This document shows positions 1 through 12,818 of a stretch of 12,818 nt of DNA, piece after piece. The notes below the pieces were generated by a model. It did no database searches, was not told the origin of the DNA, and saw only the letters and a list, made by a program, of their open reading frames with translations. How positions within the stretch are numbered: the stretch's first letter is position 1; every line of letters starts with the position of its first letter. This DNA is from a virus, in UHGV virus genome UHGV-0342252; one strand, written 5' to 3'. The position numbers and the translations under genes are program-made.

Positions 1-28
1 TTCTCTGCCGCGCGCTTCTTTGCGTAGA

Positions 29-241
29 TTAGCCATTTACCTTCCCTCGCAATTGAAGAATTGACTGAAGGTCTTTTTTAATAAATATGCGAGTGCGGAT
101 TGAGCAGTAGTTTTCCTTCATTCTGGCGTAGTAATAGTCCTTTCGTTGTTTAAGCTTGTTGGCATCCGCTGTCATCCAGTCTTTTACAGCAAACTTAATT
201 AACCAGCGGTGGCAGAGATACCATTTCAGGTAATCACTCAT
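29..241 (-). CDS. hypothetical nin-region protein (70 aa)
   Basis: ORF-track ORF; ATG at 241..239 overlaps the stop of the upstream gene by 8 nt (ATGAGTGA), consistent with translational coupling in a minus-strand operon. No motif recognised. Confidence 0.4.
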   Translation of the reverse strand: MSDYLKWYLCHRWLIKFAVKDWMTADANKLKQRKDYYYARMKENYCSIRTRIFIKKDLQSILQLRGKVNG

Positions 242-410
242 CGTCTTCTTCCTCGTACATTGAGCTATTCGGATCGCTCATCAGTTCTGCGCAGCAGTGC
301 TCACACACATGAACTTCCAGCACATGCAGCTTCTGACTGCAGTTAGCGCACGTTAAAGCCCGCTCGACGCTTTCTTTCTGGTATTGAAGGGATTGGGATG
401 GGCTAAGCAT
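234..410 (-). CDS. small C4 zinc-ribbon protein with acidic C-terminus (58 aa)
   Basis: CxxC-x11-CxxC pattern (TCANCS...VCEHCC) and EEEDDE tail. Start chosen at ATG 410..408 (GGTGA upstream, 8-nt overlap with upstream stop); the ORF-track ORF extends to 464, so the start is uncertain. Confidence 0.45.
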   Translation of the reverse strand: MLSPSQSLQYQKESVERALTCANCSQKLHVLEVHVCEHCCAELMSDPNSSMYEEEDDE

Positions 411-810
411 GGCTTTCACCATTAAAAAGTCGCTTGTAAGCATCAATGTCTCGTTTTGCTTCACCGAGCTTTCGTCTTAATTCCATGTTTTCTGATTCAA
501 GCTTTTCCATGTCTTGTTGGTATCGATCGCGGTGTTCTTTCCATGCTTTTTGATACGCCTTCATGTATGTCATGTTGGCCTTTCTCTTTGCCTGACGAAC
601 TGCGTGGTGGTTTTCTACAAACCACTCAGGGTCGTTAAATGCTGCTCTGGCGCATGTATACCAATAATTTGTTGCCTCCCTGTTTAGCCAATAAATACTG
701 ATAAATGGCAACTGGATAGACACCATTTTTCGTTGAGACTCTTTCTCGCCAAACATGTGTCCTTTTTTGATGCTAAGGCCAAATCCAGGTTGAATTAAAA
801 GCATTGTCAT
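403..810 (-). CDS. hypothetical protein (135 aa), charged/helical C-terminal half
   Basis: ORF-track ORF; ATG at 810..808 overlaps the upstream stop (ATGA). No family recognised. Confidence 0.5.
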
Positions 811-983
811 TTCCTCGCACGATGTCTAAGCCACCGGATATCCCACAGGTGAGCCGTGTAATTGAAGGTTTTTACGTCAGATTCTTTTGGGATTGGCTTG
901 CGTTTATTTCTGGAGCGTTTCGTTGGAAGGTATTTGCAGTTTTCACAGATTATGTCGGTGATACTTCGTCGCTGTCGTCTCAT
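807..983 (-). CDS. small basic nin-region protein (58 aa), possibly NinE-like
   Basis: Internal ATG at 983..981 overlaps the ninB stop (ATGA); product [20 protein letters not shown]... is Arg/Lys-rich. Position directly after ninB matches where ninE sits in lambdoid prophages; the family assignment is a guess. Confidence 0.4.
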
Positions 984-1441
984 TCGTACCTCCTGTCGGT
1001 AAATCTGACACCCTGACCAATAGCCCATGCTGTTGTGTACTCGATCAGACTTGCCATACGCTTCACGCTCATCTGCGCGCTGCTTTCGCGAATGTTGACG
1101 TATTCGCCTTCAAGGCCGGGCAAAACATCAGCTTCCTGCTTTGTTGCCACTGCATGACCGCTTATCAACAAAACCTTCCATTGTTCTGGTTTTAACCATT
1201 TGCCGCACCATTGAACCTGACTTGCGATATCCGCCAGCATCGCGTGAAATTTTGCGTTCTGGTCAAGGTTGCGCTTGTAGTCAGTAATGCGGATGGTAAC
1301 TGGCTTGTCTTTATCGAGTGGTGTTGCGAGGATGGCGTCGTGCAGCAGGTGAATGCTCATACAACTCATCAATCGGCAAACTGGACGATGAACGATACCG
1401 ATACCAACGCACCAACTCTTCACGAAAATTAGCCCTGACAA
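980..1441 (-). CDS. ninB: NinB-like recombination protein
   Basis: Central region ([44 protein letters not shown]) resembles lambda NinB as I recall it (KPIVVTIQERNRSLDQNRKLWACLGDVSRQVEWHGRWLDAESWK). Maximal ORF begins with TTG at 1441; real start may be an internal ATG (1369 or 1360). No convincing SD at any candidate. Confidence 0.6.
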
Positions 1442-1489
1442 GCTCAGCTATCGTACTCATTTCTTAAAGCCTCCAATTCCCTCTCCCCC

Positions 1490-1521
1490 AAATAAAAAGG
1501 CCTGCGATTACCAGCAGGCCT
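1490..1521 (-). terminator. intrinsic terminator after the primase-helicase gene (tR2-like position)
   Basis: On the minus strand: 8-bp perfect stem AGGCCTGC / GCAGGCCT (1521..1498) with 8-nt loop, followed by TTTTATTT (1497..1490), about 30 nt after the helicase stop. Confidence 0.6.
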
Positions 1522-1550
1522 GTTATTAGCTCAGTGATGTAGATGGTCAT

Positions 1551-3431
1551 TTAATACTCCGTCACGTTTTCCTGTCGCCACGCCTCGTCATATTCCGATT
1601 TCGGCATATTGGCGATGTAGCTATAAGGCGATCCTGATTCAAGTTGCAGGAACTGGTGCGATTGCTCGTCAAGGAACAAAGGGACGCCACCTTCCCAACC
1701 TTCGCCGTTACGTTGTTTTTCAAGCATCAAAACAGATGCCGGAGATGCCAGTAGCTGTTCGTCCTTCTCTGACATCTTTTCACCACTCTGAACTCTCTGT
1801 AACGCTCTCTCGCGAGCCTTGTTACGCCAGATGATGAAAAGGTTGTCTGTCAGGTCTGTTATCGCTCCAGAGCCTTTTACGTCCATTTTCCCGGTTGGTT
1901 TTTCTTCGCTGTCTCCTTTTCGCGAGTGAGTAACGAGAATGACGTGGGAGTTTGTTTTGTTTTTGAAGTCGCAAATCGAGTCAACAAACGCCTTCTGCCC
2001 GTTATAGTCATCGTCGCCTATGCCACATTTCATCAGGCTGTCGATGATGAATAACTGGATCCCGTATCGGCGGCGAGCGTAGTCGAATATTTCGATCAGC
2101 CTGTCGGCTTTCGCCGTTCCGGTCAGACCAAACACCCAAAGTCTTTCGTCATAAAATTTAAATGCAGAGTCAATTTCCAGCACTGGCGGCATCTTGCAGC
2201 ACGTCGCCTGACGGGTAAGGCGCTTAAGGAGAATACCAGGCTTCAGCTCAAGTGACGCGATGCACGTCTTCACACCCTGACGCATTGCCTCAAGTGCCAT
2301 ATGCCCGACAACCTCCGTTTTTCCGTGACCGTTCACACCATTGACCAGCGTCAACTCTGCCTCACGGAACTGGAATTTATCTGCCAGAGATTCCCACGGT
2401 GGATTAAACAGATACTGCTGCTTGCCGTAGAAAGCGTTGATAGTGTCCTGGTAAAACTCTCGCGCGCTGTAGAGTTCTTCAGGATCGAAGTAGGATGCCG
2501 TGCCGATGTACTGCCAGATTTCATCCTCGGTAACACCGTTCATCAGGCATTCGTTGATGTCTTTGTACGGCAGAGTAACAAGACGGCAACGATGTTCACC
2601 GAGTCGGCTTGCGATTTCCCTTGCGGCTTCACGACCAACATCATCAACGTCCATCGAGATGAATATTTCCTCAAACCTGTCGAGGTTGTGATACTCAAAC
2701 TCAATCCACTGTTGCTTAGCGCCTTTCCCGCCACCAAACGGCACGGATAACGCCGAGATGCCGTATTGCGCATAGCTCATACAATCAATTTCGCCTTCGC
2801 AAAGTACAACCGCCCTCACGCCAGCGTCCAGAGCCTGCCATCCGAACAGACAAGGTTCGCAATCACCTTCTGCCATAATGACTTTCTTCCCGTCCGGGCG
2901 CTCAGTGCTGATTCGCTTGACCTGCAACAACTCACCATCGCGTTTGTACGGAATCACCAGAGCATCCAGTTCTCGCTCTCCATTCCACACCTTGCCGCTG
3001 ACAACCTCGTAGCGCTTTACGACTTCTGGCGATATGCCACGCGATTGCAGGTACTCAAGATGGGATTCTGTTCTGGTAACGTAGCGGGCGATTTTCTTGC
3101 GATCAGGTCTGGAGAATTTCTTCTCACGTTTGGCATCGAAATGGTGATCGTCATCCTTGATACCGAGAAATGCTTTCGCTTCCTGCATAGCCTGATGCAG
3201 GTTAATTCCTCGACATGCCATCCACAAATCAAGCATGTCACCGCCGTCCCCCTCAGCGAAATCAGCCCATTTTTTCTTGCCGCTAAGGTTGACCTTAAGG
3301 CTGTTTCCCTTGTCACCGTTGACGTTACCGGCAACCCACTCATGCCCCTCTTTCTTGCCGTTTGGCAACAGGTGCGGAGCCACCCTGTCAACCTGCGCCC
3401 AAAGCAGGTCGCTAAGTTCACTTGGCGTCAT
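1551..3431 (-). CDS. primase-helicase fusion (Toprim primase + DnaB/T7 gp4-type SF4 helicase), 626 aa
   Basis: Toprim motifs (VVLCEGEIDCMS; ISMDVDDVGREAA), Walker A (NGVNGHGKTEVV), Walker B-like (QLFIIDSLMK). N-terminal region resembles a primase zinc-binding domain but has no cysteines. ATG overlaps the stop of a small upstream ORF (ATGA). Confidence 0.85.
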   Translation of the reverse strand: MTPSELSDLLWAQVDRVAPHLLPNGKKEGHEWVAGNVNGDKGNSLKVNLSGKKKWADFAEGDGGDMLDLWMACRGINLHQAMQEAKAFLGIKDDDHHFDAKREKKFSRPDRKKIARYVTRTESHLEYLQSRGISPEVVKRYEVVSGKVWNGERELDALVIPYKRDGELLQVKRISTERPDGKKVIMAEGDCEPCLFGWQALDAGVRAVVLCEGEIDCMSYAQYGISALSVPFGGGKGAKQQWIEFEYHNLDRFEEIFISMDVDDVGREAAREIASRLGEHRCRLVTLPYKDINECLMNGVTEDEIWQYIGTASYFDPEELYSAREFYQDTINAFYGKQQYLFNPPWESLADKFQFREAELTLVNGVNGHGKTEVVGHMALEAMRQGVKTCIASLELKPGILLKRLTRQATCCKMPPVLEIDSAFKFYDERLWVFGLTGTAKADRLIEIFDYARRRYGIQLFIIDSLMKCGIGDDDYNGQKAFVDSICDFKNKTNSHVILVTHSRKGDSEEKPTGKMDVKGSGAITDLTDNLFIIWRNKARERALQRVQSGEKMSEKDEQLLASPASVLMLEKQRNGEGWEGGVPLFLDEQSHQFLQLESGSPYSYIANMPKSEYDEAWRQENVTEY

Positions 3432-3535
3432 GATTCCCTCAGATTGAGATTTTTAAACCAGAAATCGACAAACGAAATACTTAACCAGCCGTGGTTATAA
3501 CCAGCGACCAGTAGCGATTTGATTTTTGATTTCAT
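3428..3535 (-). CDS. possible small hydrophobic peptide (35 aa) bridging O-like and helicase genes
   Basis: ATG at 3535..3533 begins 3 nt after the O-like stop; stop TGA overlaps the helicase ATG (ATGA). Product MKSKIKSLLVAGYNHGWLSISFVDFWFKNLNLRES. No independent SD; could be non-coding spacer. Confidence 0.3.
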   Translation of the reverse strand: MKSKIKSLLVAGYNHGWLSISFVDFWFKNLNLRES

Positions 3536-3538
3536 GGT

Positions 3539-4399
3539 TCACCTGTCGAAAAACACGTAGCCAGTTTTCGATACGGTGATTGCGGATGATGGTTTGGATT
3601 GTGGTTGAATGGTTTCTGGCTTTTCGTCGTTCCAGCGCTGACCGTTCAGGTAGCTCGATGGTAACAACCTGTCGAATCCGAACTGCTTACCATTCCTGCA
3701 TGCGATGTCTTCTGCCAGCATCGTGGCAAACTCGCTTGCCGTACCCCTGGTAGTTTTACGCCATTCCCTGAACTGTGTTCTGAATGCCGAAGCTGCGTTT
3801 TTCTTCCCGGCTTTCCGCATGCCTGCACACCAGAATATTTCCTCGAATGCCTTGTCGGTTTCTTCGTGACGGTCATGTGATTTTTCACACTCCGTCCGAA
3901 CACTTTCGGACATAGTGTTTTTATTATTTCTTTTTTCTTTTGTAATAGTTTCTTTTGTGTGTCCCTGTTTTGGTGACAGCGCTGTCACCGTTTTGGTGAC
4001 ACTTTTTGTCACCAATGCAGTGACATTATCACCAGAGTAGTGACACCCTTCTATTTGCCATTCCTCGATGTTCTTGTTAGGCCCGATTTGCTGGCCTTCG
4101 CGAAGGATAACCTTCATCGCGATAAGCTCATTCTTGGCCTTGTTTACCTTCTGTCTTGGCAGCCTGGTAATTTGAGCTAACTGACTATCAGAGATGCGAT
4201 CCATCTTTTTACCGTAGCCGTATGTTTTACGGCATATGGCGTGGGCAACCTTGCTCTGATTTTTCGTTAAATCTGCGCCGATAAGCTCTTCATACAGGGC
4301 ATTTGCAAGACGGGTATAACCATCTTCAACTTCTGCCACACGACGCTCCACAGGCCGTTGTGAAGGCCTTAAATGTGTTACGGTTGCAAGATTACTCAT
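3539..4399 (-). CDS. replication initiator, lambda O-like N-terminal domain with a distinct C-terminal domain (286 aa)
   Basis: N-terminus ([55 protein letters not shown]...GPNKNIEEW) closely parallels lambda O as I recall it; iteron repeats and an A+T-rich tract lie mid-gene; strong SD (AGGAG) before the ATG. The C-terminal half does not resemble lambda O. Confidence 0.85.
3915..4047. other. ori-like element inside the O-like gene: GTGACA-type iterons (3972..4047) next to an A+T-rich tract (3915..3960)
   Basis: About seven copies of GGTGACA/TGTCACC in alternating orientation, including perfect palindromes GGTGACAGC/GCTGTCACC, followed in gene direction by a T/A-rich stretch; same layout as lambda ori within O. 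Iterons encode the VT-rich linker ([17 protein letters not shown]). Confidence 0.7.
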
Positions 4400-4538
4400 G
4401 ACCTTTCTCCTTCTGCATCAGCTTCACTTTTTCCAACTCAGCCCGGAATCGACCAGGCTGCTTGAAGCTGGACAGGAAGCGATCACGTAGTATGTGTTTG
4501 TGAATTTTGTCCTGGTAAGGACTGAGTTGTTTTGTCAT
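4392..4538 (-). CDS. small basic ORF (48 aa) between cII and the O-like gene
   Basis: Strong SD (AGGAG) 6 nt before ATG 4538..4536; stop overlaps the O-like ATG by 8 nt (ATGAGTAA). Product [48 protein letters not shown]. The SD+ATG appear to be those used by O in lambda. Confidence 0.4.
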
Positions 4539-4548
4539 AATGACTCCT

Positions 4549-4626
4549 GTGGATTGATCCAGTAATGACCTCAGAATTCCATCTGGATTTGTTCAGAACG
4601 CTCGGTTGCCGCCGGGCGTTTTTTAT
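4549..4626 (+). ncRNA. oop: OOP-like antisense RNA overlapping the 3' end of cII
   Basis: Plus-strand sequence ...GAACGCTCGGTTGCCGCCGGGCGTTTTTTATT matches the lambda oop terminator region as I recall it (GC-rich hairpin plus T-run ending about 4624); a CATAAT -10 candidate lies at 4536..4541. The -35 is not convincing, so the 5' end is approximate. Confidence 0.45.
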
Positions 4627-4864
4627 TGGTGAGAATCGAAGCAACTTGTCGTGCCAATCGAGCCATATCGTCGTCAACGACGCCCCATTCAAGAACAGCA
4701 AGCAGCATTGAGAACTTTGGAATCCAGTCCCTCTTCCACCTGCTGATCTGCGACTTATCAACTCCCACAGCTTCCGCTGTCTTCTCAGTTCCAAGCATTG
4801 CGATTTTGTTAAGCAACGCACTCTCGATTCGTAGAGCCTCGTTGCGTTTGTTTGCACGAACCAT
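4571..4864 (-). CDS. cII: transcriptional activator CII (97 aa)
   Basis: Translation from ATG 4864..4862 ([97 protein letters not shown]) matches lambda CII from memory nearly residue for residue. The ORF-track ORF 4571..4924 extends upstream without support. Confidence 0.95.
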
Positions 4865-4880
4865 ATGTAAGTATTTCCTT
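4842..4880 (+). promoter_or_regulatory. pRE-like promoter with CII box TTGC-N6-TTGC
   Basis: TTGCGTTTGTTTGC at 4842..4855 on the plus strand (the CII recognition repeat), followed by AAGTAT -10 candidate about 4870..4875; reads through cro in antisense toward cI, as in lambda. Confidence 0.7.
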
Positions 4881-4943
4881 AGATAACAATTGATTGAATG
4901 TATGCAAATAAATGCATACACCATAGGTGTGGTTTAATTTGAT

Positions 4944-4976
4944 GCCCTTTTTCAGGGCTGGGATGTGTAAGAGCGG
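4944..4976 (-). promoter_or_regulatory. nutR (boxA + boxB), with the rho-dependent tR1 region expected between it and cII
   Basis: Minus strand reads CGCTCTTACACATCCCAGCCCTGAAAAAGGGC: boxA CGCTCTTA (4975..4968) and boxB hairpin GCCCTGAAAAAGGGC (4958..4944), just downstream of the cro-like stop. Confidence 0.85.
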
Positions 4977-4983
4977 GAATGTC

Positions 4984-5199
4984 TTAAGCGGCTTTGTGTT
5001 CCGGCGGGAACAAGCCATCTAGCGTTGTCTTGCTCCCCAATTTATTCAGCGCCTTTACCAGGCGACGGCACGACTCTAAATCTGGAGTCCGGATACCTGA
5101 CTCGTAGTTAGCTAAGCGGGACTGGTTCCAGCCACACGCGCCTGCTAACGCAGATTGAGTGATGCCAAGCTTTTTCCGTTCGTTGGCAATGTTGTTCAT
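4984..5199 (-). CDS. cro: Cro-like HTH repressor (71 aa), not lambda Cro type
   Basis: First gene downstream of pR, divergent from cI; SD AAGGA before the ATG. HTH (LAGACGWNQSRLANYESGIRTP) is very similar to the cI HTH (LAELCGWASQSRIGNYESGTRSV), as expected for proteins sharing operators. Confidence 0.75.
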   Translation of the reverse strand: MNNIANERKKLGITQSALAGACGWNQSRLANYESGIRTPDLESCRRLVKALNKLGSKTTLDGLFPPEHKAA

Positions 5200-5303
5200 A
5201 GGTTTCCTTAAGAGCTAGTTCACTCAGTCTTTATTAAACACATATTGTGATTGATAGTCAACACAAATCGTGTAAAGCCTTAAACCACGGAATGTGATAT
5301 AAA
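5200..5303. promoter_or_regulatory. oR / pR / pRM control region with three operator-like sites
   Basis: Three sites with a CAC-N5-GTG core (ACACATATTGTGAT 5238..5251; ACACAAATCGTGTA 5261..5274; CCACGGAATGTGAT 5284..5297) spaced about 23 bp apart. pR on the minus strand: -35 TTGACT (5261..5256), 17-bp spacer, -10 TTTAAT (5238..5233). A weak pRM -10 candidate (GATATA near 5296..5301) would give a near-leaderless cI transcript. Confidence 0.7.
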
Positions 5304-5945
5304 ATGCGCATGAACAGAACAGAAACTATCGCCGCGCGTATCAAGCGATTACGGGAAGATAAAGGGCTTTCACAGAAGGCTCTGGCGGAGCTTTGCGGCT
5401 GGGCTTCACAATCTCGGATCGGCAACTATGAATCAGGAACCAGAAGCGTTAGTGTTGATGACGCAGAGGTAATAGCTAAAGCTTTGGGCGTCGCTCCGGC
5501 AGAACTGCTTTTTGGCGACAACTATCAGGGACAATACAAGCCAGGGGAAAAGTTTCCGTTGATTAGCTGGGTTAGCGCAGGTGCATGGAGTGAGGCCGTA
5601 GAGCCGTACAACCCTCAGGCAGTGGATGAGTGGTATGAATCAGATTGTCACGTTGTCGGTGACGCCTTCTGGCTCAGGGTTCAGGGCGACTCAATGACAG
5701 CTCCTACCGGCCTTAGCGTTCCTGAGGGTATGCTGGTTCTGTTCGACACTGGAAAGGAAGCCGTTAATGGAAGCCTGGTAGTTGCGAAGCTGACAGATGC
5801 TAATGAAGCCACGTTCAAGAAGCTAATCATTGATGGCGGTAACAAATACCTGAAAGGGCTTAACCCTGCCTATCCGTTGATCCCAATCGACGGCAACTGC
5901 AAGATAATCGGCGTAGCAGTGCAGATGATGATGAAATTCTCCTGA
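5304..5945 (+). CDS. cI: CI-type prophage repressor with LexA-like S24 autopeptidase domain (213 aa)
   Basis: N-terminal HTH; C-terminal domain with Ala-Gly cleavage site (SWVSAGAW), Ser (QGDSMTAP) and Lys (VVAKL) resembles the P22 C2 / lambda CI family. Alternative start at ATG 5310. Confidence 0.9.
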   Translation: MRMNRTETIAARIKRLREDKGLSQKALAELCGWASQSRIGNYESGTRSVSVDDAEVIAKALGVAPAELLFGDNYQGQYKPGEKFPLISWVSAGAWSEAVEPYNPQAVDEWYESDCHVVGDAFWLRVQGDSMTAPTGLSVPEGMLVLFDTGKEAVNGSLVVAKLTDANEATFKKLIIDGGNKYLKGLNPAYPLIPIDGNCKIIGVAVQMMMKFS

Positions 5946-5968
5946 TATCCCAGCCACTTAAAAACATC

Positions 5969-5993
5969 AAACCCGCTTCGGCGGGTTTTTTGT
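5969..5993 (+). terminator. intrinsic terminator directly after cI
   Basis: ACCCGC-TTCG-GCGGGT hairpin (5971..5986) followed by a T-run. Confidence 0.7.
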
Positions 5994-6032
5994 TGCCCAA
6001 AGAAAATTAAATTACCTTAAAAATCAATGAAA

Positions 6033-6095
6033 ACACGTGTTGTGATAAAAACAATCACATTTCGTGTTGACAGCACGAACACAATTTGTGATTAT
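6033..6095 (+). promoter_or_regulatory. oL / pL: three operator-like sites and the leftward early promoter
   Basis: -35 TTGACA (6067..6072), 17-bp spacer, -10 GATTAT (6090..6095). Three sites with the same CAC-N5-GTG core as oR (6033..6046, 6055..6068, 6079..6092) overlap the promoter elements. Confidence 0.75.
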
Positions 6096-6134
6096 CTAGC
6101 CATCAGCAGGACGCACTGACCACCATGAAGGTGA

Positions 6135-6165
6135 CGCTCTTAAAAATTAAGCCCTGAAGAAGGGC
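6135..6165 (+). promoter_or_regulatory. nutL (boxA + boxB)
   Basis: CGCTCTTAA (6135..6143) and GCCCTGAAGAAGGGC (6151..6165), matching lambda nutL as recalled. Confidence 0.85.
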
Positions 6166-6433
6166 AGCATTCAAAGCAGAAGGCTTTGGGGTGTGGTGAA
6201 GCCAGCTAGTCACTGGCAAGTGCTTACCTACTGTTGAGCGGTGAAGCGCTCCCAACGCTAGCAATAGCGTGGACGAGATGGGGAGCCGCGGGCGATAAGG
6301 CCGCCATAACGCGCACGTTGTCGCATGGAAAAATCGCTGGGGTGCCGGTTATACCCCTCCGAATGAGACTCAACAAGCTGGAGCTAGACTACCAGCCACC
6401 ACACCACCAAAGCTAACTGACAGGAGAATGACC

Positions 6434-6565
6434 ATGAATAACGAAGCGCTTAAAGAAATGATTGCGAAACTCCTTGAGGACGCACGCCGAATTCAAGAAG
6501 TGGAGCCAAACGCAGGGACACAATCACGTATTGATGAAGCGATGAAGTTGCTCAAAGGAGAATAA
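6434..6565 (+). CDS. small ORF (43 aa) immediately upstream of N
   Basis: SD AGGAG (6422..6426) 7 nt before the ATG; stop TAA lies between the SD and ATG of N. Product MNNEALKEMIAKLLEDARRIQEVEPNAGTQSRIDEAMKLLKGE, predicted helical. Below the ORF-track size cutoff. Confidence 0.45.
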   Translation: MNNEALKEMIAKLLEDARRIQEVEPNAGTQSRIDEAMKLLKGE

Positions 6566-6566
6566 A

Positions 6567-6893
6567 ATGGATGCACAAGCACGCCGCCGCGAACGTCGCG
6601 CAGAGAAACAGGCTCAATGGAAAGCAGCAAATCCCCTGTTGGTTGGGGTAAGCGCAAAACCAGTTAACCGCCCTATTCTCTCGCTGAATCACAAACCGAA
6701 ATCACGAGTAGAAAGCGCACTGAATCCGATAGACCTTACGGTGCTGGCTGAATACCACGAACAGATTGAAAGCAACCTGCAACGTATTGAGCGCAAGAAT
6801 CAGCGCACATGGTACAGCAAGCCACGCAGTGAAATGGGTGTGACTTGTGTTGGTCGCCAGAAAATGAAATTAGGCAGCAAGCCACTTATTTGA
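6567..6893 (+). CDS. N: antitermination protein N (108 aa)
   Basis: MDAQARRRERRAEKQAQWKAANPLLVGVSAKPVNRPILSLN... matches lambda N from memory over almost its whole length, including the Arg-rich boxB-binding N-terminus; cognate nutL and nutR boxB sites are present. Confidence 0.95.
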   Translation: MDAQARRRERRAEKQAQWKAANPLLVGVSAKPVNRPILSLNHKPKSRVESALNPIDLTVLAEYHEQIESNLQRIERKNQRTWYSKPRSEMGVTCVGRQKMKLGSKPLI

Positions 6894-6901
6894 GGTGAGA
6901 T

Positions 6902-7372
6902 ATGACAAAATCATGGAGCGTACCTTTTCCTGAATCAGAAACTGAACATGATGGAATGCCTGTTTTCTGGAGATTCCAGGCGACAGTTGAAGAAGATGGA
7001 ATCAAAATATTCGCACTTCAATATATAGCTTTTCATCAGACAGAGCATTATGCATGGTTGGTTCCTGCGCATTGGATTGTTAATTTTAAACCAGCACCAA
7101 ATCAGTGGTTACAGGAATGGAAACAAAAGAGAAATAGATATGCAATTAAGAAAGTAGCAAAAAATGCAGAAAGATCTTTTGCATTCCCAACGAAGAAACT
7201 TGCCATTGAAAGTTTATTGCGCCGGAAGAAATACCATTTAATGAGAATCAAACAAGATTTGGCTGTTGTATCAACTCTTGTTGATGGGATGAAGAATATT
7301 GATACATCAACACCAGATATTGAATATAACTTTGGACACAACCAAGAAACAGAAAATTGGGTATTTTATTAG
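6902..7372 (+). CDS. hypothetical protein (156 aa) encoded by an A+T-rich insert after N
   Basis: SD GAGGTGAG directly after the N stop, ATG 8 nt downstream. Coding sequence is visibly A+T-richer than N and cIII (judged by eye, not computed). No motif recognised. Confidence 0.65.
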   Translation: MTKSWSVPFPESETEHDGMPVFWRFQATVEEDGIKIFALQYIAFHQTEHYAWLVPAHWIVNFKPAPNQWLQEWKQKRNRYAIKKVAKNAERSFAFPTKKLAIESLLRRKKYHLMRIKQDLAVVSTLVDGMKNIDTSTPDIEYNFGHNQETENWVFY

Positions 7373-7476
7373 TACAAATAAGCACTGTGTATTCATTCCA
7401 ACGAGTGAATACACGGAGCAATGTCGCTCGTAACTAAACAGGAGCCGACTTGTTCTGATTATTGGAAATCTTCTTT

Positions 7477-7503
7477 GCCCTCCAGTGTGAGGGCAATTTT
7501 TTT
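7477..7503 (+). terminator. intrinsic terminator between the 156-aa gene and the coiled-coil gene (tL1-like position)
   Basis: GCCCTC-CAGTGT-GAGGGC hairpin (7477..7494) followed by AATTTTTTT (7495..7503). Confidence 0.65.
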
Positions 7504-7515
7504 GACGGAGGATAT

Positions 7516-8484
7516 ATGAGTGAAGTAACAGATTTAGTTGTTATTGAAAAAGCAAATGCAATGACTGTATTTCAGTCTGCCGACCAGATTGAAGAAATCC
7601 TTCAAAAGGTTGAACGTGAAGTTATGTCCTTTGTGCCTGATATCACAACGGCAAAGGGCAGAAAGGAGATCGCTTCTCTGGCGTATAAAGTTGCGCAGAC
7701 GAAAACATATCTCGATGGTCTTGGAAAAGACCTTGTTGCTGAACTGAAGGAAATTCCAAAGCTAATTGATGCCAACCGCAAGACAGTGCGTGATCGCCTT
7801 GATGAGCTGAAATCCAAGGCACGCCAGCCTCTTACTGATTATGAGGAAGAACAGGCGCGTATTAAAGCCGAAGAAGAAGCTAAGGCAGCAGCTGAAGCTC
7901 TCGCAAAGCAAATTGAGTCTGACCATGAAATAGCGATTTTGATGGATCGCGAATTTGACCGCCAAAGAGAAGAGGCAAGACTCAAAGCGGAGCAGGAAAA
8001 GCGAGAGCATGAAGAACGCTTAAAAAGAGAAGCTGAAGAGAAAGCCAGAGCAGAAGCCGAAGCAAAGGCAAAAGCCGAAATTGAAGCAGCAGCAAGGCGA
8101 GAGGCAGAAGCTAAGGCCGCAGCGGAACGTGCAGAGCGTGAACGCATTGAAGCCGAGCAACGAGCACAGCGCGAAGCAAAAGAGGCAGCAGAACGAGCTG
8201 AAAGAGAAAAGCAGGCAGCAATTGAAGCAGAACGCAGAAAAGCACAGGAGGAGGCTGAACGAATCCGTCGCGAGGCTGAAGCAAAAGAGCAAGCCAGAAT
8301 AGCAGAAGAAAAAAGAATCAAGGACGAAGAAGAGCGCAGAGCAAAGGATAAAGCTCACCGGAAAGAAGTAAATAACAAAATACTTGCTGACCTTATCAAG
8401 GTTGGCGCATCAGAAGATGTTGCTAAAAATATCATAACAGCCATCGTAAAAGGCGAAGTATTCGCAACAAAAATAACCTACTAA
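7516..8484 (+). CDS. coiled-coil protein with long Glu/Ala/Lys/Arg-rich helical domain (322 aa), function unknown
   Basis: Start set at ATG 7516 (SD GGAGGA, downstream of the terminator) rather than the ORF-track start 7462, which lies upstream of the terminator hairpin. About 110-aa N-terminal domain, about 175 aa of EAEAKAKAE / ERAERE-type repeats, short C-terminal domain. Confidence 0.7.
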   Translation: MSEVTDLVVIEKANAMTVFQSADQIEEILQKVEREVMSFVPDITTAKGRKEIASLAYKVAQTKTYLDGLGKDLVAELKEIPKLIDANRKTVRDRLDELKSKARQPLTDYEEEQARIKAEEEAKAAAEALAKQIESDHEIAILMDREFDRQREEARLKAEQEKREHEERLKREAEEKARAEAEAKAKAEIEAAARREAEAKAAAERAERERIEAEQRAQREAKEAAERAEREKQAAIEAERRKAQEEAERIRREAEAKEQARIAEEKRIKDEEERRAKDKAHRKEVNNKILADLIKVGASEDVAKNIITAIVKGEVFATKITY

Positions 8485-8507
8485 TAAACCAACATAAGGA
8501 ACCACCC

Positions 8508-8654
8508 ATGATTTACGCAATCGCGGGAGGCGCTCGCATGGGTGCCTTCCAACTAAATGAATCTTTACTTGAACGAATCACCCGTAAATTACGTGACGGA
8601 TGGAAACGACTCATCGACGTACTTAATCAGCCAGGAGTTCCAAAAAATGGATAA
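8508..8654 (+). CDS. cIII: CIII, FtsH inhibitor (48 aa)
   Basis: ...ESLLERITRKLRDGWKRLIDVLNQPGVPKNG matches the lambda CIII core as recalled; SD AAGGA before the ATG; stop overlaps the kil start. Confidence 0.85.
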   Translation: MIYAIAGGARMGAFQLNESLLERITRKLRDGWKRLIDVLNQPGVPKNG

Positions 8655-8760
8655 AACACTTATGGCTATCCAGACTAAATTCGCTATCGCCACTTTTATT
8701 GGCGATGAAAAGATGTTTCGTGAGGCTGTCGAAGCCTACAGGAAATGGAGGTCAAAATGA
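8647..8760 (+). CDS. kil: Kil-like host cell-division inhibitor (37 aa)
   Basis: MDKTLMAIQTKFAIATFIGDEKMFREAV... resembles the lambda Kil N-terminus as I recall it; overlaps the cIII stop as in lambda. The ORF-track ORF 8557..8760 shares this frame, but the upstream part lacks a start signal. Confidence 0.65.
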   Translation: MDKTLMAIQTKFAIATFIGDEKMFREAVEAYRKWRSK

Positions 8761-8963
8761 TTACGGTAGAACTGGCGAAAACCCCAGAGTTAAGTCGATT
8801 AAAAAGAGAGTATCACATTGCTGAGGCTCGTTACTGGCGTAAAGCGGGAGATAAATCAAAGAAACAACTTTGTTTATGGCAAGCACAAAGAGAGCGCATG
8901 AATGAGCGCGAATTTCTTTCCTCCCCATCCGAATTACCATTCGGAGGTGAATTATGGATTTGA
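8757..8963 (+). CDS. hypothetical small protein (68 aa) at the position of lambda gam
   Basis: ATG 8757 overlaps the kil stop (ATGA), SD GGAGG upstream. No resemblance to lambda Gam noted. Confidence 0.5.
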   Translation: MITVELAKTPELSRLKREYHIAEARYWRKAGDKSKKQLCLWQAQRERMNEREFLSSPSELPFGGELWI

Positions 8964-9661
8964 ACAAATTCGATGAGCCATTCAGCCCTGAAGATATCGA
9001 ATGGCGAATACAGCAAAGCGGTAAAACACGCGATGGCAAGGTGTGGGCTATGGTGCTGGCTTATGTCACGAACCGGGCAATCATGAAGCGCCTGGACGAT
9101 GTTTGCGGCAAAGCAGGATGGCGCAATGAATACCGCGATATTCCCAACAACGGCGGAGTTGAATGCGGCATATCAATCAAGATTGATTCCGAATGGGTAA
9201 CCAAATGGGATGCTGCTGAAAACACGCAGGTAGAAGCCGTCAAAGGTGGTCGTTCCGGTGCAATGAAGCGCGCTGCCGTTCAGTGGGGAATCGGTCGGTA
9301 TCTGTATAACCTTGAGGAAGGTTTCGCACAAACATCTCTCGATAAAAAGCAGGGATGGCACAGGGCAAAACTCAAGGATGGAACAGGATTTTACTGGCTC
9401 CCTCCATCGCTGCCGGGATGGGCAATCCCAGCATCAGATAACAAACCATCACCAGAAAATACCAACCAGAAATCTCCATCGGTTGACTGCGAACAAATCC
9501 TGAAAGACTTCAGCGATTATGCATCAACAGAAACTGACAAGAAAAAACTCATCGAGCGTTATCAGCGTGACTGGCAATTAATGGCTGGCAACGAGGAGGC
9601 GCAGGCTAAATGCGTTCAGGTAATGAACATCAGAGTTAACGAACTAAAACAGGCGGCATAA
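8954..9661 (+). CDS. single-strand annealing protein, Rad52/Rad22-type core (235 aa)
   Basis: Strong SD GGAGGTGA; motif GAMKRAAVQWGIGRYLYN resembles the Rad52-family annealing signature; sits where bet/erf lie in lambdoid phages. Pro/Ser/Asn-rich linker precedes a separate C-terminal domain. Confidence 0.7.
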   Translation: MDLNKFDEPFSPEDIEWRIQQSGKTRDGKVWAMVLAYVTNRAIMKRLDDVCGKAGWRNEYRDIPNNGGVECGISIKIDSEWVTKWDAAENTQVEAVKGGRSGAMKRAAVQWGIGRYLYNLEEGFAQTSLDKKQGWHRAKLKDGTGFYWLPPSLPGWAIPASDNKPSPENTNQKSPSVDCEQILKDFSDYASTETDKKKLIERYQRDWQLMAGNEEAQAKCVQVMNIRVNELKQAA

Positions 9662-10168
9662 ATGGCAAGCAGAGGCGTAAATAAGGTGATTATCCTTGGT
9701 CGGGTAGGACAAGACCCGGAAGTTCGATACTCACCATCAGGAACAGCGTTCGCTAACCTGACAATAGCCACGTCAGAACAATGGCGAGATAAAAATACTG
9801 GCGAGCAAAAGGAATTGACTGAATGGCATCGTGTTGCTGTATCCGGGAAACTGGCTGAGGTCGTGGGGCAGTATGTGAAAAAAGGTGATCAGATTTATTT
9901 CGAGGGAATGCTGAGAACCAGAAAGTGGAAAGACCAGTCAGGACAAGACCGTTACACAACCGAGGTTCATGTCGGAATTAATGGCGTGATGCAAATGCTT
10001 GGCGGCATTGGCGACAGCAAACAACAAGCAGCCAGCAGGCAATCACAGAAGCCACAGCAGCAATCATCACCAGCACAACACAACGAACCTCCGATGGATT
10101 TTGACGACGATATACCCTTTGCACCAGTAACTCTCCCCTTCCCTCGTCACGCTATTCACGCAATTTAA
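9662..10168 (+). CDS. ssb: single-stranded DNA-binding protein SSB (168 aa) with extended C-terminus
   Basis: OB-fold region parallels E. coli SSB ([16 protein letters not shown]...[15 protein letters not shown]...[17 protein letters not shown]), Gln/Pro-rich linker, acidic tail [10 protein letters not shown]; ORF continues 15 codons beyond that tail. Confidence 0.9.
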
Positions 10169-10244
10169 TCAGGAGAAAATCATGCCAGCGCCTCTGTATG
10201 GTGCGGATGACCCGCGCCGCTGTTCCGGCAATTCCGTATCGTAG

Positions 10245-10478
10245 GTGCTGGAAAGTATCAAGAATAATCTCGGCGCGTTTCTTGCTCTGCCACCAGAAAC
10301 AAAAGCAGAACGGAAGTACCGACGCGATATACAACTCGCAGAAAAACAGGAAAAAGACCGAATAAACGAAACATCAATCCGACCATTACGCAAAGCCACA
10401 TATACCCACTTCCCTGAATATATCGACCCGCGCCTGCGTAATTACCGCTCACGCTATGGCGCTATCAGTAATGACTGA
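10245..10478 (+). CDS. hypothetical protein (77 aa from GTG), possibly the 3' part of a gene interrupted by an amber codon
   Basis: A strong SD (AGGAG, 10171..10175) and ATG at 10182 open a frame that hits TAG at 10242..10244; the same frame continues from GTG 10245 with no SD of its own. Confidence 0.4.
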
Positions 10479-10653
10479 GGAATTTACAATGAGAGGAATT
10501 GCATACAATCCCGGCATTCTTCCGGCAGAAATGATTATTCGCCAACGCGTAAAGCCAATGCCATCGAGAGAGGAATTGCTTAAGAGAAAGAGTTTCGGTT
10601 CTGTTAATGACAACAAATATCTGAATGCTATGTGGCGGAGTGGGAAGAAATGA
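10471..10653 (+). CDS. hypothetical small protein (60 aa; 54 aa if from ATG 10489)
   Basis: ATG 10471 overlaps the upstream stop (ATGACTGA); ATG 10489 has SD GAGG. Same frame either way. Confidence 0.45.
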
Positions 10654-11249
10654 AACAAATGACACTAATTGAGATGGATGGCTTTCTGAAAGGTAAATGC
10701 ATCCCACGAGATTTAAAGGTTAACGAAACAAACGCTGAATATCTGGTGCGTAAATTTGCTGAACTTGAATCAAAGCTGGAAACGGCGTTGCGTGAGTTTC
10801 GTTCTGCTGGAATCACGATTGATAACCTTGAGGCCAAGTGCACTGCGCTGGCAGCGGAGAATGCGGGGATGAAGTCGGTCATTGAATACTGCATTAATCC
10901 CGACAATCAGCCTGAATACCATGACCAGGGCATGGGATGTGGAGTTGAAGACCACGGCTACCAGCGCGACGGCTATTCGGCTTGTTACTACGGATGGGAG
11001 TCGGCAATGGAACGCGTCTACTCAGAGGTTATTCCAGACGCCATTCCAGAAACCCCAGCCACCGATGCTTTTCTGGCTGAAGTGCGTGCGCAGTGCCTCA
11101 ACGCTTTCATCCAGCATCACAGTGCAGAACTGGATGCGCATATTAAAAACAGTGGTGAGCAGTTCGACGAAAAATCAGTACGCATCAGAGACATCATCGT
11201 CTCAGCCCGCTTGTTCAGGGAGCAAATTCGCAAAGGAGCCGCGCTATGA
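10650..11249 (+). CDS. hypothetical protein (199 aa) with Cys/His/Tyr-rich central segment
   Basis: ATG overlaps the upstream stop (ATGA); the ORF-track ORF starts 18 nt earlier in the same frame. No family recognised. Confidence 0.6.
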
Positions 11250-11518
11250 GCAAATCGTACATCGTCATTCAGCAATATCTGTGTTGCAACGAAAACGGTC
11301 ATTGGATTGAGTATGTGTCTGACTGCGTTGAATTTGATAAGCGCGACAAGGCCATCAAGCATGGATTCAAACAGCAAGGTAGCGATGATTTCAATATCGG
11401 CGTTATCGAAAATGAACGCCTAGTGTCATTCGACTGGATGAATAAGTCGATTGATGAAAGCGCAGAAAAACTTGCTGAAATTGCAGAAGCCATCGGTTAC
11501 GAAGGAGCAGCCCAATGA
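11246..11518 (+). CDS. hypothetical protein (90 aa)
   Basis: SD AGGAG and ATGA overlap with the upstream stop. Confidence 0.6.
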   Translation: MSKSYIVIQQYLCCNENGHWIEYVSDCVEFDKRDKAIKHGFKQQGSDDFNIGVIENERLVSFDWMNKSIDESAEKLAEIAEAIGYEGAAQ

Positions 11519-11928
11519 GCAACATCAACAAACAGGCACTGCGTGAAGCGGCTGAGAAGGCCACTCCTGGCCGCGTCGGTGACCGTATCGACGGAAGCGG
11601 TAGCATCAAATACGAATGCCATGGTTATGATGGGTCTCTGGTCTTACGTACAGACCATAAAAACATGGAGTACGGATTTATTGGTGATAACAGTAACGCC
11701 GATGAGCTGTTCTTCAGGTTGTGTGTGCCAGATGTAATTCTGGCACTGCTGGATGAACTGGAAGCCGCAGAGAAGCGGATTGCTGAGCTGGAGCGTAAAG
11801 AACAGCACAGTGACCGACAGTCAGTAATTGATGCGTTGGCTAGTTCGGGTGAGGAATGGAGTGATATCGAAGAATACATGCAGAAGTGGGACGCGGAACG
11901 CGCCGCCGCAGCCGGTAAAGGAGAGTGA
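11515..11928 (+). CDS. hypothetical protein (137 aa), possibly Ead/Ea22-like
   Basis: SD GAAGGAG and ATGA overlap. N-terminus MSNINKQALREAAEKATPG... is reminiscent of prophage Ead/Ea22-like proteins; assignment is from memory and tentative. Confidence 0.55.
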   Translation: MSNINKQALREAAEKATPGRVGDRIDGSGSIKYECHGYDGSLVLRTDHKNMEYGFIGDNSNADELFFRLCVPDVILALLDELEAAEKRIAELERKEQHSDRQSVIDALASSGEEWSDIEEYMQKWDAERAAAAGKGE

Positions 11929-11929
11929 A

Positions 11930-12211
11930 ATGGCTAAATTTACAGACGTACACGACCTGTTAACTGCTTATCAAAAACAGGCCCGAAAAGTACCGCCTAA
12001 GGGAGTTTACGCATCAAAGCAGCGACAACAGGAAGTCCAGGCGGCGCACACGAGAAAGGTAATGCGCCAGCGTAAGCGCTCTGTTGGAAAGTCTAACAAA
12101 TTAGGATTTCGTCGCCGGGCAGAAACTACGGCGGCGCTGATTTGCGAAATGAATTTTTGGGCGCTGGTGTGTCGTTCAAACCGCAAGAATTCCATCCAGG
12201 GTGAGGGATAA
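11930..12211 (+). CDS. hypothetical basic protein (93 aa)
   Basis: ATG 11930 preceded by SD AAGGAGAG; the ORF-track ORF 11828..12211 extends upstream in frame without support. Confidence 0.5.
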   Translation: MAKFTDVHDLLTAYQKQARKVPPKGVYASKQRQQEVQAAHTRKVMRQRKRSVGKSNKLGFRRRAETTAALICEMNFWALVCRSNRKNSIQGEG

Positions 12212-12213
12212 CC

Positions 12214-12818
12214 ATGAGCACTATTACCAAAGAATTAACCAAAGAGCAGTTACAGCAAATTATCGAAACTGACCACGTTCAATGCGGTGAGGCTTCTTCG
12301 CTGGCGCGTATCGCGCTGGCATCGCTCGAAGCGGAGCCTGTGGGTGAGGTTTCCGAGCAGCGTGATGGGCTGGTTATGGACGGCATGGTAGATCTCGGTG
12401 GAGCATCAACTCACCGAATTATTAAGGGAGCTAGCAAGATGAAACGGTTGCCGCTTGGCACGAAGTTTTACACCGCCCCGCTAGCGCCGGTATCTGTGCC
12501 TGATGCGATGGAAATGGATGATGACTTTGACAGCGCGTTTGAACACGGAAAAGCTGTCGGCTGGAACGCCTATCGCGCCGCCATGCTTCAGGCCGAACCC
12601 GTAAGTAATCGTGATGAGTTGCCGTTGGACTATCTGCAAGGTCACAAAGACGGCCTTGAATGGGCGGCACAATTGGCAGAAGCCAATCATCCGCAAACAG
12701 GTGACTGGTTGTACGACGACCCAATCGATCTTGCCAGGGCGATTCGCAAAGGTCCGGATATGCCTACTGTTCAGGGTGGCAGCTCTCCGGTAACTCCGGA
12801 TGGTTGGATAAGCTGTAG
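12214..12818 (+). CDS. hypothetical protein, 3'-truncated by the window end (at least 201 codons)
   Basis: ATG 12214 with SD GAGGGA, 2 nt after the upstream stop; frame stays open to the window edge by manual translation (MSTITKELTKEQLQQIIETDH...). Missing from the ORF track because it has no stop. Confidence 0.5.
   Translation, partial: MSTITKELTKEQLQQIIETDHVQCGEASSLARIALASLEAEPVGEVSEQRDGLVMDGMVDLGGASTHRIIKGASKMKRLPLGTKFYTAPLAPVSVPDAMEMDDDFDSAFEHGKAVGWNAYRAAMLQAEPVSNRDELPLDYLQGHKDGLEWAAQLAEANHPQTGDWLYDDPIDLARAIRKGPDMPTVQGGSSPVTPDGWISC

Follow-up and report, generated by a model that had tools for sequence, protein, structure and literature searches.

In the virus genome UHGV-0342252, a 49-codon ORF with a strong Shine-Dalgarno (SD) sequence runs into the 5′ end of ninB in a different reading frame. 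With a probability of roughly 0.88, this arrangement is the product of a microhomology-mediated deletion that joined the front end of a DUF7301 gene, out of frame, to ninB, i.e., an ordinary gene-decay scar in which the NinB remnant is most likely null. The scar is a familiar kind of pseudogenization in an E. coli prophage, and is neither a new overlapping gene nor an unusual start mechanism. The proposed event, a microhomology-mediated deletion of 156 or 371 bp, would have affected the nin region in a lambdoid E. coli prophage; one copy of the repeat ACGC(T/C)ATCC is left, and the remnants of DUF7301 and ninB are +1 out of frame with one another. Within the window, by which we mean the whole 12,818-nt stretch of DNA that was analyzed, the features around the scar are as follows:

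Stop at 1551, minus strand: 626-aa toprim primase-helicase gene, upstream of the ninA-like ORF.
1464..1550, minus strand: ninA-like hydrophobic ORF of 28 codons (MTIYITELITGLLVIAGLFIWGRGNWRL), matching phrog_5907 (E 6.4e-18) and annotated as ninA in phage HK620.
1498..1521, minus strand: tR2-type intrinsic terminator hairpin from a terminator scan, with an 8-bp stem, an 8-nt loop and a T-run to ~1488.
1470..1474, minus strand: GGAGG, which precedes ATG 1460 by 9 nt and is the SD of DUF7301.
1311..1460, minus strand: 49-codon ORF, consisting of DUF7301 codons 1–42, seven foreign codons (HPRNTTR, ninB DNA in the wrong frame) and TAA 1313–1311.
1335..1460, minus strand: native part of the DUF7301/phrog_1785 gene (codons 1–42 of 71), delimited by DNA identity and profile coverage.
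1369–1367 and 1360–1358, minus strand: two fortuitous ATGs in the ninB frame, lacking an SD and lying inside DUF7301-derived DNA.
1330..1338, minus strand: putative deletion junction, where one copy of an imperfect 9-bp microhomology, ACGC(T/C)ATCC, remains and homology blocks to three intact relatives overlap by 8–9 nt.
980..1336, minus strand: ninB (orf) remnant, codons 19–136 plus stop, lacking codons 1–18, the ATG and the SD, and in the +1 frame relative to the 49-codon ORF.
807..983, minus strand: intact ninE (Pfam NinE 1–58/58), with its own GGAGG (993–989; −11.6 kcal/mol) and an ATGA overlap with the ninB stop.

Two gene families in overlapping frames

A preliminary description of the window had reported an ORF of 49 codons at 1311–1460 (minus strand), opened by GGAGG and ATG 1460 just after a terminator. 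Both points hold: the ORF appears in the mechanical ORF list, its start has a predicted anti-SD pairing energy of −9.3 kcal/mol (compared with −11.6 for ninE and −6.1 for the primase start), and the sole terminator-like hairpin between 900 and 1700 is of the tR2 type. The hairpin is 97–100% identical to the stretch annotated as terminator tR2 in phage HK620; an Rfam search of the whole window returned no family. The ninA-like ORF is read through this hairpin, with its ATG directly after the primase stop and its end 3 nt before ATG 1460.

Judged by its profile matches, the 49-codon frame is not a chance ORF, since its product matches both Pfam DUF7301 (PF23975; E 3.5e-14, 53.1 bits against a cut-off of 27) and phrog_1785 (E 4.4e-19). 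The matches are incomplete at the C-terminal side, covering 1–45/65 of the DUF7301 profile and 1–45/71 of phrog_1785, compared with 1–64/65 and 1–71/71 for the 71-aa relative from phage CurroJimenez_Bas106. Homologues of DUF7301 are mostly 69–75 aa long, while the product in the window has 49 aa, only 42 of them native. Over the first 123 nt compared, the DUF7301 DNA of the window is 100% identical to that of CurroJimenez and of E. coli CAVP773, and the same GGAGG found at 1474..1470 precedes the intact gene of CurroJimenez. The window copy does not differ from the 71-aa DUF7301 protein of CurroJimenez_Bas106 and E. coli (WP_001515064.1) in its first 42 residues or in its SD/ATG context, and the position directly after tR2 is the one the gene has in lambdoid E. 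coli prophages; the difference from the 71-aa form is that the window copy is cut after residue 42 and continues with a seven-residue foreign tail. The intact protein, encoded directly after tR2 in CurroJimenez (1592–1807) and in hundreds of E. coli genomes, has a basic C-terminus. In some of the intact relatives examined, the gene is adjoined by one for a 68-aa protein (phrog_18758; 1818–2024 in CurroJimenez), and both are conserved small genes in lambdoid E. coli prophages. A literature search for DUF7301 found no papers.

The second frame belongs to ninB. As the preliminary description had observed, the 49-codon ORF overlaps this frame and ends inside it, and no start candidate in the ninB frame has a good SD. 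The longest ORF in the frame spans 980..1441 (TTG start, 153 aa), giving an overlap of 131 nt (1441–1311), with the ninB frame at +1 relative to the 49-codon ORF. The canonical starts available (TTG 1441, GTG 1423, TTG 1372, ATG 1369 and ATG 1360) have SD pairing energies of only +0.9 to −3.1 kcal/mol. The ORF nevertheless matches Pfam NinB (PF05772) at 164.7 bits, against a cut-off of 23.8, and it has the expected position in the pR operon, downstream of tR2 and upstream of ninE. Over residues 19–136, it shows strong homology to the lambda recombination mediator Orf/NinB (PF05772; PDB 1PC6), a family characterized by ssDNA and SSB binding and by substitution for RecFOR, and the remnant is 97% identical to the 136-aa NinB proteins of E. 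coli prophages. Lambda Orf/NinB is likewise encoded after tR2 and before ninE, with an ATGA overlap to ninE.

What the window lacks is the beginning of the NinB family. Coverage of the NinB profile is 18–131/131 and starts at residue 35 of the 153-aa ORF, while intact 136-aa relatives, e.g., CurroJimenez NinB, cover 1–131/131; the domain in the window is therefore incomplete in its N-terminal β1-α1-β2 RAGNYA half-unit. In a 16-sequence alignment reaching down to 59% identity, an N-terminal block, M-(E)-KQxxFLRxEQxxxNAxNAI, is common to all full-length NinB homologues, Pasteurellaceae proteins at 59–61% identity among them, and is missing from the window sequence. The residues that precede A19 in the ninB frame are an out-of-frame read of DUF7301 DNA. 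Relative to lambda Orf, the window ninB is missing its first 18 codons (β1 and most of α1), its start codon and its SD, and is preceded instead by out-of-frame DNA of another gene. Because intact relatives cover both profiles fully, each of the two frames is a piece of a different, well-populated family, one without its end and the other without its beginning.

Among the start candidates, TTG 1441 was rejected, the residues that it would add being an out-of-frame read of DUF7301. The preliminary description had proposed that an alignment of NinB homologues could support this TTG and thereby undo its argument; the alignment gives the TTG no support, and the residues upstream are not NinB-like. 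At orthologous loci, by its other proposed comparison, the alternate (DUF7301) frame is the conserved one. Two antisense ORFs, at 1318–1467 and 1211–1432 (both plus strand), have no Pfam match and were dismissed as mirror ORFs.

The proposed deletion junction and its intact relatives

Three intact-type relatives were compared with the window: phage CurroJimenez_Bas106 (locus L001), E. coli CAVP773 (L007; NZ_CM176349.1) and E. coli SW070919 (L008). In BLAST alignments, window positions 1551–1330 correspond to CurroJimenez 1501–1722 at 99.5% identity, and positions 1337–810 correspond to 2086–2613 at 97.7%. These blocks have 8 nt of the window in common and lie 371 bp apart in the phage; CAVP773 shows the same arrangement. 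The flanks are thus collinear in all three relatives, with extra DNA between them of 371 bp in CurroJimenez and CAVP773 and of 156 bp in SW070919. Gene order in the first two is tR2, DUF7301 (71 aa), the 68-aa hypothetical gene (phrog_18758), NinB (136 aa) and NinE. In SW070919, the 68-aa middle gene is absent, and the flanks match the window, with a toprim primase upstream and NinE plus a 133-aa gene downstream. In the window, ninE is followed by a 135-aa ORF (403–810, minus strand) that has no recorded Pfam family and overlaps the ninF start; gene calls in L004, L009 and SW070919 give it 133 aa.

The ends of the missing segment fall in short direct repeats. In SW070919, the copies are ACGCTATCC in DUF7301 and ACGCCATCC in ninB, of which a single copy is kept at window positions 1338–1330; in CurroJimenez, the ninB copy is CCGCCATCC, where the match is 8 bp. 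The breakpoint sequences of the intact genes read ...CACGACGCTATCCGCG... in DUF7301 and ...ATCAACGCCATCCTCG... in ninB, and the window reads ...CACGACGCCATCCTCG... across the junction. The single retained repeat copy is the signature of a microhomology-mediated deletion. Missing from the window are DUF7301 codons 43–71 (the 3′ third of the gene), the DUF7301-ninB intergenic region and ninB codons 1–18 (MKQTIFLRSKQQQQAAIT); an ancestor with the 68-aa gene would have lost that as well. The ninB SD/ATG of the relatives, TTGAGGAATTCCATG or AGGAGTGACGATG, also lies inside the deleted segment.

The intact relatives bear directly on how the overlap should be read: their DUF7301 and ninB genes are separate and non-overlapping, each with its own SD. 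The preliminary description had offered three options. The first, unusual initiation of ninB, finds no support, the initiation region having been lost by the deletion. The second, an overlapping small gene, is right in that the 49-codon ORF is a remnant of a real DUF7301 gene, but the overlap itself is accidental and not conserved. The third, an old frameshift, comes closest: the frames are indeed broken, but by a deletion of 156 or 371 bp and not by a shift of 1–2 nt. The genuinely overlapping or coupled nin genes of lambda, described as a “chain of interlinked genes”, have conserved ATGA overlaps of 1–4 nt, and the ninB-ninE pair in the window is of this kind. By contrast, the DUF7301/ninB overlap in the window is 50–131 nt long and specific to the deletion allele; the sequences that carry it do not differ from one another, and in diverged relatives the genes are separate.

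The same comparison weighs on programmed +1 frameshifting, which would produce a DUF7301-NinB fusion protein and for which we see almost no likelihood. In its favor, ninB lies +1 to an upstream ORF that is well initiated, and the two frames share 131 nt. However, the 49-codon ORF has no X XXY YYZ heptamer, its sole homopolymer run of ≥4 is one TTTT, and reading the sequence reveals no RF2-like CUU UGA site with a preceding SD. Moreover, the arrangement is confined to the deletion allele, the intact relatives having separate genes that each start from an SD of their own.

A genuine new small gene, in which the 49-aa chimera has become a neofunctionalized small protein, is also very improbable. 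Its strong SD and ATG make translation very probable by prediction, and the conserved N-terminal 42 residues of DUF7301 are kept; against this, the basic stretch of 29 residues at the C-terminus, which the family conserves, is gone, the seven-residue tail comes from ninB DNA read by accident, and the copies show no diversification, each being identical to the others.

Expected translation products and the probable loss of NinB

Under the deletion reading, ribosomes would load at the intact DUF7301 SD/ATG (1474–1458), translate 42 native codons, cross the scar, continue out of frame into ninB DNA for seven codons and terminate at TAA 1313–1311, yielding a C-terminally truncated peptide of 49 aa. 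The ninB remnant, having no ribosome-binding site, would be translated little or not at all. Start signals of their own are retained by ninE and the genes after it. A low level of SD-independent initiation at ATG 1369 or ATG 1360 is conceivable, as is re-initiation after the stop at 1311. Any product from either ATG would carry 8–11 foreign residues and would lack β1 and most of α1.

These two ATGs are the basis of the strongest competing reading, which we nonetheless regard as unlikely: a functional, N-terminally truncated NinB that starts at ATG 1369 or 1360 by coupling to the upstream ORF, such that initiation is unusual and not lost. The frame is open from 1441 to 980 and contains both ATGs, PGAP and Prodigal each call a NinB gene in it, and the allele persists in two phage backgrounds. 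In addition, the equivalents of lambda Orf residues Arg41, Gln45, Asn46 and Trp50, highlighted as conserved around α2 and the central channel, lie downstream of the deletion and are retained. The initiation signals are poor, however: the ATGs lie in the DNA of another gene, and their SD energies are only +0.3 and −2.2 kcal/mol. ATG 1369 and ATG 1360 are 56 and 47 nt upstream of the stop of the 49-codon ORF, so that the upstream stop lies well past them, a poor geometry for coupling. Termination-reinitiation coupling over 47–56 nt is unlikely to be efficient. None of the aligned NinB homologues naturally begins at this point, and the missing part of the protein, β1 and nine of the 13 residues of α1, contributes to the dimer interface and the RAGNYA sheet.

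The structural consequence can be gauged from lambda Orf, in which β1-α1-β2 of each monomer makes up half of a dimeric RAGNYA sheet (PMC4118853, PMC2034487). The sheet is the proposed ssDNA-binding surface, and β1-α1-β2 also adds hydrophobic residues to the dimer interface (PMC4118853, PMC2034487). A full-length NinB relative aligns to lambda Orf (1PC6) from residue 2–3 onward. In an AF2 model of the full-length NinB monomer, α1 comprises residues 10–22, from which it follows that the deletion takes nine of its 13 residues in addition to β1; the model is of moderate quality (pLDDT 76.8, and 62 for residues 1–10), does not form β1 and β2 as strands, and was used only for the limits of α1. The structural argument rests mainly on the published lambda Orf structure. 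Because β1 and most of α1 are gone, a functional Orf from the window allele appears improbable on these structural grounds, and the allele is most likely a NinB null. Loss of ninB would be tolerated because nin genes are dispensable: lambda without the whole nin region is fully plaque-forming, and with polarity on Q relieved, knock-down shows ninB to be non-essential in lambda (PMC10695390).

It is conceivable that the scar allele has been kept because one of its products is useful, either an SD-less NinB without residues 1–18 (e.g., as a RecFOR/Red modulator) or the 49-aa chimera, although we consider this distinctly unlikely. If true, a useful product would explain the presence of the identical allele in at least two replication-module backgrounds.

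Occurrence of the allele and its annotation

The same junction is present in at least 17 contig records from ~10 or more samples or assemblies. Exact-protein look-ups placed the 49-aa ORF on five contigs, a 126-aa “NinB” on 13 and a 129-aa “NinB” on four, counts in which some contigs possibly appear more than once. The sources include the NCBI E. coli assemblies GCA_038101965.1, GCA_043370215.1 and GCA_054854455.1, ENA metagenome assemblies and several Logan runs. All of the carrier loci fetched (L004–L006 and L009–L016) have the identical junction and the exact ORF.

Three of these loci (L010, L013 and L014) have a sharp mosaic boundary exactly at 1551, where the replication gene stops and ninA/tR2 starts; the 1,551 nt downstream of the boundary are 100% identical to the window. 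Upstream of it, in place of O and the toprim primase-helicase, these loci encode an HNH protein, a replication protein, a DnaC-like loader and a Ren-like protein; L014 has a different Q antiterminator gene as well. The allele is real, heritable and rare, and it has moved between mosaic backgrounds. That it is real and heritable, as opposed to an assembly artefact, follows from the identical junction in independent contigs with two replication-module backgrounds. The invariance of the allele sequence suggests a recent origin. That the allele is 100% conserved in two or more mosaic backgrounds would fit a neutral sequence that spread recently, and does not by itself prove loss of function.

A false junction arising from sequencing error or a collapsed assembly would be a mundane explanation. 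A 26-mer spanning the junction had no exact match in GTDB representative genomes, IMG/VR or JGI metagenome contigs, and megablast against 5,426 complete E. coli genomes and 50,697 phage records from GenBank returned only split matches of the intact type, with none contiguous across the junction. The zero matches of the 26-mer did not mean that the allele is absent, as Logan, ENA and NCBI draft assemblies carry it. Indeed, the junction recurs in >15 contigs that were assembled independently, by different projects and assemblers (NCBI, ENA and Logan), and with differing upstream modules, which leaves an artefact with hardly any probability.

Other ninB alleles are broken as well. In E. coli CAVP773, ninB (1052–1462 of the locus) has an independent lesion, CAA to TAA at codon 14, and RefSeq/PGAP calls the remnant as a 120-aa “recombination protein NinB” from an ATC just after the stop. 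Among database NinB sequences, P0025, P0029, P0088 and P0105 are C-terminal frameshift products that read through into the ninE frame. A further entry, P0026 (202 aa), has a membrane-like N-terminal extension. The lesions of CAVP773 and of the four frameshifted sequences are point mutations or frameshifts, whereas that in the window is a deletion that also truncates the neighboring gene and creates an overlap. The database entries suggest that ninB is often damaged or miscalled in draft assemblies.

The window remnant is itself called as NinB by both PGAP (129 aa, from ATG 1369) and Prodigal (126 aa, from ATG 1360). Public records, e.g., EMW2734915.1 (129 aa) and EPD3062251.1 (126 aa), describe a “recombination protein NinB” with an invented N-terminus, and the DUF7301 remnant is omitted or miscalled. 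The main value of the finding is for annotation: once the scar is recognized, the locus is no longer mistaken for a case of non-canonical initiation or for a new overlapping gene. For the phages, the case illustrates the decay of dispensable lambdoid nin-region genes by deletion and nonsense mutation; even when dead, such alleles continue to pass from phage to phage through recombination at the tR2 module boundary.

Follow-up and report, generated by a model that had tools for sequence, protein, structure and literature searches.

The closest described relatives of the locus studied here are the replication modules of phage ES18 (gp59-gp60-gp61, AY736146) and of epsilon34, g341c, mEp043 and Sf101, in which an initiator gene, a 35-aa gene and a primase-helicase gene follow one another in the same order as in our window (the whole stretch of DNA analysed, 12,818 nucleotides). 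The module is therefore already known: ES18 and its relatives have been annotated with it since 2005, in the case of ES18 under the entries 'similar to lambda gpO', 'similar to lambda ori' and 'putative primase/helicase; similar to phage T7 gene 4'. It is also treated in PMC2629481, PMC10307801 and PMC8951638, and our reading agrees with these three papers and with the ES18 GenBank annotation; the latter, together with later papers, is taken here as the published view of ES18. A search of the accessible literature, to which the ES18 genome paper does not belong, found no experiment on a replication module of this type.

Several other systems share a part of this arrangement. The O/P/ori module of lambda resembles that of the window by the N-terminal domain of its initiator, by in-gene iterons 1 to 4, with which the four of the window are in register, and by a nearly identical AT-rich block; in contrast, the window has no P, the C-terminal region of its initiator is unrelated to that of O, and a phage primase-helicase takes the place of host DnaB recruitment. 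P22 gene 18/gene 12 follows the same logic (PMC8022706), an O-like initiator containing in-gene iterons being combined with a replicative helicase of the phage and not with a loader; but the gene 12 product is a DnaB-like helicase, whereas that of the window is of the gp4/Twinkle type and carries a Toprim primase in the same polypeptide. T7 gp4 and mitochondrial Twinkle have the same fold and the same domain order as the latter, namely zinc-binding domain (ZBD), RNA-polymerase domain (RPD)/Toprim and SF4 helicase; T7 gp4 differs in that it has a Cys4 zinc ribbon and operates with its own polymerase and a transcription-activated origin. Metazoan Twinkle, like the window protein, has a ZBD devoid of zinc ligands. 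According to PMC3610141, it is a helicase only, its primase activity having been lost owing to sequence changes in the primase domain, whereas the Toprim acidic residues of the window protein are invariant.

Among Shiga-toxin (Stx) phages, the Eru5 type (Stx2a_F403, phi24B, Min27; PMC8951638) has the same primase-helicase and the same C-terminal half of the initiator, with 97 to 98.7% identity over window positions 1551-3923. The N-terminal domain of the Eru5-type initiator (24B) is however HTH_36, and that of the window Phage_rep_O. Moreover, in several Eru5-type phages the Walker A motif of the helicase is interrupted by an intein-like insertion of 342 aa. The Eru1-3 types of Stx phages (PMC8044961) were also considered as a match, and rejected as different modules, Eru5 being the relevant one.

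The module of the window is an E. coli prophage module made of a lambda-O-type initiator with an in-gene origin and a phage-encoded, T7-gp4-like primase-helicase, without lambda P (Table 1). It belongs to a lambdoid prophage of the mEp043/Sf101/ES18 type, and is carried by 298 of 5,426 complete E. coli genomes (about 5%). The operon reads cro-cII-DUF2740-O-35aa-PH-NinB-NinE (PH, primase-helicase); no P-, DnaC- or DnaB-like gene was found in it, nor any Phage_lambda_P match. The ES18-type set is present in the same order (C-terminal core and tail of the initiator, 35-aa gene, primase-helicase). The last 109 residues of the initiator are 99 to 100% identical in ES18-type phages. Over the module, and for the primase-helicase gene itself, mEp043 and Sf101 are 98.8 to 98.9% identical to the window, and the primase-helicase gene of ES18 has about 88% nucleotide identity.

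Table 1. Features of the replication module, in window coordinates
Feature	Coordinates	Strand	Basis
Primase-helicase gene, 626 aa, T7 gp4/Twinkle type	1551..3431	-	ORF, Pfam, phrog_239, T7 gp4/Twinkle alignments
SF4 helicase domain, aa 321-626	1554..2471	-	AAA_25, DnaB_C, T7 gp4 alignment
Primase RNA-polymerase/Toprim domain, aa 96-320 (EGE 212-214, D261, D263, D291)	2472..3146	-	Toprim_2, T7 alignment
Zinc-less zinc-binding-domain-like module, aa 1-95	3147..3431	-	TIGR01391, AF2, Foldseek
Conserved 35-codon gene (MKSKIKSLLVAGYNHGWLSISFVDFWFKNLNLRES), equivalent of ES18 gp60	3428..3535	-	ORF conservation, phrog_21848, ES18 annotation
Replication initiator gene, 286 aa	3539..4399 (stop codon included)	-	ORF and translation, PF04492, TIGR01610, lambda O alignment
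19-residue C-terminal tail, candidate primase-helicase docking peptide	3542..3598	-	Partner co-occurrence, recombinants, codon turnover
Helical C-terminal core domain, aa 180-262, motif AFEEIFW...GKK...	3614..3862	-	Conservation profile, AF2 model
Inverted repeat flanking the AT-rich block	3887..3918 (arms 3887-3900 and 3905-3918)		Repeat search pair I5
AT-rich unwinding block, 83% A+T	3919..3959		Alignments with lambda, ES18 and PhiR12_1; composition
Four origin iterons, TGTCAC-N6/7-GTGACA	3960..4045		Repeat search families D1, D2
N-terminal origin-binding (winged-helix) domain, aa 1 to about 117	4049..4399	-	Pfam, TIGR01610, BLASTP

A first-pass annotation of this DNA had described the initiator as keeping a lambda-O-like N-terminal domain and an in-gene origin, and both descriptions are borne out. 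Residues 20-114 match Phage_rep_O (PF04492) with E=1.1e-37 (128.8 bits, for a cut-off of 28.7), the protein matches TIGR01610 with E=1.6e-30 (105.4 bits, for a cut-off of 45.5), and its residues 1-157 are 49% identical to lambda O by BLASTP. Within the gene lie, successively, four iterons (4026-4045, 4006-4025, 3982-4001 and 3960-3978, spaced by 20 to 24 bp), the AT-rich block and an inverted repeat whose 14-nt arms are 86% complementary and 4 nt apart; the latter occupies the position of the right-hand part of ori in lambda. Counted on both strands, the iteron pattern occurs 13 times, where 2.65 +/- 1.93 matches would be expected, and 13 was reached in none of 200 shuffles. A further, exact iteron-like site, at 5646-5663, might have been a fifth O site, but is treated as a coincidence, because it lies within the cI gene and that gene is 100% identical in phages that have a different replication module.

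The AT-rich block is also a junction of mosaic recombination, with homology breakpoints at window positions 3923 and 3927, and four natural genomes joined at this shared block form a complete two-by-two set: lambda has lambda iterons and P, PhiR12_1 the iterons of the window and P, ES18 lambda iterons and the primase-helicase, and the window its own iterons and the primase-helicase. In PhiR12_1, the segment equivalent to positions 4049-4399, which encodes the N-terminal domain, is 99.8% identical, and is there fused to a lambda-type C-terminus followed by P and ren. ES18 differs from the window by its lambda-type iterons and lambda-like N-terminal domain, whereas the window, mEp043, Sf101 and PhiR12_1 share the TGTCAC...GTGACA specificity. 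These recombinants show that the helicase gene brings along the C-terminal half of the initiator, and that the iterons come with the N-terminal half.

That the C-terminal region is unrelated to that of lambda O, another point of the first-pass annotation, holds by all comparisons made: no BLASTP similarity is found past residue 157, the two regions belong to disjoint PHROG families, and profile-profile comparison (hhalign) finds no relation between them, with a probability of 0.1%, so that this is not an ordinary, P-interacting O C-terminus. Its core is predicted by AF2 to consist of four helices (pLDDT 92). The depth of this family, 367 clusters, comes from a HMMER search of a representative library; a word-indexed search with the initiator C-terminus gave almost only near-identical fragments. 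A primase-helicase gene is found downstream in 79 of the 79 IMG/VR loci that have a window-type C-terminal region and room downstream. However, the same helical core occurs elsewhere in initiators preceding DnaB-like, DnaC/IstB-like or lambda-P-like genes, which makes four partner types overall, and the globular core is therefore generic, not partner-specific. The C-terminal domain had been presumed to be the partner-recruiting part; this stands in so far as the C-terminal half is inherited with the helicase gene, and needs correcting as to the core, since it also accompanies other partners.

The last 19 residues behave differently from the core. The tail motif is present in all 15 loci that have a primase-helicase of at least 65% identity, and in none of the 22 loci where the partner is DnaB, DnaC or P; in three further loci, where the primase-helicase identity is about 60%, the tail is different and longer. 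In S135 and SI5, the whole initiator is exchanged except for its last 19 codons, DNA homology breaking off sharply at window position 3598, such that the tail sits on a different C-domain next to the same primase-helicase. Its amino acids are conserved despite synonymous codon turnover, including switches between TCN and AGY serine codons. Judged from these alignments, the tail is the only part of the initiator C-terminus that always tracks the primase-helicase (in loci at or above 65% identity), and it does so also on initiators with a different C-domain. As tail and partner are genetically adjacent, their co-occurrence is partly due to linkage.

Between the two large genes lies the 35-codon gene. 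It starts 3 nt past the initiator stop codon, its own stop codon overlaps the primase-helicase start (ATGA), and the last initiator codons, GAC AGG TGA, contain the AGGTGA that serves as its Shine-Dalgarno sequence. The ORF is intact in 20 loci, with 42 to 100% amino acid identity, and its product matches phrog_21848 (E=4e-26). This gene had been overlooked in the first-pass annotation.

The downstream gene encodes, as had been proposed, a single polypeptide with Toprim and SF4 helicase domains. The protein matches phrog_239 with E=1.6e-171, and aligns with T7 gp4 (E=5e-23, residues 191-539) and Twinkle (6e-14). Toprim_2 matches residues 209-296 (E=3e-12); the EGEID, DVD and KDINE motifs align with EGEID, DMD and KDANE of T7, and 52 sequences of 38 to 85% identity all have E212/E214, D261, D263 and D291. 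AAA_25 and DnaB_C (SF4, T7 gp4/DnaB-type) match residues 355-594, the latter with 23.9 bits, below its Pfam cut-off of 27. Walker A (GHGKT, 368-372), Walker B (IIDS, 462-465) and THSRK (501-505) are all preserved among its helicase motifs, which are intact. A lysine, K519, appears to align with the arginine finger of T7 gp4, which speaks against the interpretation proposed below. Since a domain search found no DnaB N-terminal domain in the protein, it is not a member of the DnaB family.

The N-terminus is more unusual. The dnaG profile TIGR01391 aligns to residues 26-143, and the DnaG zinc ligands C40/H43/C61/C64 fall on N, a gap or G, D57 and E60. A Cys4 or CHC2 zinc site is absent from this protein and from all of its 57 homologues, down to 38% identity, the ligand columns being N, G, D and E. 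The zinc-binding-like N-terminus had been announced as cysteine-free, which is very nearly exact: there is a single cysteine in residues 1-120, C73, and it is off the ligand positions. A canonical Cys4 site appearing upon resequencing had also been envisaged; as 57 of 57 homologues are without it, the missing site is a family trait and not a sequencing error. About 17 ZBD-like positions are nonetheless nearly invariant in the same 52 sequences. All structure predictions (AF2) were made on single chains; with the model that bears on the N-terminus (pLDDT 93), Foldseek retrieves the ZBD and RPD of Aquifex DnaG (2au3) at 1.4e-12, and an isolated DnaG ZBD (1d0q) at 6e-3. In this predicted model, the N-terminus is a DnaG zinc-binding-domain fold without zinc ligands, and the protein is likely to prime with this zinc-free domain.

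The question arises as to how such a module initiates replication. We consider it probable that the lambda-O-type N-terminal domain of the initiator binds the iterons lying in the initiator gene, and that the C-terminal region recruits the phage primase-helicase, which loads itself and primes for host Pol III. The initiator would melt the adjacent AT-rich block, as the O-some of lambda does. Whereas lambda O delivers host DnaB via P, the C-terminal region would here attract a hexameric, T7-gp4-like enzyme by means of a generic four-helix core and a short partner-specific tail. By analogy with gp4 and Twinkle, this helicase would load on the exposed single strand without help and also make the primers, synthesis being left to host Pol III; the translationally coupled 35-aa protein is probably an accessory of this step. 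We thus infer origin melting, a contact between tail and helicase, self-loading and active priming; replication may plausibly also dispense with DnaB, DnaC, DnaG and the DnaK chaperones of the host.

The recruiting surface could instead be the whole helical core, as first supposed, with a tail that is incidental and kept by linkage or as ribosome-binding site of the 35-codon gene. Core and primase-helicase are indeed co-inherited, from a junction at the AT-rich block, and the end codons of the initiator do provide the AGGTGA. But the core also precedes DnaB-like, DnaC/IstB-like and lambda-P-like genes, S135 and SI5 have the tail and the same primase-helicase without it, and synonymous changes have left the tail residues ahead of the Shine-Dalgarno sequence conserved, so that we regard this scenario as quite unlikely. 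It is very improbable that the module still relies on host DnaB, loaded by a factor of the host or by an unlinked one of the phage, with the primase-helicase reserved for another role, for example late or recombination-dependent replication. A core found elsewhere with DnaB, DnaC or P partners could in principle contact host DnaB or DnaC; the primase-helicase, however, occupies the exact place of P in lambda or of the gene 12 helicase in P22, is translationally coupled to the initiator and has intact helicase motifs, in an operon without a loader gene.

Active priming is open to doubt in the self-loading scheme that we favour, given that T7 gp4 requires its ZBD for template-directed priming and that all four zinc ligands are replaced across the whole family. 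The zinc-less N-domain might have made the primase inactive, as that of metazoan Twinkle is, with host DnaG priming as for the P22 gene 12 helicase; in work by Wickner in 1984, P22 gp12 is said to function with DnaG. The animal protein is, according to PMC3610141, only a helicase through primase-domain changes. On the other hand, 52 homologues down to 38% identity show no change in the Toprim acidic residues and a strongly conserved ZBD-like fold, and the AF2 model is confident throughout. Such a constraint would not be expected on a dead active site, and we therefore hold a helicase-only enzyme to be unlikely.

A wider, tentative proposal, which may well prove wrong, is that in this large family the initiators combine a promiscuous helical core with a short, exchangeable C-terminal peptide, and that this peptide chooses the helicase system brought to the origin. 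The 19-residue tail, possibly together with the 35-aa protein, would then be a portable signal for the docking of a self-loading primase-helicase, an enzyme priming with a zinc-free domain and working with host Pol III.

As such, the module is textbook lambdoid mosaicism and nothing new. Its helicase half is that of the Eru5 type of Stx phages, and the replication type of Shiga-toxin phages has been linked to virulence. Three points may make it worth a small experimental study: a primase family of a bacterial virus that has kept its catalytic site and lost its zinc site, the candidate 19-residue helicase-recruiting peptide and the conserved 35-aa gene. Together, these three details would reveal the way in which a replisome without a loader assembles at an origin of the lambda type.

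The window is a lambdoid prophage's early region, and none of the operon genes (see table) is a P, DnaC or DnaB-like gene. Over the 2.85-kb initiator and primase-helicase region, Sf101 and mEp043 are 98.8 to 98.9% identical to the window and Salmonella phage SEN22 91%; 298 of 5,426 complete E. coli genomes carry it, almost always on the chromosome. Directly upstream, the 3' end of the DUF2740 gene overlaps the first few initiator codons; its RefSeq and PHROG label, 'tail protein', looks like an annotation error passed on between records, given that the gene lies between cII and O.

Features of the replication region and its surroundings
Feature	Position	Strand	Remark	Found by
cI repressor	5304-5945	plus		
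cro	4984-5199	minus		
cII	4571-4924	minus		
DUF2740 gene	4392-4538	minus	48 aa	
initiator	3539-4399	minus		
iterons (four), TGTCAC-N6/7-GTGACA	3960-4045		inside initiator gene, 20-24 bp spacing	repeat search
inverted repeat	3887-3918		after AT-rich block	repeat search and alignment
35-codon ORF	3428-3535	minus		
primase-helicase	1551-3431	minus		
NinB, NinE, NinF		minus	downstream of primase-helicase, in that order	

The first-pass annotation had described a lambda-O-like initiator paired with a primase-helicase instead of P. The observation is confirmed and most of its interpretation stands, subject to the refinements below. Phage_rep_O matches initiator residues 20-114 (E=1.1e-37), as does TIGR01610, and BLASTP gives 49% identity to lambda O across residues 1-157 with no similarity after. 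The in-gene origin, also proposed there, is real and its anatomy lambda-like, since an alignment to lambda ori puts all four iterons in register with those of lambda (their half-site is different), the roughly 35 bp that come next, CACACAAAAGAaACTATTACAAAAGAAAAAAGAAA, are near-identical to lambda's AT-rich block, and an inverted repeat follows. The iteron pattern is far more abundant than expected by chance (13 matches on both strands versus 2.65 expected, a number reached by 0 of 200 shuffles). An exact match, TGTCACGTTGTCGGTGAC, also occurs at 5646-5663, inside cI and 1.6 kb from the origin. About 0.005 such matches are expected by chance; cI is 100% identical in CurroJimenez_Bas106 and mEp213, whose replication module differs, and this site is therefore probably a coincidence.

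Beyond the N-domain, the initiator is unrelated in sequence to lambda O, as the first reading had it: the two C-termini match disjoint PHROG families, and a comparison of profiles from 147 window-type and 67 lambda-type sequences returned a probability of 0.1%. Four phages form a 2x2 table of iterons and N-domain versus C-terminus and partner. Lambda has its own iterons, N-domain and C-terminus, with P; PhiR12_1, 99.8% identical to the window along 3927-4399, joins window-type iterons and N-domain to a lambda C-terminus, P and ren; ES18 joins lambda-type iterons and N-domain to a window-type C-terminus and primase-helicase; and the window combines its own type of iterons and the primase-helicase. 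Each of the four junctions lies inside the common AT-rich block. A third N-domain, HTH_36, is joined to the same C-terminal half and helicase in Stx2 phages phi24B, Min27 and F403. Thus, N-domain and iterons travel together, as do C-terminal half and partner, which is the classical lambda picture from lambda/phi80/P22 hybrid studies.

The C-terminal region had been presumed to be the partner recruiter as a whole. It consists of two parts, a core and a tail. The core is not specific to the primase-helicase: among 61 bacterial loci encoding initiators with a window-type core, the partner is a primase-helicase in 22, a DnaB-like helicase in 9, a DnaC/IstB-like ATPase in 7 and a lambda-P-like protein in 6, with no recognisable partner in 17. 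Vibrio phages agree, the P-like matches there being weak. The part that tracks the primase-helicase is the extreme C-terminus. All 15 loci with a primase-helicase at least 65% identical encode an initiator that ends in [IV]T[VI]S[KE].G[YL]VF[FIYL], a motif absent from all 22 loci with other partners; in three loci, where the primase-helicase is about 60% identical, the tail is longer and includes (E/Q)VF(I/V). In Salmonella phages S135 and SI5, the N-domain is HTH_36 and the C-domain differs, yet the initiator closes with the window's 19-residue tail, and the 35-aa gene and primase-helicase that come next are the same; DNA homology between these phages and the window sets in abruptly at 3598, precisely 19 codons ahead of the initiator stop. 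Linkage contributes to this association, because tail and partner are adjacent. Across genera, the tail peptide is conserved through codon changes, among them serine TCN/AGY switches, so the constraint is on the peptide and not just on the DNA. We infer that the tail contacts the primase-helicase. In bacterial loci L111-L155, the tails of core-bearing initiators group by partner type (for example, TPDWAKDLV ahead of DnaC/IstB-like genes in Pasteurellaceae, NVDPSLIPEFLK ahead of lambda-P-like genes in Rodentibacter, QQITVQIFKGEMA ahead of DnaB-like genes in Halomonadaceae), a hint that the tail selects the partner more generally.

That the partner is a single Toprim plus SF4-helicase polypeptide is borne out by alignment of residues 191-539 to T7 gp4 (E=5e-23) and Twinkle (E=6e-14), by Toprim motifs EGEID (212-216), DVD (261-263) and KDINE (290-294), aligned to T7 EGEID, DMD and KDANE, and by Walker A GHGKT and Walker B IIDS. 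A lysine aligns with what we take to be the T7 arginine finger. The DnaG model matches residues 26-143 with its N-terminal part, and the AlphaFold model of residues 1-330 (pLDDT 93, pTM 0.89) retrieves Aquifex DnaG ZBD+RPD (2au3, 1.4e-12), the isolated DnaG ZBD (1d0q, 6e-3), human Twinkle and a T7 primase fragment. The claim of a cysteine-free N-terminus needs one correction, as residues 1-120 hold a single cysteine, C73, in a helix past the ribbon; the DnaG zinc ligands C40, H43, C61 and C64 align with N, a gap or G, D57 and E60, and an alignment of 57 homologues, down to 38% identity, contains no Cys4 site. The ZBD-like segment is strongly conserved despite ligand loss and the Toprim acidic residues are invariant, so the protein is probably an active primase whose template-binding domain works without zinc, and not a Twinkle-like relic.

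In vB_EcoP_24B (L004, 1501-4407), Min27 and the F403/F451 Stx2 phages, 342 residues are inserted exactly within Walker A (GHGK|...HN|TEVV) of a protein otherwise 96 to 99% identical and annotated only 'P'. The first inserted residue is Ala and the last two are His-Asn, with Thr next; the insertion looks like an intein in the P-loop.

Between initiator and primase-helicase lies a 35-codon ORF, MKSKIKSLLVAGYNHGWLSISFVDFWFKNLNLRES. It starts 3 nt past the initiator stop, behind an AGGTGA made by the last initiator codons, and judging from the ATGA overlap of its stop with the next start codon it is translationally coupled to the primase-helicase gene. The ORF is intact, at exactly 35 codons and 42 to 100% identity, in 20 loci from Enterobacterales (Escherichia, Salmonella, Pantoea, Erwinia, Citrobacter, Providencia, Xenorhabdus, Arsenophonus, Serratia and others), with consensus MKS.IK.LL.AGYNHG.LS..FV..F..L.LR; it matches phrog_21848 and ES18 gp60, whereas the RefSeq entries for mEp043 and Sf101 omit it. 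A few loci seem to have no copy: L103, L104 and L105 gave no match, and in the first two the gap ahead of the primase-helicase is too short for it. In Symbiopectobacterium and Arsenophonus endosymbiont loci (L100, L109), initiator and 35-aa gene are broken by frameshift or fusion, internal stop or truncation, suggesting decaying prophage modules.

The hybrid module is already described: in the ES18 record (2005), gp59 is 'similar to phage lambda gpO' and contains an origin 'similar to lambda ori', gp60 is entered as unknown, and gp61 is a 'putative primase/helicase; similar to phage T7 gene 4'; Stx2a_F403, which has 1551-3923 in common with the window, is the reference of the 'Eru5' replication type (PMC8951638). 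A limited literature search turned up nothing on the zinc-less ZBD, on the tail motif or on how widely the 35-aa gene is distributed.

Most likely, the initiator would assemble on the iterons and open the AT-rich block, and its C-terminal tail would dock the phage primase-helicase. By analogy with gp4 and Twinkle, the latter would load itself and prime, with host Pol III extending the primers. In lambda, DnaK/DnaJ/GrpE release DnaB from P. Replication by the mechanism proposed here is predicted to be independent of this step, as well as of DnaB, DnaC and probably DnaG.

Follow-up and report, generated by a model that had tools for sequence, protein, structure and literature searches.

The segment 3915-4047 of the window, by which we mean the whole 12,818-nucleotide stretch of viral DNA analysed here, is very probably the replication origin of a lambdoid prophage, with the build of the lambda ori and located in the linker-coding part of a gene for an O-like initiator. 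As a lambda-type origin, it would stand apart by its iteron specificity, which has had no explicit description before.

The window covers the part of a lambdoid prophage devoted to immunity and replication. The order of the early-right operon is that of lambdoid phages: cI (5304-5945, plus strand), cro (4984-5199, minus strand), cII (4571-4924, minus strand), DUF2740, the O-like gene (3539-4399, minus strand), a primase-helicase gene (1551-3431, minus strand) and NinB (980-1441, minus strand). The primase-helicase, a T7 gp4-like protein of 626 residues with Toprim_2 and DnaB_C/AAA_25 domains, is the presumed partner recruited to the origin. The initiator, encoded by a 286-residue ORF, gives a sole Pfam hit, PF04492 (Phage_rep_O), over residues 20-114 with E = 1e-37. 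The O-like character assigned to it in the earlier note is thus confirmed, and in its sequence the segment lacks none of the hallmarks of a lambdoid origin. The N-terminal part of the initiator (residues 1-114; 4058-4399, minus strand) is a predicted origin-binding domain with a predicted winged-helix fold. The C-terminal domain (3539-3914, minus strand) is of the ES18 gp59 type, which is always accompanied by the primase-helicase gene. A sequence search of the PDB with the initiator found no solved relative. The iteron block and the A+T tract lie wholly within the initiator gene, directly past its Phage_rep_O domain. The iterons encode residues ~119-147, that is, the region between the N-terminal and C-terminal domains.

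Architecture of the probable origin

The hexamer GTGACA is found ten times in the window, both strands included. Six of these copies fall within the 73 nucleotides from 3973 to 4045, where ~0.034 is expected (P(>=6) = 2e-12, or 4e-10 corrected for windows). The earlier note described them as hexamers of alternating orientation. Repeats of GTGACA units are real and far above chance, but the alternating hexamers are 19-bp dyads viewed at half-site resolution. Four 19-bp iterons are present, each a hyphenated dyad TGTCACC-N5-GGTGACA with 0-2 mismatches. When at most two mismatches are allowed, this pattern has five matches in the window against 0.01 expected, four of them contiguous at the origin. 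All four iterons are read on the minus strand. Iteron 1, promoter-proximal, spans 4027-4045 (TGTCACTACTCTGGTGATA; two mismatches to the dyad consensus; peptide CHYSGD). Iteron 2 spans 4007-4025 (TGTCACTGCATTGGTGACA; one mismatch; peptide VTALVT). Iteron 3, at 3983-4001, is a perfect dyad (TGTCACCAAAACGGTGACA; peptide VTKTVT), and iteron 4, at 3960-3978, has the right arm AGGGACA (TGTCACCAAAACAGGGACA; peptide SPKQGH). Start-to-start spacings on the coding strand are 20, 24 and 23 nt. A repeat search independently gave direct repeats of 19-20 nt with spacings of 23, 24 and 20 nt, the same units being mutual inverted repeats.

The register GGTGACA-N-TGTCACC was rejected: its spacers vary (1, 5 and 4 bp) and orphan half-sites are left at both ends. 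The N5 register is preferred because the 5-bp spacer is constant in every copy and in every related locus. The perfect palindrome pointed out earlier does exist at 3972-3989 (GGTGACAGC/GCTGTCACC), but it consists of the facing arms of two neighbouring iterons and is no single binding unit.

The right arm of iteron 4, AGGGACA and not GGTGACA, is unchanged in 18 of 20 loci and becomes AGAGTCA in the two others (L009 and L010). It resembles the right arm of lambda iteron 4, AGGGGGA, and both encode the conserved linker peptide KQG. The variant suggests either that coding and binding needs were balanced against each other or that iteron 4 was once the place of a crossover. Iteron copy number in the TGTCACC class ranges from 3 to at least 8 (L042, an Arsenophonus endosymbiont; L024/L029/L037/L026; L019/L032), and in these variants the 24/23 phasing is preserved among the last three units. 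This variation recalls the origins of Stx phages, which have six iterons.

A solitary dyad, TGTCACGTTGTCGGTGACG, is located in cI (5646-5664, plus strand). It has two mismatches, the whole-window expectation being 0.01 at this threshold. As a candidate for an extra initiator site it was set aside as probably due to chance. Solitary iteron-like sites outside the origin are rare (3 in 192 kb of same-class loci versus 1 in 224 kb of other-class loci, the displaced origin of L030 being excluded) and their positions are not conserved in related loci. DnaA boxes gave no signal in the window, with two relaxed matches versus 1.5 expected.

The A+T-rich tract, the presumed DNA-unwinding element, occupies 3915-3958 (44 bp, minus strand; coding strand CACAAAAGAAACTATTACAAAAGAAAAAAGAAATAATAAAAAC). 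Its GC content is 18%, for a window mean of 47.6%, and it is strongly strand-asymmetric with 70% T on the plus strand. The lowest-GC 44-mer of the whole window lies here, which bears out the A+T-rich tract that the earlier note had placed next to the repeats. In the conserved CACAAAAGA...ACTATTACAAAAGA tract, CACAAAAGA comes 18 nt after the start of the last iteron. The iteron-proximal part of the A+T tract (CACAAAAGAnACTATTnCAAAAGA) is common to all iteron classes, lambda included.

Just beyond the tract, an inverted repeat is observed at 3887-3918 (minus strand, ACACT-ATGTCCGAA-AGTG-TTCGGACG-GAGTGT). Its core, GTCCGAA-AGTG-TTCGGAC, is extended by ACACT/AGTGT and folds as single-stranded DNA with an energy of -11.9 kcal/mol (z = -6.9). 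The repeat travels with the ES18-type C-terminal/primase-helicase module. Covariation provides one clear double compensatory case, L021 (GAGCGAA...TTCGCTC), and the hairpins of L009 and L055 are weak. The repeat may correspond to the one located to the right of the lambda A+T tract, likewise inverted, and it may be part of the origin.

Each lambda iteron is an imperfect inverted repeat of 18-19 bp to which a dimer of O binds (PMC7466680, PMC6022878). In lambda, unwinding occurs in the A+T region, and O contacts DNA through its N-terminus and P through its C-terminus (PMC7466680, PMC6022878, PMC3349717). The window origin is collinear with that of lambda. The lambda ori is also embedded in the initiator gene, where it separates the part for the DNA-binding domain from that for the partner-binding domain, and also contains four 18-19-bp hyphenated dyads with an A-rich 5-bp centre and a 20/24/23 spacing. 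Its inner iterons are the best matches to the consensus, as in the window, and its last iteron is likewise 18 nt before an A+T tract with a nearly identical opening (CACAAAAGAnACTATTACAAAAGAAAAAAGAAA). The architectural contrast drawn in the earlier note, between direct repeats in lambda and partly palindromic short units here, therefore falls, since the lambda iterons are themselves inverted repeats. Only the 7-bp arms differ, ATCCCTC/GAGGGAT in lambda versus TGTCACC/GGTGACA in the window. As for the initiators, the N-terminal domain of lambda O is only 53% identical to that of the window, with a different predicted recognition helix. Its C-terminal domain is unrelated, and its partner is P versus the primase-helicase in the window.

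The arrangement of four 19-bp dyads spaced 20/24/23, with the last start 18 nt before CACAAAAGA, is the commonest geometry. It is found in 22 TGTCAC-class loci and is identical in 12 lambda-class loci, including lambda itself, and in 11 HK97-type loci. P22 gene 18 and HK97 gene O belong to the same family and have the same architecture, four dyad iterons followed by CACAAAAGACAATATACAAAAGA (PMC8022706). Their arms are TTTACC/GGTAAA (P22) and ATTAGCC/GGCTAAT (HK97), and both have helicase partners of the DnaB type. Iteron plasmids of the RepA/pi/RepE type likewise have clustered initiator-binding repeats adjoining an A+T-rich unwinding element. In these plasmids, however, Rep binds as a monomer to direct repeats that are asymmetric and located outside the rep gene. 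The window origin is not of this type: its units are dyads, they lie inside the ORF, and the initiator is a Phage_rep_O protein, not a Rep_3 protein. The dyad units would imply binding of a dimer, unlike plasmid iterons. Of the features of a lambda-type origin, a location inside a Phage_rep_O gene, at least three dyad iterons of 18-19 bp and lambda-like phasing are found here. The replicon is nevertheless no strict lambda O-P-DnaB replicon, as the downstream gene encodes the 626-residue primase-helicase and not a P-type loader. The C-terminal domain, of ES18 type, gives no alignment to the O protein of lambda or of PhiR12.

By analogy with lambda (PMC6022878, PMC3349717, PMC7466680), we infer how this origin would fire. 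Dimers of the N-terminal, predicted winged-helix domain of the initiator would occupy the four 19-bp dyads and form with them a nucleoprotein complex, the equivalent of the 'O-some'. This complex would stress or distort the DNA and melt the adjoining 44-bp A+T tract. The C-terminal domain of the initiator would then recruit the T7 gp4-like primase-helicase of the phage, replacing lambda P and host DnaB. Direct recruitment by this domain is suggested by the co-occurrence of the two modules.

Constraint on the arms and alternative readings

Conservation was analysed in 20 non-identical four-iteron loci of the TGTCACC class, having N-terminal domains with 67-100% amino acid identity to that of the window. 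Arm columns are 93% conserved, with 40 of 56 invariant, while conservation is 80% in the 5-bp centres and 78% in the inter-iteron bases. The four iterons start in codon phases 1, 3, 3 and 2; they thus use three phases and encode unrelated peptides. At third codon positions, conservation is 0.90 in arm columns versus 0.60 in the adjacent N-terminal domain (MWU p = 1.6e-7). The constraint on the arms acts at the DNA level and not at the peptide level.

These data bear on the idea that a repeated peptide motif in the linker of the initiator, VT-K-x-VT, gave rise to the repeats as a side effect, without function as DNA. The region is coding throughout, and iterons 2 and 3 are in the same frame and both encode V-T...V-T. 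However, iterons 1 and 4 carry the nucleotide motif in the other two frames, giving CHYSGD and SPKQGH, and in the other classes the eight half-sites have all changed together with the geometry kept. The reading-frame and third-position analyses effectively refute such a peptide-repeat artefact, which we consider extremely improbable. Roles of the dyads as RNA hairpins in the early-right transcript, acting in attenuation, stability or control of initiator translation, or as DNA cruciforms, have also to be weighed. Each unit is an inverted repeat, both arms change together between classes so that pairing is preserved, and possible roles of this kind have been discussed for lambdoid iterons (PMC7466680). 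A hairpin, however, would require neither one arm sequence in all four units nor its tracking of the recognition helix. Within a class, the arm sequence itself is conserved, beyond mere pairing. Moreover, the outer iterons break pairing and keep the consensus (TGTCACT/GGTGATA in iteron 1; TGTCACC/AGGGACA in iteron 4, the variant of 18 loci out of 20). No Rfam hit was obtained in the window at gathering thresholds, and the lambda precedent is one of protein binding. Hairpins or cruciforms are therefore very unlikely to account for the dyads.

Dyad-symmetric 19-mers are also typical of operators, and the sites could be targets of another regulator, of Cro/cI/cII type or a host factor, instead of the initiator. 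The further near-match in cI would fit with this. Against it, the identical iteron block is found in mEp043 with a different immunity region (933W-like repressor of ~228 residues versus 213 residues here). The block also occurs in many genera, always at the same position inside an O-like gene, and the few solitary matches elsewhere than at the origin are at non-conserved positions, as described above. We find the operator explanation hardly credible, and retain the dyads as iterons of a lambda-type origin.

Arm classes and the implied specificity of the initiator

Different origin specificities among lambdoid phages, with the iterons inside the gene, are long established (PMC2629481, PMC8022706). 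To situate the window origin, we surveyed 80 loci with related N-terminal domains, including lambda (contaminant contigs), which correspond to ~70 distinct loci; the class analysis was made with 68 distinct N-terminal domains. At least seven arm classes are observed: TGTCACC, TGTTACC/TGTTCCC, TGTCTCT, ATCCCTC (lambda), ATTAGCC (HK97), TTCCCCG and TTTACAG. The TTTACC arms of P22 were read separately from this set. Across related loci, the arms differ by class together with the N-terminal domain and the geometry stays constant. Mean identity of the N-terminal domains is 64-88% within classes, the lowest value being that of the small TTTACA group, which includes the misassigned L030, and 47-71% between classes. 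For 66 of the 68 domains, the nearest N-terminal neighbour has the same arm class.

Residues that are fixed within classes and differ between them cluster at positions 79-90, with a second cluster at positions 28-33. An AlphaFold2 model of the initiator has a mean pLDDT of 66, rising to 80-90 over residues 70-110. The underlying alignment came from a homologue search with 52 hits, mostly short fragments, and is unsuited to counting family size. The model contains helices 46-60, 71-78 and 82-94 followed by a beta hairpin. This arrangement, a helix-turn-helix plus a wing, makes the N-terminal domain a predicted winged helix in which 82-94 would be the recognition helix. Foldseek retrieved only generic dimeric winged-helix regulators of MarR and CRP types, with weak scores (E ~0.01, TM ~0.45). 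In the window initiator, the putative recognition helix carries the class-specific residues RQKVNKAK. At the corresponding place lambda has LPVKRCNEAKLEL and the HK97 type has IHHTHVCKAKNEM, both unlike the window. The TGTTACC class, a single-base neighbour of TGTCACC, has the helix SRPKANI.

The overall pattern is what a dimeric initiator reading two half-sites 12 bp apart would produce. The different DNA-recognition specificity proposed in the earlier note is implied by an iteron sequence unlike that of lambda, and agrees with the covariation of arms and N-terminal domain over ~70 loci. The arm sequence and the predicted recognition helix would together define a specificity class distinct from those of lambda, P22 and HK97. 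Part of the covariation could reflect linkage rather than co-adaptation, because the iterons adjoin the region encoding the N-terminal domain.

Modular exchange and distribution

The window is a mosaic, with a junction inside the A+T tract at 3926/3927. Upstream, at 3927-4399, identity to the O gene of PhiR12_1 is 100% apart from a single mismatch (4052). Downstream (3539 to ~3924), the sequence is of ES18 type, with 87-100% identity to ES18 from ~3924 downward. PhiR12_1-5 have the same N-terminal domain and iterons, joined to a lambda-type C-terminal domain, P and ren. The ES18 gp59/gp61 module, also found in epsilon34, g341c and vB_SosS_Oslo, shows 91-94% nucleotide identity over window positions 3400-3972. 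ES18 shares with the window the C-terminal domain, a small ORF, the T7 gp4-like primase-helicase and the inverted repeat past the A+T tract. It differs by its lambda-type iterons and lambda-type N-terminal domain (PMC2629481). The ES18 record carries a rep_origin, 'similar to lambda ori', at the homologous position.

Across loci, the type of the C-terminal domain strictly follows the downstream gene. All the loci with the primase-helicase (10 of 10) have the ES18 type, and the loci with lambda P, with a DnaB-like helicase or with an IstB/DnaC-like loader have other types. The TGTCACC class is found with all four partners: DnaB-like, lambda-P, IstB/DnaC-like and primase-helicase. The iterons stay with the N-terminal domain and reassort with it as a single module relative to the C-terminal/helicase module. 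The shared A+T tract probably serves as the crossover site for the exchange.

The whole module is 98.6-99.5% identical at the nucleotide level (origin ~99.5%) in Sf101, mEp043, SEN22 and vB_EcoP-720R6, which are deposited as complete genomes. A comparison over the whole module in these four phages, and over the N-terminal domain and iterons only in PhiR12_1-5, gave 99.3-99.8% nucleotide identity with all four iterons included; for practical purposes they share one origin. The block formed by the N-terminal domain and the iterons is present in 171-175 of 5,426 complete E. coli genomes (~3%). Diverged forms are found in Citrobacter, Pantoea, Serratia, Xenorhabdus, Photorhabdus, Providencia, Arsenophonus and Proteus phage vB_BPM-V3. 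An origin feature is absent from the three phage records inspected (PhiR12_1, mEp043 and Proteus phage vB_BPM-V3), and the origin is not discussed in the Sf101 paper. Our literature search found no paper pairing the TGTCACC/GGTGACA sequence with iterons and no experiment on this iteron class.

Two surveyed loci have interrupted genes. In a plasmid of Klebsiella sp. WOUb02 (L030, ~3290-4600), the O-like gene is split by a ~1.3-kb insertion that separates the N-terminal domain from a six-iteron array. In Symbiopectobacterium purcellii (L039), it is broken inside the last iteron. Both origins are probably dead. Thirteen other loci (L056-L068), for example in Shewanella, Pseudomonas, Neobacillus, Oceanobacillus, Ruminococcus, Bradyrhizobium and Chromatium assemblies, which are unrelated to one another, carry the lambda O/ori on contigs, several of them of ~48 kb and some with ~1x coverage. 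The lambda O/ori is identical in 12 of the 13, and the remaining one (L067) is without one base in iteron 2 and is cut by the contig end. These contigs look like contamination by lambda control DNA. The record MW057783.1 ('Campylobacter phage CJLB-4', 48,361 bp) is close to lambda in length, and its O gene matches the query with the same identity (53.0%) and E-value as the lambda records do. Contamination by lambda or a wrong label may be the explanation.

How lambda-type origins are currently understood to work is left unchanged by these results. For annotation, the origin of prophages of the Sf101, mEp043 and SEN22 types can now be placed precisely at the iterons and the A+T tract. More tentatively, and with rather less than even confidence, we propose that TGTCACC/GGTGACA iterons and the RQKVNK-type helix may form an uncharacterised, orthogonal specificity group. 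With its own primase-helicase, such a replicon might replicate independently of host DnaB, DnaC and DnaG. If so, the TGTCACC class would form, with the TGTTACC, lambda, HK97 and P22 classes, a natural series for a winged-helix recognition code. The set of at least seven arm classes, with a constant geometry and four kinds of partner, illustrates the modular evolution of lambdoid phages. It could help to choose orthogonal origin/initiator pairs and to predict replication interference between co-resident prophages.

Follow-up and report, generated by a model that had tools for sequence, protein, structure and literature searches.

Directly after its lambda-like cII gene, the stretch of viral DNA analysed here (12,818 nt, referred to as the window) carries a 48-codon reading frame at the place where phage lambda starts its replication gene O. 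The locus raises the question of whether this frame is a gene at all, to which of its two neighbouring modules it belongs, and how it comes to use a start that serves a different gene in lambda. The initial annotation had described a basic 48-aa peptide that takes over lambda O's ribosome-binding site and ATG at a mosaic junction, and had left a choice between a translated remnant and a small regulator. We identify the frame as a known small gene of the orf48 type, which heads the replication module and was joined to a lambda-type cII segment by recombination within a short conserved stretch. For this identity, the module membership and the junction model taken jointly, we estimate a probability of about 0.85.

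Identity and distribution of the gene

The window is oriented opposite to the lambda map and the frame is read on the minus strand, with its ATG at 4536-4538 and its TAA at 4392-4394 (Table 1). The peptide is indeed basic, with a pI of 10.1 and a net charge of about +6 as computed from the orf48 sequence. Counting all six frames, the window contains 53 ATG-initiated ORFs of at least 48 aa, against about 28 in mononucleotide shuffles, so a bare 48-codon ORF would be unremarkable alone; the status of orf48 as a gene rests instead on homology and on its pattern of substitution.

Table 1. Features at and around the cII/replication junction, in window coordinates.
Feature	Position	Strand	Basis and remarks
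orf48-type gene (DUF2740)	4392..4538	-	48 codons + TAA, first cistron of the replication module; ORF list, Pfam PF10872
orf48 Shine-Dalgarno (SD) AGGAG, also serving lambda O	4544..4548	-	sequence; invariant in six-phage alignment
lambda-type cII	4571..4864	-	Pfam Phage_CII, E = 1.7e-48; 97.6% nt identity to lambda; upstream of orf48
O-like replication initiator, 286 aa	3539..4399	-	Pfam Phage_rep_O, E = 1e-37; ATG 4397-4399
O-like gene's own Shine-Dalgarno AGGAG	4407..4411	-	sequence; within orf48 codons 43-45
primase-helicase, 626 aa	1551..3431	-	Toprim_2 + DnaB_C/AAA_25; replication module partner
four iteron-like repeats, 19-20 nt, TGTCACC-N5-GGTGACA	3960..4045		repeat search, families D1/D2 + I1/I2
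crossover zone, ~33 bp common to both parental types	4531..4563		end of lambda match + start of mEp043/Sf101-type match
pO (oop promoter) -10 CATAAT, TG before it at 4533-4534	4536..4541	+	sequence
inferred pO -35 TGGTAA, 17-nt spacer	4513..4518	+	inferred from P22 annotation
oop antisense RNA, ends approximate	4550..4626	+	homology to lambda, 97.6%; overlaps cII 3' end

The protein matches Pfam PF10872 (DUF2740) at 99.4 bits against a cut-off of 27 (E = 8.9e-29), residues 6-48 covering positions 1-43 of the 43-position model, and it also matches PHROG 1913 (E = 2.7e-28); an NCBIfam search with orf48 returned no model. Both conserved motifs of the family, HK.I[LI]RD and QPGRFRAE[LW], are present, and the length agrees with the 46-48 residues of other members; in alignments of 20-23 members, H13, K14, I16 and D19 are invariant and R30-K37 nearly so. 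The amino acid sequence is 100% identical to that of ORFs of HK022, HK620 (hkaW), VT2-Sakai (H0097), Stx2 II, mEp043 and mEp235, 85% identical to P22 orf48, and 58% identical to an ORF of an Erwinia phage.

By tblastn, a DUF2740 ORF is found in 127 phage records. The gene is carried by 400 of 5426 complete E. coli genomes, always at full length and at no less than 95% nucleotide identity, and RefSeq names it 'DUF2740 family protein' there. Searched with a profile, 1.8 billion cluster representatives gave only 12 matches, all of Enterobacterales type, which marks the family as narrow; members with an organism name or a fetched locus come from E. coli, Salmonella, Klebsiella, Citrobacter, Pluralibacter, Erwinia and related Enterobacterales. 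Its slot recurs as well, since in P22, HK022, the Erwinia phage and prophages of Klebsiella and Pluralibacter the gene follows a cII/C1-type gene and precedes an O/gp18-type initiator, whose ATG is overlapped by the stop of orf48. On this homology, the window's ORF is the known orf48-type small gene (P22 orf48, HK620 hkaW; Pfam DUF2740).

Databases and publications already cover the gene and its family, along with where it lies and the start codon that it shares; as a discovery the identification carries little weight, being that of a known gene in a known arrangement with nothing surprising found. What it offers is a widespread early phage protein, encoded in about 7% of complete E. coli genomes and in Stx2 phages among others, which heads a replication operon and would make an inexpensive target for genetics.

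Many RefSeq phage records call DUF2740 a 'tail protein', a label that is almost certainly wrong. Literature searches yielded no paper on DUF2740 and only unrelated matches for hkaW, and they turned up no ribosome profiling or mass spectrometry record of the protein. Two uses of the name refer to other genes: the 'orf48' that is gnarl1 of PMC12373910 is an unrelated gene of Klebsiella phage KpV79, and the 'Orf48' in the lambda interactome study denotes an ORF of lambda, which has no DUF2740.

Coding evidence and predicted product

The 92 loci compared contain 11 distinct DNA versions of the gene, and 78 of the 92 copies are identical at the DNA level, so that most of the sample is redundant in evolutionary terms and the test for selection depends on about 10 divergent copies, each of 48 codons. 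All three versions that lie one base away from the common one differ from it synonymously. Across the whole ORF, dN/dS among diverged copies ranges from 0.10 to 0.62, the highest values coming from very close pairs with few substitutions. In the core (codons 10-43, chosen to be clear of the oop promoter and of the initiator's ribosome-binding site) dN/dS falls between 0.07 and 0.26, with a synonymous excess at Fisher p values from 0.015 down to 7e-10; in distant pairs, synonymous sites of the core are near saturation (pS 0.8-0.96, against pN 0.2-0.3). By this measure codons 10-43 are under purifying selection, and orf48 is, as judged from its substitutions and its location, a protein-coding gene occupying the place of the early rightward (pR) operon. 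Together with the low dN/dS, its strong SD is indirect evidence of expression as a protein.

The frame is likewise maintained. In 92 of 92 loci no break interrupts it, its length is 47-48 codons, and its last 8 nt lie within a frame opened by an ATG; a separate retrieval, made by way of the O-like N-domain, gives the same intact frame and 8-nt overlap in 79 of 79 loci. The sole frameshifted copy seen is a cluster representative (P0055). The initial annotation had named conservation of the peptide frame as a check to be run on relatives, and a frame broken in close relatives as the outcome that would speak against it; that comparison, now made, finds the frame kept in 171 of 171 related loci.

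AlphaFold2 (AF2) places helices at residues 7-25 and 28-44 with a mean pLDDT of 80 and a low pTM of 0.36; the predicted product, of 5.8 kDa, is a basic hairpin of two helices. Foldseek comparison of this model with the PDB and BFVD gave no match, and a profile search of PDB sequences gave only noise (E of 0.5 or above); across the structure libraries, the PDB sequences and the profile search with its 12 representatives, no relative of known function was found by fold or sequence. A resemblance to lambda CIII (LRD...QPG) was considered and rejected, with an hhalign probability of 1.2% and no Pfam CIII match at E < 1.

The shared start, the oop promoter and the crossover

A 19-mer at the start of orf48, CAGGAGTCATTATGACAAA, is identical at the start of lambda O. 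It closes a 373-nt stretch with 97.6% identity to lambda 38324-38697 (E = 0), so that the sharing reflects homology and not chance, and the alignment bears out the proposal that the frame uses lambda O's ribosome-binding site and ATG. Past the shared start, alignment of orf48 with lambda O detects no residual similarity, identity stopping after ATGACAAA. Among six phages, the Erwinia phage included, the invariant core reads C.AATC.ACAGGAGT.ATTATG.CAAA, also written CAGGAGT.ATTATG.CAAA. The counterpart of the lambda O N-terminus, as far as alignment identifies it, is not orf48 but the N-terminus of the downstream O-like gene (MSNLAT..., against MTNTAK... in lambda O), which is 49% identical over the first 161 aligned residues, starting from residue 1.

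The suggested alignment to lambda cII-O also locates the junction. Lambda identity ends at about 4528-4531 (query position 373 corresponds to window position 4528), which is the 5' end of orf48, while identity to phages with the same replication module (mEp043, Sf101, SEN22) begins at 4563 (query position 338); the crossover thus falls within about 33 bp common to both. The description of this site as a mosaic junction between a lambda-like cII and a non-lambda replication module is thereby upheld.

The same stretch is used on the other strand. CATAAT, the pO -10, is the reverse complement of ATTATG, and the orf48 start codon lies inside it. The inferred -35, TGGTAA, falls in orf48 codons 7-9 (ORF nt 21-26) and has 3 of 6 consensus matches; because this -35 is weak, pO is not called by a simple sigma-70 promoter scan of the window. 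The lambda pO -35 hexamer, which we take to be TTGAGT, is consistent with the six-phage alignment. The curated P22 record annotates an oop promoter that extends from 3 nt ahead of orf48 into the gene as far as nt 26, with the oop terminator just upstream, and oop is annotated in the HK633, 434 and P22 records. The window contains the oop/pO unit, with a -10, a putative transcript of about 77 nt antisense to the cII 3' end, and an intrinsic terminator (a terminator-like hairpin and T run at 4595-4622); an Rfam gathering scan of the whole window returned no family, and oop is not confirmed by that route.

Some relatives have ATTATA, the consensus -10, in place of ATTATG, and there the ATG lies 4 nt further downstream and opens a 47-codon ORF. 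These relatives show that promoter element and ORF are both maintained; the length from the -10 to the O start varies by no more than 1 nt, also in loci with a displaced ATG. An OOP transcript has been detected in prophage BTP1 (PMC7067206), which by tblastn of phage records carries orf48, and the orf48-type pO is therefore probably active in vivo.

The conserved ATG is not tied to one gene. Among the first 120 IMG/VR contigs carrying the junction, the ORF at this ATG is gp53-type in 44, lambda-O-type in 39, DUF2740 in 29 and a 214-aa gene in 3, and in the remaining 5 it runs off the contig end; in all, at least four or five gene families start there. The initial wording that the frame takes over lambda O's start is thus right as to the SD and ATG used, and unsupported as to direction. 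The shared start at a conserved junction has already been published: Hayes et al. 2012 (PMC3349717) describe a 33-bp conserved region among lambdoid phages, note that lambda is without the orf48 found in P22, and set 'position 1' of a 23-phage alignment at the ATG that opens lambda O or, in other phages, an orf48 homologue (hkaW) or an HK97 gp53 homologue.

These observations show how the arrangement arises. The SD and ATG form part of a conserved stretch of about 33 bp whose other strand carries the pO -10 and the OOP start, and recombination in the shared cII-oop-pO stretch joins any immunity/cII module to any replication module. Because modules are swapped at this point, the first gene on the right-hand side inherits the same start each time. 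The window is such a recombinant: lambda sequence gives out between the pO -10 and -35, and a replication module follows in the order orf48, O-like initiator, primase-helicase. It is a clean natural exchange of modules at a short two-strand linker, with SD and ATG on one strand and the pO -10 on the other.

Association with the replication module

Loci in which orf48 is parted from cII indicate which module it travels with. In one of them (L100) a 249-aa gene stands between cII and the DUF2740 gene; in two others (L108 and L163) a 137-aa gene after cII occupies the conserved SD-ATG, and the DUF2740 gene uses a different SD, GAGGAGGCTTAATG. In all three the DUF2740 gene still overlaps the initiator, and because this overlap is kept where the contact with cII is lost, orf48 travels with the replication genes; gene order thus assigns it to the replication module. 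In nearly all loci it is also adjacent to cII. A distant member (in L098) overlaps its neighbour by ATGA.

Within the module, the partners of orf48 vary. The O-like protein of the window has no detectable similarity to HK022 O (E = 1.5), yet an identical orf48 precedes both, and the helicase partner differs among orf48 loci (in the window it matches PHROG 239, DNA primase/helicase, at E = 2e-171). Co-evolution of Orf48 with one initiator type was considered and rejected, as the identical protein precedes unrelated N-domains. With different helicase systems taken into account as well, a role in trans, if there is one, is more likely to be generic (directed at nucleic acid or a host factor) than to consist in recognition of one initiator.

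The iteron-like repeats and an adjoining A+T-rich run (about 3920-3958) lie within the O-like gene and form its presumed origin, in a position analogous to lambda ori and the P22 rep_origin. The first ATG and the iterons are 493 nt apart in the window and 491 nt apart in P22.

Translational arrangement at the overlap

The stop of orf48 lies 8 nt inside the O-like gene, the overlap reading ATGAGTAA, and the AGGAG of the O-like gene ends up 7 nt before its ATG. The frame was thus correctly described as overlapping an O-like start that has a strong SD of its own (8 nt; AGGAG at 4407-4411). Ribosomes finishing orf48 would terminate at this ATGAGTAA overlap, 8 nt into the initiator gene. As the overlap is universal (171 of 171 loci), coupling of initiator translation to orf48 is the most economical role for the arrangement, and we infer it as a tentative best guess, held at somewhat less than even odds. 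That the O-like gene has a good SD of its own speaks against such coupling being needed.

An RNA fold is also predicted across the overlap. RNAalifold pairs orf48 codons 16-19 with the initiator start, GGUCAUGAGUA, in 91.7% of cells, the two arms lying at 4481-4492 and 4393-4403. When both helices that were tested are considered jointly, a percentage paired as high as the observed one occurs in 5 of 500 shuffles, and the predicted fold of the region is more stable than those of shuffled sequences (MFE z-score -2.95). No pair of the helix has changed on both sides, and both arms are coding and nearly invariant. From this fold one may construct a gate, in which the O-like start (4397-4399) would be sequestered by long-range pairing with orf48 codons 16-19 (4481-4492), a helix that only ribosomes translating orf48 would open, and the SD of those ribosomes would directly abut the OOP:mRNA duplex. 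Initiator synthesis would then come under OOP antisense control, with the conserved basic hairpin protein having an additional partner. We regard this elaboration as improbable; if it is true, orf48 would act as a regulatory relay that links the lysis-lysogeny antisense RNA to replication.

Alternative explanations

The alternative that survives best takes orf48 to encode a trans-acting accessory protein unrelated to replication, for instance one that modulates lysis-lysogeny through CII/OOP, or one that serves host takeover or counter-defence, lodged in a slot that tolerates small genes. In favour of this, the identical protein is found before unrelated initiators and different helicases; its conserved charged motifs suggest a specific partner, the slot is occupied in a moron-like manner by at least four or five unrelated genes, and the gene adjoins cII in nearly all loci. 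It nevertheless stays with O when parted from cII, and in 171 of 171 loci it overlaps the initiator start by 8 nt; neither the structure libraries nor the PDB sequences gave a match that hints at an activity, and the comparison with lambda CIII stands at 1.2%. We consider this explanation unlikely, at about one chance in four by our reckoning.

A second alternative makes the peptide irrelevant and attributes conservation to the DNA or RNA, whether as the pO -35, as a fixed distance from pO to the origin, or as an mRNA fold hiding the initiator start. The first 26 nt of the ORF do serve as pO promoter, and spacing matters in lambda, where adding 6 or 10 bp between pO and ori already impairs replication (PMC3985674). 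The distances from ATG to iterons (493 nt here, 491 nt in P22) and from the -10 to the O start (kept within 1 nt) would fit such a constraint, as would the predicted helix, with about 92% of cells paired, and the z-score of -2.95. Against this, amino acids are kept while core synonymous sites approach saturation (pS 0.8-0.96 versus pN 0.2-0.3), the long-range helix lacks compensatory change and both its arms are also constrained by coding, and in L100, L108 and L163 the distance from pO to ori has grown by hundreds of bp with orf48 still kept. A pure spacer explains neither this constraint at the amino acid level nor these changes in spacing, and we hold a role exclusively in cis to be very improbable.

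The third, that the frame is a translated or untranslated by-product of the recombination that fused the lambda O start to foreign DNA, draws on the shortness of orf48 and on the identity of its first 8 nt and SD to the lambda O start, and is effectively refuted by these tests, since orf48 is a full-length family member across phages of E. coli, Salmonella, Klebsiella, Citrobacter, Pluralibacter and Erwinia, its core codons show purifying selection at a constant length of 46-48 codons, its frame is intact in 171 of 171 loci, it persists with an SD of its own and joined to the O-like gene where another gene occupies the junction, and the lambda O N-terminus is homologous to the downstream gene instead. 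Of the two options in the initial annotation the remnant thus falls away, whereas orf48 may be a small regulator. The reading that we prefer, an orf48-type gene belonging to a replication module that was exchanged at the cII-oop-pO stretch, can be set beside several characterised phages.

Comparison with known systems

Lambda CIII, a small helical FtsH inhibitor, is likewise a small early peptide with a helix ending in QPG. The likeness is superficial: CIII lies in a different operon, and at an hhalign probability of 1.2% orf48 is not a member of its family.

The HK97 gp53-type ORF of 53 aa (e.g. HK633_051) stands closer in position, using the same ATG after the same SD and overlapping the O start that follows. 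Its first 11 residues (MTKRRKKYQEK) are similar to those of orf48, in a stretch that encodes pO on the other strand, and in BLASTP of orf48 against gp53-type proteins only residues 1-11 align. The gp53-type ORF has no Pfam match, and its overlap with O is 14 nt, compared with 8 for orf48.

P22 orf48, HK620 hkaW and the HK022 ORF agree with the window's gene in family (85-100% amino acid identity), in length, in the slot from cII/c1 to O/gp18, in the 8-nt ATGAGTAA overlap, and in a 5' end that overlaps the oop promoter. Compared with P22 and HK022, the upstream cII-oop segment of the window is lambda's; otherwise there is no essential difference in orf48. The module downstream in the window pairs a P22-gp18-like initiator N-domain with a primase-helicase, not with a DnaB-type helicase.

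At the lambda cII-oop-pO-O junction (Hayes et al. 2012, PMC3349717, Fig. S1/S2) the SD-ATG-ACA-AA is identical and the pO -10 lies over the start codon, and lambda's oop and terminator are 97.6% identical to those of the window. In lambda, however, O itself starts there, whereas the window has a 139-nt small gene between the junction and the O-like gene, and its pO -35 is of the orf48 type (TGGTAA).

A parallel to the junction was made in the laboratory. In the hybrid lambda(18,12)P22 (PMC3349717), lambda immunity/cII and oop are joined to orf48-18-12 through a hybrid pO with the -10 of lambda and the -35 of P22, and the junction in the window has the same architecture. The window differs from it in its orf48 allele, which is of the E. 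coli (HK022/HK620) type, and in its helicase gene. The window is a natural counterpart of the lambda/P22 hybrid.

Sequence identity within orf48

The 147-nt ORF of orf48 (4392-4538), the 48-codon DUF2740 gene between cII and the O-like replication initiator gene, is identical base for base in 78 of 92 loci (window compared with L001-L094) that differ in their flanking cII alleles and initiator types. Because its DNA stays the same amid differing flanks, the ORF itself may serve as a recombination linker, joining the immunity module to the replication module. Within it, synonymous change is nearly absent from codons 27-34, and copies whose dS is near 0.8 are no exception. This segment contains a hairpin, for which two compensatory changes were seen, each in a single sequence, a result that is not significant (36/500 shuffles).

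Features in and around the cII-replication junction (window positions unless a locus is named)
Feature	Location	Strand	Context
Hairpin CAGCCUGG-UCGAUU-CCGGGCUG	4439-4460	-	mid-orf48, codons 27-34 (QPGRFRAE)
137-aa ORF, MPGQTKQVNTG...	L108 and L163, about locus 150-560		ahead of orf48
249-aa ORF	L100 1755-2504		at junction
214-aa ORF, MTYENDKF...GIYKIGMT...	three contigs, IMG/VR junction sample
Four iteron-like inverted-repeat units, 19-20 nt, TGTCACC-N5-GGTGACA	3960-4045		within O-like gene
A+T-rich run	about 3920-3958		adjoins iteron-like repeats
35-codon ORF MKSKIKSLLVAGYNHGWLSISFVDFWFKNLNLRES	3428-3535	-	bridges O-like gene and primase-helicase
ORF	4984-5199	-	beside lambda-type cII
ORF	5304-5945	+	beside lambda-type cII
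ORF	6567-6893	+	apparent N gene, beyond the immunity region

Other genes and altered starts at the junction

The conserved AGGAGTAATTATG start is also used by genes other than orf48, and the slot looks like a hot spot for insertions, with ORFs of 137, 214 and 249 aa in related loci and in the IMG/VR sample of the first 120 contigs carrying the junction. The start itself has shifted in several prophages of Klebsiella, Citrobacter and Pluralibacter (L012, L095, L097, L098; alignment A5 columns 28-40), where ATTATG has become ATTATA, which on the opposite strand is the consensus -10. There a new ATG, lying 4 nt further downstream, opens the DUF2740 ORF, which runs for 47 codons, and the length of DNA to the initiator start differs by 1 nt only.

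Many RefSeq phage records name the 48-aa product 'tail protein', among them NC_002371.2 (P22), NC_019706.1 (mEp043), NC_008464.1 and NC_070949.1. The name was apparently taken over from the PHROG 1913 label, and it is almost certainly an annotation error, since orf48 sits in the early operon, between cII/c1 and the replication initiator.

Neighbouring immunity and replication genes

Classed by eye from translations alone, the immunity-region ORFs adjoining the lambda-type cII look non-lambda: one appears to encode a Cro-like HTH protein of 71 aa and another a 213-aa repressor-like protein, expected to belong to the S24-peptidase type, and the N gene beyond (MDAQARRRERRAEKQAQWKAANPLL...) looks lambda-like. 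This would add further mosaicism within the window.

On the replication side, the end of the 35-codon ORF overlaps the helicase start; the ORF had no match in Pfam or NCBIfam and is a 'hypothetical protein' in the annotation of phage vB_EcoP-720R6. That closest phage record (L001 5470-7369) splits the primase-helicase into two CDSs, of 1629 and 225 nt. In the window it is a single intact gene of 626 codons (1551-3431), which suggests a frameshift or sequencing error in the record.

Inside the O-like gene, the T-rich stretch beside the iteron-like repeats carries TTTCTTTTGT more than once, and repeats and stretch together are likely the replication origin, whose position within the initiator gene matches that in lambda O and in P22 gene 18.

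Follow-up and report, generated by a model that had tools for sequence, protein, structure and literature searches.

The window analysed here is a stretch of 12,818 nucleotides from the virus genome UHGV-0342252, and its immunity cassette occupies positions 4984-6095. Two divergent genes, cro and cI, flank three dyads at 5237-5298, the first of which is bracketed by the hexamers of the promoter pR. A second triplet of dyads (6032-6092) lies beyond cI, where it overlaps the promoter pL and is located upstream of nutL and of the N gene (6567-6893). The features of the cassette and its borders are, in order along the window:

4842-4855, plus strand: lambda-type cII-binding repeat, presumably of pRE, TTGC-N6-TTGC, within a lambda-identical block
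4944-4975, minus strand: nutR, with boxA CGCTCTTA at 4975-4968 and boxB at 4958-4944; outside the swapped segment
4984-5199, minus strand: cro, encoding a 71-aa, all-helical HTH_3 protein, the predicted lytic repressor (Pfam HTH_3, E = 1.3e-12)
5233-5261, minus strand: pR, with -35 TTGACT (5261-5256), a 17-nt spacer holding OR1, and -10 TTTAAT (5238-5233)
5237-5251: predicted OR1, AACACATATTGTGAT, between the -35 and -10 of pR
5260-5274: predicted OR2, AACACAAATCGTGTA, overlapping the pR -35
5284-5298: predicted OR3, ACCACGGAATGTGAT, which abuts or overlaps the -10 of the putative pRM
5298-5303, plus strand: putative pRM -10, TATAAA, read by eye
5304-5945, plus strand: cI, 213 aa (211 aa from the ATG at 5310), with an N-terminal HTH_3 domain and a predicted self-cleaving C-terminal S24 domain
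5969-5995, plus strand: predicted intrinsic terminator of the immunity transcript, with an 8-bp GC-rich stem, a GCTTCGGC-type loop and a T-run
6032-6046: predicted OL3, AACACGTGTTGTGAT, kept in most relatives and degenerate or absent in a few
6054-6068: predicted OL2, ATCACATTTCGTGTT, abutting the pL -35
6067-6095, plus strand: pL, a strong promoter, TTGACA-17-GATTAT, with 10/12 matches and a TG before the -10
6078-6092: predicted OL1, AACACAATTTGTGAT, between the -35 and -10 of pL
6135-6165, plus strand: nutL, with boxA at 6135-6142 and boxB at 6151-6165; its hairpin was detected

The cI product matches the Pfam families HTH_3 (E = 3e-14) and Peptidase_S24 (E = 3e-25), and its residues Ala92-Gly93, Ser130 and Lys172 align with the cleavage and catalytic residues of lambda cI. 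This combination of an HTH and an S24 domain with an Ala-Gly site and a Ser/Lys dyad marks cI as a predicted self-cleaving repressor. A first-pass annotation of this DNA had noted similar HTHs in cI and Cro; indeed, the N-terminal domain of cI is 47% identical to Cro over 45 residues (E = 9e-12), and the recognition segments of the two are near-identical (SQSRIGNYESG in cI versus NQSRLANYESG in Cro). The cro product is 100% identical to the protein labelled Cro in record PV340538 of coliphage mEp213. An older GenBank record of the same phage, JQ182733, labels this protein 'prophage anti-repressor', but it is highly improbable that the 71-aa protein is an antirepressor rather than a DNA-binding repressor of the Cro type: it is an HTH_3 protein with nearly the recognition segment of cI, its gene is divergent from cI across OR and directly upstream of nutR and cII, and Cro is its name in the newer mEp213 record. 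Translation of cI may start at 5304 or at 5310. The Bas106 annotators took the second ATG as the start.

To describe the operators, we searched the window for the exact pattern CACNNNNNGTG, which occurs 7 times against 2.5 occurrences expected by chance. The six CAC-N5-GTG operators that had been proposed were recovered in this search as two triplets. The right triplet, between the divergent cro and cI, starts at 5239, 5262 and 5286, and the left triplet at 6034, 6056 and 6080, the centre-to-centre spacings being 23/24 bp in OR and 22/24 bp in OL. The half-sites and their spacing are as legible in the sequence as had been stated, and the sites are described better as 15-bp dyads of the form AWCACR-N3-YGTGWT, to which four of the six conform perfectly and two with one mismatch. 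The seventh occurrence (4919-4929) is not taken as an operator, because it falls within the tR1 hairpin, which is identical to that of lambda and located downstream of nutR. When two mismatches were allowed, the additional matches were scattered over the window in approximately the number expected by chance, and none adjoined a promoter. As CAC-N5-GTG fixes only six bases, and a copy occurs in the unrelated hairpin at 4919, the six palindromes might be regarded as chance or compositional features. This explanation is effectively refuted by the simulations and by the invariance of the cores: a first-order Markov model of the window gave no triplet within 60 bp in any of 1000 simulated sequences, as opposed to the two in the real window, and diverged relatives show no variation at the core positions.

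For the latter result, the only criterion in picking OR sequences was that they lay upstream of a cro homologue, the Cro proteins being 73-94% identical. In the 23 distinct diverged relatives collected in this way, all 18 CAC/GTG positions of OR are invariant, as are the -10 of pR (ATTAAA on the plus strand) and the TTGA of its -35, while the 5-bp dyad centres and the DNA between the operators are variable. The OL region of relatives has the same architecture, also in the match lists that were not conditioned on the operators. The invariance of OL1 and OL2 in the OL alignment is partly there by construction, because the selecting pattern contained the OL1 and OL2 cores, and the unbiased footprint evidence therefore consists of the OR alignment and the unconditioned OL match lists. 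Their conservation in related phages thus gives strong support to the six predicted repressor-binding sites. The invariant dyad cores and the recognition segment lend indirect support to the predicted binding of cI and Cro to these operators and to the repression of pR and pL.

The layout of pR is identical in the phages mEpX1, S107 and GF-2, and the promoter scanner missed pR because its -10 lacks an A as the second base. The scanner gave no support for the putative pRM -10, which reads TAnAAA in relatives; if pRM transcripts began near 5310, the second ATG of cI would be a leaderless start. Downstream of cI the order is as previously proposed, namely a terminator (hairpin at 5969-5988, the containing 40-nt stretch 5961-6000 folding at -16.8 kcal/mol) and then pL. 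The rexA and rexB genes were sought between cI and OL. Since only 86 bp, with one terminator and no ORF, separate the cI stop from OL3, rex genes are absent, as had been noted. A scan of the whole window against Rfam gave no family above its threshold.

The DNA on either side of this region is of the lambda type. Lambda-homologous DNA, as seen in a blastn comparison with lambda, ends at 4977 and restarts at 6101, approximately at the start of the pL transcript, and no alignment with lambda was obtained anywhere across 4978-6100; the swapped segment is therefore 4978-6100. The lambda-like character that the first-pass annotation had ascribed to nutR, cII, nutL and N holds at 92-100% identity: 4531-4977 (cII, tR1 and nutR) is 98% identical to lambda, 6101-6195 (the pL transcript start and nutL) 100%, and the N gene 92%. 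The immunity swap inferred from these flanks was borne out as a contrast with lambda, 'swap' being the name of the difference only; the direction of the exchange cannot be inferred from it, since the window is mosaic throughout, its segments recurring in many lambdoid and P22-like phages. The repeat at 4842-4855, by analogy with lambda that of pRE, would give rise to establishment transcripts that cross cro in antisense and run into the non-lambda cI.

The segment is 99.8% identical at the DNA level to coliphage mEp213 and likewise 99.8% to the P22-like phage CurroJimenez_Bas106 (Escherichia phage; hereafter Bas106). Within 4984-6095, mEp213 differs by two substitutions only (5949 and 5952), both in the spacer that follows the stop codon of cI. 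The cI and Cro proteins of mEp213 (JQ182733 / NC_019720 / PV340538) and Bas106 are 100% identical to those of the window, and the six dyads show no differences. ECP1 carries the same cassette type as well (98.9% over 4984-6095), with a few substitutions that include operator spacers and a position beside OL1. The comparison with known immunity types thus assigns the cassette to the mEp213 type and not to 434, 21, P22, HK97 or phi80. mEp213 has been described as an inducible prophage and, in one sentence on the grouping, as an immunity group of its own (PMC3442831).

Based on the present data, we are confident that the region is a complete mEp213-type immunity module of a mosaic lambdoid phage or prophage, which most likely operates as a standard lambda-style bistable switch. 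Gene order, domains, the six dyads, their geometry relative to the promoters, their conservation, and the identity to a viable phage of known immunity type are the directly established elements of this assignment. The heavily mosaic flanks might instead suggest an inactive cryptic-prophage remnant that controls nothing, and the plaques of Bas106, whose cassette is the same, are clear on E. coli K-12. The authors of the Bas106 study attribute the clear plaques to a missing attB and not to a defect of the switch (PMC11990801). We consider a remnant very unlikely: cI and Cro are of full length, no difference from viable phages exists in the two proteins, the six operators or either promoter, and mEp213 differs at 5949 and 5952 alone.

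The immunity module itself is already known and ordinary: GenBank contains the mEp213 cassette with annotated cI and cro genes, and the immunity type of the phage has been determined. As a discovery it carries little weight for that reason. What is gained is the assignment of the window to the mEp213 immunity type, an explicit map of operators and promoters that is backed by conservation, and the contrast between the empty cI-OL slot of the window and its occupation in relatives (see below). We found no comparable map in the GenBank entries and papers covered by the search. Likewise, our literature search on the mEp213 immunity type returned no binding, footprinting or transcript-mapping results.

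By analogy with lambda, 434 and P22, cI dimers would bind the 15-bp dyads AWCACR-N3-YGTGWT. Occupation of OR1 and OR2 would occlude pR, and that of OL1 and OL2 would occlude pL, while cI at OR2 is probably the activator of a weak and possibly leaderless pRM, with negative autoregulation probably exerted from OR3 and OL3. Cro, with a recognition helix nearly the same as that of cI, would bind the same sites and turn off pRM in lytic growth. Prophage induction would involve RecA-stimulated self-cleavage of cI at Ala92-Gly93, with Ser130 and Lys172 as catalytic residues. The terminator after cI may insulate pL and N from the immunity transcript, and the establishment of lysogeny would depend on the flanking lambda-type cII and pRE.

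A real switch could also depart from this scheme in its order of affinities, in a lack of pairwise cooperativity, in an idle OR3, OL3 or looping, or in a pRM that needs no activation. There is a precedent in phage 933W, the repressor of which reportedly binds non-cooperatively and ranks its sites in an unusual order of affinity (PMC3317979). In addition, some relatives have a degenerate OL3 or none, the OR of more distant relatives consists of two full dyads and a half-site only, and the OL2-OL3 spacing of 22 bp contrasts with 27 bp in mEpX1, where the OL spacings are 27/25 bp. Nevertheless, the 23/24-bp and 22/24-bp spacings and the three OR dyads are strictly conserved in the close family, and the C-terminal domain of cI is a close homologue of the cooperativity domains of lambda and P22. 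We therefore regard such a departure as unlikely, though deserving of serious weight, and retain the lambda-style switch as the preferred reading.

The cassette resembles lambda in its gene order and in its tripartite OR and OL, which have centre spacings of 22-24 bp, occupy precisely the lambda positions and overlap pR and pL; the self-cleaving C-terminal domain of cI is homologous as well (E = 5e-27 to PDB 3bdn). Structure searches at E <= 0.01 returned lambda cI and other HTH proteins only. The repressor, Cro and operators nonetheless differ from those of lambda, as had been claimed: cI has 33.6% identity with lambda cI, most of which falls in the C-terminal domain, and its N-terminal domain is different. 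Cro is of the helical, cI-like HTH_3 kind and not a lambda-type Cro, the dyads are of 15 bp with a CAC/GTG core as opposed to the annotated 17-bp operators of lambda, and the immunity segment measures 1123 bp against 2663 bp in lambda, which has rexA and rexB. As cI, cro and the operators have no DNA homology to lambda, the cassette does not belong to imm-lambda.

In 434 and P22, the repressor and Cro have homologous helical HTH domains and bind the same symmetric operators, which are 18-bp sites in P22 and 14-bp sites of the form ACAA-N6-TTGT in 434. We take the sequences of these operators to differ from the present dyads, and the recognition segment of cI presumably differs from that of P22 c2. 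In a full-length comparison the P22 c2 repressor is 47.6% identical to cI, the C-terminal domain contributing the larger part. A query with the N-terminal domain of cI matched the mEp213 type, Chris1, S107, mEpX1 and GF-2, which argues against a c2-type immunity, and P22 was not among the matches listed (30 of 110 records). Three other candidates were set aside. HF4s and Serratia OS31 are the best full-length cI matches after the identical ones (51-55%), but only the C-terminal domain is common; they are uninformative on the operators of the window, because they have other N-terminal domains, other Cro proteins and other operators, of the AATACC..GGTATT type. The operators of 933W are also 15-bp dyads, but its repressor is about 35% identical and the described consensus positions differ.

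Closer counterparts are found in mEpX1/VT1-Sakai, Salmonella S107, Edwardsiella GF-2 and Citrobacter Chris1, in which the N-terminal domain of cI is 57-67% and Cro 54-64% identical. These phages have the same CAC-N5-GTG core in the same places of OR (and of OL, where examined) and the same layout of pR and pL, and the motif GW..(Q/P)SR[ILV][GA]NYE is kept in both their cI and Cro proteins. Within the recognition segment, mEpX1, S107 and GF-2 have Pro for Gln in cI and Gly for Asn in Cro, and the left half-site of OR2 is degenerate in mEpX1, S107 and Chris1.

In one sentence of PMC3442831, mEpX1 is reported as an immunity group separate from mEp213. With mEpX1 heteroimmune and yet sharing the operator core, the CAC/GTG triplets would not be the whole determinant of specificity. 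We tentatively consider it possible, though rather doubtful, that these phages represent a superfamily of lambdoid cI/Cro pairs with one invariant core, CAC-N5-GTG, and a near-invariant (Q/P)SR-x-x-NYE, in which, if the heteroimmunity is right, specificity lies outside the conserved contacts. The flanking and central operator bases, the degenerate OR2 half-site, the operator spacing, and cooperativity through the C-terminal domain could be such determinants. Members would be the mEp213 type, mEpX1/VT1-Sakai, S107, GF-2, Chris1 and many uncultured relatives. If true, the family would be a natural series on the small-step origin of new immunity types. The common operator core in reportedly heteroimmune phages is a small and directly testable question.

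Outside the cassette, the window is unlike mEp213, with a lambda-type cII (98%), a gene for a 626-aa replication protein of the primase/helicase type, an Erf-type recombinase and a 126-bp insertion before N; such flank features are missing or different in mEp213. The terminator hairpin, pL and the gene-free gap between cI and OL are common to the window and mEp213, Bas106 and ECP1. In relatives, among them mEpX1 and S107, the same slot is filled by defence genes (BstA, PDC-M63), and its emptiness here as opposed to its occupation there shows a defence hotspot that is either filled or left empty.

The window belongs to a mosaic lambdoid (pro)phage and constitutes its early region, oriented opposite to the usual lambda map. 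The immunity cassette (4984-6095) and its surroundings comprise the following features:

Left of the cassette, minus strand: NinB-like gene, gene for a 626-aa primase/helicase-type protein, gene for an O-like protein
4571-4864, minus strand: cII, lambda-type
4842-4855: lambda-type pRE repeat TTGC-N6-TTGC
4984-5199, minus strand: cro, 71 aa
Between cro and cI, 104 bp: intergenic region with right operator triplet, sites starting at 5239, 5262 and 5286
5261-5256 (-35 TTGACT) and 5238-5233 (-10 TTTAAT), minus strand: pR, 17-nt spacer, read from the sequence
5304-5945, plus strand: cI, 213 aa
3' of cI, within the cassette: terminator, then promoter region
5969-5988: terminator hairpin and T-run
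6034, 6056 and 6080, shortly 3' of cI: starts of the left operator triplet
6067-6095, plus strand: pL, TTGACA-17-GATTAT, found by promoter scanner
6567-6893, plus strand: N
Right of the cassette, plus strand: Erf-type recombinase and SSB genes

The first-pass annotation had proposed a non-lambda repressor and Cro within lambda-like flanks, and this was borne out by blastn against lambda. A block lying just past the cro stop codon and comprising nutR, tR1 and cII is 98% identical (4531-4977), the stretch running from the pL transcript start across nutL is 100% identical (6101-6195), and N is 92% identical. As no lambda alignment was obtained between these blocks, the non-lambda segment is 4978-6100, which measures 1123 bp, whereas its counterpart in lambda measures 2663 bp and includes rexA and rexB. 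The pRE repeat is part of the lambda-like flank. With 4842-4855 acting as it does in lambda, the foreign cI would therefore rely on the flanking cII/pRE module for its establishment transcription.

Comparison with known lambdoid immunity types identified the cassette as the mEp213 type. Its DNA is 99.8% identical to that in three records of coliphage mEp213, among them one with cI and Cro annotated; all six operator dyads are identical, and the sole differences are two base changes, at 5949 and 5952, in the spacer that follows cI. The cassette is also carried by the P22-like podovirus CurroJimenez_Bas106 (99.8% identity), by ECP1 (98.9% identity) and by 14 of 5426 complete E. coli genomes. The carriers span genera, Bas106 being a Lederbergvirus podovirus, ECP1 a Wongtaivirus of the Hendrixvirinae and mEp213 a phage with lambda-like tail genes, and homology in other carriers ends at 4575, 4668, 4862 or 4942 on the left and at about 6190, 6283 or 6429 on the right. 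A module found in different genera with varying joints reflects the usual modular exchange. The cassette is of low interest, being an already known immunity type and an ordinary switch of the lambdoid kind.

The six operators of the form CAC-N5-GTG that had been claimed are present as two triplets of predicted sites. A pattern search of the window for CACNNNNNGTG returned seven copies, where chance would give 2.5. Six of the seven make up the triplets, with centre-to-centre spacings of 23 and 24 bp on the right and 22 and 24 bp on the left. Not one of 1000 Markov-simulated windows contained even one triplet within 60 bp, compared to two in the real window. Alignment of the 12 half-sites widened the motif to a 15-bp dyad, AWCACR-N3-YGTGWT, which is exact in four sites and has one mismatch in the other two. 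The seventh copy (4919-4929) was ruled out as an operator; it is part of the lambda-identical tR1 hairpin adjoining nutR. At pL, the two hexamers bracket OL1, and OL2 directly adjoins the -35; at pR, the spacer contains OR1, and the -35 is overlapped by OR2. That the scanner did not detect pR is due solely to the lack of an A at position 2 of the pR -10.

The similarity noted earlier between the HTHs of cI and Cro was also confirmed. By Pfam, cI has an N-terminal HTH_3 and a C-terminal Peptidase_S24 domain, and Cro is an HTH_3 protein, which sets it apart from Cro of the lambda type. Across 45 residues, Cro shares 47% identity with the N-terminal domain of cI (E = 9e-12), and the recognition segments read SQSRIGNYESG in cI and NQSRLANYESG in Cro. 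In the alignment of the C-terminal domain to lambda cI (PDB 3bdn, E = 5e-27), Ala92-Gly93 coincides with the lambda cleavage site, and Ser130 and Lys172 coincide with the lambda catalytic residues. Domain-level mosaicism is seen within cI genes: Serratia phage OS31 (L004) and HF4s (L005) share only the C-terminal domain of this cI (51-55% identity in full-length alignment), and their repressors have a lambda-like N-terminal HTH with a different operator type, AATACC..GGTATT.

A Cro scan of viral contigs returned 80 loci, from which OR sequences were picked purely by position upstream of each cro. All 23 distinct sequences (Cro 73-94% identical) have three CAC-N5-GTG sites with the same spacing. 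No variation occurs in any of the 18 CAC/GTG columns, in the pR -10 or in TTGA of its -35, and free variation is seen at the five bases in the centre of each dyad and in the inter-operator DNA. The OL3 / OL2-TTGAC / OL1-GATTAT arrangement recurs 3' of cI in relatives. The OL alignment was chosen by a pattern containing the operator cores and is hence weaker evidence than that of OR. CAC-N5-GTG occurs at the same places in the distant relatives mEpX1/VT1-Sakai, S107, GF-2 and Chris1 (cI N-terminal domain 57-67% identical) and in an uncultured phage group (Cro 55-61% identical). Because GW..(Q/P)SR[ILV][GA]NYE is nearly invariant in cI and Cro of all these relatives, conservation of the recognition helix goes hand in hand with that of the dyad core. 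The cro leader contains a GTCACTC block (5219-5226, GTTCACTC in the window) just 3' of the pR -10, close to the transcript start. Nearly all of the 23 relatives retain this block amid varying DNA, and it includes the half-site-like TCAC.

With this anatomy, conservation and identity to an immunity-typed phage, the cassette is best explained as a standard lambdoid switch. We infer that cI dimers would bind OR1/OR2 and OL1/OL2, presumably with a lambdoid affinity order and cooperativity, and block pR and pL. Activation of pRM by cI could take place from OR2, whose centre lies about 43 bp upstream of where pRM transcription would begin; autoregulation would act through OR3 and OL3, Cro would silence pRM through the same sites, and the prophage would be induced via RecA-stimulated self-cleavage. 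TATAAA at 5298-5303 could be the pRM -10. Two in-frame ATGs open cI (MRMNR...), at 5304 and 5310, both conserved in most relatives and neither preceded by a Shine-Dalgarno sequence; the GenBank record of mEp213 uses the first and that of Bas106 the second. The putative -10 would plausibly give a leaderless start at ATG 5310, as is known for lambda cI. Work on 933W shows that switch details can differ among lambdoid phages (PMC3317979).

One point is slightly odd. The phage mEpX1 is reported to be an immunity group separate from mEp213 (PMC3442831). The mEpX1 operators (L007 1378-1494; OL, L091 about 250-315 nt into the reverse-complemented interval 1389-1900) have the same CAC-N5-GTG core and nearly the same 15-bp consensus, and OR1 contains ACACAATTTGTGATT, which matches 14 of the 15 positions of the window OL1 and the base after. 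The core motif alone leaves the heteroimmunity unexplained. The two groups may cross-react more than reported. Specificity might also come from the first residues of the recognition helix, which are Gln/Pro for cI and Asn/Gly for Cro, or possibly from cooperativity, from degenerate half-sites in OR2 or from operator spacing, which is 27/25 bp in the OL of mEpX1.

As the first-pass annotation stated, rex is absent and cI is followed directly by a terminator and then pL. The hairpin begins 23 bp past the stop codon (fold of the 40-nt stretch 5961-6000, -16.8 kcal/mol) and would keep the immunity transcript out of pL and N, both of which have its orientation. No ORF is present in the 86 bp that separate cI from OL3, which leaves neither rexA nor rexB. 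In the wider family, the cI-OL distance falls into three classes: about 80-90 bp and gene-free, as here; about 490 bp with one small membrane-protein or lipoprotein ORF; and more than 1.1 kb. The slot holds a PDC-M63A/B candidate defence pair in mEpX1 (L091 1899-3307; the first gene also matches DUF6932), BstA in Salmonella phage S107 (L092 2290-3057), and a small lipoprotein-like or membrane ORF, or an insert of more than 1.1 kb, in uncultured relatives (L025, L026, L031, L070). The absence of rex is therefore no peculiarity; the slot for defence genes is polymorphic, and this is one of its states.

Beyond nutL, the N leader (6196-6429) differs in sequence from that of lambda, is common to mEp213, Bas106, HK633, Sf6 and others, and gave no Rfam match; it retains complementary long-range ends, GGGGTGTGGTG ... 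CACCACACCACC, like those of the lambda N leader. Directly before the N start codon lies a 126-bp insertion (6430-6555), flanked by duplicated AGGAGAAT, the Shine-Dalgarno region of N. Neither lambda, mEp213 and Bas106 nor the IMG/VR carriers of this cassette have it, and the phage collection contains no record that covers it. The associated 45-aa ORF (6428-6565, plus strand; MTMNNEALKEMIAKLLEDARRIQEVEPNAGTQSRIDEAMKLLKGE) has no Pfam match. Of 5426 E. coli genomes, 5 have the insertion adjacent to N, annotated as 'hypothetical protein'.

Follow-up and report, generated by a model that had tools for sequence, protein, structure and literature searches.

A divergent apical segment within the conserved stem of the N leader of a lambdoid prophage

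The leader of the N gene of bacteriophage lambda is a textbook example of how an antitermination complex and RNase III control translation. What is to be made, then, of an N leader that carries the lambda sequence at both ends and encloses between them a middle part unrelated to that of lambda? Such a leader lies in the virus genome UHGV-0342252, of which a stretch of 12,818 nucleotides (the window) was analysed here. The window contains the early region of a lambdoid prophage whose nearest relatives overall are mEp043, Sf101 and CurroJimenez_Bas106. Its early leftward transcript runs on the + strand, where the gene for a cI-like repressor (5304-5945) is followed by a terminator, oL/pL, the leader, an open reading frame (ORF) of 43 amino acids and N. 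A preliminary description of the locus had drawn attention to the interval 6166-6433, which begins immediately behind boxB, reaches to the following start codon and encloses the feature correctly.

We aligned the leader with those of lambda, Sf6 and HK544. The 5' end of the transcript was placed at A6102 through identity to lambda and through the annotation of the pL 5' nucleotide in HK544. From this position to 6195 the window is identical to lambda, and this block takes in the start of the pL transcript, boxA, boxB and the 5' arm of a stem; a second identical block extends from C6400 to T6429 and holds the 3' arm of the stem and the Shine-Dalgarno sequence (Table 1). The lambda-like ends of the preliminary description are thus borne out by pairwise alignment, and so is its statement that the middle is different and longer: 204 nt stand in place of the 94 nt of lambda, and local alignment detected no similarity between the two. 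The same description had called the segment G+C-rich. Its G+C content is 57.8%, where the 5' leader and N each have 50% and the window as a whole has 47.6%, so the excess is real, but it is modest; the hairpin of lambda itself has 54%. A boxA-like sequence, GCTCTTAA, was also seen on the - strand at 5208-5215, just upstream of a cro-like ORF (4984-5199, - strand); by chance alone the window would be expected to hold about one such match.

Table 1. Features of the early leftward leader and its surroundings, in window coordinates.
Feature	Position	Strand	Basis or remark
pL-type early leftward promoter (TTGACA, 17 nt, GATTAT)	6067..6095	+	promoter scan
nutL boxA, CGCTCTTA	6135-6142	+	same as lambda nutL
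nutL boxB, GCCCTGAAGAAGGGC	6151-6165	+	same as lambda nutL
Local hairpin CAAAGC-AGAAG-GCUUUG	6172..6188	+	read from sequence; competes with the foot of the long stem
5' arm of the long-range stem, GGCUUUGG GGUGUGGUG, boxC-like	6182..6198	+	pairs with 6397-6414
Mosaic module (both stem arms and top), 229 nt, exchanged as a unit	6184..6412	+	228/229 identity with P22-type leaders
Divergent segment, 'type B' apical top, 204 nt, 57.8% G+C	6196..6399	+	alignment; comparison of tops
First hairpin inside top B, GCCAG-CUAGUCA-CUGGC, two bases beyond the 5' arm, where a tRNA would have its D arm	6201..6217	+	minimum free energy and centroid structures
60-codon TTG ORF, judged non-coding	6234..6416	+	no Shine-Dalgarno upstream; no families; variant pattern
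Last hairpin inside top B, GCUGG-AGCUAGACUA-CCAGC, directly next to the 3' arm, where a tRNA would have its T arm	6377..6396	+	folding
3' arm of the long-range stem, CACCACACC A CCAAAGCU, bulged A6406	6397..6414	+	folding; inverted repeat
Shine-Dalgarno AGGAG, as in the lambda N leader	6422-6426	+	serves the 43-aa ORF here, not N directly
43-aa ORF (MNNEALKEMIAK...), phrog_32391, family of unknown function	6434..6565	+	E = 3.7e-34, alignment from the second ATG
Antiterminator N, 108 aa	6567..6893	+	Pfam N36, E = 3.3e-25; phrog_271

The conserved ends of the leader form a 14-nt inverted repeat. In the partition function 6182-6189 pairs with 6407-6414 and 6190-6198 with 6397-6405, leaving A6406 bulged, with pairing probabilities of 0.99-1.00. 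Two short helices under this stem (6177-6179/6417-6419 and 6168-6172/6426-6430) place the foot of boxB next to the ribosome-binding site. The boxB hairpin is present in the minimum free energy (MFE) structure and its loop is unpaired with a probability of 1.0. Lambda has the same fold, with identical arms and a long-range stem that links the nutL region to the ribosome-binding site. Folding of the whole leader against shuffled sequences gave z = -4.67 (z = -3.53 for the lambda leader), and this value is due to conserved parts such as the arms and not to the divergent middle.

In lambda the position of the RNase III site is reportedly known, and in the regulatory model said to apply there an RNase III-sensitive hairpin governs the translation of N. 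To judge by its sequence, the conserved-arm stem of the window is the hairpin that RNase III processes in lambda, and by analogy it would be cleaved by RNase III in the window's phage too. The lambda N gene leader is named as an RNase III target in a passage of PMC5371410 that cites Steege et al. 1987. At the bottom of the long stem there is a local hairpin that shares the CUUUGG sequence with it and that lies at the same position in all related loci. CAAAG precedes CUUUGG within 22 nt in 143 of the 144 hairpins compared, with every type of top and flank, even where the flanks are unrelated in all else. The long-range stem prevails over the local hairpin at equilibrium; the local hairpin may guide co-transcriptional folding or may shield the 3' end of the nutL fragment after cleavage. 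Past the upper stem (6190-6409 in the window) the 3' strand reads CACCACACC-A-CCA, and in lambda it likewise reads CACACACC-A-CCA; the bulged A and CCA resemble the discriminator base and CCA end of a tRNA, possibly by chance.

The window has the promoter and 5' end, the nutL site and the conserved-arm long-range stem that characterize lambda-type N leaders. Its ribosome-binding site does not serve N directly, for the 43-aa ORF comes first. This ORF, which lambda, Sf6 and HK544 lack, lies between the two copies of an 8-bp direct repeat, AGGAGAAT (6422-6429 and 6556-6563), and the ATG of N is found behind the second copy, 1 nt past the stop codon of the ORF. With this arrangement the controls of the N leader would act first on the 43-aa ORF, and N would be translationally coupled to it. 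The same ORF occurs behind the tops of types C and G at other loci, a 42-aa or a 67-aa ORF fills the slot elsewhere, and most of the other type B leaders lead straight into N.

The middle of the leader proved to be one of a series. When viral contigs were scanned for the 5' arm, at least 12 mutually unrelated tops, with 51-204 nt between the arms, were found to be enclosed by the same arms in lambdoid phages. The lambda type (A) has 94 nt, that of the window (B) 204 nt, type C 108 nt and type D 119 nt, and there are rarer types; pairwise local alignment among the tops found no similarity. The arms are almost invariant, even in leaders with quite different boxB sequences and N-like proteins (lambda-type, P22-type and several other N-like genes), and the tops assort independently of the element that comes after the ribosome-binding site, be it N or the 43-aa, 42-aa or 67-aa ORF. 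Of 5,426 complete E. coli genomes, 530 had top A, 499 top C, 175 the D family and 60 top B. A scan of genome contigs gave mostly the exact lambda N leader, on short, low-coverage contigs from about 22 assemblies of unrelated taxa (Marinifilum, Nocardioides, Limosilactobacillus, Vibrio and others), and the other hits were chance matches. The exact copies are lambda DNA contamination of public assemblies.

The two arms and the top are exchanged as a unit. The module that they form recurs in 13 P22-type leaders, which have the boxB sequence GCGCUGACAAAGCGC and a gp24-like N of 127 aa, and the sequence on either side of it is unrelated to that of the window. The bottom base pair of the stem, G-C in the window, is A-U in the P22-type leaders. 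Copies of type B with an identity of at least 98% were found in 19 phage records, among them Sf6, Sf101, HK446, HK544, HK633, mEp043, mEp213, vB_EcoP-720R6 and CurroJimenez, in the 60 E. coli genomes and in about 50 IMG/VR contigs. GenBank records of phages that carry it (Sf6, HK544, mEp213 and others) annotate no feature there except for one 'hypothetical protein', and searches of the literature gave no readable account of the type B variant in Sf6 or the HK phages. A homologue outside N leaders was not found among the phages, E. coli genomes or IMG/VR contigs, and all the matches to top B in a BLAST search of phages and E. coli genomes for distant relatives were 98-100% identical. Three candidate relatives were discarded: an apparent 92% variant was an indel-ridden metagenome read, a half-length match was a truncated prophage joint, and a kinship of types B and I by way of common 9-11-mers was lost on alignment.

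In the loci that bear type B the diversity per site is 0.005 in the top, 0.039 in the 99 nt upstream and 0.053 in N, so diversity in top B is lower than in its flanks by a factor of eight to ten. Among viral contigs top C behaves as B does, and top A is as diverse as its own flanks. The low diversity and the rarity of type B fit a young allele that has been set by recombination into old, diverse backgrounds. Strong purifying selection on the whole of top B would give the same pattern of diversity, which does not decide between the two readings. On balance, type B is probably a young allele; it is rare and has entered two or more N/nut systems that differ from each other.

The preliminary description had suggested that the middle of the leader may be a structured RNA or a processing element. 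This holds for the conserved ends, which pair with a probability of about 1; it does not hold for the middle. The check by RNA folding that had been proposed is answered by the whole leader and not by the top: folded alone (6200-6398), the top gave z = -0.41, with 64 of 200 dinucleotide shuffles as stable, and its reverse strand gave z = -0.56. The MFE structure of top B, with a frequency of 0.004, is not that of the centroid. Values of z near 0 were also obtained for tops A, C, D, F and G when folded alone. We compared 38 copies of type B and found nine distinct sequences with 12 variable sites and no compensatory pair, and several of the changes break predicted pairs, for example those of the hairpin 6339-6344/6352-6357. 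Because the copies are 98-100% identical and hardly vary, covariation is uninformative in type B. Tops of the lambda type vary at 19 of 96 columns, again without compensation, and their commonest variant disrupts the predicted apical hairpin of lambda. The diverged members of type I (four loci) and type K (three loci) have one and three compensatory pairs, respectively, in local hairpins, a hint that some tops keep local structure.

Searches with models of known RNAs gave a similar picture. With Rfam 15 there was no match at gathering thresholds in the whole window, and between 6000 and 6700 there were chance-level matches only at E up to 10. The Rfam tRNA and tmRNA models had no match at E up to 10, ARAGORN called nothing in the window or in 17 related loci, and the promoter and terminator scan found neither inside 6196-6399. 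A tmRNA reading, suggested by the bulged A and CCA after the stem and by the internal frame, had no support from the models and was dropped. Nothing in these results shows a structure or a job of its own for top B.

We consider that the segment is a tolerated passenger, a spacer top inside a conserved processing stem, and we would give this reading a probability of about 0.6. The working parts of the leader would then be the conserved ones. The nutL site would recruit N and the Nus factors, and the two arms would close a stem of about 17 bp that is continued to the helix joining the base of boxB with the ribosome-binding site. The 204 nt would be one allele of a freely replaceable top, and any length or sequence would be tolerated there because only closure of the stem matters. 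Closure is perhaps aided by an antitermination complex that keeps the 5' arm near the RNA exit channel, as has been proposed for boxC and the leader-trailer helix of 16S rRNA, and the tops would be traded between phages by recombination in the two conserved arms. The top itself would be neutral. Three observations speak against a passenger: the top is far less diverse than its flanks; type B has hairpins, with complementary loops, at the places of the D and T arms of type D; and type D, which occupies the same slot, is itself structured and conserved, which shows that functional cargo can be accommodated there.

That last observation introduces the strongest of the alternatives, in which the top is a non-coding RNA with a function of its own. 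RNase III would free this structured RNA of about 210 nt very early after infection or induction, in the way that pre-16S rRNA is set free from the boxC helix, and the RNA would act in trans, perhaps as a decoy, as a degenerate mimic of tRNA or against host defences. We regard this alternative as unlikely for type B; some support for it comes from other occupants of the slot. Type D belongs to an unannotated family of tRNA-like RNAs of about 130 nt that we define here and that fills the N-leader slot in some phages. Its covariance model was built from 11 members, and true members score 152-154 bits with it. The loci of the family comprise four N leaders (among them L057:1052-1198(-)), two sites between pR'/tR' and holin (in HK75, L257:1199-1333, and in vB_EcoP-611R6) and five in Skate/Akira-like Salmonella phages. 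Distant BLAST searches found the homologues of type D at other sites to be about 75% identical, and in Akira, a Skate-like Salmonella phage, the RNA is located beside a tRNA-Met gene. The family is not called by ARAGORN, Rfam or PGAP, and one record labels 58 nt of the RNA 'tRNA-Ser'.

In the cloverleaf of this family, an acceptor stem of 7 bp (UGUGGUG/CNCCACA) encloses a D arm, a long 'anticodon' arm whose loop, GUGAAnAUnCUAG, is conserved, a variable arm and a T arm. The T arm is canonical; in top D it is GCUGG-UUCGACU-CCAGC and abuts the 3' arm of the leader stem. In the alignment of the 11 members 90.5% of the cells are paired, against 29-47% with slid partners; seven pairs have changed on both sides, and the score of the cloverleaf was reached by none of 500 shuffles. 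With the cloverleaf supported in type D, it follows that in those phages the upper stem of the N leader is at the same time the acceptor stem of a tRNA-like RNA. Type H (L193:5146-5312 and L195:5365-5531(-)), whose arms are 139 nt apart, also ends beside the 3' arm in a canonical GGUUCGAUUCC T arm, UGUGG-UUCGAUU-CCACA. It scores 20 bits with the tRNA-like model (E 0.006), where a true tRNA at another locus scores 21 bits, and it had no match in the phage collection.

Type B shares some of these features. It has an acceptor-like arm, UGUGGUG/CACCACA, followed by AAGC, its first bases are GGUGAAGC as in type D, and its last hairpin has the T stem of type D, GCUGG/CCAGC; the first and last hairpins are placed alike in the two types, in the positions of the D and T arms. 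The loop of the first hairpin of top B contains UAGUC, which is complementary over 5 nt to GACUA in the loop of the last, as read from the sequence. The near invariance of type B amid variable flanks and its entry, intact, into two N systems also favour a functional cargo. Type B differs from type D in that it has no canonical T loop, no GG in a D loop and no variable arm, and its interior of 150 nt is unrelated. The tRNA-like model gave type B 11.4 and 9.7 bits (E 0.07 and 0.19), which is background, since an unrelated site in the window scored 9.6 bits. Type B is not a detectable member of the family; it could be a degenerate relative of type D, or the two could have their ends in common merely through recombination. 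The absence of extra folding stability, the ill-defined MFE structure and the substitutions that break pairs also count against a cargo, low diversity is expected of any young allele class, and no homologue is found outside N leaders. Known prophage sRNAs are located at the pR' moron site and not in the N leader; AgvB, AsxR and Pas were considered as matches and rejected on the grounds of their location.

In a second alternative, which we think quite doubtful, the top tunes N in cis: its length and fold would set the speed at which the stem closes, or RNase III cutting, and different tops would give different set-points for the autoregulation of N. The top does lie inside the element that reportedly controls N translation in lambda, the conservation of the CAAAG/CUUUGG hairpin suggests that the kinetics of closure matter, and a longer top delays synthesis of the 3' arm. 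Yet the same arms and the same N alleles are combined with tops ranging from 51 to 204 nt, which argues for tolerance and not for tuning, and the ribosome-binding site of the leader in the window serves the 43-aa ORF and not N directly.

A broader proposal can be made, and we offer it as an improbable one. The boxC-like stem of lambdoid N leaders might serve generally to excise cargo, as a leader-trailer helix on a small scale that is loaded by the N/Nus complex and cut by RNase III. The tops, the 204-nt one included, would then be early non-coding RNAs released from it, some of them tRNA-like (D and H), and type B would be a possible degenerate relative that acts on the host, for example against tRNA-targeting or other defences.

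That the segment encodes a small protein, in the 60-codon TTG ORF or in one of two ORFs of 50-53 codons on the - strand, is scarcely credible, even though the 60-codon frame is open and a 'hypothetical protein' has been called there in one phage record and a few genome annotations. The preliminary description had noted the TTG ORF and doubted that it is coding, and the doubt was well placed. The ORF starts at TTG without a Shine-Dalgarno sequence, and its size is unremarkable because the window contains 114 ORFs of at least 40 aa. None of the three ORFs of the segment matched Pfam or PHROG, and the promoter scan found no promoter for those on the - strand. A search of 5.8 billion proteins with the TTG ORF returned near-identical self matches only. 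Its variants among the 38 copies comprise about seven non-synonymous and two or three synonymous changes and two frameshifting indels. The ORF crosses the conserved 3' arm, and its end is set by the flank, giving 60 aa in the window and 81 aa in the P22-type context. On this evidence from sequence, the TTG ORF is most reasonably taken as non-coding.

We return, therefore, to the spacer top in a conserved stem and to how it compares with known systems. Relative to lambda, the type B variant is a real and largely ordinary form of a known element. The pL start, boxA and boxB of nutL, both stem arms and the Shine-Dalgarno sequence are identical and the architecture is the same; the window differs in its upper stem (GGUGUGGUG for GGUGUGUG in lambda), in the unrelated 204 nt that replace the 94-nt apical part and in the 43-aa ORF, just behind which N is translated. 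Compared with tmRNA and tRNA, the window has the paired 5' and 3' ends, the bulged A and then CCA after the upper stem, and a hairpin that abuts the 3' strand, but its stem has 9 bp and not 7 and it has neither a T loop nor a G3-U70 pair. A third parallel concerns the exchange of modules. Short conserved boundary sequences are said to occur at the mosaic joints of lambdoid phages, and the record of Sf6 annotates them as 'bsq'. As in that case, short conserved sequences lie exactly at the points of exchange between otherwise unrelated phages. The two boundaries in the window differ in being the strands of one RNA stem inside a leader, not intergenic sequences, and in being under functional selection as RNA as well.

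A further parallel to the architecture is found in ribosomal RNA. The boxC element of rrn operons, UCUGUGUGGG, lies in the 5' strand of the leader-trailer helix that is cleaved by RNase III (PMC10250234), and a Nus complex anchored at boxA is believed to deliver it to the complementary strand far downstream (PMC10250234, PMC8632103, PMC4807359). The 5' arm of the N leader resembles boxC, and a resemblance is all that we claim. In both systems a G/U-rich 5' strand (UCUGUGUGGG in rrn, GGGGUGUGGUG in the window) lies downstream of boxA and boxB, its pairing with a distant complement creates an RNase III substrate that brackets an arbitrary cargo, and a boxA-anchored complex of Nus factors is available to deliver the 5' strand. 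The systems differ in that the cargo of the window is 204 nt with no demonstrated function where that of rrn is 16S rRNA, and in that the element of the window is in an mRNA leader and controls translation, with N as a part of the complex. The more interesting part of our findings lies mostly outside the window, in an almost invariant stem with swappable tops, some of which are tRNA-like. Across lambdoid phages the only constant parts are nutL, the two arms and the ribosome-binding site, and the 51-204 nt between the arms are swapped wholesale. Such a pattern fits a hairpin that works by joining its own ends, and it links that hairpin to the boxC helix of rRNA. Should the tops prove to be more than filler, a variable non-coding payload, so far unannotated, would be present in the first RNA that these phages make.

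What the first reader, a model, noticed from the sequence alone, without database searches (positions are those of the whole stretch)
6434..6565. 43-codon ORF inserted between the N leader and N, with a duplicated ribosome-binding site
As I recall lambda, ACTGACAGGAGAAT runs straight into the N start codon. Here that SD instead serves a small ORF (MNNEALKEM...), and N has a second near-identical SD (AAAGGAGAAT) with the small ORF's stop between SD and ATG. This looks like an insertion that couples N translation to a small helical peptide.
Basis: partly seen in the sequence, partly recalled or inferred. Interest (0 to 1): 0.5.

Follow-up and report, generated by a model that had tools for sequence, protein, structure and literature searches.

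The report
Small early gene wedged before lambda N
In this lambda-like prophage a real, conserved 43-amino-acid gene sits exactly between the ribosome-binding site of the antiterminator gene N and N itself, so it is the first protein made from the early-left promoter and N is read immediately after it; this is a rare but old variant of a textbook control region, and what the small protein does is unknown.

Summary
Window 6434-6565 is a 43-codon ORF placed between the lambda-type N Shine-Dalgarno (AGGAG, 6422-6426) and N (6567-6893). A second SD (AAGGAG, 6555-6560) lies in its last codons, and its TAA stop is 1 nt before the N start.

Lambda, mEp213 and a 99.6%-identical E. coli prophage (0H26) read GGAGAAT-CCAG-ATGGAT at this point. 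The window has 137 nt in place of CCAG.

The ORF is a real gene. dN/dS is 0.05-0.14 at dS 0.5-1.0. It matches PHROG 32391 full length (E 3e-34), and a wider search finds about 100 clusters sharing the core LLEDA[KR]R.Q..EPNAGT..RI. AlphaFold2 predicts a helical hairpin (pLDDT 92). No function is known.

The same ORF-N junction occurs in at least five E. coli prophage backgrounds and in two diverged lineages, where ORF and N show similar dS. It is old, but rare: 5 of 855 E. coli genomes that match the leader-N region.

The architecture points to translational coupling of N to the ORF. Predicted masking of the second SD by ORF codons 13-15 is suggestive only. Coupling and protein function are inferred, not shown.

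Verdict: a new variant of a known module, of moderate interest.

The parts
6067..6095 (+). pL-type promoter (TTGACA, 17-nt spacer, GATTAT). By homology with lambda the transcript starts near 6102.
   Evidence: Consensus scan gives 10 of 12 matches. The downstream sequence ATCAGCAGGACGCACTGACC is identical to the start of the lambda pL transcript in alignment A2.
6135..6165 (+). nutL: boxA CGCTCTTA (6135-6142) and boxB GCCCTGAAGAAGGGC (6151-6165).
   Evidence: Identical to lambda nutL in alignment A2. In L009 and L010 the boxB stem changes on both sides (GCGCTGAAAAAGCGC and GCGCTGGAAAAGCGC).
6182..6414 (+). Long leader hairpin of Sf6/HK544/mEp213 type, at the position of the RNase III-processed N-leader hairpin of lambda. 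Its base pairs GGCTTTGGGGTGTGGTG with CACCACACCACCAAAGC.
   Evidence: Fold predictions. The arm duplex is -36.3 kcal/mol. The stem base is retained, with changes on both arms, in six leader variants of 99-255 nt. 98-99% identical to mEp213, Sf6 and HK544.
6422..6426 (+). SD1 (AGGAG). This is the N Shine-Dalgarno of lambda; here it serves the small ORF with the same 7-nt spacing.
   Evidence: Sequence; alignments with lambda, mEp213 and 0H26.
6434..6565 (+). 43-aa gene of PHROG 32391. It is a helical hairpin with the conserved tip LLEDARR.Q..EPNAGT..RI, and is the first cistron of the pL transcript.
   Evidence: E 3e-34; dN/dS 0.05-0.14; 102 clusters; pLDDT 91.8.
6470..6478 (+). Candidate anti-SD element CTCCTTGAG (codons L13 L14 E15), complementary to CTCAAAGGAG, which contains SD2.
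   Evidence: Pair probability is 0.84-0.95 in the window. The codon choice ranks 4th of 288 synonymous alternatives for pairing in all three N-adjacent lineages, against 232-266 of 288 in copies not next to N. The recoding null gives p 0.05-0.13 for the window, <=0.003 for L009 and about 0.3 for L010. Suggestive only.
6555..6560 (+). SD2 (AAGGAG) for N, inside ORF codons 41-42 (K41 G42), 6 nt before the N ATG.
   Evidence: Sequence. GGA or GGG at codon 42 in every N-adjacent copy; GCA in EC12-type copies where N is gone.
6567..6893 (+). Lambda-type antiterminator N (108 aa). Its ATG lies 1 nt after the ORF stop.
   Evidence: Pfam N36 E 3e-25 and PHROG 271. dS to lambda and mEp213 N is 0.04.

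Best explanation
The 43-codon ORF is a genuine small phage gene carried as a cassette inside the lambda-type pL-nutL-N leader.

Shown:
- It occupies the exact position of the N start codon. It uses the N SD at the same 7-nt spacing, so it is the first cistron of the pL message, downstream of nutL and the leader hairpin.
- It encodes a conserved two-helix hairpin domain that is under strong purifying selection.
- The family is found in the early-left region next to the repressor gene in several lambdoid and other temperate phages. It occurs alone or fused to variable tails.
- The ORF-N unit has a single junction type, is old (the ORF and N have similar dS) and is rare.

Inferred:
- N is translated mainly by ribosomes that finish the ORF. 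The stop is 1-2 nt before the N ATG and SD2 is built into the last ORF codons. Pairing between ORF codons 13-15 and SD2 may mask SD2 until the ORF is translated.
- N synthesis would therefore stay under the controls that act on the ancestral N RBS in lambda: NutL/N-mediated repression and RNase III processing.
- The small protein would be produced at immediate-early time, together with N.
- Its invariant hairpin tip most likely binds a conserved host (or phage) component, as in early host-takeover or anti-defence proteins. The target is unknown.
For: Anatomy.

Coding:
- dN/dS is 0.047-0.141 against the EC12, L009, L010 and L012 copies at dS 0.5-1.0, and there is an in-frame 6-nt indel.
- PHROG 32391 matches full length at E 3e-34.
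- 102 clusters at 50% identity share the core motif.
- AlphaFold2 gives pLDDT 91.8 with helices 3-23 and 27-42.

Same junction elsewhere:
- Five complete E. coli genomes.
- Three leader types and N of 108, 110 and 124 aa in E. coli.
- IMG/VR and metagenome copies.
- The diverged lineages L009 and L010/L011/L019.

Co-divergence: window-L009 has ORF dS 0.49 and N dS 0.38; window-L010 has 0.59 and 0.64.

Coupling architecture:
- The stop-to-ATG gap is 1-2 nt in all lineages, although the stop codon and spacer bases differ.
- Codon 42 is GGA or GGG (forming SD2) only where N follows. It is GCA in the EC12 type, where only 22 nt of the N 3' end remain.
- Anti-SD evidence.

Expression context:
- No promoter or terminator lies between pL and the ORF.
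- Lambda N autoregulation through NutL acting on the N SD is summarised in PMC5725501.
- Early-left position of family members in phiES15, pAEv1818, Stx phage 75/02, BZS1 and L024.
Against: - No expression data exist. Translation of the ORF and dependence of N on it are untested.
- SD2 (AAGGAG with a 6-nt A-rich spacer) would be a strong independent RBS if it is unpaired.
- SD2 masking is not predicted in L010 by the same helix (pair probability 0.01). It is not significant there (p about 0.3) and only borderline in the window (p 0.05-0.13).
- The three lineages share the anti-SD codons, possibly by descent or by a recombination tract. Codons 7-16 are identical in all three.
- The protein has no detectable similarity to anything of known function: Pfam, NCBIfam, PADLOC, PDB sequences and Foldseek gave nothing. 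The 'binds a host factor' step is inference from fold, conservation pattern and timing.
- The cassette is rare and absent from near-isogenic prophages, so it is dispensable.
Confidence: 0.6

Rival explanations
1. Passenger cassette without coupling. The ORF is a functional accessory gene that recombination happened to place in the N leader. N is translated independently from its own strong SD2, and the position has no regulatory meaning beyond early expression.
For: - SD2 is a 6-nt match to the SD consensus at optimal spacing.
- The cassette is present or absent in otherwise 99.6%-identical prophages. It moves among leader and N variants with 0-1 nt change, as expected for a mobile accessory gene exchanged through the conserved flanks.
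- SD2 masking is not significant in L010.
Against: - The 1-2 nt stop-start distance and the SD2-forming glycine codon are kept in three lineages at dS 0.5-0.8. The glycine codon is lost where N is lost.
- The SD2 core is predicted to be paired in the window and L009 (unpaired probability 0.03 and 0.006, against a null mean of about 0.4).
- Ribosomes terminating 1-2 nt from an AUG with an SD are expected to reinitiate (general knowledge of translational coupling).
Confidence: 0.25
2. Cis-acting leader peptide or uORF. Only the act of translating the ORF (or a nascent-peptide effect) matters, as a sensor controlling N. The released peptide has no function of its own.
For: Position in a 5' leader immediately before a regulator gene; short length; tight juxtaposition to the N start.
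Against: - The whole peptide is under strong purifying selection (dN/dS 0.05-0.14).
- It folds into a confident helical hairpin.
- The same domain occurs without N downstream (EC12 type, P2-like L012, Pectobacterium, Serratia, L024) and as the N-terminal domain of 60-220-aa proteins.
Confidence: 0.06
3. N-specific partner. The small protein acts on N itself (for example by stabilising it against proteolysis or modulating antitermination), which would explain co-translation with N.
For: Co-divergence with N and adjacency in three lineages. Equimolar co-synthesis would suit a partner.
Against: - The family is widespread in phages in which no lambda-type N was seen next to it.
- It persists after loss of the adjacent N, downstream of an unrelated N_peptide-type antiterminator.
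- 850 of 855 E. coli genomes that match the leader-N query lack it, as do all lambda-type N regions found in the phage collection.
Confidence: 0.06
4. Not a gene: a chance ORF or a non-coding recombination scar.
For: Very short, and absent from lambda and most relatives.
Against: Synonymous-biased divergence, an in-frame indel, a full-length PHROG match, about 100 related clusters and a confident fold.
Confidence: 0.01

Closest known systems
Lambda pL-nutL-N leader (N autoregulation through NutL; RNase III-processed leader hairpin)
   Same: The pL transcript start, boxA, boxB, the base of the leader hairpin, the sequence CAAAGCTAACTGACAGGAGAAT and the N coding start are all conserved. nutL is identical to lambda, and N dS to lambda is 0.04.
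   Different: A 43-codon cistron occupies the place of the N start codon, and N is pushed 133 nt downstream behind a second SD. The hairpin interior is the 255-nt Sf6/HK544/mEp213 type rather than the lambda type. I found no description of such a cistron in the searchable literature.
PHROG 32391 and the related PHROGs 30817, 12693 and 2982 (all of unknown function)
   Same: Full-length match to PHROG 32391 (E 3e-34). The N-terminal about 40 residues match the three related families. Members lie in the early-left region next to the repressor gene in phiES15, pAEv1818, Stx phage 75/02 and Serratia BZS1.
   Different: Only the copies described here sit between an N SD and N. Other members stand alone elsewhere or carry C- or N-terminal extensions.
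Classical translational coupling of adjacent cistrons (termination-reinitiation, or unmasking of a downstream RBS by upstream translation, as in the MS2 coat-replicase pair and ribosomal-protein operons; from general knowledge)
   Same: The stop is 1-2 nt from the next AUG. The downstream SD lies inside the upstream ORF. SD2 is predicted to pair with an internal ORF segment in the window and L009.
   Different: Functional dependence is not tested. The masking helix is not conserved in L010.
Morons of lambdoid phages (autonomous accessory genes with their own promoter and terminator; from general knowledge)
   Same: Patchy presence or absence between otherwise near-identical prophages.
   Different: No promoter or terminator of its own. 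It is embedded in the leader and uses the N RBS.
Lambda CIII (54-aa helical early-left protein that inhibits FtsH)
   Same: A small helical protein of the pL operon, with a resemblance by eye to the ESLLERITRKLRD segment.
   Different: No homology (hhalign probability 0.07%). The window has its own cIII and kil at about 8508-8750.
Gp4 of Pseudomonas phage LUZ24 (PDB 6yse), a 46-aa early helical hairpin
   Same: Best PDB fold match in size and shape (TM 0.73).
   Different: Not significant (E 1.7, 23% identity). This is a generic helical hairpin, an analogy only.

Membership tests
Lambda-type N antitermination module | N protein with the arginine-rich N36 boxB-binding peptide | tested here: met
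   Pfam PF11438 (N36) E 3e-25 for 6567-6893; PHROG 271.
Lambda-type N antitermination module | nutL (boxA plus the boxB hairpin with a GAAGA-type loop) between pL and N | tested here: met
   6135-6165 is identical to lambda nutL in alignment A2. The boxB stem was also picked up in the hairpin scan.
Lambda-type N antitermination module | Long leader hairpin between nutL and the N RBS (the RNase III substrate in lambda) | tested here: met
   The hairpin is predicted, and its base is conserved with changes on both arms in six leader variants. RNase III cleavage itself cannot be tested here.
Lambda-type N antitermination module | The N start codon directly follows the leader SD | tested here: not met
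   The SD at 6422-6426 is followed by the 43-codon ORF. N starts 133 nt further downstream than in lambda, mEp213 and 0H26.
PHROG 32391 small phage protein | Full-length match to the 43-position profile | tested here: met
   E 3.1e-34, residues 1-43 against profile positions 1-43.
Cis-acting regulatory leader peptide (uORF) | The peptide is found only upstream of the regulated gene, and its sequence is unconstrained except for a sensing or arrest motif | tested here: not met
   The family occurs away from N and as a domain of longer proteins. dN/dS is 0.05-0.14 over the 36 codons compared.
Translationally coupled gene pair | Stop of the upstream ORF within a few nt of the downstream start, with the downstream SD inside the upstream ORF | tested here: met
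   TAA-A-ATG in the window, TAA-AA-ATG in L009, TAG-CC-ATG in L010. SD2 lies in codons 41-42.
Translationally coupled gene pair | Downstream RBS masked by RNA structure that upstream translation opens | tested here: inconclusive
   Unpaired probability of the SD2 core is 0.03 (window), 0.006 (L009) and 0.30 (L010), against null means of 0.36-0.45. p is 0.05-0.13, <=0.003 and about 0.3 respectively.
Translationally coupled gene pair | Downstream translation falls when upstream translation is blocked | not testable with these tools
   Needs reporter fusions or ribosome profiling.
Moron | Own promoter and terminator flanking the inserted gene | tested here: not met
   No promoter-like or terminator-like site between 6096 and 6893 on the + strand.
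Lambda CIII family | Sequence or profile similarity to PF02061 | tested here: not met
   No Pfam hit at E<=1. hhalign probability 0.07%. The control lambda CIII sequence hits PF02061 at 1.5e-30.

The most novel reading that the evidence does not exclude
Translation of the ORF is an obligatory switch for N synthesis. In this reading SD2 is locked by pairing with ORF codons 13-15, so N is made only by ribosomes that have read the small gene. NutL/N repression and RNase III control would then govern both proteins. The 43-aa hairpin would be a previously uncharacterised immediate-early effector whose invariant EPNAGT tip binds a conserved host target. That would make it a new family of early phage host-takeover or anti-defence proteins, carried as a mobile cassette in the lambda N leader.
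Probability: 0.2. Interest if true: 0.55.

Novelty: new variant of a known kind. Interest (0 to 1): 0.35.

Why it matters
The pL-nutL-N leader of lambda is one of the best-studied regulatory regions in biology. N translation there is controlled by an RNA-polymerase-tethered NutL complex and by RNase III.

A natural allele that puts another cistron exactly at the N start codon is a ready-made test of two questions. How far does that control reach? And can N expression be relayed through translational coupling?

Near-isogenic prophages with and without the cassette exist: this window against the E. coli 0H26 type.

The finding also flags a small, sharply conserved helical-hairpin domain (about 100 clusters) that temperate phages of Enterobacterales and Aeromonas repeatedly place near the start of their early-left operons. 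No function is known for it. Early, promoter-proximal phage genes are a frequent source of host-takeover and anti-defence activities.

Tried and rejected
- Rfam scan of the whole window: no family at gathering threshold.
- Pfam, NCBIfam and PADLOC on the ORF and on longer family members: nothing significant.
- PDB sequence profile search: nothing below E 0.78.
- Foldseek against PDB and BFVD: only family members, or generic helical hairpins at E>0.2.
- CIII homologue or replacement: rejected.
- Moron with its own promoter and terminator: rejected.
- Programmed frameshift or ORF-N fusion: rejected. N is in the +1 frame relative to the ORF in the window but +2 in L009 and L010.
- Simple deletion between the AGGAGAAT repeats as the origin of ORF-less alleles: this does not reproduce their spacers (CCAG, TCCACA or TCACA, against AAA).
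- Metagenome and species-representative genome scans for more diverged ORF-N junctions: only copies of lineages already found. The covariation test for the anti-SD helix therefore stays underpowered.
- Closest relatives of the L010-type N (Yokenella, Citrobacter and others): all lack the ORF. The ancestral state (gain or loss) could not be settled.
- Literature searches for the motif, the protein accession, the PHROG ids, or an ORF upstream of N: no hits. Wilson et al. 2002 (PMC126142) is not held.

Full report
**What is there**

The window is the immunity and early-left region of a lambdoid prophage, read in the direction of pL transcription. The features, in order:
- A LexA-family cI-like repressor at 5304-5945 and its terminator at 5969-5988.
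- A pL-type promoter at 6067-6095.
- A nutL site identical to that of lambda: boxA at 6135-6142 and boxB at 6151-6165.
- A roughly 230-nt leader hairpin at 6182-6414.
- The sequence CAAAGCTAACTGACAGGAGAAT.
- A 43-codon ORF at 6434-6565.
- One nucleotide after its TAA, a lambda-type N gene at 6567-6893 (Pfam N36 E 3e-25).

SD1 (AGGAG, 6422-6426) lies 7 nt before the ORF ATG. That is the same spacing it has to the N ATG in lambda. SD2 (AAGGAG, 6555-6560) lies inside ORF codons 41-42, 6 nt before the N ATG.

**Comparison with lambda and close relatives**

Megablast against 50,697 phage records finds mEp213, HK633, HK446, Sf6, Sf101, mEp043 and HK544 at 98-99% identity. The matches always come in two pieces that skip about 130 nt, and no record covers 80% of the query. 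The alignment shows lambda and mEp213 reading GGAGAAT-CCAG-ATGGATGCACAA. The window has 137 nt (6430-6566) in place of CCAG.

E. coli 0H26 and its sister strains carry the same repressor, leader, N and downstream 156-aa gene at 99.6% identity, but without the ORF. Relative to a near-isogenic prophage, the ORF is an extra cassette, bounded by the 8-nt direct repeat AGGAGAAT.

**Is the ORF a gene?**

Yes. The evidence:
- It matches PHROG 32391 (a 43-position profile of unknown function) over its full length at E 3e-34. Its first roughly 40 residues also match PHROGs 30817, 12693 and 2982.
- tblastn finds stand-alone homologues of about 43 aa in Pectobacterium phages (75% identity) and in Serratia phage BZS1.
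- The same sequence forms the N-terminal domain of 92-119-aa proteins in Cronobacter phiES15, Aeromonas pAEv1818 and the Stx phages 75/02 and POCJ13.
- An HMMER scan of 1.84 billion cluster representatives gives 102 clusters at E<=1e-3. They share the core [ED]LKh[VI]IA.LLEDA[KR]R.Q..EPNAGT..RI..A, either alone or with variable extensions.
- Nei-Gojobori estimates over 36 alignable codons give dN/dS of 0.047-0.141 between the window copy and the EC12, L009, L010 and L012 copies, at dS 0.5-1.0. The EC12-type copy differs by an in-frame 6-nt indel.
- AlphaFold2 with a 51-sequence alignment predicts a two-helix hairpin (helices 3-23 and 27-42, loop EPN) at mean pLDDT 91.8.

Pfam, NCBIfam, PADLOC, PDB sequences and Foldseek give no informative relative. 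The function is unknown.

**How widespread and how old is the ORF-N arrangement?**

In 5,426 complete E. coli genomes, 855 match the leader-N query. Only 5 carry ORF plus N, and a sixth carries the ORF elsewhere. PGAP annotates the ORF as hypothetical protein WP_001701111.1.

Within E. coli and IMG/VR the ORF differs by 0-1 nt. It nevertheless sits behind three different leader hairpins (104, 166 and 262 nt from the conserved leader segment 3' of boxB, CAAAGCAGAAGGCTTTG, to the ORF ATG). It sits in front of N genes of 108, 110 and 124 aa, next to different repressors. The cassette is therefore exchanged through the conserved flanks.

Two diverged lineages have the same junction: L009 and L010/L011/L019. 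Their N proteins are closest to those of Yokenella, Citrobacter and Klebsiella prophages. The junction reads GGAGAA[T/G]GACC-ATG ... AAAGG[A/G]GAATA[A/G], then 2 nt, then ATGGATGCACAA.

In these lineages the ORF and N have diverged to the same degree. Window against L009 gives ORF dS 0.49 and N dS 0.38. Window against L010 gives 0.59 and 0.64. That indicates a single origin and long co-residence. The nearest N relatives of the L010 type all lack the ORF (GGAGATCCACAATGGAT). The cassette is therefore an old, low-frequency presence/absence polymorphism in both N clades. Whether ORF-less alleles are ancestral or are losses cannot be decided.

**A derived arrangement**

In E. coli EC12 and in L020, L021 and L027 the order is as follows:
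- an unrelated N_peptide-type antiterminator;
- a diverged remnant of the N-leader end (CTAACCGACA[G/T]GAGCATGACC);
- the ORF;
- 22 nt identical to the 3' end of the window-type N gene;
- the next gene.

This is an ORF-N unit that has lost N. In these copies the last codons are AAA GCA GAA. In every copy followed by N they are AAA GGA/GGG GAA. The glycine codon that creates SD2 is thus kept exactly where an N gene needs it.

**How N is probably translated**

The stop-start gap of 1-2 nt, conserved although the stop codon and spacer bases differ, and the SD embedded in the ORF end together form the standard architecture of translational coupling.

In addition, codons 13-15 (CTCCTTGAG, 6470-6478) are complementary to CTCAAAGGAG, which contains SD2. 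The tests gave these results:
- Pair probability for this helix: 0.84-0.95 in the window, 0.5-0.99 in L009, and 0.01 in L010. In the L010 MFE SD2 (GGGG) pairs with a stretch I read as the UCCC created by a synonymous TCC codon.
- Codon choice: among 288 synonymous versions of K-L-L-E-D, the actual codons rank 4th for pairing with the SD2 tail in all three N-adjacent lineages. They rank 232nd-266th in copies not followed by N (EC12, L012 and Amona; BZS1, with its own tail, ranks 48th).
- Synonymous-recoding nulls: SD2 is more masked than expected in L009 (p<=0.003), borderline in the window (p 0.05-0.13) and not in L010 (p about 0.3).
- Caveat: the three lineages share these codons, and codons 7-16 are identical in all three. 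Descent or a recombination tract could explain that.

I treat masking as a lead, not a finding.

**Consequence for regulation (inference)**

In lambda, N and the Nus factors bound at NutL repress translation from the N SD about 200 nt downstream. The intervening RNA is highly structured and is an RNase III substrate (summarised in PMC5725501; the details are from my own knowledge of Wilson, Court and colleagues).

In the window that SD, with its identical upstream context, drives the small ORF. If N is coupled to the ORF, both proteins remain under that control. If SD2 initiates independently, N escapes it. The small protein is in any case produced from the first cistron of the immediate-early pL message, before any terminator.

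**What the protein may do (inference)**

Family members sit in the early-left region next to the repressor gene in several temperate phages:
- first annotated gene downstream of the repressor in phiES15 and pAEv1818, and immediately downstream of a promoter-like sequence in L023;
- second in Stx phage 75/02;
- third in BZS1;
- downstream of an N-leader-like hairpin in L024.

The conserved polar residues cluster at the hairpin tip (E15, D16, R19, Q21, E24, P25, N26, G28, T29, R32). The domain tolerates arbitrary C-terminal tails. This pattern fits a small binding module aimed at a conserved host or phage component.

It is not CIII. It is not N-specific either, since it persists without lambda-type N.

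**Verdict**

The ORF is a bona fide conserved small gene, not just a leader peptide. Its placement at the N start codon, with an SD2 that is maintained only when N follows, argues for coupled expression. Coupling, masking and protein function remain untested.

I found no description of this arrangement in the searchable literature. It is a new variant of a very well known module: moderately interesting to lambda specialists and otherwise an ordinary example of phage mosaicism.

Noticed in passing
window 8508-8750: A cIII homologue (79% identical to lambda CIII by tblastn) reaches a stop after ...VPKNG, so it lacks the last 9 residues of lambda CIII. Its end overlaps the start of a kil homologue (88% identical).
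   Followed up: partly
window 7462-8484; L024 2944-3747: A 340-aa ORF, extremely rich in E, A, K and R (long EAEAKAKAE-type stretch), with no Pfam hit. PGAP calls the 0H26 counterpart 'TolA'. A 267-aa relative with the same MSEVTDL..VIE start follows the small-gene family member in Escherichia sp. E1V33.
   Followed up: no
L001 (phage mEp213) 1845-2177 and 3330-3398: mEp213 is annotated with two antitermination N genes in the same leftward operon: a lambda-type N just after pL, and an HK620-type N about 1.2 kb further downstream.
   Followed up: no
L014 2413-2470; L009 3915-3965; L040 about 830-870; L024 2278-2340: Several otherwise different N-leader hairpins share an interior motif (AAATGCAGCTGC.AGACAG.AAC.GG.AGATAAGCATC). 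The same hairpin occurs in L024 upstream of a small-gene family member, where no N36-type N follows it.
   Followed up: partly
window 6292-6302; L001 1703-1713; L023 2467-2477; L024 2471-2481: The 11-mer GCGATAAGGCC, in a GC-rich mini-hairpin context, occurs inside the Sf6/mEp213-type leader. It also occurs about 15-25 nt upstream of the start codon of family members in L023, L024, L028 and L029 (CCGTT.GCCGCGATAAGGCCA).
   Followed up: no
L024 2492-2781; L028; L029: In a different lineage, the 42-aa family member overlaps the next gene (54 aa, MTVTHNGKQY...) by ATGA. Tight coupling to the downstream cistron is therefore not unique to the N-adjacent copies.
   Followed up: no
window 6452-6481 (ORF codons 7-16): These 30 nt are identical in the window, L009 and L010 lineages, although the rest of the ORF has dS 0.5-0.8. 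The EC12 and L012 copies have 3-5 synonymous changes there. This could reflect an RNA-level constraint or a recombination tract.
   Followed up: partly
L003 (E. coli EC12) 1779-3120: Between the repressor gene and the N_peptide-type antiterminator, this prophage carries a HigB-family toxin, an HTH protein and a further ORF. That is an accessory insertion between the repressor gene and the antiterminator.
   Followed up: no

Follow-up and report, generated by a model that had tools for sequence, protein, structure and literature searches.

HK97 gp45, 933W L0079, phi24B vb_24B_11c, Min27 ORF20 and Stx2-86 orf57 are the same protein, encoded in each of these phages in the place after the antiterminator gene N and followed by a hairpin and a terminator. 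Searches of the literature on L0079, vb_24B_11c, phrog_1636, HK97 gp45, HK97 counter-defence, lambdoid hotspots and Stk/HK97 returned no statement on the gene and no experimental datum on any member of the family, and the gene is absent from the supplements of one accessory-gene screen. In phage lambda the corresponding interval carries other accessory cargo. Lambda Ral (66 aa) is a small, soluble and non-essential accessory protein encoded on the PL strand, whereas lambda SieB is encoded on the opposite strand and harbours hydrophobic segments. Finally, a P22 gp17-like protein (termed “superinfection exclusion protein” in PA28 and “gp17” in H-19B) represents neighbouring early-left cargo; it is the product of a separate 103-aa gene located downstream of gp45 in PA28 and H-19B and is not homologous to gp45.

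The window, i.e., the whole stretch of 12,818 nucleotides of the virus genome UHGV-0342252 analysed here, carries a member of the gp45 family in an early-left operon of the lambda type. Compared with the described set of phages nothing material differs, and the upstream N allele and the downstream gene vary by mosaicism. The relevant features are, from left to right:

6067-6095, plus strand: PL-like promoter, TTGACA-17-GATTAT, TG-extended
6135-6165, plus strand: nutL, with boxA CGCTCTTA at 6135-6142 and boxB GCCCTGAAGAAGGGC at 6151-6165
6428-6565, plus strand: 45-codon open reading frame between nutL and N, phrog_32391 (E = 4e-34), with a good ribosome-binding site
6567-6893, plus strand: antiterminator N of the lambda type, 108 aa, phrog_271 (E = 2.4e-26), 92% DNA identity to lambda N
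6840-6901, plus strand: 62-nt left flank travelling with the gene of interest and carrying its Shine-Dalgarno sequence (alignment A3)
6902-7372, plus strand: gene of interest, ATG start, TAG stop, 156 codons, HK97 gp45 / 933W L0079 / phrog_1636 family
7382-7419, plus strand: hairpin with a perfect 14-bp stem (7385-7398 / 7403-7416) and the loop CAAC, without a U-tract
7475-7503, plus strand: intrinsic-terminator-like site, 8-bp stem (7475-7496) with five G-C pairs, 6-nt loop and T7 tail
7516-8484, plus strand: 322-aa open reading frame directly after the terminator, phrog_1376 (unknown function), no Pfam match

The family assignment is based on the best profile match, phrog_1636 (“unknown function”), which aligns residues 1-156 of the protein with profile positions 1-156 (E = 5.4e-112). 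Over all 156 residues the protein is 98.7-100% identical to HK97 gp45 (98.7%), 933W L0079 (99.4%), phi24B vb_24B_11c, Min27 ORF20, Stx2-86 orf57 and, as found by tblastn, an unannotated open reading frame of H-19B. Judged by these matches, the gene is an already catalogued open reading frame in a typical lambdoid mosaic context, and not a discovery.

The gene begins right behind N. The N stop codon TGA occupies positions 6891-6893 and is followed by an 8-nt spacer (GGTGAGAT) and the ATG at 6902; a Shine-Dalgarno sequence, GAGGTGA, overlaps the N stop codon and lies 5-6 nt upstream of the ATG. These coordinates bear out the earlier note on this DNA, which had described a 156-codon gene starting 8 nt past the N stop with its own Shine-Dalgarno sequence. 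The gene had also been called A+T-rich and compositionally distinct from its flanks, and computation agrees: its GC content is 0.357 and its GC3 is 0.274, as compared to 0.41-0.52 and 0.34-0.60, respectively, for the remaining 17 genes. It coincides with the minimum-GC stretch of 471 nt in the whole window (z = -3.3; window mean 0.476), and none of 11406 non-overlapping windows fell below 0.41 GC. A flank-like composition, named beforehand as the result that would speak against the claim, was not seen, and the gene is compositionally foreign to the window. At the right end of the window (12300-12818) the GC content is 0.55-0.58, and no tRNA gene is present anywhere in the window.

Direct alignment with lambda yields an anchor on either side of the gene. 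Positions 6556-6868 correspond to lambda N (35372-35062, 92%), and positions 7382-7502 correspond to lambda 34045-33925 (99.2%), a block that is located between ral and ea10 and which we take to be part of the “tL2 cluster between bet and ral” of Luk and Szybalski. The lambda interval between both anchors comprises approximately 1.0 kb and contains sieB (on the opposite strand), orf28 and ral. Given the N anchor on one side and the hairpin/terminator anchor on the other, the gene therefore replaces the sieB-orf28-ral block of lambda. The assignment to the lambda ral/sieB slot made in the earlier note is thus literally correct. Its wording “inserted directly after N” holds for the position of the gene, yet the event was not a simple insertion, since relative to lambda approximately 1.0 kb are replaced by 0.5 kb.

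Upstream of N, the window is 100% identical to lambda over positions 6101-6195 (lambda 35583-35489). The PL-like site is the only promoter-like site found on the plus strand between cI and the gene, and no sigma-70-like consensus was found between PL and the ATG of the gene; these promoter and terminator scans employ simple consensus matching, and weak or non-sigma-70 promoters, as well as Rho-dependent terminators, lie outside their reach. The boxB sequence GCCCTGAAGAAGGGC is an exact match (0.03 expected by chance), and a nutR counterpart is located on the other strand at 4944-4975. In line with the lambda “Nutl” annotation, we take these boxA/boxB motifs to be the lambda nut elements. In a protein comparison, the C-terminal ~22 residues of N diverge from lambda N. 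The stop codon of the 45-codon open reading frame precedes the N start by 1 nt, and this reading frame was seen in only one other fetched locus (L010). The early-left region of PA28 also has a 45-aa open reading frame, and tblastn with the reading frame at 6428-6565 gave no match in PA28.

Downstream of the gene, both structures that the earlier note had pointed out were recovered, namely a 14-bp stem (7385-7416) and a terminator-like stem (7475-7496) with a T7 tail. The 156-nt region 3' of the gene folds at -51.8 kcal/mol (z = -5.2), none of 200 shuffled sequences folded as well, and no Rfam match was found in the hairpin/terminator region. Of the 86 loci matching the 3' end of the gene, 69 have the hairpin 12 nt past the stop codon, and its distance to the terminator is fixed at 90 nt even where extra genes are inserted upstream. 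It could serve as an RNA processing or stability element or as a protein-binding site. Just past the hairpin, a boxA-like sequence (CGCTCGTA, 7425-7432) occurs, which is within chance expectation. The site at 7475-7496 is the only terminator-like site detected by the scan on the plus strand between nutL and 7700 and the first one downstream of PL; in lambda, the terminator tL1 after N is Rho-dependent. Terminator variants that differ in the loop only are found at the same position in L010 and 933W, and the HK97 record annotates a putative terminator after gene 45.

The end of the gene also overlaps a weak antisense promoter-like site (7391-7363, minus strand; TACACA-17-TAAAAT, 9/12), which covers the stop codon and the hairpin and points into the gene. 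The same sequence is found in L010 (5490-5462) and L001 (3552-3524), where it is conserved because the entire surrounding block is conserved, and the region contains no more promoter-like sites of this kind than expected by chance. The 322-aa open reading frame behind the terminator contains a central stretch of about 150 residues composed almost purely of E, A, K and R, and the AT skew reaches up to 0.75. The composition of this stretch suggests a charged single helix or a coiled coil, and the annotation “TolA protein” of the reading frame in one phage record is probably a low-complexity misannotation.

Held against the concept of a moron in the sense of Hendrix and Juhala, the gene has the atypical composition, no promoter of its own in the consensus scan, and a terminator-like site at its 3' side, which is the same element as the one after ral in lambda. 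As lambda has the same element after ral, the terminator is probably part of the operon backbone rather than of the gene. These features bear on the possibility that the gene product is a superinfection-exclusion or abortive-infection factor, which is expressed from the prophage, made in the lysogen and blocks heterologous phages in the manner of SieB or Rex. Consistent with such a role, the same slot in lambda holds sieB, the strongly A+T-rich composition with a terminator at the end is moron-like, and the gene is very common in E. coli prophages, with up to four copies per genome. However, the gene and PL share a strand and no promoter-like site separates PL from the ATG, whereas sieB of lambda is encoded on the other strand, and the gene-bearing phage 933W also has Stk, which is located in a separate, lysogen-expressed block adjoining cI. 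Taking into account the properties of the protein and its relatives outlined below, we consider this role improbable.

The regions flanking the gene are mosaic. Across 85 loci, homology to the window breaks off on the left at 6813, 6840/41 or 6886, and on the right at 7372, 7500-7502 or 7515-7519. Upstream of the gene at least three unrelated N alleles occur (in 42, 13 and 9 loci), and downstream more than eight different genes are found among the 85 loci. The 62-nt flank at 6840-6901 is identical in 933W, HK97, PA28 and Huey (compare L001 3005-3062 and L088 4943-5000). In the window and in Huey it codes for the final 17 N residues, but in 933W and HK97 it is noncoding and comes after the stop codon of another N allele. 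Since the same nucleotides are coding in the former and noncoding in the latter, the flank looks like a relic of the 3' end of a lambda-type N gene. Judging from this comparison, the window likely shows the ancestral N-gp45 junction, and the relic flank looks like the mark of a recombination joint for swaps of N alleles.

By tblastn, lambda Ral matched a separate gene in only one of the 85 gene-bearing loci, and a lambda-type sieB was found in none of them. Therefore, the interval between N and the terminator constitutes an exchangeable cargo slot, of which gp45 is one alternative occupant. More complex cargo also occurs: in locus L008 (3678-6100), as well as in L034 and approximately eight further IMG/VR loci, the slot contains, in this order, an N-like gene, a 75-aa gene, a gene for a 230-aa Nmad5-domain protein (“nucleotide modification associated domain 5”, PF18757, E = 3e-72), gp45, a 97-aa gene and a 62-aa gene, followed by the same hairpin and terminator. 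A Pectobacterium prophage has its orthologue at another place in the same operon, directly before xis-int.

The gene is widespread. It is matched by 88 of 50,697 phage records (tblastn), and megablast located it in approximately 11% (598 of 5426) of the complete E. coli genomes, with at most four copies per genome; it is intact in at least 593 genomes. An identical protein is encoded on at least 1000 contigs, invariably under the name “hypothetical” or “prophage protein”. Of the 834 genomic places, six fall on plasmid-classed records of ~30-39 kb from E. coli 0H24-0H26, NZ_CP081786.1, NZ_CP081694.1 and NZ_CP081778.1 among them, and the chromosomes of those strains have an identical copy of the gene. 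The plasmid-classed records could represent phage genomes, excised or circular, that the assembly turned into plasmids. Beyond E. coli, orthologues with 57-85% identity occur in Pectobacterium, Cronobacter, Brenneria, Rosenbergiella and Symbiopectobacterium. An exhaustive profile search retrieved 88 representatives at E <= 1e-3, most of which are 130-155 aa in length and match residues ~20-140.

Sequence variation within the family reflects constraint at the protein level. Among 23 orthologues from five genera, 40 residues are invariant, and compared to relatives 63-64% identical pN is ~0.21 versus a saturated pS of ~0.78. For the two closest diverged copies, those of the phages Bas81 and NX263, dN/dS is 0.13. 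In 85 near-identical copies, from which misaligned sequences were excluded by a Hamming filter, 24 synonymous variants stand against 8 nonsynonymous ones. Hence, the reading frame is a genuine gene and evolves under purifying selection. A passenger without current function, be it selfish or decaying, would fit the atypical composition (GC3 27%) and the fact that no phenotype has ever been reported; yet the strong purifying selection, the 40 residues invariant in 23 orthologues, a confident fold and the intact reading frame in at least 593 genomes render it extremely improbable.

The protein has a mass of 18.6 kDa and a pI of 9.0, contains no cysteine and seven tryptophans, and combines a basic centre (residues 61-131, net charge +13) with acidic ends. 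A KD19 scan detected no transmembrane segment, the hydropathy maximum being 0.56 versus 1.73 for lambda SieB. With close orthologues only, AlphaFold2 reached a pLDDT of 65; with the 73-sequence alignment A2 it reached a pLDDT of 95.2 and a pTM of 0.82. The AlphaFold2 model comprises a long three-stranded antiparallel sheet (strands 19-30, 33-46 and 50-55), a short strand at 83-86, short helices at 56-59 and 66-74 as well as at 76-84 (the latter in the first model with pLDDT 65), a long C-terminal helix of 33 residues (98-130) and an ordered C-terminal tail. Among the 73 diverse members, positions 24, 83, 84, 87 and 109 are K or R in at least 79% of the sequences (R24, K83, K84, K87 and K109 in the window), an aromatic residue is conserved at 23, 41, 52, 93, 95 and 155, and G33, E/Q46, T47 and A101 are conserved as well.

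The earlier note had recognised no motif in the protein, and broader searches came to the same result. No catalytic motif is recognisable in the protein, Pfam gave only sub-threshold noise (Tmem26, zf-H2C2) and nothing consistent for 73 family members, and NCBIfam gave no match. In PADLOC-DB 2.0 the lone match to a defence family, Cas1_II (E = 0.0097, 13 bits, 46 residues), is noise. Searches of the PDB by sequence with profiles A1 and A2 (best E 0.23-0.7) returned coiled-coil noise throughout, a PDB fold search with the AlphaFold2 model revealed no solved structural relative, and the solved anti-defence proteins in the PDB matched neither in sequence nor in fold. The BFVD database provided 13 fold matches, every one of which is an uncharacterised phage protein. 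Confident homology to a characterised protein of mundane function, which would have contradicted the note, did not emerge from the profile (Pfam, NCBIfam, phrog), PADLOC or PDB sequence and fold searches. A resemblance of the motif “RFAFxTKxxA” to the AP2 / integrase arm-binding domain was rejected by hhalign, and the apparent fusion proteins P0056 (940 aa) and P0081 (444 aa) proved to be repeat or low-complexity artefacts.

Relatives of the protein are also encoded by phages of other types. The T1-like Escherichia phage TanjaMuster_Bas81, the 97 annotated features of which include neither an integrase nor a repressor, harbours a 63%-identical homologue. The homologue heads a five-gene operon (L098 4001-6270), in which it is followed by a ParB-HTH protein, two small open reading frames and a RusA-like resolvase. 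The operon lies inside the structural-gene block in the opposite orientation, and the same arrangement is found in Salmonella phage NX263. A bridging member, P0067, matches HK97 gp45 as well as genes of the Schitoviridae phages RG-2014 and JWAlpha and of the Ackermannviridae phage phiEa2809; in RG-2014 and phiEa2809 these members sit among nucleotide-metabolism genes. Schitoviridae and Ackermannviridae are obligately lytic. The distant relatives in likely virulent phages are 20-30% identical and may differ in function. In locus L086 a relative is located downstream of RecT/YqaJ, and in a Vibrio phage a relative adjoins a RecE-annotated gene, upstream of a gene for a Rha-domain protein. Across nine contexts no conserved partner gene and no informative fusion were found.

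These neighbourhoods are relevant for the view that the protein is directed at the phage itself rather than against host defences, namely as a DNA- or RNA-binding developmental accessory such as a recombination or replication helper, a nucleoid-type protein or a transcription modulator. The conserved basic patch and the pI of 9 are compatible with this view, and so is the position of relatives beside recombination or DNA-handling genes in L086, the Vibrio phage, Bas81, RG-2014 and phiEa2809. On the other hand, no neighbour is consistent across lineages, and the gene is absent from lambda and, with matches in just 88 of 50,697 phage records, from the majority of lambdoid phages, which leaves no room for a core role in development. 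We regard a purely phage-directed role of this kind as somewhat unlikely.

The relatives likewise bear on exclusion. Homologues are present in phages without lysogeny genes, although virulent phages also encode exclusion proteins, and the protein of the window has no membrane segment and no PADLOC family. Compared to SieB, there is no sequence similarity, no family match, no membrane segment and no promoter-like site of its own. Based on these comparisons a lysogen-expressed exclusion factor appears unlikely, because the gene lies on the PL strand without a promoter-like site of its own, its product is soluble, and relatives occur in phages that lack lysogeny genes or belong to virulent families. 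The proposal of the earlier note that the gene is a candidate for an uncharacterised prophage-encoded function accordingly stands insofar as no characterised homologue was found; the gene itself was already known (HK97 gp45, present in ~11% of complete E. coli genomes), and expression in the lysogen as an exclusion factor is the less probable alternative.

The best reading of the gene is that of a ral-like, PL-driven early accessory gene, i.e., non-essential and horizontally exchanged cargo. By position, strand and accessory status Ral appears to be the closest functional analogue: it shares the slot with gp45 and is almost never co-resident with it. Ral and gp45 differ in length (66 versus 156 aa) and lack sequence similarity, and none of the Pfam, PHROG or NCBIfam searches matched the protein to Ral. 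By analogy to Ral, we tentatively propose, as a real possibility, that gp45 is produced along with N when infection or induction sets in and functions as a lytic-phase binder, which through its conserved basic patch counters a host barrier or conditions the host or the DNA. In this scheme, the gene and N would be co-transcribed from PL as soon as infection or induction begins, and the gene would be silent in the repressed prophage, which is the pattern of ral and not of sieB. The protein would then act in lytic growth as a binder rather than an enzyme. The conserved residues R24, K83, K84, K87 and K109 would contact a polyanion, which may be nucleic acid or an acidic protein of the host, and by this contact gp45 would most likely overcome a host barrier or prepare the host or the DNA in some other way for phage development. 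The basic patch could instead be structural or bind a small ligand. The remainder of the probability falls to explanations other than those considered here.

Extending the ral-like reading to the whole family, gp45 and its relatives might form an unrecognised class of proteins for counter-defence or host takeover whose fold has no counterpart in the PDB. Such proteins would be among the first products of infection, common to lambdoid/Stx, T1-like and N4-like phages and Ackermannviridae, and functionally interchangeable with ral in the N-proximal cargo slot. This broader proposal is unlikely to hold.

Taken by itself, gp45 is an ordinary catalogued gene, yet this “hypothetical protein” now comes with a sharper, testable hypothesis. 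The present analysis adds the exact slot relative to lambda, the near-absence of ral and sieB from gp45-bearing loci, the apparent remnant of an N 3' end, a confident fold model without a solved relative and the homologues in virulent phages. In lambdoid and Shiga-toxin prophages of E. coli, few genes without an assigned function are as widespread as this one, and Ral and SieB, the lambda occupants of its slot, are classic factors of defence and counter-defence. If gp45 indeed has a counter-defence or host-modulating function, it would provide a new fold and mechanism for that field and could matter for the host range of Stx phages and the biology of their induction. Moreover, the interval between N and the terminator would then be a place to mine for such genes, as sister phages carry the Nmad5-domain gene and other unknowns there.

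Follow-up and report, generated by a model that had tools for sequence, protein, structure and literature searches.

A 322-residue phage early protein of the phi80 Agt/Mog family, with a predicted ER/K helix, encoded at the head of recombination modules

The 322-amino acid protein described here is encoded in a 12,818-nt stretch of the virus genome UHGV-0342252, which we call the window. Profile and alignment place it in a very large family of early proteins of phages, which has no Pfam entry and of which Agt/Mog of phi80 is the only named member. The family itself is known but poorly understood, and the 322-aa protein adds a member to it. In our best reading, which we hold with moderate confidence, it is a family member heading the recombination (Rec) modules and acts in the recombination and anti-RecBCD module as an accessory of the spacer or tether type.

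The gene and its surroundings

The open reading frame begins with the ATG at 7516 on the + strand and extends to 8484, which includes the stop codon. In the list of open reading frames, the gene had been given a TTG start at 7462, whereas all homologues begin with MSEVTDL in the alignments. The GGAGG ahead of the ATG and the starts of the homologues both support the coordinates 7516-8484 that an earlier note on this DNA had proposed. The same note had placed the gene between a terminator and cIII, and both flanks were confirmed. The gene order in the window is N, a 156-aa gene, the 322-aa gene, cIII, kil, a Rad52-like single-strand annealing protein (SAP), SSB and Abc2. The features are as follows.

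7475..7503, + strand: intrinsic-terminator-like hairpin (7475-7496) with a T7 tract; 8-bp stem with 5 GC pairs, 6-nt loop
7507..7511, + strand: Shine-Dalgarno GGAGG with a 4-nt spacing to the ATG, as read from the DNA itself
7516..8484, + strand: coding sequence of the 322-aa protein of the phi80 Agt/Mog, Sf6 gp33, phrog_1376 family, by profile and alignments
7516..7860, + strand: N-terminal conserved domain, aa 1-115, from alignments and the AlphaFold2 (AF2) model
7846..8355, + strand: central charged helix of the ER/K single-alpha-helix type, aa 111-280, from composition, charge pairing and AF2
8356..8481, + strand: small C-terminal domain, aa 281-322, from alignments and a family-wide motif
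8508..8654, + strand: cIII, the downstream neighbour, invariable in the clade of the 322-aa gene
8650..8760, + strand: kil, with a Pfam Lambda_Kil match on aa 32-62 of the open reading frame 8557-8760
8954..9661, + strand: Rad52-like single-strand annealing protein, core of the recombination module (PF04098, E = 5e-26; phrog_1097)
9662..10168, + strand: SSB, from its translation and from cluster membership in the sampled loci
10245..10478, + strand: Abc2-type anti-RecBCD protein (PF11043, E = 5.1e-25; phmmer against Abc2 of HK544 and APC_JM3.2)

Downstream of N, the hairpin at 7475-7496 is the first terminator-like site; it is part of a conserved block that travels with the 322-aa gene.

The upstream neighbour varies

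The earlier note had suggested that the gene forms one accessory module with the A+T-rich 156-aa gene upstream. This was analysed in 80 IMG/VR loci with an at least 98% identical N-domain, here called E. coli-type loci. The 156-aa gene was the neighbour in 13 of them; counting it, the genes in the upstream slot form at least 8 unrelated clusters. In annotated phages, the slot holds Ral in HK544 and a DUF2528 protein in APC_JM3.2. The DNA shared among these phages begins near 7382-7416, some 100-135 nt ahead of the ATG, so that the hairpin is inside the shared block and the 156-aa gene outside. Since at least seven other unrelated genes also fill the slot, there is no two-gene module. The co-occurrence check thus found the 322-aa gene independent of its upstream neighbour in an understood context, an outcome that the note itself had named as speaking against its proposal. 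The constant partner of the gene is the downstream block of cIII-kil and the recombination module. On its other side, the gene borders the hypervariable N-cIII slot, which holds anti-restriction genes such as ral.

Architecture of the protein

Residues 111-290 consist to 78% of E, A, K and R, compared to 34-35% in the termini, and to 86% of E, K, R, D, Q and A. Alanine accounts for 44 of the 180 residues of this charged segment. Opposite charges at i,i+4 were found in 60 pairs, against 29.2 +/- 4.1 in shuffled sequences (z = 7.5), and pairs at i,i+8 were depleted (z = -5.0). In the best heptad register of the region from about 155 to 280, strong hydrophobic residues occupy just 12-25% of the a and d positions. 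The charged segment therefore carries the signature of an ER/K single alpha-helix (SAH) and not that of a canonical coiled coil.

SAH domains of the ER/K type are found, for example, in myosin VI and X and in caldesmon. The 322-aa protein shares with them the high content of E, K and R, the i,i+4 pairing, the lack of a hydrophobic heptad seam and a predicted uninterrupted helix. It differs from them by much more alanine, by a conserved hydrophobic patch and a low-confidence break that interrupt the helix, and in that its monomeric state is predicted only. Few ER/K single-alpha-helix spacers from bacteria or phages have a function open to testing.

The AlphaFold2 model shows a near-continuous helix (H46-157 and H168-295) at a mean pLDDT of 81, with a dip in confidence at 159-168. 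A conserved hydrophobic patch is formed by residues 129-148, EALAKQIESDHEIAILMDREFDR, and the pure ER/K stretch comprises about 130 aa (about 150-280). The N domain of about 115 aa starts with the conserved peptide MSEVTDLVVIE, which is modelled with low confidence, and is followed by short helices at 12-20 and 22-37. The motif PDxTTAKGRKxIASxAxKVAxSKTYLDGxGKDLV...RxPLTDWE then falls on the start of the long helix. When aa 1-120 were modelled alone, the pLDDT was 86.5. The C domain of about 40 aa (HRKEV...KITY) has an HRKEVNN motif, a helix-turn-helix and a terminal I-x-Y.

A charged single-helix spacer between two small domains had been proposed before, and composition, i,i+4 pairing and the modelled helix agree with it. 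The proposed domain sizes of about 110 and 35 aa had to be adjusted to about 115 and 40 aa, and within the segment of about 175 residues the pure ER/K part is shorter, as given above. According to the model, the protein is predicted to be a soluble "dumbbell" of about 35 kDa, in which the ER/K helix of about 130-170 residues would hold the end domains apart. If fully helical, the charged segment would span about 20-25 nm.

Three other candidates were rejected from the sequence. With a net charge of just -7 over 175 residues, the helix is not a DNA mimic. The gene is not a strict DNA tandem-repeat array, since TRF found two weak short arrays only. A membrane protein is excluded by the absence of a hydrophobic segment.

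Relatives of the protein

The protein matched phrog_1376 over its full length (E = 1.7e-110) and shares 98-99% identity with proteins of E. coli prophages. When the N-domain was used for the search, 4998 representative clusters (50% identity) matched at E<=1e-3. Members occur in phages of Enterobacterales, Pseudomonas, Vibrio, Alcaligenes and Iodobacter, with conserved position and architecture. Of 5426 complete E. coli genomes, 492 (about 9%) carry the gene intact and at full length, copies in Stx1a phages included.

The earlier note had recognised no counterpart in lambda. Phage lambda was indeed absent among the matches listed; a named relative does exist in agt of phi80. The phi80 (Lula) protein Agt/Mog, gp39 (YP_007947961), also has 322 aa and is homologous over the whole length. 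The identity is about 41% in the N-terminal half (tblastn: 40.7% over aa 1-155, E = 6e-16). Common to both proteins are the N-domain motif, the ESDHE.ALLM..FDR patch, the ER/K helix and the HR..N...I.Y C-domain. In both cases, the gene belongs to the pL operon and directly precedes recombination genes. The next genes differ, with gamL-recT-exo in phi80 and cIII-kil, Rad52-like SAP, SSB and Abc2 without gamL in the window.

A second group of relatives, all phrog_1376, comprises the gene 33 protein of Shigella phage Sf6 and its equivalents in HK544, HK633, mEp043, mEp213, mEp234, Sf101, IME10 and Stx1a phage. They are 97.5-100% identical over the aligned termini, likewise lie upstream of cIII and are annotated as hypothetical or TolA. 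Their upstream neighbours and the type of the downstream recombinase differ from those of the window, and some alleles have in-frame deletions in the helix, resulting in 245-309 aa.

Across 24 diverse members, the residues T45, G48, R49, K63, G70, K78 and E110 are invariant, and the C-terminal motif is kept in 116 of 142 family representatives. The family lengths range from 245 to 333 aa, with the central helix as the site of the in-frame length polymorphism. In 111 full-length representatives, the linker has 97-257 aa (IQR 159-198), with 75% E, K, R, D, Q and A and 1% P and G. Though its sequence is unconserved, the i,i+4 charge pairing exceeds z = 3 in 86% of them. These linker statistics suggest that the charged spacer is a selected physical trait.

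Neither the complete protein nor its N- or C-domain had a significant match in Pfam, NCBIfam or PDB sequences, and fold searches with the N-domain returned generic long-helix matches only. For the C-domain, recurrent weak matches below significance pointed to RuvA_C, UBA or HhH-like small domains, among them several RuvA chains (E = 0.16-1.8); among 38 members, its sub-threshold Pfam matches were to RuvA_C (2/38), HHH_3 (3/38) and Glycos_trans_3N (6/38). The N-domain motif may resemble DUF1351. However, when the window protein and more than 60 relatives were scanned against Pfam, neither DUF1351 (PF07083) nor Sipho_Gp157 (PF05565), nor the DUF2483 or Mu-Gam-like families, was among the matches listed, one of these listings giving the 25 commonest families. 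Distant family members matched no curated family apart from weak hits to DUF5856 (E = 0.0018 and 0.057). No DUF1351 gene is annotated in Listeria A118 or Lactococcus bIL286. No paper on the 322-aa protein came up in literature searches on gene 33 of Sf6, on TolA-like genes of lambdoid phages, on Agt/Mog or on GamL.

The gene heads the recombination module

In 159 sampled loci, the 80 E. coli-type loci and 79 more distant ones, the gene heads the Rec module, whichever annealing-protein family follows. In the E. coli-type loci, cIII-kil is always next, followed by Erf (33), Rad52-like (30), Sak4 (7) or RecT (6). Abc2 is present in 66 of the 80, and gamL adjoins the family gene in none of them. 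A recognised annealing protein was found near the gene in 71 of the 79 distant loci, usually within about 400 nt downstream, and at least one Rec gene in 78. The gamL gene is present in 48 of the 79, where it starts in most cases 8 nt after the stop of the family gene. Within 6 kb, about 30 of the 79 lack any recognised anti-RecBCD gene. Annotated phages showed the following arrangements.

D3: orf53, then Erf, then exonuclease; no gamL
phi80 and Mulock: family gene, then GamL, Bet/RecT, Exo
Piluca: family gene, then Bet, then exonuclease; no gamL
PhiPLPE: recE, recT, then gp77, then rdgC; no gamL
Seahorse: ATPase, hypothetical gene, then family member
Midgardsormr38 and GF-2: family gene, then cIII, onward to the recombinase

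No GamL homologue was found in the window. Because the adjacency to gamL is confined to phi80, Mulock and the 48 distant loci, it does not define the family. Members at least 97.6% identical occur both with and without gamL, and those without it are located beside Erf, Rad52-like or RecT.

In the sections consulted, a recent survey on the Rec modules of lambdoid phages does not name the 322-aa gene as a component. This leaves a gap in the descriptions of Rec modules, as the gene adjoins the recombineering genes (Bet, RecT, Erf, Sak4 and Gam-like inhibitors). In Firmicutes phages, Mu-Gam-like, DUF1351, DUF2483 or Gp157 genes (Sipho_Gp157) occupy the same position just upstream of or beside the annealing-protein genes Erf, RecT or Sak4, and the authors who surveyed those phages inferred an analogous function for them (PMC8093625). 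The relation of our family to these genes is positional only.

Proposed function

The gene would be transcribed from pL in an N-dependent manner, as the terminator-like hairpin ahead of it would make N antitermination necessary. Each end domain may bind a partner, and the protein would act as a spacer or tether-type adaptor whose stiff helix sets the distance or the effective concentration of the partners. In this way, it might tune phage recombination and, through a presumed link to RecBCD, the anti-RecBCD action on host DNA-end processing. Such tuning is on record for phi80, where Agt is noted to neutralise the toxic effect of GamL, an inhibitor of RecBCD. The GenBank record describes agt as "anti-toxin for Gam; Mog (modifier of Gam)" and the next gene gamL as "toxic without Mog". 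This antitoxin activity is that of phi80 and comes from the record notes only.

The same allele occurs with four unrelated annealing-protein families and with GamL, Abc2 or neither, so that a host component or DNA is a likelier constant partner of the protein than any particular phage recombinase. The near-identical members with and without gamL and the distant loci without an anti-RecBCD gene indicate that the link to RecBCD is not general. We counted the anti-RecBCD gene in the Rec module of the window, Abc2, in favour of the spacer or tether-type reading. Counted against it were the missing gamL in the window, the position of cIII and kil between the gene and the recombinase in this clade, and the location of the gene beside the hypervariable N-cIII slot. 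If the protein modulates RecBCD inhibitors or recombination, this could explain the toxicity of transplanted modules and could improve recombineering.

As a tentative extension, the Agt-like family may be a general, unrecognised component of the Rec modules in phages of Proteobacteria. It would act as a "ruler" adaptor of about 25 nm that bridges a host machine (RecBCD, replisome/SSB, DNA ends) to the annealing site, and the helix length, kept near 160-200 residues in thousands of divergent lineages, would reflect tuning for function.

Alternatively, the protein could be an accessory for anti-defence or host takeover that has nothing to do with recombination, with the adjacency to Rec genes reflecting shared early timing only. 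Such a protein might inhibit, or serve as a decoy for, a host immune system that detects proteins of the Rec module, or its gene might be a moron of the variable N-cIII region. In favour of this, the gene adjoins the slot in which ral alternates with other variable genes, and the association of one allele with four annealing-protein families and different anti-RecBCD genes points to a host target. The antitoxin-like relief of toxicity could also reflect a blocked host response. However, unlike true morons, the gene has a position and architecture that are conserved across diverse phages, beside the Rec genes, and we regard this alternative as unlikely.

The notes in the phi80 record, together with the 8-nt spacing to gamL in most of the 48 distant loci, which is typical of translationally coupled partners, would fit an antitoxin dedicated to a RecBCD inhibitor of the GamL type. 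In such a toxin-antitoxin-like pair, Agt would bind and buffer GamL and the copies without gamL would be remnants. We consider this quite improbable: gamL is missing from the window and from the neighbourhood of the gene in all 80 E. coli-type loci, and nearly identical proteins are encoded beside Erf, Rad52-like or RecT without it. Because the gene is intact in the 492 E. coli genomes and in D3, Piluca and PhiPLPE, which have no gamL, the pattern of decaying remnants is not matched.

That the protein is part of the virion or otherwise structural, for instance a tail fibre or another fibrous component, is very improbable. The sequence is long, helical and fibrous-looking, and records read "putative tail-fiber protein" (PhiPLPE) and "fibrinogen binding protein" (Vibrio phages). 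In the annotated phages, however, the gene is always part of the leftward early operon, surrounded by genes for regulation and recombination, and never of a morphogenesis cluster, and the charge pattern favours a monomeric helix over a fibre-forming coiled coil.

The TolA-like cell-envelope protein that PGAP and several phage records suggest ("cell envelope biogenesis protein TolA", "colicin import membrane protein") can practically be dismissed, since TIGR02794 tolA_full scored 10.5 bits against a cut-off of 59.45 with a match confined to the charged region, an N-terminal anchor and the TolA C-terminal domain are lacking, the maximum Kyte-Doolittle 19-residue mean is 1.03 and lies in the C-domain, and no Pfam family matched at E<=0.1. 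The automatic annotation is explained by the long, Ala/Glu/Lys-rich helical composition that this cytoplasmic phage early protein shares with TolA domain II, a low-complexity artefact. The family, with about 5000 clusters at 50% identity, is systematically mislabelled as TolA, and its annotation needs correcting.

The 322-residue protein carries a long charged helix between two small domains

The window comes from a lambdoid prophage and spans its immunity and early region; to the left of cI, the minus strand carries cro, cII and the replication genes. The leftward early operon lies on the plus strand in the order N, a 156-residue gene, the 322-residue gene, cIII, kil, a 72-residue phrog_1723 gene and the genes for a Rad52-like protein, SSB and an Abc2-type protein.

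Main features of the region
5304-5945, plus strand, cI
6567-6893, plus strand, N (Pfam N36, E = 3e-25)
6902-7372, plus strand, 156-residue gene (phrog_1636)
7475-7496, terminator-like hairpin followed by T7, just upstream of the 322-residue gene
7516-8484, plus strand, 322-residue gene (phrog_1376)
8508-8654, plus strand, cIII
8954-9661, plus strand, Rad52-like annealing protein (PF04098, E = 5e-26)
9662-10168, plus strand, SSB
10245-10478, plus strand, Abc2-type anti-RecBCD gene (PF11043, E = 5e-25)

The position between a terminator and cIII, given in an earlier note, was confirmed. A GGAGG ribosome-binding site precedes the gene, whose start, the ATG at 7516, is shared by all homologues.

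E, A, K and R make up 78% of residues 111-290. Oppositely charged i,i+4 pairs occur 60 times, compared to 29 ± 4 in shuffled sequences (z = 7.5), and i,i+8 pairs are depleted. This is the charge pattern of an ER/K single alpha-helix. AlphaFold2 predicted a helix that runs almost without interruption through residues 46-295 (mean pLDDT 81), apart from a break of low confidence at 159-168. When the N-domain was modelled alone (pLDDT 86.5), two short helices packed against the first part of the long helix. The first 11 residues, which are conserved, and the last 11 were modelled less confidently, as coil (pLDDT below 50 at residues 1-12 and about 57-67 at the last residues). Composition, i,i+4 pairing and the model thus agree with the earlier proposal of a long ER/K-type helix between two small domains. 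That proposal had left a single alpha-helix and a coiled coil side by side; the charge pattern speaks for the former, whereas the scarcity of strong hydrophobes at the best heptad a/d positions (12-25% filled, about residues 155-280) speaks against a canonical form of the latter. Its estimate was roughly 175 residues of Glu/Ala/Lys/Arg repeats. A conserved hydrophobic patch at residues 129-148 breaks up the charged region, and pure ER/K sequence continues without a break for about 130 residues. At 0.15 nm per residue this makes about 20 nm, or about 25 nm when the helix is counted over residues 111-280.

The protein belongs to a large family with a conserved architecture

The protein matches phrog_1376, a family of unknown function, from end to end (E = 1.7e-110). 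Searches of Pfam, NCBIfam and the PDB with the whole protein and with each terminal domain gave no significant match. With the N-domain alone as query, 4998 representative clusters among 1.84 billion representatives were matched at E <= 1e-3 and 3518 at E <= 1e-10. The domain was at or near the N-terminus in 150 of the 150 matches listed (median protein length 328 residues), and a terminal [ILVFM]-x-[YFW] motif was kept in 116 of 142 sampled representatives. An alignment of 25 diverse members showed the three-part architecture throughout. In 111 full-length representatives the linker measures 97-257 residues (IQR 159-198), consists to 75% of E/K/R/D/Q/A with 1% Pro+Gly, and has i,i+4 pairing with z > 3 in 86%. 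The linker is conserved in kind, not in sequence.

The E. coli alleles range from 245 to 333 residues through in-frame indels that leave the ends intact; the protein database holds many 245-residue alleles in which an in-frame deletion has removed 77 residues of the helix. With window 7416-8484 as the query (the gene and about 100 nt of upstream leader), the full-length gene was found at a coverage of at least 80% in 492 of 5426 complete E. coli genomes, whereas 2256 had a partial match. The copies in many prophages are therefore diverged, mosaic or truncated. The gene occurs in 147 phage records, with hosts in Escherichia, Shigella, Klebsiella, Erwinia, Edwardsiella, Yersinia, Vibrio, Pseudomonas, Aeromonas, Alcaligenes and Iodobacter. 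In a plasmid collection it was found almost only on non-mobilisable records of 40-60 kb, which look like phage genomes. Among family members P0019-P0087 and Pseudomonas phage D3 orf53 (L005:3989-5053), two independent ones gave weak, sub-threshold N-domain matches to Pfam DUF5856 (PF19174; E = 0.0018 and 0.057), which may be a remote relative.

The gene is linked to recombination genes and not to its upstream neighbour

The 322-residue gene and the A+T-rich 156-residue gene had been suggested to form one accessory module. We analysed 80 IMG/VR loci with an N-domain at least 98% identical to that of the window. The upstream neighbours belong to at least eight unrelated clusters, with the 156-residue gene in 13 of the 80, whereas the downstream order cIII then kil is constant in all of them. 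Near-identical copies follow Ral in HK544, a DUF2528 protein in APC_JM3.2 and the 156-residue gene in vB_EcoP-683R2. DNA homology to phages with other upstream genes begins about 100-135 nt 5' of the ATG, so that the hairpin travels with the homology block and the 156-residue gene lies outside. A module of the two genes is not supported, and the 322-residue gene, found beside Rec modules (phage homologous-recombination gene clusters) with at least seven other upstream neighbours, occurs independently of the 156-residue gene.

The slot between N and the hairpin holds at least eight alternative cassettes, among them the 156-residue gene, Ral, the DUF2528 protein and a 207-residue protein ("Smchd1" in the APC_JM3.2 record), and is an apparent hotspot of accessory or anti-restriction genes. 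The 156-residue gene directly follows N, has 34-40% GC compared to about 48% nearby, and had no Pfam match; the function of phrog_1636 is unknown.

Gene order around family members
D3: orf53, Erf, exonuclease
Mulock, phi80: family member, GamL, Bet/RecT, Exo
Piluca: family member, Bet, exonuclease
PhiPLPE: recE, recT, gp77 (family member), rdgC
Seahorse: ATPase, hypothetical gene, family member
Midgardsormr38, GF-2: family member, cIII, small genes, recombinase

In the 80 E. coli-type loci, cIII-kil is followed by Erf (33), a Rad52-like protein (30), Sak4 with a 195-residue partner homologous to an APC_JM3.2 gene annotated DUF669 (7), or RecT (6); Abc2 is present in 66. In the Rec-module classification of PMC12315714, the type corresponding to the window is "anti-RecBCD + SSB + annealing protein, no nuclease". 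A distant set of 79 loci (58-76% identity to another family member) had at least one Rec gene in 78 and a recognised annealing protein nearby in 71, usually within about 400 nt downstream. gamL is present in 48 of the 79 and mostly starts 8 nt past the stop codon. In one lytic-type Vibrio phage, no recombinase was recognised near the family member, only a PIN-like nuclease upstream. Since the annealing proteins and GamL vary while the Rec context is constant, the family is tied to the Rec module as such, not to one annealing protein or RecBCD inhibitor. In Firmicutes phages the equivalent position is held by Mu-Gam-like, DUF1351, DUF2483 or Gp157 genes, which have been suggested to be functional analogues (PMC8093625). 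Among the matches listed in Pfam scans of the 322-residue protein and more than 60 relatives, no sequence link to these families was found.

Proposed role of the 322-residue protein

The only functional lead comes from phi80. Its agt gene was matched by tblastn (E = 6e-16); the product also has 322 residues and aligns in all three parts. It is annotated as "anti-toxin for Gam" with the note "Mog (modifier of Gam)", and gamL directly downstream as "gam-like host nuclease inhibitor; toxic without Mog". This functional note has been in GenBank since the phi80 genome annotation and reportedly traces to Rotman et al. 2012. PMC12315714 cites Rotman et al. 2012 just for the blocking of RecBCD by GamL, and no further published work on Agt/Mog was found in the literature searched.

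The gene belongs to a known but barely characterised family. The size of this family, the conserved single-alpha-helix spacer, the regular position at the front of Rec modules in Proteobacteria phages and the incorrect TolA label are apparently undescribed in the literature searched.

We lean towards the 322-residue protein being an accessory adaptor of the Rec module, with far less confidence in any specific partner. Since a terminator-like hairpin precedes the gene, its expression would need N antitermination. The protein would be bivalent, and the helix would set the distance or effective concentration of two bound partners. The adaptor could thereby tune how the phage recombination and anti-RecBCD functions act on host DNA-end processing, seen as the relief of GamL toxicity that the phi80 note suggests. 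The phage partners served by a single allele are unrelated, so one partner or more is probably DNA or encoded by the host. A further, less likely possibility is that the helix is a functional ruler joining a host machine to phage recombination. Conserved long-helix residues of the N-domain recur about every seven positions (R49, A56, K63, G70, K78, D85, R92, P105, E112), and many are charged, which points to a stripe for binding and not to a hydrophobic core. A helix-turn-helix pattern in the C-domain shows similarity to RuvA domain III, UBA and HhH-type motifs that recurs but is weak and not significant; this would fit a small protein- or DNA-binding module. It is speculation that the beta-prone conserved end peptides, DLVVIE at the N-terminus and ATKITY at the C-terminus, pair between molecules.

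An anti-defence or host-takeover role apart from recombination seems unlikely. The gene adjoins the variable N-cIII slot and its independence of phage partners is compatible with a host target, but the conserved synteny speaks against a moron. A GamL-specific antitoxin, as the phi80 annotation would have it, is more doubtful still, since near-identical proteins occur in many contexts without gamL: among members at least 97.6% identical, some have GamL and others stand without it beside Erf, Rad52-like or RecT genes. A structural protein is very improbable and fails its tests. The least credible is a TolA-like envelope protein: the PGAP label "cell envelope biogenesis protein TolA" reflects an artefact of composition (TIGR02794, 10.5 bits compared to a cut-off of 59.45), the TolA C-terminal domain is absent, and no hydrophobic segment was found in the 322-residue protein.

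Other features of the early region

The Abc2 homologue has just 77 residues and a GTG start and matches Pfam positions 23-97, whereas homologues in related prophages have 97-98 residues; either its N-terminus is different or truncated, or another start is used. The 72-residue phrog_1723 gene ("recombinase" label; 8745-8963, plus strand) lies directly 5' of the Rad52-like gene and is without a Pfam family. A small gene of about this size likewise separates the family member from the Rad52-like gene in distant loci (offset +358). The mechanically called kil frame (8557-8760, 67 residues) overlaps cIII in a different frame. Since the Pfam Kil match is limited to residues 32-62, the true start is probably near 8650 (MDKTLMAIQ...), and the overlap would then be an artefact of ORF calling. 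Just 5' of N, a 45-residue frame (6428-6565, plus strand) matches phrog_32391 (E = 4e-34, function unknown) and should be within the pL leader/nutL region. Just past cI, a perfect 8-bp GC-rich hairpin (5969-5988) scores as a terminator on both strands and is probably a bidirectional terminator that ends the immunity transcript.

Follow-up and report, generated by a model that had tools for sequence, protein, structure and literature searches.

The window, a stretch of 12,818 nucleotides from virus genome UHGV-0342252, is the immunity, replication and early-left region of a lambdoid phage, and over about half of its length it is 96-97% identical to phages mEp043, Sf101 and CurroJimenez. The gene considered here encodes an SSAP (single-strand annealing protein) and lies in the early-left part, among the following features, all on the plus strand.

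6567..6893 (+), open reading frame (ORF) with a lambda N-like, arginine-rich N-terminus; about 96% DNA identity to the region of Sf6 gene 37
7462..8484 (+), 340-residue coiled-coil protein
8508..8654 (+), cIII
within 8557..8760 (+), kil
8745..8963 (+), small ORF, HK97 gp42-like (PHROG 1723 'recombinase', 2.4e-32)
8954..9661 (+), SSAP gene, a complete ORF for a 235-residue single-strand annealing protein
9662..10168 (+), bacterial-type SSB (PHROG 44 at 1.6e-66; TIGR00621 at 166.9 bits)
10182..10478 (+), abc2, anti-RecBCD (PHROG 656 at 4.5e-34)

The small ORF, in the slot that arf occupies in P22, overlaps the start of the SSAP gene, and the start codon of the SSB gene abuts the SSAP stop codon. 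A preliminary description of the window had placed the ORF at 8954-9661; it is indeed there, and its translation is the 235-residue protein quoted at that time.

Identity and Distribution of the Gene

At the nucleotide level the SSAP gene is 98.6-98.9% identical to Sf6 gene 28 and to its counterparts in mEpX2, mEp235, IME10 and HK75, and 92-93% identical to those of Salmonella phages ES18, epsilon34 and others, with a total of 93 phage records containing it. The surrounding 1.8-kb module has partial matches in 1107 of 5426 complete Escherichia coli genomes, and at least 80% of it is present in 282 complete genomes of that species. The protein is identical in sequence to WP_000365280.1 of an E. 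coli S1 prophage, named 'Rad52/Rad22 family DNA repair protein' in RefSeq. Homology searches retrieved 5594 homologues, and among the matches listed all 120 of 120 carry the Pfam family PF04098, most of them being full-length. Among lambda/P22-like prophages or phages of E. coli, it is an ordinary gene for strand-annealing recombination.

The gene, its domain architecture, the domain swap and the shuffling of SSAP C-terminal domains have all been published before. The epsilon34 genome paper points out that such genes are named Erf only for their C-terminal 56 residues and notes that 'Erf domain swaps' had been discussed earlier for ST64T, Sf6 and ES18, a statement resting on three earlier papers that include the Sf6 and ES18 genome papers; the domain structure is attributed there to Poteete et al. 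1983 (PMC2629481). In an SSAP survey from 2021, Erf, Sak3 and Rad52/22 proteins were found to have a common additional C-terminal domain, which the authors called remotely homologous to the C-terminal domain (CTD) of Redbeta and explained by domain shuffling between phages (PMC8093625).

A Rad52-Type Core and a Short Linker

The protein is divided into three parts, which correspond to the following segments of the gene.

8954..9430 (+), N-terminal Rad52-type core, residues 1-159 (PF04098, AlphaFold2, Foldseek, alignment)
9431..9484 (+), flexible Pro/Ser/Asn-rich linker, residues 160-177 (variable in 32 homologues; pLDDT below 50)
9485..9658 (+), predicted C-terminal three-helix-bundle domain, residues 178-235 (P22 Erf match, hhalign, models)

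The Rad52-like character of the first 150 or so residues, suggested originally from a motif, is borne out by the Pfam family PF04098 (Rad52_Rad22), which covers residues 4-136 with positions 7-153 of its 153-position profile at 91.9 bits (E=5e-26), against a curated gathering score of 20.3 bits. In the same Pfam searches PF04404 (ERF) had no match at E<=1, either with the whole protein or with residues 1-161, and the last 75 or so residues were uncovered by any family; NCBIfam has no model for this SSAP or for P22 Erf. In an alignment of 32 homologues with 58-98% identity, the core is highly conserved to about residue 159, with an invariant helix M-K-R-A-x-V-Q-W-G-I-G-R-Y-L-Y and a conserved WxxPxLPxWAxP extension.

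A full-length AlphaFold2 model built on this alignment (mean pLDDT 83.6) predicts that the core is rich in beta structure, with residues 95-110 forming a long helix, at a pLDDT mostly of 85-95. When the model was compared with the PDB by Foldseek, the top 16 matches were all chains of Mgm101 (9yi9, 9yi7, 9yi6) or human RAD52 (8bjm, 8rjw, 5jrb, 1h2i), with E from 3e-4 to 6e-3, probability 0.97-1.00 and 13-16% sequence identity. Searches of PDB sequences with the full-length profile, the tail profile and the core sequence gave nothing significant, which for the core is expected because identity to these structures is only 13-16%. Two independent lines, the profile match and the fold of the predicted structure, thus place the core in the Rad52 family. 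The cores of Rad52, Sak and Erf form rings and anneal single-stranded DNA (ssDNA) (PMC2896510), and those of ERF, Rad52 and Redbeta are held to constitute one structural superfamily (PMC2896510; PMC9870868). By homology, the core of the present protein is presumed to be a ring-forming, ssDNA-binding annealing domain.

The Pro/Ser/Asn-rich linker described earlier needs to be shortened. Its composition is as claimed, these three residues accounting for 16 of the 29 in positions 150-178 (PPSLPGWAIPASDNKPSPENTNQKSPSVD); the true linker comprises only residues 160-177 or so, which vary in length and sequence among the 32 homologues, and residues 162-175 have pLDDT below 50. The preceding stretch, PPxLPxWAxP at 148-159, is conserved and part of the core.

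The C-Terminal Tail and P22 Erf

Beyond the linker, conservation among the 32 homologues is moderate, although L183, F186 and R227 in the C-terminal block are invariant. AlphaFold2 predicts helices at residues 179-192, 196-209 and 214-234, with pLDDT of about 88 in the full model and 90.1 when the tail is modelled alone, in which case the helices fall at tail residues 8-21, 25-38 and 43-63. A C-terminal domain of roughly 55 residues had been proposed, and the predicted one has about 58. Neither Pfam nor NCBIfam has a family for this tail.

A resemblance of the tail to the C-terminus of P22 Erf, previously offered as a suggestion, was recovered by three kinds of search at levels well beyond chance. 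A tblastn search of 50,697 phage records with the last 73 residues found the 3' end of P22 erf (64.8% identity, E=5e-24). BLASTP against P22 Erf gave a single alignment, of residues 157-235 with Erf 134-205 (50 of 79 identical, 63%; E=2e-30), and hhalign of the family profile against P22 Erf aligned only residues 172-235 with 142-205 (probability 99.3%, E=1.7e-20). In DNA the gene resembles P22 erf only over 9491-9661, from codon 180 to the stop, with 79% identity. Residues 5-146 of P22 Erf itself match PF04404 ERF (4.6e-46, 157 bits). Examined separately, the two halves of the window protein therefore go to different families, and the tail does have Erf similarity. Because the tails align while the cores fall in different families and are unalignable, these sequence comparisons bear out the chimera reading of the preliminary description, in which a Rad52-type core is joined to a P22-Erf-type tail.

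In the PHROG collection the protein matches PHROG 1097 ('Erf-like ssDNA annealing protein') over its full length (3.5e-130, residues 1-235 against positions 2-251 of the 251 in the profile). The Erf proteins of P22, Sf101 and RCIP0098 fall in PHROG 155, and their contact with PHROG 1097 is mainly via the tail; the alignment of P22 Erf to PHROG 1097 begins at residue 86 and includes the signature core helix. Since true Erf is in PHROG 155 and touches PHROG 1097 mainly by its tail, the label 'Erf-like' is misleading, being a legacy of tail-based naming and no evidence for a single family.

Tails Common to ERF and Rad52 Cores

Three single tail types were used as queries in scans of IMG/VR, and the core, tail and neighbours within 4 kb were typed at each of the resulting 240 loci; as the best 80 matches per scan were taken, the counts that follow are biased toward abundant prophages.

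Rad52 core with P22-type tail, 79 loci
Rad52 core with 'Klebsiella'-type tail, 43 loci
ERF core with 'Klebsiella'-type tail, 34 loci
P22-like ERF core with HK97-type tail, 79 loci

Clustering of 141 distinct tails, including those of named phages and database homologues, brought the two core types together repeatedly. One cluster at 75% identity or more joins 20 ERF cores and one Rad52 core; another, at 65% or more, unites 34 Rad52 cores with P22 Erf; a separate cluster at 65% or more comprises 25 ERF and two Rad52 cores; and at 55% or more the ERF protein of Pocitis76 clusters with two Rad52 proteins. No fewer than three tail lineages occur with both ERF and Rad52 cores.

The P22 tail is 80% identical to that of a Rad52-core protein (P0027), and its identity to other ERF-core tails does not exceed 45%. 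In DNA, P22 erf (2599-3216 in the P22 locus) has 92% identity to Oslo erf in a tract that starts upstream of the gene and runs to codon 158, and 87% identity to epsilon34 gene 36, which encodes a Rad52 core, between codon 150 and the stop. The Oslo-like and epsilon34-like tracts overlap on the PEQVLKAF codons at the start of helix 1, and the tails of P22 and Oslo are about 37% identical.

These observations bear on the opposite explanation, that no shuffling has taken place and that core and tail are one ancient unit, in which the cores diverged past recognition and the tail was conserved. It can draw on the common structural superfamily of the ERF, Rad52 and Redbeta cores noted above, and on PHROG 1097, which spans both halves and to which P22 Erf aligns from within its core. 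Vertical divergence, however, cannot yield cores that are 92% identical in DNA with tails only about 37% identical, as in P22 and Oslo, nor a P22 tail with 87% DNA identity to a Rad52-core gene, nor three tail lineages containing both core types, and we therefore regard this explanation as very improbable; the sudden switch of nearest relative in P22 erf by itself speaks strongly against it.

The idea that the window gene is a recent recombinant was considered and rejected: the window is collinear with epsilon34 at 87% over 8744-10168, without a breakpoint anywhere in the small ORF, SSAP and SSB genes. P22 erf is more likely to be the recombinant, because its nearest relative switches at codons 150-158 while the window gene co-diverges with epsilon34 throughout, a polarity that is drawn from sequence relationships in a biased sample. 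The most economical reading is that P22 erf combines an HK022/HK97-like ERF core with a tail from an Sf6/epsilon34-like gene, and that the window gene represents the majority lineage for the P22-type tail. More generally, the tail is a separately evolving module, exchangeable among Enterobacterales phages, with repeated recombination between ERF-type and Rad52-type cores and crossovers in or near the junction of the linker and the first helix. The mixed-core lineages, the breakpoint in P22 erf and the common IPF tip of the downstream proteins described below are modest additions to what has been published.

A homologue search with the 60-residue tail returned only 12 short fragments, uninformative on partner cores, and an exhaustive tail search of protein representatives gave 14 clusters, mostly fragments or deletion fusions; the heads of the clusters that hold full-length proteins were presumably picked by core. 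One of these products (P0013, 106 residues) begins with about 33 residues resembling an N antiterminator (MDAQTRRRERRAEKQAQWKAANPLLVGVSAKPV), fused directly to an SSAP linker and tail. Its N-terminal part is nearly identical to the product of window positions 6567-6665, and the fusion therefore points to a deletion of about 2.8 kb across the early-left operon in some prophage.

The Surrounding Recombination Module

Identity of the window to mEp043 and Sf101 is about 98% up to 8609 and resumes at about 87% from 10179 onward, and in these two phages the kil-SSAP-SSB block is replaced by an ERF-type SSAP and an HK97 gp40-like gene. Since the block has been swapped between like flanks, the whole of it behaves as a cassette.

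Neighbours were tallied within a 4-kb range at 216 loci that had at least 2.5 kb of downstream flank. Upstream, PHROG 1723 occurs at 70 of 72 window-type loci and 46 of 74 HK97-type loci, and Arf at 59 of 70 Klebsiella-type loci as well as in P22; as alternative upstream neighbours across the 216 loci, the two may be functional analogues. A bacterial-type SSB or an HK97 gp40-like gene was found within 4 kb at 210 of the 216 loci, the commonest downstream ORFs ending in DD(D/S)IPF or its extended form, and no homologue of lambda Exo or Gam was detected within 4 kb of the SSAP gene at any of them. Abc2 accompanies the P22-type (72/72) and HK97-type (74/74) tails and is found at one of 70 loci with the Klebsiella type. 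Tail type thus tracks no single phage-encoded neighbour, and the pattern for Arf is roughly the reverse of that for Abc2.

Several details of individual modules were observed in passing. The end of the window SSB gene (10094-10168) encodes an acidic tip, MDFDDDIPF at residues 145-153, followed by 15 more residues, so that the tip is not C-terminal. The same extension is present in the viable phages mEpX2, mEp235, HK75, epsilon34 and g341c, in E. coli S1 and at 46 of the 74 tallied window-type IMG/VR loci, and Pocitis76 has a diverged version. In Sf6 an HNH gene comes after that of the SSB, which ends in ...DSDIPF, and the C-terminus of the HNH protein consists of the 14 residues that end the extended SSB of the window; by this sequence match, the HNH gene seems to lie within an extended ssb, at its 3' end (Sf6 locus 5182-5671). 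E. coli ECONIH4 carries an HNH gene between the SSAP and the SSB (1263-1730). Such HNH endonuclease cassettes move around the module, neither the Sf6 nor the ECONIH4 arrangement being found in the window (10120-10180).

Directly downstream of ERF-type SSAP genes lies the gene for the 127-residue HK97 gp40-like protein, whose C-terminus reads (Y/H)DDSIPF, or YEDSIPF in one locus; examples are Sf101 gp26 (2695-3078), Oslo gp41 (2716-3099) and those of 74 IMG/VR loci. Judged by its residues, this C-terminus is a mimic of the bacterial SSB tip. A tblastn search with the window SSB had no match in the 74 gp40-like loci.

The window abc2 is interrupted at codon 21 by an in-frame amber codon (TAG, 10242-10244), with a GTG directly after it; the relative in E. 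coli S1 reads GAG at this place. The gene is either a pseudogene or the source of an N-terminally truncated 77-residue product. The sequence just downstream of the amber codon diverges from its relatives, which suggests a mosaic junction at this point.

Possible Function of the Tail

Taken as a whole, the protein is very probably the SSAP of a lambdoid Rec module, with a Rad52/Sak-type core and an exchangeable three-helix tail to which a docking role may be ascribed. It would serve as the annealing recombinase of the early-left ('Rec') module, ordered cIII - kil - small ORF - SSAP - SSB - abc2. By homology, the core of about 159 residues should assemble into oligomeric rings, bind ssDNA and anneal complementary strands, and a disordered linker tethers the 58-residue three-helix bundle. 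The tail would then act as a protein-docking module coupling the annealing core to the machinery that handles ssDNA, and in these modules, which have no lambda Exo homologue near the SSAP, Abc2-modified RecBCD would supply the ssDNA.

Findings on other SSAPs provide the model for such a role. The CTD of Redbeta, a bundle of three helices, binds both lambda Exo and the last nine residues of SSB (PMC6393309), and C-terminally truncated Redbeta is described as annealing DNA but not supporting recombination (PMC5052646). In a 24-mer ring of an Erf-like protein, the C-terminal three-helix domain is flexible and lies on the periphery (PMC13017515). The likeliest target of the present tail, by analogy with Redbeta, would be the acidic DD(D/S)IPF C-terminal tip of a phage or host SSB. 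Apart from P22, nearly all surveyed modules have an SSB-like gene nearby, usually ending in DD(D/S)IPF; P22, with neither an SSB nor a gp40-like gene, presumably uses the host SSB.

A different partner, Abc2 or Abc2-modified RecBCD, would make the tail the equivalent of the contact between the Redbeta CTD and Exo, loading the SSAP during resection by the host nuclease. Abc2 has been proposed to redirect RecBCD to load Erf (PMC9836394), and this docking site would suit the constant presence of Abc2 at window-type and HK97-type loci and in P22, as well as the want of a lambda Exo homologue of their own at the surveyed loci. It is at odds with the single Klebsiella-type locus with a detectable Abc2 among 70, whichever core type is present, and with the amber codon in the window abc2, and we judge it unlikely. 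Binding of the SSB tip is ranked above it because nearly all tail types have just one feature in common, an SSB-like protein with an acidic IPF tip or else the host SSB.

The tail might also be an accessory DNA-binding domain of helix-turn-helix (HTH) type that aids DNA binding or annealing, to which the invariant R227 in the third helix could be assigned. Poteete et al. in 1983 and Murphy et al. in 1987 reportedly placed the DNA-binding determinant of P22 Erf in its N-terminal domain, and the C-terminal domain was reportedly dispensable for ring formation and DNA binding, with the truncated proteins inactive in vivo. The location of that determinant speaks against a DNA-binding tail, as does the fact that no HTH or other DNA-binding Pfam family matches any of 23 tails, and that fold searches with the tail yield generic helical bundles and not HTH proteins. 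This alternative is accordingly the more improbable of the two.

The specific proposal that the tail is a portable 'SSB-tip reader', recognizing the tips of host SSB, phage SSB and gp40-like OB-fold proteins and swapped between cores, with P22 Erf as the recombinant that acquired its tail from a Rad52 gene, is an argument by analogy that we advance tentatively, as a possibility with the odds somewhat against it. Tail type tracks no single phage-encoded neighbour, which also speaks against docking. Between the tail and the Redbeta CTD, hhalign detected no relationship in sequence (probability 0.2%), and a Foldseek search of the PDB with the tail gave no match with E<1. Characterised SSB-tip binders use the free terminal carboxylate, and the internal tip of the window SSB, followed by 15 residues, counts against tip docking, as it leaves no free terminal carboxylate.

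Significance

The window itself adds no new biology: its SSAP gene is a common, correctly named prophage gene, and the swap is published. The practical value lies in annotation, since 'Erf' or 'Erf-like' is a widespread label for such genes, both among the phage records of GenBank and in PHROG 1097, despite their Rad52-type catalytic core; PGAP in RefSeq already names such proteins correctly. A modular tail is also relevant to recombineering, where compatibility between SSAP and SSB limits portability between hosts. If the tail does read SSB tips, tail swapping could retarget recombineering SSAPs to new hosts.

Comparison with Known Systems

The closest known systems are the orthologues Sf6 gene 28, ES18 gp49, epsilon34 gene 36 (gp36) and ST64T Orf-235, and the Sf6 gene 28 protein has a single amino-acid difference (K76R) from that of the window. 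Sf6-type relatives have in common the module order small ORF - SSAP - SSB - (HNH) - abc2. The window differs from Sf6 and ECONIH4 in having no HNH endonuclease gene in the SSB/abc2 region, and from the Sf6-type relatives in the amber codon of its abc2.

Eukaryotic RAD52, Mgm101 and Sak of the lactococcal phage ul36 have an N-terminal core of like fold and the same Pfam family. Their C-terminal regions are unrelated to that of the window protein.

With P22 Erf the likeness is reversed. Its C-terminal domain of about 58 residues is 63-67% identical to the window tail, in both proteins a linker joins a ring-type SSAP core to the tail, and both genes occupy the same early-left operon position upstream of the abc genes. 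The cores, PF04404 ERF in P22 and PF04098 Rad52_Rad22 in the window, do not align, and P22 has arf upstream, abc1 downstream and no encoded SSB.

Lambda Redbeta (Bet; CTD in PDB 6M9K) follows a like logic, with an annealing core of the Rad52 superfamily and a C-terminal three-helix bundle. The window tail, with its three predicted helices behind a flexible linker, would have the same layout as the Redbeta CTD.

Follow-up and report, generated by a model that had tools for sequence, protein, structure and literature searches.

Introduction

The C-terminal tip of SSB (single-stranded DNA-binding protein) ranks among the best-studied protein hubs of bacterial DNA metabolism, and the accepted rule is that its last Phe is terminal. 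Bacterial-type SSBs form homotetramers that bind ssDNA and recruit partners such as chi, DnaG and ExoI. In the Escherichia coli hub (SSB-Ct), nine tip residues follow an OB-fold core and a disordered linker, and the Phe, being the last residue, fills the pocket of the partner with its free carboxylate and its side chain. Comparable tails, acidic, Phe-ended and likewise terminal, are carried by the SSB (gp2.5) and the primase-helicase (gp4) of phage T7, where they bind the phage's own polymerase.

The importance of the terminal position is illustrated by an engineered E. coli SSB with one additional C-terminal Gly (SSB+Gly), for which the affinity to chi is not measurable and DnaG binding is lost, because the Phe carboxylate is no longer available and the pocket does not close; this protein is impaired in vivo, and cells relying on it grow only when replication is slow (Naue et al., PMC3045619; PMC3632105). 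Phage SSBs can also use their C-terminal residues for more specific purposes, as the tail NDYPPF of the HK620 SSB (SSB-2) mediates a specific contact with Sak4 (PMC5928155).

Here we analyzed a 12,818-nucleotide stretch of the virus genome UHGV-0342252 (the window), which encodes an SSB that shares with the E. coli hub the nine tip residues, the preceding disordered linker and the OB-fold core, but carries 15 conserved residues beyond the Phe. As in SSB+Gly, the tip becomes internal through a C-terminal addition; there, however, the addition is a single artificial residue causing simple loss of binding, whereas the natural addition is 15 residues long, conserved and kept in mobile elements. 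A search of 8 million full-text papers with motif strings and keywords gave no description of the extension. Phage and plasmid SSBs of this kind form a large, conserved class that, together with some primase-helicases, breaks the terminal-Phe rule in this one specific way.

Results

A bacterial-type SSB with an internal tip

The features of the locus are collected in Table 1. The N-terminal part of the window SSB contains an OB-fold ssDNA-binding domain (PF00436, E=1.6e-36, aa 6-104), and the protein matches the bacterial-type SSB family phrog_44 at E=1.6e-66 and the E. coli SSB structure 1EQQ at E=6.6e-58. An AF2 monomer model built from a 37-sequence alignment has the OB-fold strands and helix of SSB at a pLDDT of about 85, with ~76-89 across most of aa 11-100 and less at either end; from residue 114 on, pLDDT stays below 50, at ~30 for residues 114-168. 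The tail is disordered in this model, with no intramolecular docking, and we found the extension in no solved structure.

Table 1. Positions of ssb, its parts and its neighbors in the window
Feature	Position	Strand	Basis or remark
Rad52-like ('Erf-like') single-strand annealing protein gene	8954..9661	+	PF04098, E=5e-26; abuts ssb, upstream; gene order as in HK75
ssb	9662..10168	+	168 aa plus stop; lambdoid HK75-type Rec module
OB-fold DNA-binding core (aa 1-112)	9662..9997	+	predicted; AF2 model, alignment to E. coli SSB 1EQQ/1EYG
Short disordered linker, Q/P/S-rich (aa 113-144)	9998..10093	+	predicted; pLDDT and pairwise identity
SSB-Ct-type acidic tip MDFDDDIPF, internal (aa 145-153)	10094..10120	+	all nine residues as in the E. 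coli SSB tip
Cassette boundary Phe153/Ala154	10120..10121	+	relatives stop, or carry an inserted HNH endonuclease gene, exactly here
15-residue extension, 'cap' module (aa 154-168)	10121..10165	+	conserved; also on other protein families
Imperfect 9-bp tandem repeat CACGCTATT/CACGCAATT	10148..10165	+	encodes HAI-HAI; read from the sequence
ssb stop codon TAA	10166..10168	+	sequence
abc2 (anti-RecBCD)	10182..10478	+	alignment to HK75 abc2; HK75 annotation; downstream of ssb

The original prediction, that the DDDIPF tip is internal and followed by 15 residues, is borne out by the translation of the reading frame and by the 1EQQ alignment, which stops at window-SSB residue 153, where the E. coli chain ends. 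It had placed the extension at 10124-10168, which starts one codon late, as the extension begins at 10121, and whose end includes the stop; otherwise it is exact. Thus, of the features expected for a bacterial-type SSB, the disordered linker followed by an acidic D-D-D-I-P-F is present, and the terminal tip with a free Phe carboxylate is absent. By predicted fold, linker and tip the window protein is a bacterial-type SSB, yet one without the family's terminal tip.

The extension is real and common among homologues

Could the extension reflect a sequencing error or a recent mutation that removed a stop after DIPF, as had originally been considered? Only the comparison with E. coli SSB speaks for such an artefact. 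The window SSB matches those of HK75 and mEp235, two phages sequenced independently, at 100% identity over all 168 residues. We searched 5.8 billion proteins with the whole SSB, a query that does not favor matches for their tail. In 111 of the 120 best homologue clusters there is a 15-residue extension of the same type; the others had a 12-residue version (one), ended at IPF (seven) or were frameshifted (one). A cluster with 588 members, P0001, ends in PRHAI and is shorter by one HAI unit. Of 5426 complete E. coli genomes, 1103 contain DNA similar to the window ssb, under the plain annotation ssb. The extension is therefore not a chance read-through; it is real and no sequencing error. These observations, among them hundreds of E. 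coli prophage copies, and the plasmids and unrelated phages described below leave an artefact practically no chance.

Selection acts on the peptide

The alignment of homologues that had been proposed with the original prediction finds the extension not only frequent in the closest clusters but conserved. The extension-bearing clusters share on average 82% pairwise identity over the extension, compared to 95% over the tip, 79% over the OB fold (first 100 residues) and 36% over the linker, taken as the stretch directly upstream of the tip. The notion that the extension might be common and neutral holds therefore only in its first half: it is common, but it is conserved like a folded domain, far above the linker. 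In these clusters P155 and L158 are invariant and H163 nearly so, and positions 156 (V/I, also A), 160 (F/Y), 165 (I/V) and 168 (I/L) show conservative variation only.

At the DNA level, 74 distinct versions of the extension occur among 139 loci, with 4-8 codons in use at invariant residues, and the 15 codons give a pS of 0.51 and a pN of 0.13. These loci were retrieved with a degenerate DNA pattern that ~92% of an unbiased set would pass; as the pattern was defined at the amino-acid level, dN is somewhat underestimated. We considered and rejected a DNA- or RNA-level cause of the conservation: no site resembling a promoter or terminator occurs in 9600-10500, and RNA folding around the extension is poorer than in shuffled controls (z=+1.56). 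In addition, no opposite-strand gene over the extension is annotated in the HK75 record. With a disordered tail, conservation at the protein level and no nucleic-acid signal, the conserved object is the peptide, a short linear motif.

One tail on unrelated mobile-element proteins

We looked for carriers of the tip plus extension by scanning IMG/VR and the GTDB species, each represented by one genome, with patterns, and by tblastn against phage and plasmid collections. They are only mobile-element proteins that act on ssDNA or at forks. The first kind comprises canonical SSBs of several clades, encoded beside Rad52-like, ERF, RecT or Sak4 annealing proteins. The second is a phrog_743 'SSB-2'-type protein of Citrobacter phage Omnitron, next to a Sak4 ATPase, whose alignment to the window SSB is limited to the last 27 residues. 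The third consists of T1-like (Drexlerviridae) SSBs, those of ECH1 (tail FEDDIPFAPIGLQYGMSNIYVL) and of loci L096 and L154. The fourth kind is not an SSB at all but the gp4-like primase-helicase of Vequintavirinae/Mydovirus phages, including KNP2/BIS47 and GAP31, with the tail DDDTPFAPIGLQYAKHAIYVI in Klebsiella and Proteus Mydovirus phages and DFDNDTPFAPIGLQYANHAIYAL in Cronobacter phage GAP31. The fifth comprises plasmid SSBs of IncN (pTR4), Providencia IncT (tail NDDIPFAGLGASFGKHTIHAIC) and Vibrio plasmids; 72 of the 105 plasmid matches were typed as conjugative. The phage SSB carriers alone span at least three unrelated folds or families. A tail-only search of 1.84 billion representatives gave 14 matches, the majority being truncated gene calls, and revealed no further carrier family.

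In the species-representative genomes there were 20 matches, all in Enterobacterales but for one contig labelled Chryseobacterium; two of the 20 (L133; L095 in the viral set) are two-codon chance matches without a tail-bearing gene. Phage Rec-module or integrase genes adjoin 18 of the 20, and a UvrA-sized ORF lies beside none of them, so these matches are prophage copies rather than housekeeping ssb. The prophage tail alleles split cleanly by host, into VTLPF...HAI in Enterobacteriaceae and IGLPY...YVI in Morganellaceae. We considered co-evolution with a host partner from this split and dropped it, since lytic phages of Klebsiella, Cronobacter, Citrobacter and E. coli have IG..Y-type tails.

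The gene neighborhoods do not point to a common partner. Annealing proteins of at least four families adjoin the carriers, and no gene family apart from the carrier is common to all 144 loci within flanks of ~5 kb or less; as SSB is the only universal family within these flanks, they offer no phage-encoded partner candidate. The comparison with HK620 is instructive here. Its SSB family, phrog_743, includes the capped Omnitron protein, and like the window SSB it belongs to a phage Rec module; the HK620 tail, however, is terminal and specific for Sak4, whereas the capped tail occurs beside Rad52-like, ERF, RecT and Sak4 annealases alike.

An exact junction shared with HNH endonucleases

For three carrier families there are close relatives whose last residue is the Phe itself. 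T1 gp27 has the end FDDDIPF and Rtp49 the end FDSDIPF, while their relative ECH1 has the extension. The primase-helicase of LNA4, with 96% DNA identity to GAP31 across the aligned helicase segment, ends in ENDTPF, and that of Salmonella phage 6S in DNDTPF, while GAP31 and KNP2 have the extension; KNP2 and 6S have in common a downstream hairpin and the polymerase start, and differ by 45 nt and a few adjacent bases. The Sf6 SSB, gp27, ends in DDSDIPF. Presence/absence polymorphism with exact shared boundaries among close relatives is what one expects of a cassette, and in these comparisons the 45 nt behave as one unit, placed after the terminal Phe codon and ahead of the stop.

In Sf6 the extension has not disappeared. 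The gene following ssb, gp26, is an HNH-type endonuclease of 159 aa whose C-terminus is the extension; the Sf6 GenBank entry notes that gp26 has 14 contiguous residues in common with 'E. coli SSB'. Salmonella prophages (L144-146) have the same arrangement, with an HNH ORF at Phe/Ala carrying the extension end, as do 64 of 65 IMG/VR contigs with the endonuclease, an SSB ending in IPF lying just upstream in 59. The captured end of these ORFs is E or A followed by 14 extension residues. Gp26 homologues elsewhere, including those in polA of Staphylococcus phage K, align to residues 1-137 only. The final 14-15 residues therefore do not belong to the enzyme family but stem from an ssb 3' end that was captured. 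The Sf6-type genes thus resemble other phage HNH homing endonucleases such as that of phage K polA in homology and in presence or absence at an exact site. They differ from these in that the site is the ssb 3' end between tip and cap and that the ORF ends with the last 14-15 codons of the host gene. A second association is found in ECH1 and GAP31, where related HNH genes (46.8% identity, E=2e-30) start within the last Tyr codon of the extension; the host genes are unrelated, yet the two DNAs are 63% identical from the tip through the extension to the HNH start.

Three of the seven 'extension-less' relatives of the window SSB, clusters P0010, P0012 and P0013, end in DDSDIPF and, judged by their sequences, match an endonuclease-split allele, which is seen directly for P0013. 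By eye, no convincing similarity to a decayed extension remnant was found past the stop of Enterobacter-type SSBs (L147). As Sf6-like phages are viable with a DIPF end and the extension on the endonuclease, the cap is dispensable for growth in at least some backgrounds, which counts against the role favored below. The endonuclease-captured copies show singleton amino-acid changes in 8 of 18 DNA variants, and their divergence is low.

These associations make it plausible that homing endonucleases are one vehicle by which the extension spread, and its wide distribution could result partly from such spread rather than from a benefit to the carrier. Taken further, the 45 nt might be merely a flank that travels with HNH endonucleases targeting tip-coding DNA, with the encoded peptide tolerated as a by-product. 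Both kinds of junction just described, within the last Tyr codon and exactly at Phe/Ala, are what this selfish-DNA scenario would produce, and the extension-free close relatives T1, Rtp and phage 6S also lack the HNH gene. Most carriers, however, including the window (no HNH ORF beside ssb), HK75, KNP2 and the IncN plasmids, have no adjacent HNH gene; old copies, with high synonymous divergence, retain the peptide; the extension lies outside the endonuclease family, as the alignments to gp26 indicate; and an arbitrary tolerated peptide is hard to square with the severe defect of SSB+Gly. We consider a mere by-product very unlikely.

Discussion

That the extension is a real, selected and mobile module is well supported, whereas its partner and mechanism of action are inferred. 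The explanation we favor, with belief and doubt about evenly balanced, is that it is a genuine, selected, mobile C-terminal short linear motif (the cap) which, placed after an SSB-Ct-type tip, redirects the choice of partner. The cap would take away the free Phe alpha-carboxylate that chi- and DnaG-type pockets need; by analogy with the SSB+Gly data, the canonical binding mode is probably closed to the capped tail, in line with the original expectation that an internal tip should alter binding of host partners. At the same time, the cap would bring a second surface for docking, hydrophobic/aromatic in character, P-phi-[T/G]-L-x-[F/Y] ... H-x-[I/V]-[H/Y]-x-[I/L]-COOH. The composite 24-residue tail perhaps would no longer act as a promiscuous host SSB tip but would steer the mobile-element protein to a restricted or different partner. 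The 45-nt cassette that encodes the cap comes and goes exactly where the terminal Phe codon meets the stop, at times together with an HNH homing endonuclease.

A simpler possibility is that the extension does nothing but inactivate the tip. Anti-SOS and anti-RecBCD functions are found in plasmid leading regions and phage Rec modules, and phage or plasmid ssDNA coated by such a 'stealth SSB' would be spared recruitment of the nucleases and helicases of the host and of RecO (ExoI, RecJ, RecQ, RecFOR/SOS), while the SSB interactome of the host would not be titrated. One added residue suffices to abolish chi and DnaG binding, all carriers are mobile elements exposing ssDNA in a hostile host, and abc2 lies directly downstream of the window ssb, all of which is in keeping with a pure mask. 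For masking, however, any extension, or loss of the tip, would do, yet at least 10 of the 15 positions are strongly conserved across unrelated carriers and two bacterial orders, and the supposedly masked tip itself is 95% conserved. We therefore regard pure masking as quite unlikely and, as tip and extension are conserved together across carriers, favor a composite docking motif.

If the capped tail is such a docking motif, what does it bind? Lambdoid, T1-like and Vequintavirinae phages and IncN/IncT plasmids share almost nothing else, so the partner is probably encoded by the host. The T7 system offers one of the nearest functional parallels, one type of tail being placed on both the SSB and the primase-helicase, just as phage SSBs and the KNP2/GAP31 primase-helicases both bear the capped tail. 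The T7 tails, however, are terminal, and the capped tail occurs also in lambdoid and T1-like phages and in plasmids, without an obvious common partner gene. Lambdoid and T1-like phages are generally held to use the host Pol III, and no polymerase gene turned up for lambdoid, T1-like and plasmid carriers in the local contexts covered.

The beta sliding clamp is the best single candidate, though a weak one. Clamp-binding motifs follow the consensus Q-phi-x-[L/M]-x-[F/L], usually with acidic flanks, and their Gln is important but not absolutely required (PMC11139829). The PVTLPF of the extension fits this pattern everywhere but at the leading Gln, with V156, L158 and F160 at the matching positions, and shares with the known motifs the location in a disordered terminal region and the acidic flank. 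Known clamp motifs, such as those of Hda and of the engineered epsilon (QLSLPL; PMC11139829), have Gln where the extension has a near-invariant Pro, and they are hexameric, whereas the extension has nine more conserved residues beyond. At clamp position 1 (Pro155 in the window), Pro is found in 111 of 111 extension-bearing clusters and Pro, Ser or Gly in plasmid variants, while Gln is absent from all of more than 150 extension variants; a real clamp motif would be expected to show it at least sometimes, which weakens this reading. The pattern is also broken at position 4 by Ala in IncT, and at position 6 by Tyr in some variants and by His in one Vibrio plasmid. From its sequence, the clamp would be an unlikely specific partner of the cap.

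The last residues of the extension invite a different thought. Signals for ClpX include non-polar C-terminal residues, with or without a basic cluster before them, and MuA-type (KKAI, RRKKAI) or ssrA-type (LAA) ends, and the lambdoid proteins O, N, CII and Xis are under protease control. The extension might thus be a degradation tag or pro-peptide, trimmed off or recognized by one of the AAA+ proteases of the host (ClpXP, ClpAP, Lon, FtsH), which would limit the amount of mobile-element SSB or free a canonical DIPF-COOH tip at the right time. Later exposure would account for the 95% conservation of a tip that is internal. The end of the extension is non-polar and His-rich (HAIHAI, HAIYVI), its extreme C-terminus is always [H/Y]-x-[I/L/V], and the P0001 variant, having lost one HAI unit, still ends in HAI; moreover, a SprT-family metalloprotease gene adjoins ssb in IncN plasmids. 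The likeness to a degron, with H-A-I at the end of the window SSB, Y-V-I, H-A-L and Y-A-L in variants, and one Arg, is a resemblance of sequence only, and the MuA-like basic cluster is absent. A simple C-terminal degron would not need conservation of all 15 positions including the proline-rich first half, and there is no obvious reason for rapid turnover of a lytic-phage primase-helicase. Control of turnover or unmasking of the tip therefore appears unlikely to us.

Returning to redirected partner choice, a joint reading of the findings, which we hold tentatively and doubt somewhat more than we believe, is as follows. Mobile elements of Enterobacterales and Vibrionales (temperate and lytic phages, IncN/IncT plasmids) would share a 24-residue 'capped SSB tip' that rewires the hub to a specific host factor, possibly a replisome component; the cap would spread from one unrelated gene to another as a 45-nt cassette, and homing endonucleases inserting at the junction would toggle SSBs between the capped and the canonical state. 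That a whole class of proteins departs from the terminal-Phe rule in one particular way suggests a deliberate redirection by mobile elements of the proteins they place on ssDNA, whether to evade the interactome of the host or to win one particular factor from it. Knowing the partner would matter for understanding how phages and plasmids set up their replication and recombination, for the portability of recombineering, where annealing protein and SSB have to match, and for SSB annotation, as PGAP names capped SSBs plain 'ssb'. The endonuclease insertions at the junction provide natural pairs of capped and uncapped alleles for experiments.

Lastly, we turn to the surroundings of the gene in the window. 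The order of Rad52-like annealing protein, ssb and abc2 is that of a lambdoid early-left operon, and the gap from ssb to abc2 is 13 nt. A survey of lambdoid Rec modules classes such a module as HK75-type and makes no mention of the tail (PMC12315714). The abc2 frame in the window is interrupted by a TAG at 10242-10244, where codon 21 of HK75 abc2 is GAG.

A homing-type endonuclease at the junction of SSB tip and extension

In phage Sf6 (L160), the Salmonella prophages L144-L146 and the IMG/VR contigs L162-L226, an HNH endonuclease gene is inserted into ssb precisely between the DIPF codons and the codons of the extension, such that the 3' end of the HNH reading frame is the captured ssb extension and the SSB encoded 5' of it carries a canonical free tip at its C-terminus. 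Vibrio phage D60 (L161, 272-1326) has an SSB ending in ...DFDDDRS before the stop, a tip without IPF, and an endonuclease of the Sf6 gp26-type HNH family lies 84 nt 3' of it; this tip may itself have been truncated through homing-endonuclease insertion.

Coordinates of the features considered
Feature	Location	Strand	Remarks
HNH homing-type endonuclease within ssb	Sf6 (L160) 424-1386; also L144-L146, L162-L226		
Imperfect 9-bp tandem repeat CACGCTATT/CACGCAATT	window 10148-10165		last six ssb codons; encodes HAI-HAI
abc2 (anti-RecBCD)	window 10182-10478		directly 3' of ssb; in-frame TAG at 10242-10244
Phage primase-helicase	window 1551-3431	-	626 aa; Toprim and DnaB-like domains
Early-left-operon ORF	window 6902-7372	+	
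Early-left-operon ORF	window 7462-8484	+	
Early-left-operon ORF	window 10632-11249	+	

The end of the extension and the neighbouring genes

The homologue cluster with the most members (P0001, 588, Salmonella) has the C-terminus ...PRHAI, shorter by exactly one unit of the repeat; the comparison suggests slippage within the 9-bp repeat, with the HAI-COOH end kept. Immediately downstream, codon 21 of abc2 is an amber TAG in the window, whereas it is GAG in phage HK75; because of this in-frame amber codon, abc2 is predicted to be truncated, or else to depend on suppression or on restart at the GTG at 10245.

At the C-terminus of the window's own primase-helicase, acidic residues lead up to a final aromatic one (...EYDEAWRQENVTEY), reminiscent of T7 gp4-type tails; this end is unrelated to the capped tail. 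For the three early-left-operon ORFs, the only matches were to PHROG families without a known function (phrog_1636, phrog_1376/21365 and phrog_614), and none of the three matched a Pfam family.

Further carriers of the capped tail

P0122 (120 aa) is a chimeric predicted protein in which the SSB linker, tip and extension are joined in frame to an N-terminal segment taken as putative Ead/Ea22-like; presumably it arose by deletion as its prophage decayed. A contig labelled Chryseobacterium sp. 18061 and attributed to Bacteroidota (CACSKA010000001.1) bears a Rec module of enterobacterial type, comprising a Rad52-like SAP, capped SSB, DnaQ-like exonuclease and Abc2, and this assembly is probably mislabelled or contaminated. 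In IncN plasmids, as in pTR4 (L229, 2005-3353), capped-tail ssb and a gene for a SprT-family zinc metalloprotease are convergently oriented and 30 nt apart, and in an Enterobacter plasmid (L233, 272-1431) capped-tail ssb adjoins a Shedu-family nuclease gene.

Follow-up and report, generated by a model that had tools for sequence, protein, structure and literature searches.

A probable recent nonsense allele of the anti-RecBCD gene abc2 in a mosaic lambdoid phage genome

We analyzed a 12,818-nucleotide stretch of UHGV virus genome UHGV-0342252, called the window throughout, in which a gene for anti-RecBCD protein 2 is interrupted by an in-frame stop at codon 21. This is very probably a very recent nonsense (pseudogene) allele of abc2 and a null or severe hypomorph. 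A sequence-only reading of the same DNA had offered four explanations for the interrupted frame: a pseudogene, a sequencing error, a leader peptide coupled to a separate gene, and amber read-through. The pseudogene has been borne out, as one base, a T in place of G in a codon that is GAG elsewhere, separates the gene from the nearest intact alleles.

Layout and identity of the interrupted gene

The whole abc2 frame (PF11043) occupies 10182..10478 on the plus strand and comprises 98 codons plus a stop. The Shine-Dalgarno (SD) sequence AGGAG lies at 10171..10175 (+), 6 bases 5' of ATG 10182, and the upstream sequence including this SD is also present in intact orthologues. SD strength was calculated as the duplex energy between the 20 bases upstream of a start and the 16S 3' end. 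At -7.4 kcal/mol, ATG 10182 is in the top 3% of all window positions, in agreement with the excellent SD noted previously. The 20 sense codons from the native start, MPAPLYGADDPRRCSGNSVS (10182..10241, +), encode the N-terminal RecC-contacting segment of Abc2 and match the N-terminus of intact abc2 alleles with no differences. Codon 21, GAG (Glu21) in the wild type, is the amber codon TAG (10242..10244, +) by a change of G to T at 10242. The rest of abc2 (10245..10478, +), 77 codons and a TGA, begins directly 3' of the TAG with GTG 10245-10247 as codon 22, the conserved Val22 that is invariant among orthologues, and the frame is open to the TGA at 10476-10478. The SD energy at GTG 10245 is -1.7 kcal/mol, no better than 60% of positions and at background level. 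The earlier description of 20 codons, a TAG, and 77 more codons from a GTG with no SD of its own is thus confirmed.

Profile and protein matches identify both halves of the interrupted frame as one known gene, abc2 (anti-RecBCD protein 2, PF11043). With codon 21 read as Glu, the joined product belongs to the family by profile score, at 141.6 bits (E = 9e-42; residues 1-98 on profile positions 1-97) against a curated cut-off of 25 bits. The 77-codon piece alone aligns with profile positions 23-97 (87.9 bits, E = 5e-25). The repaired product matches P22 Abc2 in PDB 8b1t/8b1u (E = 6e-38), and homologues annotated as abc2 or anti-RecBCD are found in HK75, mEpX2, epsilon34, Sf6, and E. coli prophages. 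A megablast search with the 1-kb stretch around abc2 matched many lambdoid and P22-like phages, with the matched genes annotated as single-stranded DNA-binding protein, abc2 anti-RecBCD, and DUF2737; more than 1,000 complete E. coli genomes also match, with the annotation "phage anti-RecBCD protein". The gene has the place expected of the family as well, in an early-left recombination module 3' of erf/SSAP and ssb and 5' of DUF2737. Since the TAG at codon 21 breaks the uninterrupted ORF of about 97-98 codons that is typical of the family, we regard the window allele as a disrupted (pseudogene) member of the Abc2 family and not as a functional one. The 77-aa GTG-started product had no record in an exact-protein look-up.

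The window allele resembles P22 and HK75 abc2 in family, in its 98-codon length, and in its place after erf and ssb and before DUF2737. Its N-terminal 20 residues are identical to those of P22 Abc2, and A3, R13, C14, S15, G16, and the Pro68 region are conserved. Unlike P22 abc2, it has TAG in place of GAG at codon 21 and encodes no full-length protein by standard decoding. It also differs from P22/HK75 in residues 24-65, which are of another allelic type (26 protein letters not shown), and its overall DNA identity to P22/HK75-type alleles is about 82%. A disrupted allele of a well-characterized family is already known in kind and is no new kind of element.

Several ORFs of 55-76 codons overlap abc2, one in another frame of the plus strand (10198-10365) and three on the minus strand (10169-10399, 10258-10452, and 10152-10334). 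We took these to be chance ORFs, as conservation follows the abc2 frame. They could be miscalled as genes in TAG-bearing contigs, where abc2 itself goes uncalled. The ENA annotation of L106, the second TAG-bearing record described below, has no gene call at the abc2 position.

The mutated base also sits within an SD-like GGAGGTG (codons TCG GAG GTG), which reads GTAGGTG at window 10241-10247. The motif occurs in nearly all orthologues and is abolished in the window by the G-to-T change. No start codon lies at SD distance 3' of it, and it is probably a by-product of the conserved Ser/Ala-Glu-Val codons.

Origin of the amber codon

We compared 125 abc2-bearing loci drawn from phage, E. coli, IMG/VR, NCBI, ENA, and Logan sources. 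Codon 21, the position at which the sequence-only reading had advised a comparison of orthologues, is GAG in 124 of the 125, in support of a nonsense mutation. An uninterrupted ORF of 97-98 codons is present in 123 of the 125 loci, the exceptions being L106, which has the same TAG, and L133, which has a later frameshift. Over the 361 bp of window 10140-10500, the sole difference from the prophage of E. coli 0H26 is T for G at 10242, and the 297-bp abc2 of five other loci (L098, L102, L105, L107, and L110) likewise differs from that of the window solely at 10242. At the IMG/VR locus L006, the predicted protein is identical to the repaired one. Apart from this one position, window abc2 shows zero divergence from its intact sisters. 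Because the stop is one base away from the sister alleles and the codon is GAG elsewhere, we interpret it as a derived, single-step, very recent nonsense mutation from GAG (Glu21) to TAG.

The TAG-bearing allele is rare, since an exact 29-mer carrying the TAG had no match in the genome, viral, and metagenome contig collections, among which the source of the window is not represented. A degenerate pattern that combined TAG at codon 21 with every known allele type gave 0 matches in the genome, viral, and metagenome collections. As a positive control, the same pattern with GAG gave at least 120 matches in the viral collection alone.

The same TAG is found in L106, a gut-metagenome scaffold (ENA ERZ28587942 scaffold_62) that is a separate deposit, from a sample possibly not independent of that of the window. 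L106 was reached through a look-up of a 199-aa neighboring protein; the ssb, primase, and cI proteins were too widespread and mosaic in such look-ups to single out the TAG lineage. The window and L106 differ by 1 SNP in 6169 bp, T at window 12482 and C at L106:5833. The SNP makes CTA (Leu) into CCA (Pro) in a DUF551 gene whose start is at 12214 and whose end lies beyond the window. The TAG is thus carried by two records that differ in sequence and are not one record seen twice. The remainder of the L106 prophage looks intact. Its integrase, called at 298 aa, was considered as a second lesion and dismissed, because the complete 392-aa ORF is unbroken and matches that of L113 without differences; the short call is the gene caller's choice of start.

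These comparisons bear on whether the TAG is a sequencing or assembly error, the true sequence being GAG and the gene intact. Only one base is substituted in a gene that shows no other sign of decay, and the exact TAG 29-mer is absent from three large collections, both of which would fit an error. The same wrong base could also be common to the consensus of related assemblies. However, the consensus at normal coverage rarely keeps substitution errors, and L106, although deposited separately, has the same T. Because L106 shares the T yet differs elsewhere, an inherited allele is favored over random read error; a TAG common to two non-identical records argues for inheritance over a random consensus error as well. 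We consider the error proposed by the sequence-only reading quite improbable.

Expected product and competing explanations

P22 Abc2, the one member of the family for which this is known, binds the RecC subunit of host RecBCD and modifies the enzyme; it also binds PpiB (PMC9836394). In the cryoEM structure of P22 Abc2 with RecBCD, residues 3-52 of Abc2 lie on RecC (PMC9836394). Seven of the 21 listed hydrogen bonds and salt bridges with RecC are contributed by A3, R13 (two), C14, S15, and G16 (two), and the N-terminal contacts consist of backbone hydrogen bonds to RecC 324-328 and salt bridges of R13 and A3 (PMC9836394). In the window the RecC-contacting N-terminal residues are encoded 5' of the stop and are cut off from the remainder of Abc2. 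Among 40 distinct orthologous proteins, residues 1-21 hardly vary.

In this lineage the invariant GAG of Glu21 has very recently become the amber codon TAG through one G-to-T transversion at 10242. Ribosomes starting from the strong native SD and ATG would yield a 20-residue peptide that is released by RF1, and the remaining 77 codons would be translated only in traces, when a ribosome occasionally restarts at the GTG (Val22) or a near-cognate tRNA occasionally reads the stop. Restart should be inefficient because GTG 10245 has no SD. A restart product without residues 1-21 would be missing a third of the listed RecC contacts and, because residues 3-16 give 7 of the 21, would be crippled at best. 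Given that loss of contacts, the allele is expected to be null or a severe hypomorph, that is, a fresh pseudogene.

The nonsense mutation could be real and function still be kept if restart at GTG 10245 gave an active Abc2 lacking residues 1-21. The TAG and GTG are contiguous (TAGGTG), placing an in-frame start close to the stop as in translational restart, and this GTG is the only canonical in-frame start 3' of the TAG in the abc2 frame. Adjacent stop and start codons are an arrangement that lets bacterial ribosomes restart without an SD, as in lacI and T4 rIIB. E. coli offers classical cases of restart that follow an early nonsense codon and need no strong SD (lacI, T4 rIIB, and MS2), and Adhin and van Duin reportedly described a scanning model for ribosome restart. 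Of the 21 listed RecC contacts, 14 lie in the downstream part of abc2, which would also keep the PpiB-binding region around Pro68. By analogy with these systems, some truncated Abc2 may be made through the stop-adjacent GTG. The window is like the lacI restart proteins and T4 rIIB in having an early nonsense codon and then an in-frame GTG, but differs from them in that its GTG has no SD and the lost N-terminus belongs to a binding interface. At a background-level SD energy the expected yield is low, the missing residues are the nearly invariant ones bearing the RecC 324-328 backbone hydrogen bonds and the R13 and A3 salt bridges, and none of the orthologues begins at Val22. An active restart product is therefore unlikely. 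Nothing directly applicable was found in the literature on natural amber suppressors and on bacterial reinitiation. Full-length Abc2 would be made, and the allele would be conditional, if the amber codon were read through by a host suppressor tRNA or at a high natural rate. Amber is the class of stop most often suppressed in enterobacteria, and a purine, G, follows the codon. Nevertheless, basal UAG read-through is low in wild-type E. coli, and the element uses TAG as the ordinary stop of two further genes, at 403-810 (-) and 6902-7372 (+). The TAG at codon 21 is also absent from every other orthologue except the sister record L106 and from the three collections, so that a maintained read-through signal is not indicated. 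The suppressor tRNA that the sequence-only reading had suggested looking for was not found in the window, as the 12,818 nt contain no tRNA gene, and nothing suggests a host amber suppressor. TAG reassignment was ruled out because of the two other window genes that end in TAG. We consider read-through very improbable.

A two-cistron design, in which a regulatory or coupled 20-aa leader peptide precedes a separate GTG-initiated 77-aa gene, is suggested only by the layout, in which a strong SD and a short ORF are followed by a stop with a GTG next to it, and we give it almost no credence. One continuous ORF is present in 123 of the 124 TAG-free orthologous loci, L133 being broken by its later frameshift; both halves lie in one Pfam domain and in one polypeptide chain in PDB 8b1t; and the arrangement arose by one base change relative to intact sister alleles. 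The sequence-only reading had held that its case would be refuted if the orthologues uniformly kept two separate ORFs that each had start signals. We found the opposite, a single ORF whose N-terminal 20 residues are conserved and contact RecC. Since there is no tRNA gene, TAG is used as a terminator within the element, the stop is not conserved among orthologues, and no orthologue has two ORFs, programmed read-through, reassignment, and a leader-peptide design are all removed from consideration. A recent nonsense allele of abc2 is the explanation that we prefer.

Genomic context, other losses of abc2, and significance

Judged by its gene content, the window spans the region for immunity, replication, and early-left functions in a mosaic lambdoid/P22-like temperate phage. 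Going by identical proteins that are annotated in relatives, the genes run in the order primase, O, cII, cro, cI, N, cIII, kil, erf, ssb, abc2, DUF2737, ead/Ea22, and DUF551. The erf gene is at 8954-9661, and an intact ssb (9662..10168, +; PF00436, E = 1.6e-36) is immediately upstream of abc2. Identical copies of the 168-aa ssb protein of the window are widespread and are followed by abc2 in relatives. Immediately downstream of abc2 is an intact DUF2737 gene (10489..10653, +; PF10930, E = 1.8e-28), and its own SD, GAGGA at 10477-10481 (-6.1 kcal/mol), overlaps the abc2 stop. The order erf, ssb, abc2, DUF2737 is the same in HK75, 0H26, and many contigs. Lambdoid pL operons are N-antiterminated, and N antitermination suppresses Rho-dependent polarity. 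Because DUF2737 has its own SD and the operon is N-antiterminated, strong polarity is not expected, and DUF2737 should still be expressed.

The junctions between erf, ssb, abc2, and DUF2737 are mosaic insertion points in several relatives (L088-L090, L099, L104, L108, and L111; window 10168-10182). Depending on the relative, erf and ssb are separated by an HNH endonuclease, ssb and abc2 by an Rv2179c-like 3'-5' exonuclease or by about 500 bp of DNA with no annotation, or abc2 and DUF2737 by a DUF5405 gene. Among complete E. coli genomes and deposited phages, at most about 63% of the window is found at a single place (96-98% identity). The window is a new mosaic of common lambdoid modules, in which a toprim primase/O replication set is joined to the cI immunity region seen here and to an erf-ssb-abc2 left arm. 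No Chi site (GCTGGTGG) occurs on either strand of window 1-12818, where 0.18 would be expected by chance, and nothing in this segment points to a strategy of Chi richness by which Abc2 could be dispensed with.

Loss of abc2 is sporadic elsewhere, with a frameshift in L133 and complete absence in L093. The disruption in L133 (L133:12304-12540; GCA_045618545.1) is independent of the one in the window, a frameshift near codon 75 that results in a 78-aa call. This prophage also has a shortened rep-O call and could be another decaying prophage or a low-quality assembly. L093 (L093:3508-4795; CP057432.1) is a prophage with an identical ssb and without abc2 and DUF2737. No genes are called there for about 1.3 kb after ssb, and the locus suggests a deletion or replacement of this part of the module.

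Phages have escaped P2 OLD and Gabija by losing RecBCD antagonists (lambda gam, Mu-type Gam, and Exo-Erf) (bioRxiv 10.64898/2026.07.10.737580; PMC12407980). In the OLD study the trigger from HK75 was Gp33 and not Abc2 (bioRxiv 10.64898/2026.07.10.737580). Like those escape mutants, the window has a nonsense lesion in a gene of an anti-RecBCD/recombination module; unlike them, it represents one lineage only. Instead of being neutral decay, the amber codon might have been selected if losing or strongly reducing Abc2 keeps the (pro)phage from setting off a RecBCD-guarding defense (OLD-, Gabija-, or retron-type) of host or co-resident origin, or if the GTG supplies a conditional low dose of Abc2. 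We rate selection as distinctly unlikely because the TAG lesion is confined to a single tip lineage, which gives no evidence of selection.

The proper annotation of the gene is as an abc2 pseudogene with an amber codon at position 21. Neither a leader peptide nor a recoding site should be annotated here, nor should the 77 codons be listed as a gene of their own that starts at the GTG. Beyond correct annotation the significance of the allele is small, unless its loss of function is proved to have been selected, in which case it would add to current work on RecBCD-guarding defenses a natural example of a gut E. coli prophage that escapes by inactivating an anti-defense gene. We predict that the induced prophage would be without Abc2-mediated modification of RecBCD and may grow or recombine less well in recBCD+ hosts.
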